Source: Mobula hypostoma (Eukaryota). From it: 64,000 bases of DNA. The notes below the pieces were generated by a model. The model was given only the letters and a program-made list of their open reading frames with translations. It was not told the origin of the DNA and made no database searches. The stretch is from the NCBI RefSeq assembly GCF_963921235.1, contig NC_086125.1:29636001-29700000 (forward strand), written 5' to 3'. Below are positions 1 to 64,000 of the stretch, piece by piece (the first letter of the stretch is position 1; each line of letters begins with the position of its first letter). A program made the position numbers and the translations under genes.

Positions 1-26192: not shown

Positions 26193-27137
26193 CTGTGGGT
26201 TTCAACAATAAAAATTACATTTAGGGAGCCATGGATCCTCAGTACCGTGACCACTGCGCCCAAGGTTCAAACACACAAAGCACATGGGCTGGGCAACGTA
26301 ACGATTATCTGAAATTTCTCAAGAATAAGATGTATTAGATTGATTGCGAGGATGTGGCAGGTGCACATGTGGCCACTTGATAGCGCGGTGAATCAGTTGG
26401 ATCTCCTGCGTACGCAGGGCTCTTTGGCACGGGCTTTGCAGTGCCCATGTTTTCAACACAGCCGGCCTGATTTGTTGTTCGCACACTAAAGTTGCCCAGC
26501 GTGTACAGAGGTTAACACAACTCAGCAAAAACGCTTCATCCTACAGCTCAGTTGTCATTATTGCTCCACGCGTACGTAACACCCGCCCTCCCGGTACCCT
26601 GAGGATAGTCTGACAAAGTGGAGTTAGTTTCTGTTTGGCACAGGGAGCGACTGTGATCTGTCAGCAGGTGATGGAGAAAGATCTGACTGTAACTGTTAGA
26701 ACTGGATAGGTGTGTATCCAGTAACCAGAGGGTCGTAGGGCAAGAGCAGGAGGAGGGACAAGCTGGATCACTCTGACCAACTGCTAGTGCAGATACAAGA
26801 GGCCATATAGCTTCTTTCCACACTGTAGGATCCCATGGAGGTACAATTCTGCAATGAACTCGTCTATTGATCAAGGCCATGGTTTATCACAGAGTCATAG
26901 AGCACTAGAGCATAGAACAGTGTTATGGTCTAAACAGCGCTTCAGCCCATCTAGTCCATGCCTAGTCCCATCGACCTGAAACGGGACCACCCTCCATACT
27001 CCGCCCGTCCATGTACTTATTCAAGTTTCTCTTTCACGTTGCAATTGAACCACATCCACCAGTTCCGATGGCAGCTCTTTCCACGTTTGCCCCACCTCTG
27101 AGTGAAAAGGTTTCTCCTCGGGTTCTCCTTAAATAAA

Positions 27138-28462
27138 AACATAGAAACATAGAAAACCTACAGCACAATACAGGCCCTTCGGCCCACAATGCTGTGCCGA
27201 TCATGTACTTACTTTAGAAATTACCTAGGGTTGCCCATAGCCTTTATTTTCCTAAGCTCCATGTACCTGTTCAGGAGTCTCTTTAAAGACCCTATCGTAT
27301 CCGCCTCCAGCAGCCCATTCCACGCACTCACCACTCTGTGCAAAAAACTTACCCCTGACATCTCCTCTGTACCTACTTCCAAGCACCTTAAAACTGTGCC
27401 CTCTCATGTTAGCCATGGGAAAAAGCCTCTAACTATCCACGTGATCAATGCCTCTCATCATCTTATACACCTCTTTCAAGTCACCTCTCATCCTCCACTG
27501 TTCCAAGGAGAAAAGGCCGAGTTCACTCAATCTATTCTCATTAGGCATGCTCCCCAATCCACACAACATCCTTGTAAGTCTCCTCTGCACCCTTTCTACA
27601 ATTTCCACATCCTTCCTGTAGTGAGGTGACCAGAACTGAGCACAGTACTCCAAGTGGGGTCTGACCAGGCTCCTATATAGCTGTAACATTACCTCTTGGC
27701 TCTTAAACTCAATCCCATGTTTGAGGAAGACCAATGCACTGTATGTCTTCTTAACCACAGAGTCAACCTGCACAGCAGCTTTGAGTGTCCTATGGACTCG
27801 GACCCCAAGATCCCTCTGATCCTCCACACTGTCTTACCATTAATACTATATTCTGCCATCATATTTGACCTACCAAAATGAATCACCTCACACTTATCTG
27901 GATTGAACTCCATCTGCCACTTCTCAGCTCAGTTTTGCATCCTATCAATGTCCCACTGTAACCTCTGACAGCCCTCCACACTATCCACAACACCCCCAAC
28001 CTTTGTGTCATCAGAAAACTTACTAACCCATCCCTCCACTTCCTCATCCAGGTCATTTTTAAAAATCACGAAGGGTAAGGGTCCCAGAACAGATCCCTGA
28101 GGCACTCCACTGGTGACCGACCTTCATGCAGAATATGACCCGTCTACAACCACTCTTTGCCTTCTGTGGGCAAGCCAGTTCTGGATCCACAAATCAGGAT
28201 CCCCTTGGATCCCATGCCTCCTTACTTTCTCAATAAGCCTGGCATGGGGTACCTTATCAAATGCCTTGCTGAAATCCATATACGCTACATCTACAGCTTT
28301 ACCTTCATCAATGTGTTTAGTCACATCCTCAAAAAATTCAATCAGACTCGTAAGGCATAACTGCCTTTGACAAAGCCATGCTGACTGTTCCTAATCATAT
28401 TATGCCTCTCCGAATGTTCATAAATCCTGCCTCTCAGGATCTTTTCCATCAACTTACCAACC
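27138..28462 (-). mobile_element. CR1-type LINE, 5'-truncated
   Basis: AVDVAYMDFSKAFDKVPH...; RPHLEYC; TTTCTATG tail. Confidence 0.9.
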
Positions 28463-29252
28463 AATCACTGAAGCAAGAATATTTTACCTTTCACCCTTAA
28501 TCTCTGACCTCTAGTTCTAGTCTCACTCAACCTCAGCAAAAAAAAAGTCAACTTGCATTTACCCATGTCTACATCTCATCCTTTTGTACACCTTATCAAA
28601 TCTCCCATCATTCTCCTGTGCTCCAGGGAACAAAGTCCTAACCTGTTCAACCTTTCTGTATAACTCAGATCCTCAAGTCCTGGCAACGTACATGTAAATT
28701 TTCTCTGCACTCTTTCCATCTCATTGATACCTTTTCTTTAGGTGGGTGAATAGAACTGCATACAATACTCTAAATTTGTCTTCTTATACGACTTCAACAT
28801 AATACTCCAATTCCTGTACTCAATACTTTGATTTATAGGTAGTAGGCAATATACCTTCTTTTTATAAATACAGCTCTGTGGTGATAAAAGTTCTGATCAA
28901 TTTTTTCTATATATTGTAAGGTTGGCTTGGAGTTGGGTAGTGGGAGGTTGGAGTTGGGGTGGTAACTAACTTTATACAATTCTACTATGGGTGCTTTTCC
29001 TTAACTGTTATGAACTGTACATTTGATATGTTTGTTTTGCACTGTATAAACCTCTAGTTTACTGTTTTTTTGTTGTTGCATTGTAGAAACTTATAAAAAT
29101 TAATTTAAAAAGTACTTTGATTTATGAAGGTCAAAGTGCTGAAAGCTTTCTTTAAGATCCTGCCTACCTGAGATGTCACTTTCAAAGAACCGTGGATCCG
29201 TATTTCCAGGTTTCCAGAGGTAAATAAAGTAGAACAATAACAATGTTGAATC

Positions 29253-29742
29253 AACACACACAAAATGCTGGTGGAACGCAGCAGGCCAGGCAGCATCTAT
29301 AGGAAGTACAGTCAACATTTCGGGCCGAGACCCTTCATCAGGACTACCCGAAAAAAGAGATAGTAAGAGATTTGAAAGTGGGAGGAGGAGACCCGAAATG
29401 ATAGGAGAAGACAGGAGGGGGAGGGATGAAGCCAAGAGCTGGGACGTTGATTGGCAAAAGGGATACAGAGCTGGAGAAGGGGGAGTATCATAGGATGGAG
29501 GGCCTTGGAAGAAAAAAGGGGGAGGGGAGCATCAGAGGAAGATGGAGAACAGGCAAGGAGTTATTGTGAGAAGGAAAGAGAGAAAATAAATAATAAATAA
29601 TAAATTAGGGATGGGGTAAGAATGGGAGGAGGGGTATTAACGGAAGTTAGAGAAATCAATGTTCATGCCATCAGGTTGGAGGCTACCTAGGCGGAATATA
29701 AGGTGGTGTTCCTCCAACCTAGGTGTGGCTTCATCTCGAACG
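29253..29742 (-). mobile_element. Penelope-like element 3' fragment
   Basis: DEATPRLEEHHLIFRLGSLQPDGMNIDF (GIY-YIG C-terminus) followed by a hammerhead core at about 29309-29345. Confidence 0.75.
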
Positions 29743-29931
29743 ATGTTGAATGAAGTGTTACAGTACGGTGAAAGTGCAGTGCAGGTAAGTAGTAAGGTAT
29801 AAGGCCATAACAAGGTGGTTTGTGTGCCGATGCCCACTGTTCCCAAGTAAGCTCGGACAGCGACCATTACTGGACAGTGTGGTGTCTTGGTGAACACAAT
29901 GCTCTCCACAGAGAGACCCCAGTTACTACAC

Positions 29932-30020
29932 CTGATACGTATCCAATGGCAGTGGAAACTGTCGGTAAGCTCAGATCGGGAAGAATTCTTTCAGGTGGAG
30001 TGAATTTAGTTAACCGGAAC
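29932..30020 (-). CDS. Uncharacterised gene, exon 2 (FRLTKFTPPERILPDLSLPTVSTAIGYVS)
   Basis: Acceptor ttttctgtcttgcag, donor CAG|GTGTAG; 89 nt, phase 2 to 1, fits both neighbours. Confidence 0.7.
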
Positions 30021-31603
30021 CTGCAAGACAGAAAACGCAGTGCAGTGCAATAACGATCACGAGAAAGGCAAACAATTCAAGTGTAATTGGTTCACTTTTG
30101 TGACTTGCACAGGTGGGACTTGCCAGGTGGATTAATTTTTCACCAAAAGTCACAGAGTCACACAGCATGAAAACAGACCTTTCCGCCCAACACATCTATG
30201 CTGACCAAGATGTCCCTCTCAGCTGTTTTTTTTTTACCTGTGTTTGGCCCAATAAGTTTTCCTGTTTATGTAGCCGTCTAAATTTTTTTATGTTAATGTA
30301 TCTGCCTCAAACAATTCCTCTGGCGGCTCATTCAATACACTGACCATCGTCTGCATGAAGCAGTTGCCCCTTGTGCTCCCATTAAATCTCAGCCCTCTCA
30401 GCTGAAACTCTTGTCCATAAGATCTAGAAGCAGAATTAGGCCATTCAGCCCATTGGGGCTGCTCTGCCATTCCACATTGGCTGATTTATTTTCCCTCTCA
30501 AGCCCCATTCTCCTGCCTTCTCCCTATAATCTTTGATACCCCTACTAATCAAGAACCTATGAACCTCCACTTTAAATATACAATGACTTGCGTGCATATT
30601 TATCTGTGACAATTAATTCCACAGATTCACCACCTCTCCACAGCTACCATATCTGGGCCTTTCAATATGTGATAGGTTTCGATGAGATTTCCCTCTATAG
30701 GTCTAGAGTGATCAAACACGCCTCACATGTTAACCCTTTCATTCCCAGGATCATTTTTGTGAACCTCCTCTAGACCCTCTCCAATGTCAACACATCTTTT
30801 CTTAGATAAGCTTCTCACAAACTCCAAATGTGGTGTGACTAATGCCTTGCTGCCTAGTTCATTTATTTACCAATCTGTGCATTAACCTTATCTATGCACT
30901 TGTAATTTTATACACCTCTATCAGATCACCCCTCAGTGGCCCTACTACACTTGGAGATGTTTCATTCCTGCAATATCTCTGACCTTCATCCTGGCACCAT
31001 TGGCAGCCACGTTTTCAGTTACCAAGTCTGCATTCCCCTCCCAAAATCCCTCTGCCTCTTCTTAACTCACTTTAAAATCCTAAATCTTTGTTCATGTTTT
31101 TGATTTCTTGATTTTCATTTTGCATTAAGGTCTCAGATGTTTTTTAAAATACCCTTCATTTTTCACGATCAAGTTATTTTTGGGAAGGTCAGCACGTGCA
31201 ACCTTTCTCCATTCGCCATTGAACTTGTGTAGCTTCTATTTCTGAATTACCGACTGAACTTCTGAACCATCATCAAAGACCCCCACCATCCAGGCTTTGC
31301 CATCTTCTCACTGCTGCCATCAGGCAGGAGGTACAGAAGCCTTAGGTCCCACACCACCAGGTTCAGAAACATGTATTACCATACAAACATCAGGCTGCGG
31401 AACCCGTGTTGCTGAACTGACTTCACAACCTATGGACTTACTTTTAAGGACTTTATAACTCACTTTCTCAGAATTATTTATTTTTAAATTTTATTTCAAT
31501 TTGCCTTCCTTTGCACATTGGCTGTTAGTCATTCTTCGTTTATGTACAGTTTTTCATAAACTCTTTGTTTTTCTTTATTTTCCTGTCAATGCCTGCAAGA
31601 AAA

Positions 31604-32281
31604 TGTAGCCCCCCTGGCCAGCCTCAGGGTCGCTCGGCTCGCTGTCGTCTAGGGAAACAGCCCTTGGCCCCACCAAACTGGGTAATCAGTTTCTGTGGAT
31701 GCTATGTGATGTACCCCACCCCCTCCAAATACCAGATACGATTAAATGATTTACAGTTTATAGATATTATTGGAACTATATAATTAATAGAGAATAAAAT
31801 ATAAAAGGTGCCACATTTATCAAAGTTCAATCTCTTTGTGCACAAACAGTTGGAGCTCAGGACCCTTCTTCCTCACCCTGCGACCCCTCAGACCACCTCG
31901 ACCGGCCGCCTAGGACCAACAATGGTGGTCAACCAGACGCTCCACACGAGTCCGTCTCCGTCTCCTCTCCTTGCTGAACACCCCACTTGGGGTCCGACCC
32001 CGTTAGCAGACATCACAGCACCTGGTCCATCCTCTGTCCCTCTCTCCCGCTTTCTCCCCCAAAACCCCACGCATACAAAATCTTACAGACACACCAAAAG
32101 CATAACAACTATCCCAATTGGTTCATAACACCTTCTTATCAGTAACGTAATCCAAACAAACTACTAGCGGGAGGACTTTCTCAGCAGTTAACATAACAAA
32201 GAAGCCCTTTCAATTACAACATAACAAAGAAGCTATTTTAATTATACTACGCAGTGACATTAAAAAAAGAAACCCCTTACA
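31604..32281. mobile_element. Solo LTR (about 678 bp) in a Rex1-type 3' tail
   Basis: TGTAG...TTACA termini with AAAA on both sides (possible 4-bp TSD); host sequence resumes afterwards. Confidence 0.65.
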
Positions 32282-32314
32282 AAAATAAATCTCAAGGTTG
32301 TATATGGTGATCTA

Positions 32315-32867
32315 CTCTCAGTGGCCACTTTATTAGGTACACCTACTCATTAATGCAAATATCTAATCATGTGACATCAACTTAATGTATAAAAGCATGC
32401 AGACATGGTCAAGAGGTTCAGTTGTTGTTCAGACCAAACATCACAATGGGGAAAAACTGTGATCTAGTGACTTTGTCTGTGGAATGATTGTCAGTGCCAA
32501 ATGGGGTGTTTGAGTATCTCAGAAACTGCTGATCTCCTGGGATTTTCATGCACAGCAGTCTCTGGAGTTTTCAGAGGATGGTGCAAAAAAACAGAAAAAA
32601 TATCTGGTGAACGACTGTTCTGGGGGTGAAAACCATTTGTCAACGACAGAGGTCAGAGGAGAATGTCTAGACTGGCTCAAGCTAACAGGAAGGCAACAGC
32701 AAATCAAATAACCATGTGTTACAACAGTAGTGTGCAGGAGAGCATCTCTGAATGCACAACATGTTGAACCTTGAAGTGGGTGGACTACAGCAGCAGAATA
32801 CCAGACCAGGTTCCACTCCTGAAGCCACCTTATTCTCTCCTGTCTTTAATAAAGTGGCCACTGAGTG
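32315..32867 (+). mobile_element. Non-autonomous Tc1-like DNA transposon
   Basis: TA|CTCTCAGTGGCCACTTTATTA ... TAATAAAGTGGCCACTGAGTG|TA. Confidence 0.85.
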
Positions 32868-33018
32868 TACACATACTTCGATAGTAAATTTATTTTTATC
32901 CCCTTTGTTCCTTTAAACCCAACTGCTAACTACTCTAGTGGGATTTGACATGGGACTCTAGATTATTAGATTAGGATACTGGATTACAAGATCAGGAACA
33001 ACCAATATTTTCTCTTAC

Positions 33019-33278
33019 CCTTCTGCCTGCTGCTGGACCTGACGGAAGAGGCTCGGATATGGATTTTGTGGCAGTTCTGTCCTCAGCAGCCTGGCATACA
33101 GGTCCTCTAGAAGTCCCTGAAGTCCAGTTGCATCCAAGTATTTCCACAGCAGGTTTAACCTTCGTGCTACGCTCGGGTTGCTAGATTGTGGAACCGTGAG
33201 CCTCTCAAAAATCTGGCCAGACATCTCCTTACTCTCAGCAATGCCTTTCATTCTCTGCAATTCACAGGGTCCAGTCAT
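33019..33278 (-). CDS. Uncharacterised minus-strand gene, coding exon 1 (ATG; D/D-like motif KYLDATGLQGLLEDLYARLLRTELPQNPYPSLF)
   Basis: Acceptor tttctccacag ends at 33299, with an in-frame TAA before the ATG at 33278. Donor GG|GTAAGA, phase 2. Matches ORF 33015..33278. Confidence 0.8.
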
Positions 33279-35199
33279 TGAAAATAATACTTAGTGACCT
33301 GTGGAGAAACAGTTTGTGCTTCAGATCAGGGGTTGAGGATGGTTCTATCTCCACAAACACTGAACATTTGTAGCATTTTCTGGTTTTCACTTCGGCATCT
33401 GCAGTATTTTGTATTCCTCCTGTGCCGTAGCCAGCAATACCTCAGGCTTAACTCAGTAAGGAATATCACTGGGGAAGGCAAAGAGGATCCTGTTCAGACA
33501 AATGGAACACTAGAAACAGGGGAACTGAAAGCAGAAATCGATGGGAATGTTCAGCAGGTCAAGTAGTATCTGCGGAGGGAGGATCAGTTAGTGTCTGAGG
33601 TCAGAGGACAGAAGTGTAGTTTAATGTTATGTGGGCAGTCCTGGAAACGAAGTTACAGAGAAACATCAGACAGAGGCAAAATACTCAGATGAGTCATTTC
33701 TTGTTTTGCTCGCTGAAATCTCCAGAGAAGTTGGTAAGGTATATTTCATGTACCACAGTGGCGGAAATCACTGCTTTCCTTCTCTTTGTGACACAGAATA
33801 TGTCCATTCAGCCCATCAGAACCATGTAGGCTCACGACAGAGGAATTACTTACTCTCCTCACTCTATTTTCTGTATCCCTGTAGTTCTGCCCCCCCCACA
33901 CACAAACACACACACAAATATCAATGCTTCTTTGATTCTTTTGCTGCTATGGAGATTAATTCACAGCAGCCAATTAACCTGCCAGTGCAGCTTTGGGATG
34001 GGGAGGTAACTGGAGCACTCGAGGGAAACCAGAACACCCAGGGAAGGCAGAGCACCTAAAAGTCTGAGAGCATGTACCAATAAACTCAGCTTCTAGCCTG
34101 CTGTTATATAACTATTGAATAGTTCTCCAGCATGATAAAATGGACTCTTAATCTCACAGTCGTTATGACTTTGCACCTTAGTGTCTACCTGAACTTTCTC
34201 TATAACTGTAACACTGTATTGGTTTCCATTGTATTACTTCAATGCACTGTTGTAATGAATTGATTTGTGTGAATAGAATGCAATTTTCTCAGTATATATG
34301 ACAATTAAAATTCAAATAGTATTTCCACGCCATTAGGTACAGTTTCAATCCCACAGGATAGCTAACAATTCATGAAAGATAAAAATAGAAAAAAAACTAC
34401 CGCTTTATTTCTCTTGTTTATTTCTCAGAAACATTAGAGAGTCCAGCTCAGAGTAAGAAAGCCAGAATCTCTGGGTGATTTCCAAGAGGTAAAATGGAAT
34501 TGGGTCCTGGAGGAGTAATGGATGGTACCACTAGGTGGTGCTGCCTCCACAGTCTGACTGGCGCTCCAGCACTGATAACCCTTCCCCCTCCAGCACTGAT
34601 AACCCTTCACCCACCCTGGGCTTGCACTGAGAAACTGAGATCAGACTCTGTCTGGAAAGCACCACAGGAAGTCATCACTAAATATAAAACTTTTCACAGC
34701 TGTATAATAGCAAGGGATACTTCAGAATCAATATCAGGTTCATTATCGTCTGCATATGTTGTGAATATATTTTTGTTTTTGTACAGTGCAATATATAAAA
34801 TATACTATAATTTACAGTAAGAAATATATTAAAAAAGAAGCAGTGCAAAAATAAAATACAGCGAGGCAGTGTTTCGTGGGTTCATGGACGTGGAGAAATC
34901 TGGAGGCGAAGAAGCTGTTCCTAAAACGTTGCGTGTGTGTCTTCAGGCTCCAGTAGGTCCGCCCCTGTGGTAGTATAATGAGAAGGCTTGTCCCGGATGG
35001 TGAGGGCTCTTTATGATGGATGCCAGCTTTCTGAGGCACCGTCGTTTAAAAAATGTCAATTGAGTCATTCGTTTAAAAAATAATGAGTTGTGCTTCAAGT
35101 GTGATACCACCCAGTTTAGTCACTGGAACATCTTTCTGTGTCAAGGGCAGAAATTGTTGATGGCCACACTGAAGCAGAAGAGACAAAAAAATGTTTGAA

Positions 35200-36195
35200 G
35201 TGTTGTGCGCGCTCAGCTTCCTGCTCTGCTCGCATTACACGTACGACTGTGGGACTAAGCATAGATCCCATGCTATCGCTTTATGTTTGTTGATGACACC
35301 ACAGTCATTGACCGATTCAAAGGTGGCGCCGAATCAGCAGATAGGAGGGAGATTGAAAATCTGGCTGAGAGGTGCCACTACAACTTCTTACTCAATGTCA
35401 GCAAGACCAAGGAGCTGGTTATTGATTTCAAGAGGAGGAACCCGGGGGTTCATGAGCCAGTCCTCATCGGGGAATCAGAGGTGGAGAGGGTCAGCAACTT
35501 TAAACTCCGTGGCGTTTCAAAGGACATGTCCTGGGCTCAGCACATAAATGCAATTAGAAGGAAGCATGGCGGTTTGCAAAGATTCGGTATGGCATCAAAT
35601 CAAATCTCCATAGAAGTGTGGGGGAAGAGCATATTGACTGGCTGCGTCACAGCCTGGTACATTACTGAACACCAATGCTCTGAACGGAAAATCCTACAAA
35701 AAGTAGCGGATACAGCCCAGTGCGTCGCGAGTAAAGCCCTCCTCGCTTAAGTAAATCAGCGTCCGTCACCAGGGATCCCCCACCGCCCAGGTCCTGCTCT
35801 CTTCTCGCTGCTGCCATCGGGAACTAGGTACAGGAGCCTCAAGATTCACACCACCAGCTTCAGGAACAGTTATTACCCCTTAGCCACCAGGCGCTTGCAC
35901 CAGAGGGGTAATTTCACACAGCTTCCCTTGCCGCATCACCGAATTGTTCTCATTACACGTTCGAGGTCTCTTCATCTCATGTTCTCCGTATTTATTGCTT
36001 AGTTATTTCTAATGATCATTCTTTTTATTTTGTATTTACACAATTTGTAGTCTTATGCACACTGCTTGTCCGCCCTGTTGGGTGCGGTCTTTCATTGATT
36101 CTTTTATGGTTATTGGATTTACTGAAAACGAATCTCAGTGCTGTATATGGCAACATATATGTACTTTGATTATAAACTTACTTTGAACTTTGAAT
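35200..36195 (+). mobile_element. Rex1/Babar-type LINE 3' fragment
   Basis: FVDDTTVI...LNVSKTKELVIDF...; (ACTTTGA)n tail. Confidence 0.85.
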
Positions 36196-36859
36196 TGCTC
36201 TCTCCCCATACCCTAGGGTGCCTAGAAATGTATATCTCTCCTTAAATATATTGTGTGTCTCTGCCCCACCCCCACCATCAACTTGTTTGTTTACCATTTC
36301 AACCCCAGACCCTCTCCTGAGACCATGTCCTGGACAACCCGCCAAACTCGGCCAGAGCTTAGAACATTTCGATGAGATCTCCCCTTGCTCTTCTGAACTC
36401 AAGCCAGTTGAGATCTAGAGAAACCAGAAGCCACAGATGCTGGAGTCTGGAGCAACACACAAAGATGCTGGAGAAACAGACAATCGACATCTCGGGTCTG
36501 AAAGATAGGGGACAACGGCTCATGTATCGAGACGGAGGGGAGGGGGCGCAGTAGGAGCTGGCACGTGGATCCAGGTGAAGAGGGGCGAAGGGCAGATGGA
36601 GGAAGGGTAGAGACAGAGGCTGAGAGGTGACACTGGAGTGCAGATAGTGGAATCTGATCGGAGAGGAAGGAGGAGCATTGAGGGAGGTGGGGAGGGCAGA
36701 TGGGGACGGTGGGATGGGGTGGGGGGAAGTGTATGGGCGATGGGCTGACGGAATGTGTGGAGCAGGGGAAGAAACAGGGTGGTGGGGGTTGTCGGCCCAG
36801 TCTGTCATTGTACAACAGTCCCATCATCCCAGTAGTCAGCCTGATAAATCTTCACTGTT

Positions 36860-37410
36860 CCCGCTGTACGGCCGTTACTTATTAGGCGAGGAGGTCGAAG
36901 CTGCAGACTCATCTCCAGATGTGGTGTGTCCGACACCCAGTACTGTATCAGTTAGTAGGACCTCTCTGGTAAGGGCTATTTCCCCCGATGTCGCACACGC
37001 TCTCTAGGAAGACCTTGCCCACTTTCCCACGCCGCCCTGCAGCCCTCCGAGGTCATTGCGCCTCCAGCCACTCCCCCCCCACCCCCATTCCTTATTCATG
37101 GGGCATTAAAGCACCTTTCCTTCCTCAATCCGTTACCCCGCGACTCACAAGCACCCCTCGGTGTGCACTTGAAGCCTCTCGTAGTTAAATGGTTGAATGT
37201 ACTTACTGGGCGGCCGGTCAGGGCCCGATTTTACCTCCGCTGAGCTGTTGGGGGAATCGCGGTAGCGCGTCCCTGGTAACGGGCGGTGTGAGTGGCAGGA
37301 AGCATGTGTAACCCGGAACTCGGCGCTCGTCGACAGCAGCCGGACCCGCTGACTCTGACCGCACCTTGCACAACGACCAGACACCACATCCCCGCGACAA
37401 GACGAGTTAC
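36860..37410 (-). promoter_or_regulatory. CpG-rich promoter / non-coding first exon of the minus-strand gene
   Basis: Non-repetitive CpG-dense island; minus-strand donor CCA|GTAAGT at 37206-37201; X-box-like GTTACCAGGGACGC at 37280-37267. Confidence 0.55.
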
Positions 37411-37519
37411 CATCCTCCAACAGAAAATAGAATAAAGAGAACGAAAAGTGAAATAAATAAAGATAGATAAAATGAGGTCGAGAAGAGATAGCAGATAGAA
37501 AAGGCATGCAACAAGGGCA

Positions 37520-39800
37520 AAGTTGCGATAATCATGGAATTTCAATACCCGAATAGAATAGGAAAACCCGGTTGGTATTGGATGCCAAGAGAGGGAATTT
37601 ATAGAATGCCTACGAGACGGCTTTTAGAGCAGCTTGTGGTTGAGACCGCTCGGGGATAAACTATTCTGGATTGGCTGTTACGTCATGATCAGGATTTGAT
37701 TAGGGAGTTTAAGGACCCTTGGGAAGCAGTGATCATAATATGATGGAATTCACCCTGCGATTTGAGAAGTTAGAAGCTAAAATCAGATGTATCAGCATTA
37801 CAGTGGAGTAACGGGAGTTTCAGGGGCATGAGAGAAGAGATGACCAAAGTTGATTGGAAGGAGACACTAGAAGGGATGACGGCAGAACTGCAATGACTTG
37901 TGTTTCTGGGGAAAATTCAGTAAGTGCCTGAAAGATACATCCATAGATGAAGAAATCAATAAATAAGGCAAGATGACAAGAGAAGTCAAAGACAACATAA
38001 AAGCGAAAGAGAAACCAGATAATATAGCAAAATTAGTAGGAAGGTAGATGAGTGGGAAGCTTTTAAAAACCACCTGAAGGCAATAAAAAGTAAAGAGAGA
38101 AATGATTAAATATGAAAGGAAGCTAGCTGATAATACAAAAGAGGGTGCAAAAAGTTTTTTTTTCAGGTATATAAAGAGTAAAAGAGAGATGAGAGTGGAT
38201 ATTGGACCACTGGAAAATGACACTGGAGAGGAAACAATGGGGCAGAAAGAACTAGCAGTATGCAAGTGTACCAGAGAGCAAAAGTGAGTGTCTTTGTTAT
38301 TACTAAGGAAAAGGTGCTTGGGAGGCTGAACGGGCTGAGGGCAGATAAGTCACCCGGACCAGATGAACTGCTCTCCAGGGTTGTGAAAGACGTAGCTGAA
38401 GAAATTATGGAGGCAGTAGTAATGATCTCTTAAGAATCACTAGATTCTTGAATGGTTCTGGCGGACTGGATAATTGCAAATGTTATTCCACTCTTTAAGA
38501 AGGAAGTGAGGCAGAAGAAAGGATATTATAGGCTAGTTATCCTGATTTTATTGATTGGAAAGATGTTGGAGTCCATTATTAAGGATGAGGATTCGGGGTT
38601 CTTGGAGGCACATGATAAAATAGGCCAAAATCAGCATGGTTTTCTAAGGGGAAAATCTTGCCTGGCAAATCTGTTGGAATTCTTTGAGGAAATAACATGC
38701 AGGATAGACAAAGGAGATGTTGTTTACTCGAATTTTCAGAAGGTCTTTGACAAGGTGCTGCCCATGAGGCTGCTTAACAAAATAAGAGCCCATGGTATTT
38801 CAGGAAAGGTACTATCATGAATAGAAGATTGGCTGACTGGCAGGAGGCAAAGAGTGGTAATAAAGGGGGCCTTTTCTGGTTGTCTGCTGGTGTCCAGCAG
38901 TGTACTGCAGGATTCTTTTCATGTTGATTGTCAATGATTTGGATGAAGGAATTGATGGCTATGTGACCAAGGCTGCAAACAATAGATACAAAGATAGCTG
39001 GAAGGGCAGGGAATGCTGAGGAAGCAGGATGTCTGCAGAAGGACTTAAACAGATTGGGGTCATAAGCAAGAAGTTGCAGATGGAATATAATGTTAGGAAG
39101 AGCATGGTCATGTGGTTTGGCATAAGAAGTAAAGGCATGGACTATTAAAGGTTGATTTGCAGGTTTAGTCAGTGGTGAGGAAGGCAAATACAATGTTAGC
39201 ATTCATTTCTGGAGGACTAGAATAAAAAAGCAAGGATGTAATACTGAGCCTTTATAAGAAATTGGTCAGACCACACTTGGAAGATTGTGAGCAGTTTTGG
39301 GCTGCTTATCTAAGAAAAGATGTCCTGGCATTGGAAAGGGTCCAGGGGAGGTTCACAAGGATGATTCCAGGAATGAAAAGTTAACATATGAGGAGCGGTT
39401 TGATAGCTCTGGGTCTGTACTCCCTGGAGTTCAGAATAATGAGGGTGCATCTCATTGAAACCTATTGATAATTGAAAGTTCTGGATAGTATTGACATGAA
39501 GAGTATGTTTCCTGGAGTGGAGAAATCAAGGACCAGAGGGCACAGACTTAGAATTGAGGAATGTCCATTTAGAACAGAGATGAAAAGTTTCATTAGAAGG
39601 TCTGCAGAATTTGTTGCCACAGACAGATGTGGAGGTATATTTAAAGTAGTGGTTGAAAGGTTGTGGATTCATTAGGGCATCAAAGGTTACGTGGAGAAGG
39701 CAGGAAAATGGGGTTGAGATGGATGATGTATCAGACAGAATAGAGTGGCAGACCAGACCTGATGGGCCAAACGACCTAATTCTACTTCTGTGTCTTATGG
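37520..39800 (+). mobile_element. Decayed long CR1-type LINE
   Basis: DWIIANVIPLFKK...GKSCLANLLEFFE, with many frameshifts. Confidence 0.85.
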
Positions 39801-40502
39801 TTGAATAGGGAAATATGAACGAGTATACATTCCTCCTACAGGTGCTAGTTTTATCCAGCTGATGGTGTGAGGCTCCAGAGTTCAGTGGGTTTGGGACAAG
39901 GAGGGGCTGCACTGATTAGGGATTAAAGATTAGCTTCATCTGTCAATATTAGATAGAGTAGTCATGGGGGGGTGTATCTTATAAAAGTTCATAGCTTAAA
40001 TTAAGTTTATTATCAAAGTACATTAATGTCACTATCTACTACTCTGAGATTCATTTTATTGAAGGCATTCACAGTAACACAGAGAAATACAACAGAATCA
40101 ATGAAATACTACACACAAGCAATGACCGACAAGCCTCCAGTGTGTAATACAAGACAAATTGCAAATACAAAAAAACAAGAAAATAAATTAATACCTAGAT
40201 CCATGATATTGAGAATATGTGTTGCATGGTCTATAAATGATACTGAAAACATCAATTGTATATCCAGTCTCCACCTCAGCTTTTGAAGCTCTAGGGAGAA
40301 CAACCCAAGTTTGTCCCAGCTCTCTGTTTATGGCCTCCATTCTAACGCTGATTGGCCTCTTCTGCTGGTGAACCTTATTCTGTAAAGGAGTTAAAATGAC
40401 ACTGCCAGTACAGGTAACTGAAAGGATGACACCATTATGGTGCTTATAAACAGAACACCGAGTAATGAGCAACAAGATCATGATCATTTTTCACAAAGTT
40501 CT

Positions 40503-40790
40503 CCAGGCCAGGGTACAATACCCTGAATCTGACTCTGTACCAGGATACTGTGCCCTGACTCTGTACCAGGGTACTGTGCCCAGACCCTGACACCCCGTAC
40601 CACGATCAGTACCCTGACTCTGACTCTATACCAGGGTACTGTGCCCTGACTGTGTACCAGATTACTGTGCCCTGATTTTGGCACCCTGTACCAGGATACT
40701 GTGCCCTGACTCCGGCATTCTGCACCATGGTACTGTACCCTGATTCCGTCTCTGTACCGGGGCACTGTGCCCTGACTCAGGCACTCTGAC
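40503..40790. repeat. Minisatellite, about 26-32 bp unit CTGTACCAGGGTACTGTGCCCTGACT
   Basis: Direct inspection. Confidence 0.85.
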
Positions 40791-41799
40791 TCATTAAAAT
40801 GACATTAATGTCATTGAGATAATTTACAAGTGCTGAATATAAATTATACTTTTAATCAAATAAACATCTTGCCATTGTGTTTCACCTCTGAAATACAATA
40901 GTGATATGTTTTCATGACTAAAAGCATAATCGGTCAGCCAGAAACAAATCCTGTACCAACTTTTCTGGAGAGTGTCCAAGTGGTGGTATTTAAGGGGGAT
41001 CTTTACGTGATGAATATATTAGCGACAAGAGAGTCCTGAGGAAGGAATTCAGGAGTTTGGGAACAAAACGAATTGTTACCAGATCATTGGACGGACGGTG
41101 CTACAGCATTTCATGCTCTGTGTGGTACGCATGCAGACGATACCGGCGAAGTTAGCACCTATTCTACATCCATCTGCAGTGTGCCATGGTTTCCCTGAGT
41201 GTCAAAGAGAAGGTCAAGGATGAGAAGTTGAGACTGAGGGAAGGTCGAACAGTTCTGATAAAACTTTCGTTACTTTTGCCCTGCACACCGACCTTTGCTT
41301 CTTTCTGTCTCTCTCTCTAGAGGCTGCCTGATGTTGTCATTTAATTTAAATTTAAGAATTCCAAAATCTGTTTTGCTTTTGCAGAAACTCCTTTCGCCAA
41401 AGCACAGGAGTCTTGGTACAGATGTTATGGAAGTTTACAATTGTAATAGAGTCCGTGTAGGGTGAAGAGGATGATATCTCTTCTGGATGCACAGATGCTT
41501 CTTGGCTGTGGCATGGTTAGACCGGATGGGCTTTTAGCGATGTTCACTCCGAGGAACTTGAAGATCTCCACCCTCTGGACCCCAGAACTGTTGCATCAAA
41601 ACAACACATTCCATGTCCTGTAAGACAGTGATAACAACTCTGATTCTGAAATGGTTGTTTGATACCAGCATTTAAGCAGACTCAAGTAGCTCGGGCTTGG
41701 TCTGATTCCGAGCTCAACATGGGCAGTGCCCTGAGGGGAAGCTAAAGGCAGCTGGCCCGGAACCTGTGCTCGCTGCAATTCCAAGTGAATTTCAGAGGC

Positions 41800-42233
41800 A
41801 ATGCTACAAGAAAGGGGCGAGAGTGTGACACTGGATTTAGGGGAGATCAGTGGGAGCCGCACAGCAAACCCAGGCACGGTACAGTACAGTATGTGGGTAA
41901 CAGACCGAACGACCGGGTGGCGGGAAGGCCGGCTAGACTCCCCGCGCGTGCCGCTGGGGAGAGTAACAAAAATAAACAACGTCACAACATGACTGACGTA
42001 AGAGGTATTGTTGCCCTTTCGTACTCTCTGATTGGCCGGCGATCGTGTCTTCGAACGCCGGTTTCAATTCCAGACGTTGCTAGGGACGACGGCGCAGATC
42101 GGCGTTCCCATTGGCCGGTGCGACGTCAATCAGGCCCCGAGCCGATTCCGGGAAGCTGGTGAAGCCGGGGTGTTTGTAGTAGAGGCTTTCTCCTGTTCTC
42201 GGTGCCGGAGCCAGGGGAAGGGAGATCATAGCA
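41800..42233 (+). promoter_or_regulatory. CDKN2D CpG-island promoter
   Basis: CpG-rich. Two inverted CCAAT boxes, each followed by CCGG (ATTGGCCGG, 42031 and 42110). CRE/ATF-like TGACGTAA (about 41995) and GACGTCA (42122). X-box-like GTTGCTAGGGAC (42076). Confidence 0.65.
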
Positions 42234-42371
42234 ATGGTCAAAAGCATGTTCGGCGGTGACAAACTGAGCAGGGCTGCTGCGCAGGGTAACTGGCGAGAGG
42301 TAAAACGTCTTCTGAACGAAGAGAAGGTGAATGTGAACGCGGTTAATAAATACGGACAGACCGCACTGCAG
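42234..42371 (+). CDS. CDKN2D: INK4-family CDK4/6 inhibitor (p19INK4d-like), exon 1
   Basis: MVKSMFGGDKLSRAAAQGNWREVKRLLNEEKVNVNAVNKYGQTALQ followed by a GT donor, phase 0; same TALQ|VM intron position as INK4 genes. Confidence 0.9.
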
Positions 42372-43329
42372 GTTGGTGCCTTCTGAAAAATAAGTCGCGC
42401 CAGTTTATCCCGTGCAATGCTTAAGAAATTTGTCGATTCGGGAGTTGAATCTGTATTTTGTCCGTTTTCCCCCCTTTAAACATTTACGTTTTGTTTATTA
42501 TTTTCTCTCGGAAACTGCCGAGCTTAAAGGTCTTCGGAGAATAGCATTTCTACTTAATGAGTAACTGTCGGTGTATTTATTGTGAGGGGATTTGAACGTC
42601 TTTAGGTTGTGATACCTCTGTCCGTGACGCCGTAACAACCTGCGCTTTCTGCCTGTTGTCTGTCTCTGTGGGGACAGCTGAAATTGGACATATTTTTATT
42701 TGTTAACCCCCGCCCCCCCGCATAGCTTCGCAACATTTGTGAATGATAAAAGGTCAAGTTTTTGTGAGCTGGGGGATGAGAAGATACGTGGGACGGAGCC
42801 ACCGCCAAAGGATCTGACTGTTCGAATGTTTTTTTTTAAGATTTAAAAGGCAGACTCATTGTGAAATACACAGTGACACATTAATATTGAGGAGGCGGAG
42901 CTTACACCCGGGTGATTGTGGCACGGGGAACAAGCCTTCATAATTATTGAGCGTGCAACTAGTTCCTGGAATTAAATATTGTCAACACTCCCCACTAAAT
43001 TCTAATGAGCAGTGCTCGTTTAAAAACACTTCTATCGCCACACCTGTTAAAAGATTGTTTTAAACGGAACCGCGTGAGCTCATGTATACATCGGCATTAT
43101 TTATTTGTACCGTCATTCCAGGAATGTTGTTTTGCAACTAAGATGTTTGTTCCAGTAACTCTAAGGTGGCAGGCTTTAGACTTTAGAATAGTAGAAGGAA
43201 ATAACATTTAAAAAATTAGTTTGAAGATCTGGAGGTTGTTGTATAGATTCCAGTAGAACAGGAACACAGTGGAAACAAATGTAAGAATGACTTCCAGAGG
43301 ATACTTACTAAAACAAATTCTAAACACGA

Positions 43330-43465
43330 ACAACACACATAAAAAAAATGCTGGTGAAGGCAGCAGGTCAGGCAGCATCTATAGGAAGAGGTACAGTCGA
43401 CGGTTCGGGCCGAGACCCTTCGTCAGGACTAACTGAAAGGAGAGATAGTAAGAGATTCGAAAGTG
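43330..43465 (-). mobile_element. Short hammerhead-bearing Penelope-derived insertion in the CDKN2D intron
   Basis: Reverse complement of the 24621 element; AAACACGAA repeated on both sides. Confidence 0.7.
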
Positions 43466-44514
43466 AAAAATTTCCTCGTGTTTGCGTAAACACGAATTCT
43501 GTAGATGCTGGAAAGCCAGAGCAACGCACACAAAATACTGGGGGAACTCAGCAAGTCGGGCAGCATCCATGGAGGGGGATAAACGGTCGACATTTCTCGT
43601 TGAGACTCTTTGTCAGGACTAGAAAGGGAGGAAGAAGTCACAAAGAGGTGGGGGAGGGGGAGCAGTGCGATCACTCGATAGAGTATGATGTTTTCCCAGG
43701 GATTGTCTATTGGTGAGTCCTCCGATGACTGTCGAGGCCGATTAGTGGTGGTTGTGGTTGGGGAAGGAGTTAGGGGAGACGAGACTGAGGTAAATGAATT
43801 GAGAAGCTGGGGGGGGTGATGGGCGGAAGAGAGACCTGTTGTAATAGAGGGTTAGGGGCCTTGTTTAAATATGGCAGCCTTGATTCTCCAGGTGGGGGGG
43901 GGAGGGGGGAGAAGGTTGCTTGCTTTCAAGGGCCATTGTATTGTGCCTGATGAAGGTGCTGTGTTGTTGGGATATCTGAAATATAGACAAGTTCTGTGAA
44001 GCAAGAAAATCAGGTAAAGGCTGGTGTGTGATTTGGAGGGAAGGGAGCTGGTGGATGGTATGGGAGGTGCTGGTGGAAAAAGTCTGGCTGAGTCCTGTGG
44101 GGGCACTTTGTGGGGGTAAGGACTGTAAACTGGGTGGAGGTGTGCAAATGCTGAGGCTGAGAAACGGGTTTCCAATTAGCGAATTTGTCCCAGAGGGCGT
44201 GGAGGGTTTTGACTCATCCAGCCAAACGAAGTTTCTGGTTCATGTCATACAGAGCTTGTGTCTTTCAGCTAAAGAGACCCAGGTTCAATCTTCACCTCCT
44301 GGCTGACTGTGGTGGTTGCACATTCTCATGGTGACCACCTGGGTTTTCCCCTCCCAAGACCTGTGGGAAGGATAATTAAAGTGTCATACCTGACTTTGCT
44401 TCCTGTTCAATTAAGTTTAGATTAAACCATAAGGGGGATACATTTGCTCTTTTGCCAAAATAGAAAATTGTGGTGCCTCGACAACATTGAGTTGGGCAGA
44501 CAAGGAGGGAACAT

Positions 44515-45517
44515 TGCAGAAGGCAAAGAGTGATTGTAGATGGGTCATATTCTGCATGGAGGTCAGTGACCAGTGGTGTGCCTCAGGGATCTGTTCTGGG
44601 ACCCTTACTCTTCATGATTTTTATAAATGATCTGGATGAGGAAGTGGAGGGATGGGTCAGTAAATTTACTGATGACACAAAGGTTAGGGGTGTTGTGGCT
44701 CGTGTGGAAGGCCGTCAGAAGTTCCAGCGGGACATTGATTCAATGCAAAACTGGGCTGAAGTGACAGATGGGGTTCAACCCAGGTAAGTGTGAGGTGGTT
44801 CATTTTGAAAGTATGATGGCAGAATGTAGTATTAATGGTAAGACTCTTGGTAGTGTGGAGGATCAGAGGAATCTTGGGTCTGTGTCCATAGGACACTAAG
44901 ATGCTGCGCGGGTTGACTGTGTGGTTAAGAAGGCGTACGGTGCATTGGCCTTCATCAACCGAGAAACTTGAGTTCAAGAGCGAAGAAGTAATGTTACAGC
45001 TGTATAGGACCCTGGTCAGACCCCACTTGGAGGACTGTACTCAGTACAGGAAGGATGCGGAAACTATAGAAAGGGTGCAGAGGAGATTTACAAGGATGTT
45101 GCTGGATTGGGGAGCATGCCTTATGAAAATAGTTTGAGTGAACTTGGCCTTTTCTCCTTGGAGTGGCGGAGGATGAGAGGTGACCTGATAGATGATGAGG
45201 TATTGGTCGTGTGGATAGTCAAGAGGCTTTTTCCCAGGGCTGAAATGGCTAACATGAGAGGGCACAGTTTTAAGGTGCTTGGAAGGAGGTACAGAGGGGA
45301 TGTCGGGGTGTTTTTTTTTTAACACAGAGAGTGGTGAGTGCGTGGAATGGGCTGCCAGCGACGGTGGTGGAGTCGGATACAATAGGGTTTTTTAAGAGGC
45401 TCCTGGATAGGTACATGGGCTATGGGTAACGCTAGGTAATTTCTAAAGTAAGTACATGCTTGGCACAGCATCTGGGCCGAAGGGCCTGTATTGTACTGTA
45501 GGTTTTCTATGTTTCTA
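44515..45517 (+). mobile_element. CR1-type LINE in the CDKN2D intron
   Basis: SGVPQGSVLGPLLF...KFTDDTKV; TTTCTATG tail. Confidence 0.9.
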
Positions 45518-47079
45518 TTTAGCACCGGCTGCTAACTTTCTCCATATAAATAAACTTGAATTTTTGCCAGAGACTTGCATCAGTATGTCTGTCAAACTCC
45601 CTCTATCACAGCTGTAAAATAATGTAAACATTTCCTTACACGCCTTCCTGTCAGCTTCCCGCACAGCTGCGGGGAAGTGCCAACAACTCAATTACTACCT
45701 TTGCTTGTAATCGTTATGACCAGGCGCCTTAACAACCCATAGGCACACAACGTCTACAAGGTGTTGTGTTGAAAAGTAAAGCACTGCAGTGTCCAAATTG
45801 TTTTTATATGAATGGTAAATGAAGTTCAGGGTCCAGCGATTTTCAACAGTTAGTAGTAGCTTAGCTTCCATGCAGCCAACTCCCAGTGCCAGCCACATGG
45901 AACATACTCCACTTCCACAGATCCATCAGAGTTGCCGCACAAGTTGATAGGGTTGTTAAGAAGGCATATGGTATGTTGGTTGTCATTGGTTAGAGGATTA
46001 AGTTCAAGAGCCAAGGAGTAATGTTTCAGCTCTATAAAACCCTGGTTAGACCACACTAGGAATATTGTGTTCAGTTCTGTTTGCCTCATTTGAGGAAGGA
46101 TGCGCAATCTTTAGAGAGAGTGCAGGGGAGATGTACCAAGATGATGGCTGGATCAGGGACATATCTTATGAGGATAGGTTGAGCAAGCTAGGAATTTTCT
46201 CTTTGGAGTAAAGGAGGATGAGGTGCAACTTGATAAAGGTGTTCAAGATGATAAGGGGCATAGATACAGTAGTAGATAACCAGAGACATTGCCAGGGTGG
46301 AAATGGCTAGTATGAGGGGGCATAATTTCCATTTGGAGGAAAGTATAGGGCAGGGAAAGGGAATGTCAGAAGTTTTTTTTACACATTGGTGAGTGCATGG
46401 GATGCCCGGCCTGGGGTGATGGTAGAGGCAGATGCATTAGGGGCATTTAACAAACTTTTAGGCATATTAATGATAGAAAAACTGGAGGGCTGTGTGGGAG
46501 GGAAGAGTTGGATTACTCTTTGAGTAGGTTATAAAGTCAGGACAAAACTGTGGGCTGAAGAGTCTGCGCTGTACTGTTCTATGTACGATATGTCCTATAT
46601 TCTATGTCACAGTCATAGAACACTACAGTGCAGAAAATGGCCCTACAGCGCATCTAGTCCAAACTGAACTGTGCTTCTCGTTGCATTGACCTGCACGCAG
46701 ACCATACCCCTCTATCCATCTACCTATCCAAATTTCTCTAAAGTGTTGAAATTGAACCTGTATCCATCACTTCTGCTGGCAGCTCGTTCTACCCTTGTAC
46801 CACTGTCTGAGTGAAGAAGATCTCCCTCAAAATCCTCTTAAACATTCCCCAGCCCATGAGCTCCAGTTCTTGTCTCACCCAACCTCAGTGGAAATAGTCT
46901 GCTTGCATTTGTAATCTTAGTTGCCCTTTACGGTTATGATATTATTCTTGGGTTTTGCTTGTACAGCAGTGTTTACAAACTCAAAATGTTAACAACAAAT
47001 GCAAGGATATAATTTAATAAAAAATGAAATCTATTGTGTACAGAAGGTTTTTATGGCCTCATTGTCTTTCCCCTTCCAG

Positions 47080-47445
47080 GTGATGATGATGGGGTGTACC
47101 TTTGTTGCAGAGGAGCTACTGAAGAATGGAGCGGACCCCAATGTCCAGGATAAAAACGGCTTTGCCCCAGCACACGACGTAGCCCGCAGTGGTTTCTTGG
47201 ATACCATGGTGGTCCTGATGAAGTACCAATCTGATGTAAACTTGGAGGATGCCTCGGGCTGTCTACCAATACACCTGGCTGCCCAACAGGGCCACCTAAA
47301 TCTTGTGCAGTTCCTGGCTCCCAGGTCATGCATTTGGCATAAGAACGGCAGAGGGCAGACCCCACTTGATGTGGCACGGGTTTCGGGCAGAACTGAAGTG
47401 GTGGAATGGTTGGAGCAAGTAATACAATCCCAAAGCTCACAGTGA
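47080..47445 (+). CDS. CDKN2D: INK4-family CDK4/6 inhibitor (p19INK4d-like), exon 2; spliced protein 167 aa
   Basis: Acceptor ctttccccttccag; ankyrin repeats VMMMG...GADPNVQD...[11 protein letters not shown]...[13 protein letters not shown]...GQTPLDVA; TGA at 47443. Tandem with KRI1 as in human. Confidence 0.9.
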
Positions 47446-50324
47446 TTTCCCCAGCTGCTGGGACACCAACGTTTCCTCAATTTAACCTCCTCAAAGCATG
47501 GTCTACTCCGTATTGCACTGTTAATTCCATTTTTTTTTTAAATTTTTACGTCGCTCCTTGGGTCTTGAACTAGAGTGGAAGCTCTTCCACCCCCAAATTT
47601 TGGTGGCCATCTTGCCCCTAAAAGTAGCCAAATAACTTAATCATCGATGAGCAGATTTCTTTCTTTACTTATGCCACCTTATCGTTGTGTAAATTCAAAT
47701 GGGAGCTACAATGAACAGCGCATGAGAGTTTGCATGTGTGGCCTCAGGAGCTCTAGGCATTGCAGAGGCTCAGTCTGCAGTGATCAATTCCACAGACTTG
47801 GTATTTGGAAACGTGCACCTTTAGAAGGCTGCTTGGGTGGAAGAGAACTCTGGTGCATGGGCAGAGAGCACAGCTGGGAGCTGTGGTCACTGGATCTGGA
47901 GATCAGCACTGAACCACGAGATCTCAGAGACTTGGGGTGCGTGGAGGGTGAGGGAGGTGTGGAATCAGTTGTTCTGCCCAGGTGGCCTCAGTAAGAGTGC
48001 CTCAGGGAAAAGAGTGTCTCTGAAATAGGAATAACCCATATACAAGGGGAGTTAAAGATCCAAGGCTTCATTTTGTTTTAACCAGTGAGTGTTTACATTG
48101 ATTTAAAGTACTGTAAAATTAAGTTGTGCTTTACAATTTTTTGAAGTTAAAATGGTTTATTATTTTGTGTTTCCTTTTCAGTTCTTGAAAGGAAACAGAA
48201 CAGTTAATGTAGCAATGAACTTGCCCTGAGTGCTCTAGTGATTCATAAATGAGTGTGTTTTCATTTATTTTTTTTTAAGAGTTATTGTCCCCATTGACTT
48301 AAATGCACCCTTTTTTCTGAAACAAATTTAAGAGTATGTTTATCTTTAGAAGATATGGTGAAGCACTTAAATTTCTGGGTGTGATCTATTTGAGCAACAT
48401 TGCACATACACAAGGCATGTTTGCAGATTTCACAGAACAGGAACTGTATACTAAAGTGTGGATGGGGTGTGAATGACAAAACAAACAAATTCTAGAATCT
48501 CAGAGTTATGGATGCATAACATGGCTCTTTGGATGTATATGGAAGCAGAGACAAGTTTATCCGGATTGAATAGATACTAAGGGGAATCCACTAACCAGTT
48601 TTACACAACTACAATGATGGAAACATCCCCACTGGGTGAAGAGCAGTCCTGGGACCTGTTTTAATTCTTGCCACTTACTTTATGCATCAGACTAACAGCA
48701 TCTTTAGATTTCGTTTAGTTGATGGCATGTGGAAGCTGAAAGTTTGAAGCTTAAATTTTCACACAGAAAGATTCAATTTTCCTCAAAACTGATACTGTGG
48801 GCAACACATTGTTGAAAGCACTCTAATGCAGACAGTGAAATCCAGTCAACATTTCAAATCTTCTGTCCATAGTGTTACTGTAATTGTTGTGATCGAGAGT
48901 CTATTAAACTTGTAATAGTGCAAGGGTGTGCCCACAGATGTAGTTACCTCAGCCTAATTTCCATATAAGGTGTGTGTCATATGCAAAACAAGTCGAGTAT
49001 TTTTGTTGCCCATTTATTGCCCACAGGCTGAAGACTTGGCAAGTGGTTTCTTCCCCTGGAATTGTATCTGCCTTGGAGGAGACAAAGGTAGAGAACTCCC
49101 AGAACAGGTTAAGCAATCTGATCTTGTCCAAGGTCTACCCCAAGAATGACACAAATGAGCTCCTCTCCACTTGGATGGGGAGGATGGGAACCATTCTTGC
49201 TTCCTCCTCCTGTCAGATGATCTTTTGGAAAGAAGGGGAACAGTTTAAATGAAAATTGACAAAGATAAAGAGATAATGTTCCCATATTTTGCTTAAATCT
49301 TTTATTCAAATTGTTGATTTAATTTCCTTGTACTTTTGTGTCGGGGTGACAAAATGCTGAAGTAAAAACTTGTGGTCAACCTGTTGCTCTAGTGTGCTCT
49401 TATCAAGAATCTGTGTGGTTTCTCATCCATCTCTCCAACCTCAAAAGTTCCAATATCACCTTGTCCGTGACAAGCAATTAATCAGCTTATGGCTTTTCCT
49501 GTGGCTGTATTCATTCAGCTTTCACCTTGCCTGCTTTGTCTATCACACATAAACATTCTCACTCCTGGGTCAGATGGTTGTGGGATCAAGCACTAACCCT
49601 CAGACCTGAGCACAAAAATCCAGGCTGATAATTCAGTGAGAGTAGGCTGCATCATTGAAGGAGCCTCAGCTTATATTGCAGACAGGTGAAGGTAAAAGGT
49701 TCCAGGAAATATTCTGAAGAGGACTGAAGTTAGCCCTCAGGTCCTAGGCACTATTTACACTTACTTAACATCACTAAAACCTGATTATCTGGCCACATTG
49801 TTCATGAGATCCCACTGTGTGCAAAATGGCTGCTGCATTTCCAATATTTTAACAGCGATGCTTTAAAATTCTATTCTTGCCCATAGGACAATTTAGAAGC
49901 CATGGGAAATTCCACAGAAATTTTGCCTTTGGAAACTTTTCTTGTGACGTATTACTAGGAGCCTTATCAATTTCTTTCCTTATTGGAGCTCCTCATTTGT
50001 ATCCATTTTATGTGCAGGGCTGGGATGTTTTTGGCTTTACTAGTGCAGTTTCAAAGTGTTGCTGTTGTTATTGTTCAGCACGAGTTTGAAGTTTTGAAAT
50101 CTATTTATCATTTGCATAGATCATTAACTTAAAGGTCCTTGACATTGAGAATAAGGGCATGGGGCTGCCTGCCGGTTAAGACAATCCCAAGTAGATGGTC
50201 CCTGTGGAAAGTGAGGAATCTGAGTTGGGAATGTTCTGAAGACTTTATAGGTTGATGTTGCACATGTAATTATATTTATGAAGTTGAATTTATTGTTGAG
50301 TGGATTATAATTTTTAAAATTGCA

Positions 50325-50380
50325 AATAAATTATACATGTGAAAATTAAAAATTGTGCCTGTGTCTGTTTTTCTTTCCCC
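50325..50380 (+). terminator. Likely CDKN2D polyadenylation site
   Basis: AATAAA at 50325, ATTAAA at about 50345, then a GT/T-rich tract; ends a largely repeat-free stretch after the stop codon. Confidence 0.5.

Positions 50381-64000: not shown

What the first reader, a model, noticed from the sequence alone, without database searches (positions are those of the whole stretch)
33040..33165. RIIa/Dpy-30-like dimerisation-docking motif at the N-terminus of the unknown protein
Seen: LLWKYLDATGLQGLLEDLYARLLRTELPQNPYPSLFRQV. Established: the pattern YL-x4-L-x2-LL..L..LL..P.(N/D)P..(L/F) is characteristic of D/D domains (PKA RIIa, Dpy-30, ropporin/SPA17), which are common in AKAP-binding and axonemal or radial-spoke proteins. 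Inference: a scaffold with a docking domain. Exon 12 ends in ...DAALIK, which could lead into a second such motif outside the window.
Basis: inference. Interest (0 to 1): 0.7.

Follow-up and report, generated by a model that had tools for sequence, protein, structure and literature searches.

The report
Conserved helix-loop-helix module, D/D-like, unproven
The peptide is real: it is the first of two copies of a conserved helix-loop-helix module that heads each half of an uncharacterised, transcribed two-unit nucleotidyltransferase-fold protein of a ray. It looks like a PKA/Dpy-30 docking domain in pattern only, and every profile test for that family failed.

Summary
The peptide is real. It lies on the minus strand at 33036-33152, in the first coding exon (33298-33019) of a 12+-exon gene. 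RNA-type contigs splice this exon to exon 2.

Orthologues are all unnamed proteins from sharks, rays, sturgeon, paddlefish, a newt and a chiton. Each carries the motif twice (Y-x22/23-P-x-N-P-Y-P).

The duplication covers the whole ~430-residue unit (hhalign E 1.3e-15). Each unit is a helix-loop-helix module, a linker, and a Mg662/L544-like nucleotidyltransferase fold (Z 15.4).

The D/D reading is not supported as family membership:
- Pfam RIIa and Dpy-30 find nothing at E<=10, while DPY30, RI-alpha and RII-alpha controls score 1e-17 to 1e-21.
- A PDB profile search finds no D/D chain.
- hhalign probabilities are 0.6-3 %.

What remains is a likeness in design: a flanking aromatic helix, helix I, a PxxP loop and helix II. 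The module is also absent from bacterial and viral relatives of the core.

The complex test gave no verdict. My best guess (0.4) is a pairing or docking module that is analogous to a D/D domain. A cap on its own unit is nearly as likely.

Verdict: partly supported, moderate interest.

The parts
33019..33298 (-). First coding exon. It holds the acceptor boundary at 33298, an in-frame TAA at 33293-33291, candidate starts ATG 33278, 33251 and 33224, and ends ...GAA GG before gt at 33018-33017.
   Evidence: Spliced contigs X1 record 1 (0 differences) and X2 record 8 map 33298..33017 directly onto 30018... The exon-2 acceptor side was read and the exon-1 sequence.
33036..33152 (-).
   Evidence: Translation. 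Helices at 17-32, 35-46 and 56-73 in the AF2 model of the 92 %-identical orthologue.
33054..33071 (-). The P-Q-N-P-Y-P loop (residues 52-57), the core of the motif.
   Evidence: P, N, P and Y are invariant in 16 copies from 8 species. They are also invariant when both halves of all orthologues are aligned.
29929..30020 (-). Exon 2. It completes helix II (G)FRLTKF and carries the conserved linker ERILPDLSLPTVSTAIGYVSG.
   Evidence: tblastn with P0020 and the acceptor sequence. Contig X2 record 8 splices at 30018 and 29929.
26044..26196 (-). Exon 3 (approximate bounds).
   Evidence: tblastn with P0020 and P0002.
25207..25401 (-). Exon 4 (approximate), the start of the NTase-like alpha/beta domain (VQVISALTGPGIFTGTFYDLPPAVDVLL).
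   Evidence: tblastn and the AF2 model.
23926..23976 (-). Exon 5 (approximate).
   Evidence: tblastn.
21961..22143 (-). Exon 6 (approximate).
   Evidence: tblastn.
20682..20837 (-). Exon 7 (approximate).
   Evidence: tblastn, 98 % identity to P0020.
18722..19012 (-). Exon 8 (approximate), the start of the helical domain of unit 1.
   Evidence: tblastn.
15140..15253 (-). Exon 9 (approximate).
   Evidence: tblastn.
10643..10840 (-). Exon 10 (approximate).
   Evidence: tblastn.
6046..6183 (-). Exon 11 (approximate).
   Evidence: tblastn.
675..800 (-). Exon 12 (approximate). It ends ...GQEEQDAALIK before a gt. In the orthologues the second motif copy begins with the next residue, so it lies left of the window.
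   Evidence: tblastn and motif positions in the orthologues.

Best explanation
Shown:
- The stretch encodes the first of two copies of a ~57-residue helical module: a flanking helix with W27/Y29, helix I, a P-x-N-P-Y-P loop and helix II.
- The module heads each half of an internally duplicated, transcribed, ~1050-residue protein.
- Each module is tied by a ~40-residue low-confidence linker to a Mg662/L544-like nucleotidyltransferase-fold unit, made of an alpha/beta domain plus a helical domain.

Inferred:
- The module is an add-on protein-protein pairing or docking element. It is built like a D/D domain of the Dpy-30 / RI-alpha (PxxP-loop) type.
- Most simply, copy 1 pairs with copy 2, holding the two units as a pseudo-dimer, or the module pairs between molecules.
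- It is not a detectable member of the RIIa/Dpy-30 families. The likeness may be analogy or homology too remote to measure.
For: - Gene, exon and transcription.
- Two copies in every orthologue, aligned without gaps with invariant Y, P, N, P, Y.
- Whole-unit duplication: hhalign probability 98.6 %, E 1.3e-15 over 367 columns.
- AF2 unit model (pLDDT 71.5, pTM 0.69): helices at 17-32, 35-46 and 56-73 at pLDDT ~60-70, residues 69-104 under 50, core at 80-94.
- The core, without the module, matches Mg662 from model residue 116 (Z 15.4, 283 residues, rmsd 3.9). It matches viral L544-like NTases from residue 88-111 and bacterial ~440-residue proteins from residue 71-94. So the module is an addition to a fold that stands without it.
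- Design likeness to the R1D2/Dpy-30 class, described as an aromatic or hydrophobic flanking helix plus a PxxP loop (PMC8339350): W-K-Y-L and P-x-N-P are present in both copies.
- The best hhalign local matches to DPY30, RI-alpha and RII-alpha all fall in the expected register. They exceed 91-97 % of shuffles.
- Known Dpy-30-motif proteins are often enzymes with such a module attached, such as NME5 and AK7.
Against: - No Pfam RIIa or Dpy-30 hit at E<=10 for any copy, while the controls pass.
- No D/D chain in the PDB profile search.
- hhalign probabilities are at most 3 %.
- The spacing from the conserved Tyr to the PxxP loop is 2-3 residues longer than in DPY30 or RI-alpha.
- Pairing is untested: the complex job gave no verdict.
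- Foldseek alignments to the brachiopod-type orthologue and two other eukaryotic models start at query residues 8-13, so the module may sit at a fixed place on the core.
- The Leu-rich helix also draws spurious multi-repeat LRR and TPR hits, which shows how easily such patterns resemble each other.
- A close relative's transcripts carry P55L in the 'invariant' loop, and the window has Tyr at the otherwise invariant Cys43.
Confidence: 0.4

Rival explanations
1. Intramolecular cap: each helical hairpin is a structural arm that packs back onto its own nucleotidyltransferase-like unit, for example against the helical domain or over the cleft. It has no role in dimerisation or docking, and the likeness to D/D domains is accidental.
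For: - The hairpin was duplicated together with the whole unit and kept at the head of both halves.
- Foldseek alignments to the tandem orthologue and to two other eukaryotic models run from query residues 8-13 to the end of the unit.
- AF2 gives the helices a moderate pLDDT, not a disordered one.
- All D/D profile tests are negative.
Against: - The core fold exists without the hairpin in viral and bacterial relatives.
- The hairpin's pLDDT (58-71) is well below the core's (80-94), although it holds the most invariant residues.
- A ~35-residue segment under pLDDT 50 separates it from the core.
Confidence: 0.33
2. One reading: a true, very divergent member of the RIIa/Dpy-30 clan that forms an X-type four-helix-bundle homodimer and binds amphipathic helices of AKAP-type or radial-spoke anchors. 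That would place the protein in cilia or flagella.
For: - Pattern likeness: YLD.T..., a P-x-N-P loop as in DPY30's PPNP, and the helix-loop-helix prediction.
- Local hhalign matches fall in register.
- Enzyme-plus-D/D architectures are typical of axonemal proteins (NME5, AK7, RSP2, RSP23; PMC8339350).
Against: - True members recognise each other by plain phmmer or Pfam: DPY30 finds NME5, AK7, DYDC1/2, SDC1, RSP2 and even RII-alpha, and cross-hits appear. This motif hits none at E<=10.
- The helix I/loop spacing is longer than in known members.
- There are two copies in one chain, which no described D/D protein is known to me to have.
- I have no data on tissue or cilia.
Confidence: 0.12
3. The helices are only context. 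The conserved L-P-x-N-P-Y-P turn is a short recognition motif or a rigid turn read by an unknown partner, or needed for folding of the linker.
For: The invariant residues cluster in the loop (P52, N54, P55, Y56, mostly P57), while the helices vary much more between copy 1 and copy 2 (24-29 % identity).
Against: - The hydrophobic periodicity of both flanking helices and the invariant Tyr 23 residues upstream are also kept.
- P55 is Leu in a close relative's transcripts.
- I could name no known motif class that fits PxNPYP.
Confidence: 0.15

Closest known systems
Dpy-30 motif (Pfam PF05186; human DPY30 residues ~45-99, PDB 3G36/4RIQ)
   Same: Both have a flanking helix beginning Y-L-D-x-T, a Leu-rich helix I, a P-x-N-P loop (PPNP in DPY30, PQNP here) and an amphipathic helix II. 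In both, the module is attached to the end of a larger, enzyme-like protein, as in NME5 and AK7.
   Different: - No profile match; hhalign probability 1.3 %.
- 2-3 extra residues lie between the Tyr and the loop.
- The invariant Y-P after N-P is not a Dpy-30 feature.
- The module occurs twice in one chain.
- Dimerisation has not been shown.
RI-alpha-type (R1D2) D/D domains of the PKA-R superfamily (Pfam PF02197; PDB 2EZW/3IM3)
   Same: The hallmarks named in PMC8339350, an N-terminal flanking helix with aromatic or hydrophobic residues and a PxxP loop between helices I and II, are both present as patterns. The best local alignment is YVQKHNIQALLKDSIVQLC to YLDATGLQGLLEDLYARLL, at 32 % identity.
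   Different: The hhalign probability is 0.6 % and there is no Pfam RIIa hit. Nothing corresponds to the conserved F..EYF of helix II. No AKAP-binding evidence exists.
Megavirus chilensis Mg662 / Mimivirus L544-like nucleotidyltransferases (PDB 4XUL, 4AMS)
   Same: The body of each half (unit residues ~116-568) has the same alpha/beta plus helical-domain fold: Z 15.4, 283 residues, rmsd 3.9; Foldseek probability 1.0.
   Different: - These proteins lack the N-terminal hairpin.
- There is no sequence-level link.
- No canonical G[GS]...[DE]x[DE] signature appears in any orthologue, so catalysis is doubtful.
- The ray protein has two units in tandem.
OAS2/OAS3 (tandem nucleotidyltransferase-fold units in one chain; from general knowledge)
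   Same: Both arise from internal duplication of a whole NTase-fold unit, with degenerate catalytic motifs in at least some units.
   Different: This is a different NTase subfamily, and no hairpin module heads the OAS units. The comparison is an analogy from memory and was not tested here.

Membership tests
Dpy-30 motif family (PF05186) | Recognition by the family profile | tested here: not met
   There is no hit at E<=10 for the window exon, for both copies of P0020, or for all 16 copies of A2. The DPY30 control scores 2.8e-21. hhalign of A2 against DPY30 gives probability 1.3 %.
RIIa family / PKA-R D/D superfamily (PF02197) | Recognition by the family profile | tested here: not met
   No hit at E<=10. 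The RI-alpha and RII-alpha controls score 2.3e-17 and 1.2e-18, and DPY30 cross-hits RIIa at 7.6e-4. hhalign probabilities are 0.6 % and 3.1 %. The PDB profile search finds no D/D chain.
D/D domains (RIIa clan) | Helix I - short loop - helix II of about 40-50 residues, with a flanking N-terminal element | tested here: met
   The AF2 model of the orthologue has helices at 17-32, 35-46 and 56-73, with the loop at 47-55 (pLDDT ~60-70). The second copy has helices at 635-664 and 673-689 in the low-confidence full-length model.
R1D2 / Dpy-30 subclass | PxxP motif in the inter-helix loop and an aromatic or hydrophobic flanking helix (PMC8339350) | tested here: met
   P52-x-N-P55 is invariant in 16 copies, and W27-K-Y29-L30 (Y invariant) lies upstream. 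The criterion is quoted. This is a pattern only. The spacing is 2-3 residues longer than in DPY30 and RI-alpha.
D/D domains (RIIa clan) | Antiparallel X-type four-helix-bundle dimer | tested here: inconclusive
   The only complex job (copy 1 with copy 2) gave no verdict: score 0.01, with both chains under pLDDT 50. The homodimer was not run because the cap is one job.
D/D domains (RIIa clan) | Binding of an amphipathic helix (AKAP, RSP3, ASH2L-type) | not testable with these tools
   This needs peptide-binding assays or a confident multimer model with a candidate helix.
Nucleotidyltransferase fold, Mg662/L544-like (body of the protein) | Alpha/beta NTase domain plus helical domain that superposes on a solved member | tested here: met
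   4xul_A: Z 15.4, 283 residues aligned, rmsd 3.9, model residues 116-568. Foldseek probability 1.0. AFDB 'L544-like nucleotidyltransferase' at E 7.8e-5.
Nucleotidyltransferase fold (active enzymes) | hG[GS]x9-13[DE]h[DE]h signature | tested here: not met
   No such pattern occurs inside the alpha/beta domains of any of 7 orthologues. The second strand reads V-D-V/I-L in the N-half and E-L-T-E-F in the C-half. This was a regex and alignment check only, with no structural superposition of active sites.

The most novel reading that the evidence does not exclude
The two hairpins form a new, undescribed branch of D/D-like modules that pair with each other in cis. They would clamp two Mg662/L544-like nucleotidyltransferase-fold units into a pseudo-dimer. 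The protein would then be an ancient animal NTase-type sensor or enzyme, kept in cartilaginous fishes, chondrosteans, salamanders, molluscs and brachiopods, and not found here in amniotes or teleosts.
Probability: 0.15. Interest if true: 0.7.

Novelty: new variant of a known kind. Interest (0 to 1): 0.45.

Why it matters
The finding points to an unnamed, Pfam-less animal protein family. Its members are ~1000-1250 residues long and contain two tandem giant-virus-like nucleotidyltransferase-fold units, each headed by an invariant P-x-N-P-Y-P helical hairpin.

If the hairpins are pairing modules, this would be the first D/D-like element used in cis between duplicated enzyme-like units. It would also widen the sequence space of D/D domains beyond what the Pfam profiles catch.

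If they are only structural arms, the finding still defines a new conserved domain boundary and gives a clean construct design for structural work.

Either way, the strict claim of 'RIIa/Dpy-30 domain, AKAP/axoneme scaffold' should not be put into annotation on present evidence.

Tried and rejected
- The search for homologous proteins with the exon product found no candidate, because of the length window. A profile search with A3 added nothing new.
- ESM-Atlas feature searches returned only unrelated clusters below the useful score.
- phmmer of the exon against the PDB gave HDAC4 at E 1.2, and the A2 profile gave MTA1 at E 0.33. Both are chance-level.
- The LRR_6, TPR and CHAT proteins among the representative hits (P0003, P0008, P0014 and others) are multi-repeat proteins whose many weak stretches add up. 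Pfam finds no LRR or TPR in the hairpin, so I rejected them as relatives.
- Candidate exon fragments scanned in Pfam gave nothing.
- The full-length AF2 model was too poor to use for the hairpins (pLDDT 47.6).
- The complex-prediction job with copy 1 and copy 2 returned 'no answer' (score 0.01). This is evidence neither for nor against pairing.
- A profile search of the PDB with the whole unit found no sequence link to Mg662. AFDB Swiss-Prot gave no clear match.
- A literature search for Mg662 returned only unrelated accession numbers.
- I considered a helix-hairpin-helix motif, as in Pol beta-family enzymes, and dropped it because there is no G-h-G hairpin.
- I looked for MOZART1 synteny with the ENA orthologue and did not find it in the window.

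Full report
**Observation.** The minus strand of 33015-33278 is an 87-codon ORF. The stated span 33040-33165 is slightly shifted and out of frame if read literally.

On the minus strand an acceptor-like AG precedes 33298. An in-frame TAA (33293-33291) lies upstream of the first ATG (33278). The exon ends ...GCA GAA GG before gtaaga.

Contigs of public runs from two studies carry 33298..33019 joined directly to 30020..29929 with no intron. One has 0 differences and the other has 6 (acceptor sequence). The exon is therefore real, transcribed and spliced, and it holds the N-terminus. Most orthologues start at the third ATG (33224, MSGQ). The stingray isoform P0020 uses 33278.

**The gene.** An exhaustive phmmer search with the exon product found unnamed proteins of little skate, a smooth-hound shark, two sturgeons and a newt. 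A word-indexed search with the shark protein added bamboo shark, sawfish, Atlantic stingray, paddlefish and a chiton. None has any Pfam domain.

tblastn with these proteins lays 12 coding exons on the minus strand from 33224 down to 675. They are about 90 % identical to the Hypanus sabinus protein P0020. Exon 12 ends ...DAALIK.

**The motif occurs twice, and the whole unit is duplicated.** Every orthologue has two NPY sites. The second is embedded in ...DAALIK|YCVDCRLDWHWEQCLQAIFSELPLPPNPYPIVASEF.... Sixteen copies from eight species align over 55 residues without internal gaps, with Y, P, N, P and Y invariant.

Profile-profile comparison of the N-terminal halves with the C-terminal halves gives probability 98.6 %, E 1.3e-15, over 367 columns. 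The duplication therefore covers a ~430-residue unit, and the motif is the first element of that unit.

**Fold.**
- The full-length AF2 model was poor (pLDDT 47.6).
- Unit 1 of P0020 was modelled with an alignment of both halves of all orthologues. This gave pLDDT 71.5 and pTM 0.69.
- In that model, helices lie at 17-32, 35-46 and 56-73 (pLDDT ~60-70), with the loop T-E-L-P-Q-N-P at 47-55.
- Residues 69-104 are under pLDDT 50. The alpha/beta domain spans 120-320 (80-93) and the helical domain spans 376-572 (80-94).
- The body matches the Megavirus nucleotidyltransferase Mg662: VIA Z 15.4, 283 residues, rmsd 3.9, model residues 116-568; Foldseek probability 1.0.
- Other Pol-beta-type NTases follow in the list: TENT5B, CCA-adding-like enzymes, Pol mu/TdT, CdnE, MB21D2 and MiD51.
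- In AFDB clusters the best hit is a 1252-residue tandem orthologue (E 2.7e-26). 'L544-like nucleotidyltransferase' models also match.
- Bacterial ~440-residue hypothetical proteins share the core from residue 71-94 onward.

Viral and bacterial relatives thus lack the hairpin. No canonical G[GS]...[DE]x[DE] signature is present in either half of any orthologue, so enzymatic activity is doubtful.

- Pfam-A contains both the RIIa and the Dpy-30 model. It returns nothing at E<=10 for the window exon, for the two copies of P0020, or for any of the 16 copies.
- In the same call the D/D segments of DPY30, RI-alpha and RII-alpha score 2.8e-21, 2.3e-17 and 1.2e-18 and cross-hit each other's model.
- DPY30's segment alone finds NME5, AK7, DYDC1/2, SDC1, RSP2, RSP23 and even RII-alpha in the PDB.
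- The motif profile finds no D/D chain.
- hhalign of the motif profile against the three archetypes gives probabilities of 1.3, 0.6 and 3.1 %.
- The local matches do fall in the expected register: loop on loop, helix I on helix I. They beat 91-97 % of composition-matched shuffles. That is suggestive at most.
- The same Leu-rich helix also pulled in LRR and TPR repeat proteins, which shows how cheaply such patterns match.

**What remains of the likeness.** The hallmarks given for the R1D2/Dpy-30 class in PMC8339350 are a flanking helix with aromatic or hydrophobic residues and a PxxP loop between helices I and II. Both are present as patterns in both copies, and the predicted secondary structure fits. 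The Tyr-to-loop spacing is 2-3 residues longer than in DPY30 or RI-alpha.

Dimerisation is therefore untested.

**Mechanism.**
- Shown: a conserved helical module that was added to a fold which stands alone in viruses and bacteria. It is tethered by a low-confidence linker, placed with less confidence than the core despite holding the most invariant residues, and duplicated with its unit.
- Inferred (0.4): it is a pairing or docking module, analogous to a D/D domain. Most simply the two copies pair in cis, as the fused descendants of an ancestral homodimer.
- Nearly as likely (0.33): each hairpin is an arm packed on its own unit.
- The strict reading, a true RIIa-clan member binding AKAP-type helices in cilia, gets 0.12.
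- A loop-centred recognition motif gets 0.15.

**Caveats on conservation.** The window has Tyr where all other orthologues have Cys43. Transcripts of a closely related organism carry M1T, G37R and P55L in this exon. Motif 1 may therefore be under somewhat relaxed constraint in this ray lineage.

**Novelty.** The family is unnamed everywhere and has no Pfam model. The tandem Mg662/L544-like architecture with a PxNPYP hairpin at the head of each unit has not been described, as far as my searches went. As a D/D domain it is unproven. Overall this is moderately interesting, mainly as a pointer to an uncharacterised ancient animal gene family.

Noticed in passing
whole gene, window 675-33298 (-), and orthologues P0020, P0018, P0017, P0002, P0021, P0007, P0022: The protein is an internal tandem duplication of a ~430-residue unit (hhalign E 1.3e-15). 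Each unit has a Mg662/L544-like nucleotidyltransferase fold (Z 15.4 to 4xul_A). No Pfam model covers any part of it, and the canonical NTase catalytic signature is missing in both halves.
   Followed up: yes
window 33223, 33116, 33061/33060 (-): Transcript contigs of a closely related organism (runs X2 and X4) differ in exon 1 by M1T (which removes the ATG at 33224), G37R and P55L (inside the otherwise invariant N-P-Y), plus three silent changes. The window itself has Tyr at the otherwise invariant Cys43.
   Followed up: partly
window 29750-30018 (-): One spliced contig (X1 record 1) joins exon 1 to exon 2 but then runs on past the exon-2 donor (29929) into intron 2. This is a retained intron or an alternative 3' end. 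Reading through reaches a stop after ...GYVSGVVTGVSLWRALCSPRHHTVQ.
   Followed up: no
window 12131-13108, 17393-18627, 27432-28390 (-) and others: The introns are full of CR1/L2-type reverse-transcriptase fragments, including a 326-codon open RT stretch at 12131-13108.
   Followed up: no
P0002 residues ~913-995: The C-terminus of the Mustelus gene model matches the RT C-terminal fragments scattered in this window (for example 12284-12454 and 17546-17668). It is probably a repeat-derived annotation artefact rather than part of the family.
   Followed up: partly
window 9889-10227: A run of 339 N lies in the intron between exons 10 and 11. I left it as it is.
   Followed up: no
L001/L002 10001-10240 (+): An ENA assembly (ERZ21736675) holds a further, compact orthologue. 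Its hairpin exon is P0012, followed by exons matching VWGL... and ...SGPGIFNDSFYDD..., and it lies about 2.5 kb downstream of a MOZART1 gene. No MOZART1 was found in the window.
   Followed up: partly
window 24606-24802: Another first-stage note (s1-144967) reports a hammerhead-carrying mini-element with a target-site duplication here. It lies inside the intron between exons 4 and 5 of this gene. I did not examine it.
   Followed up: no
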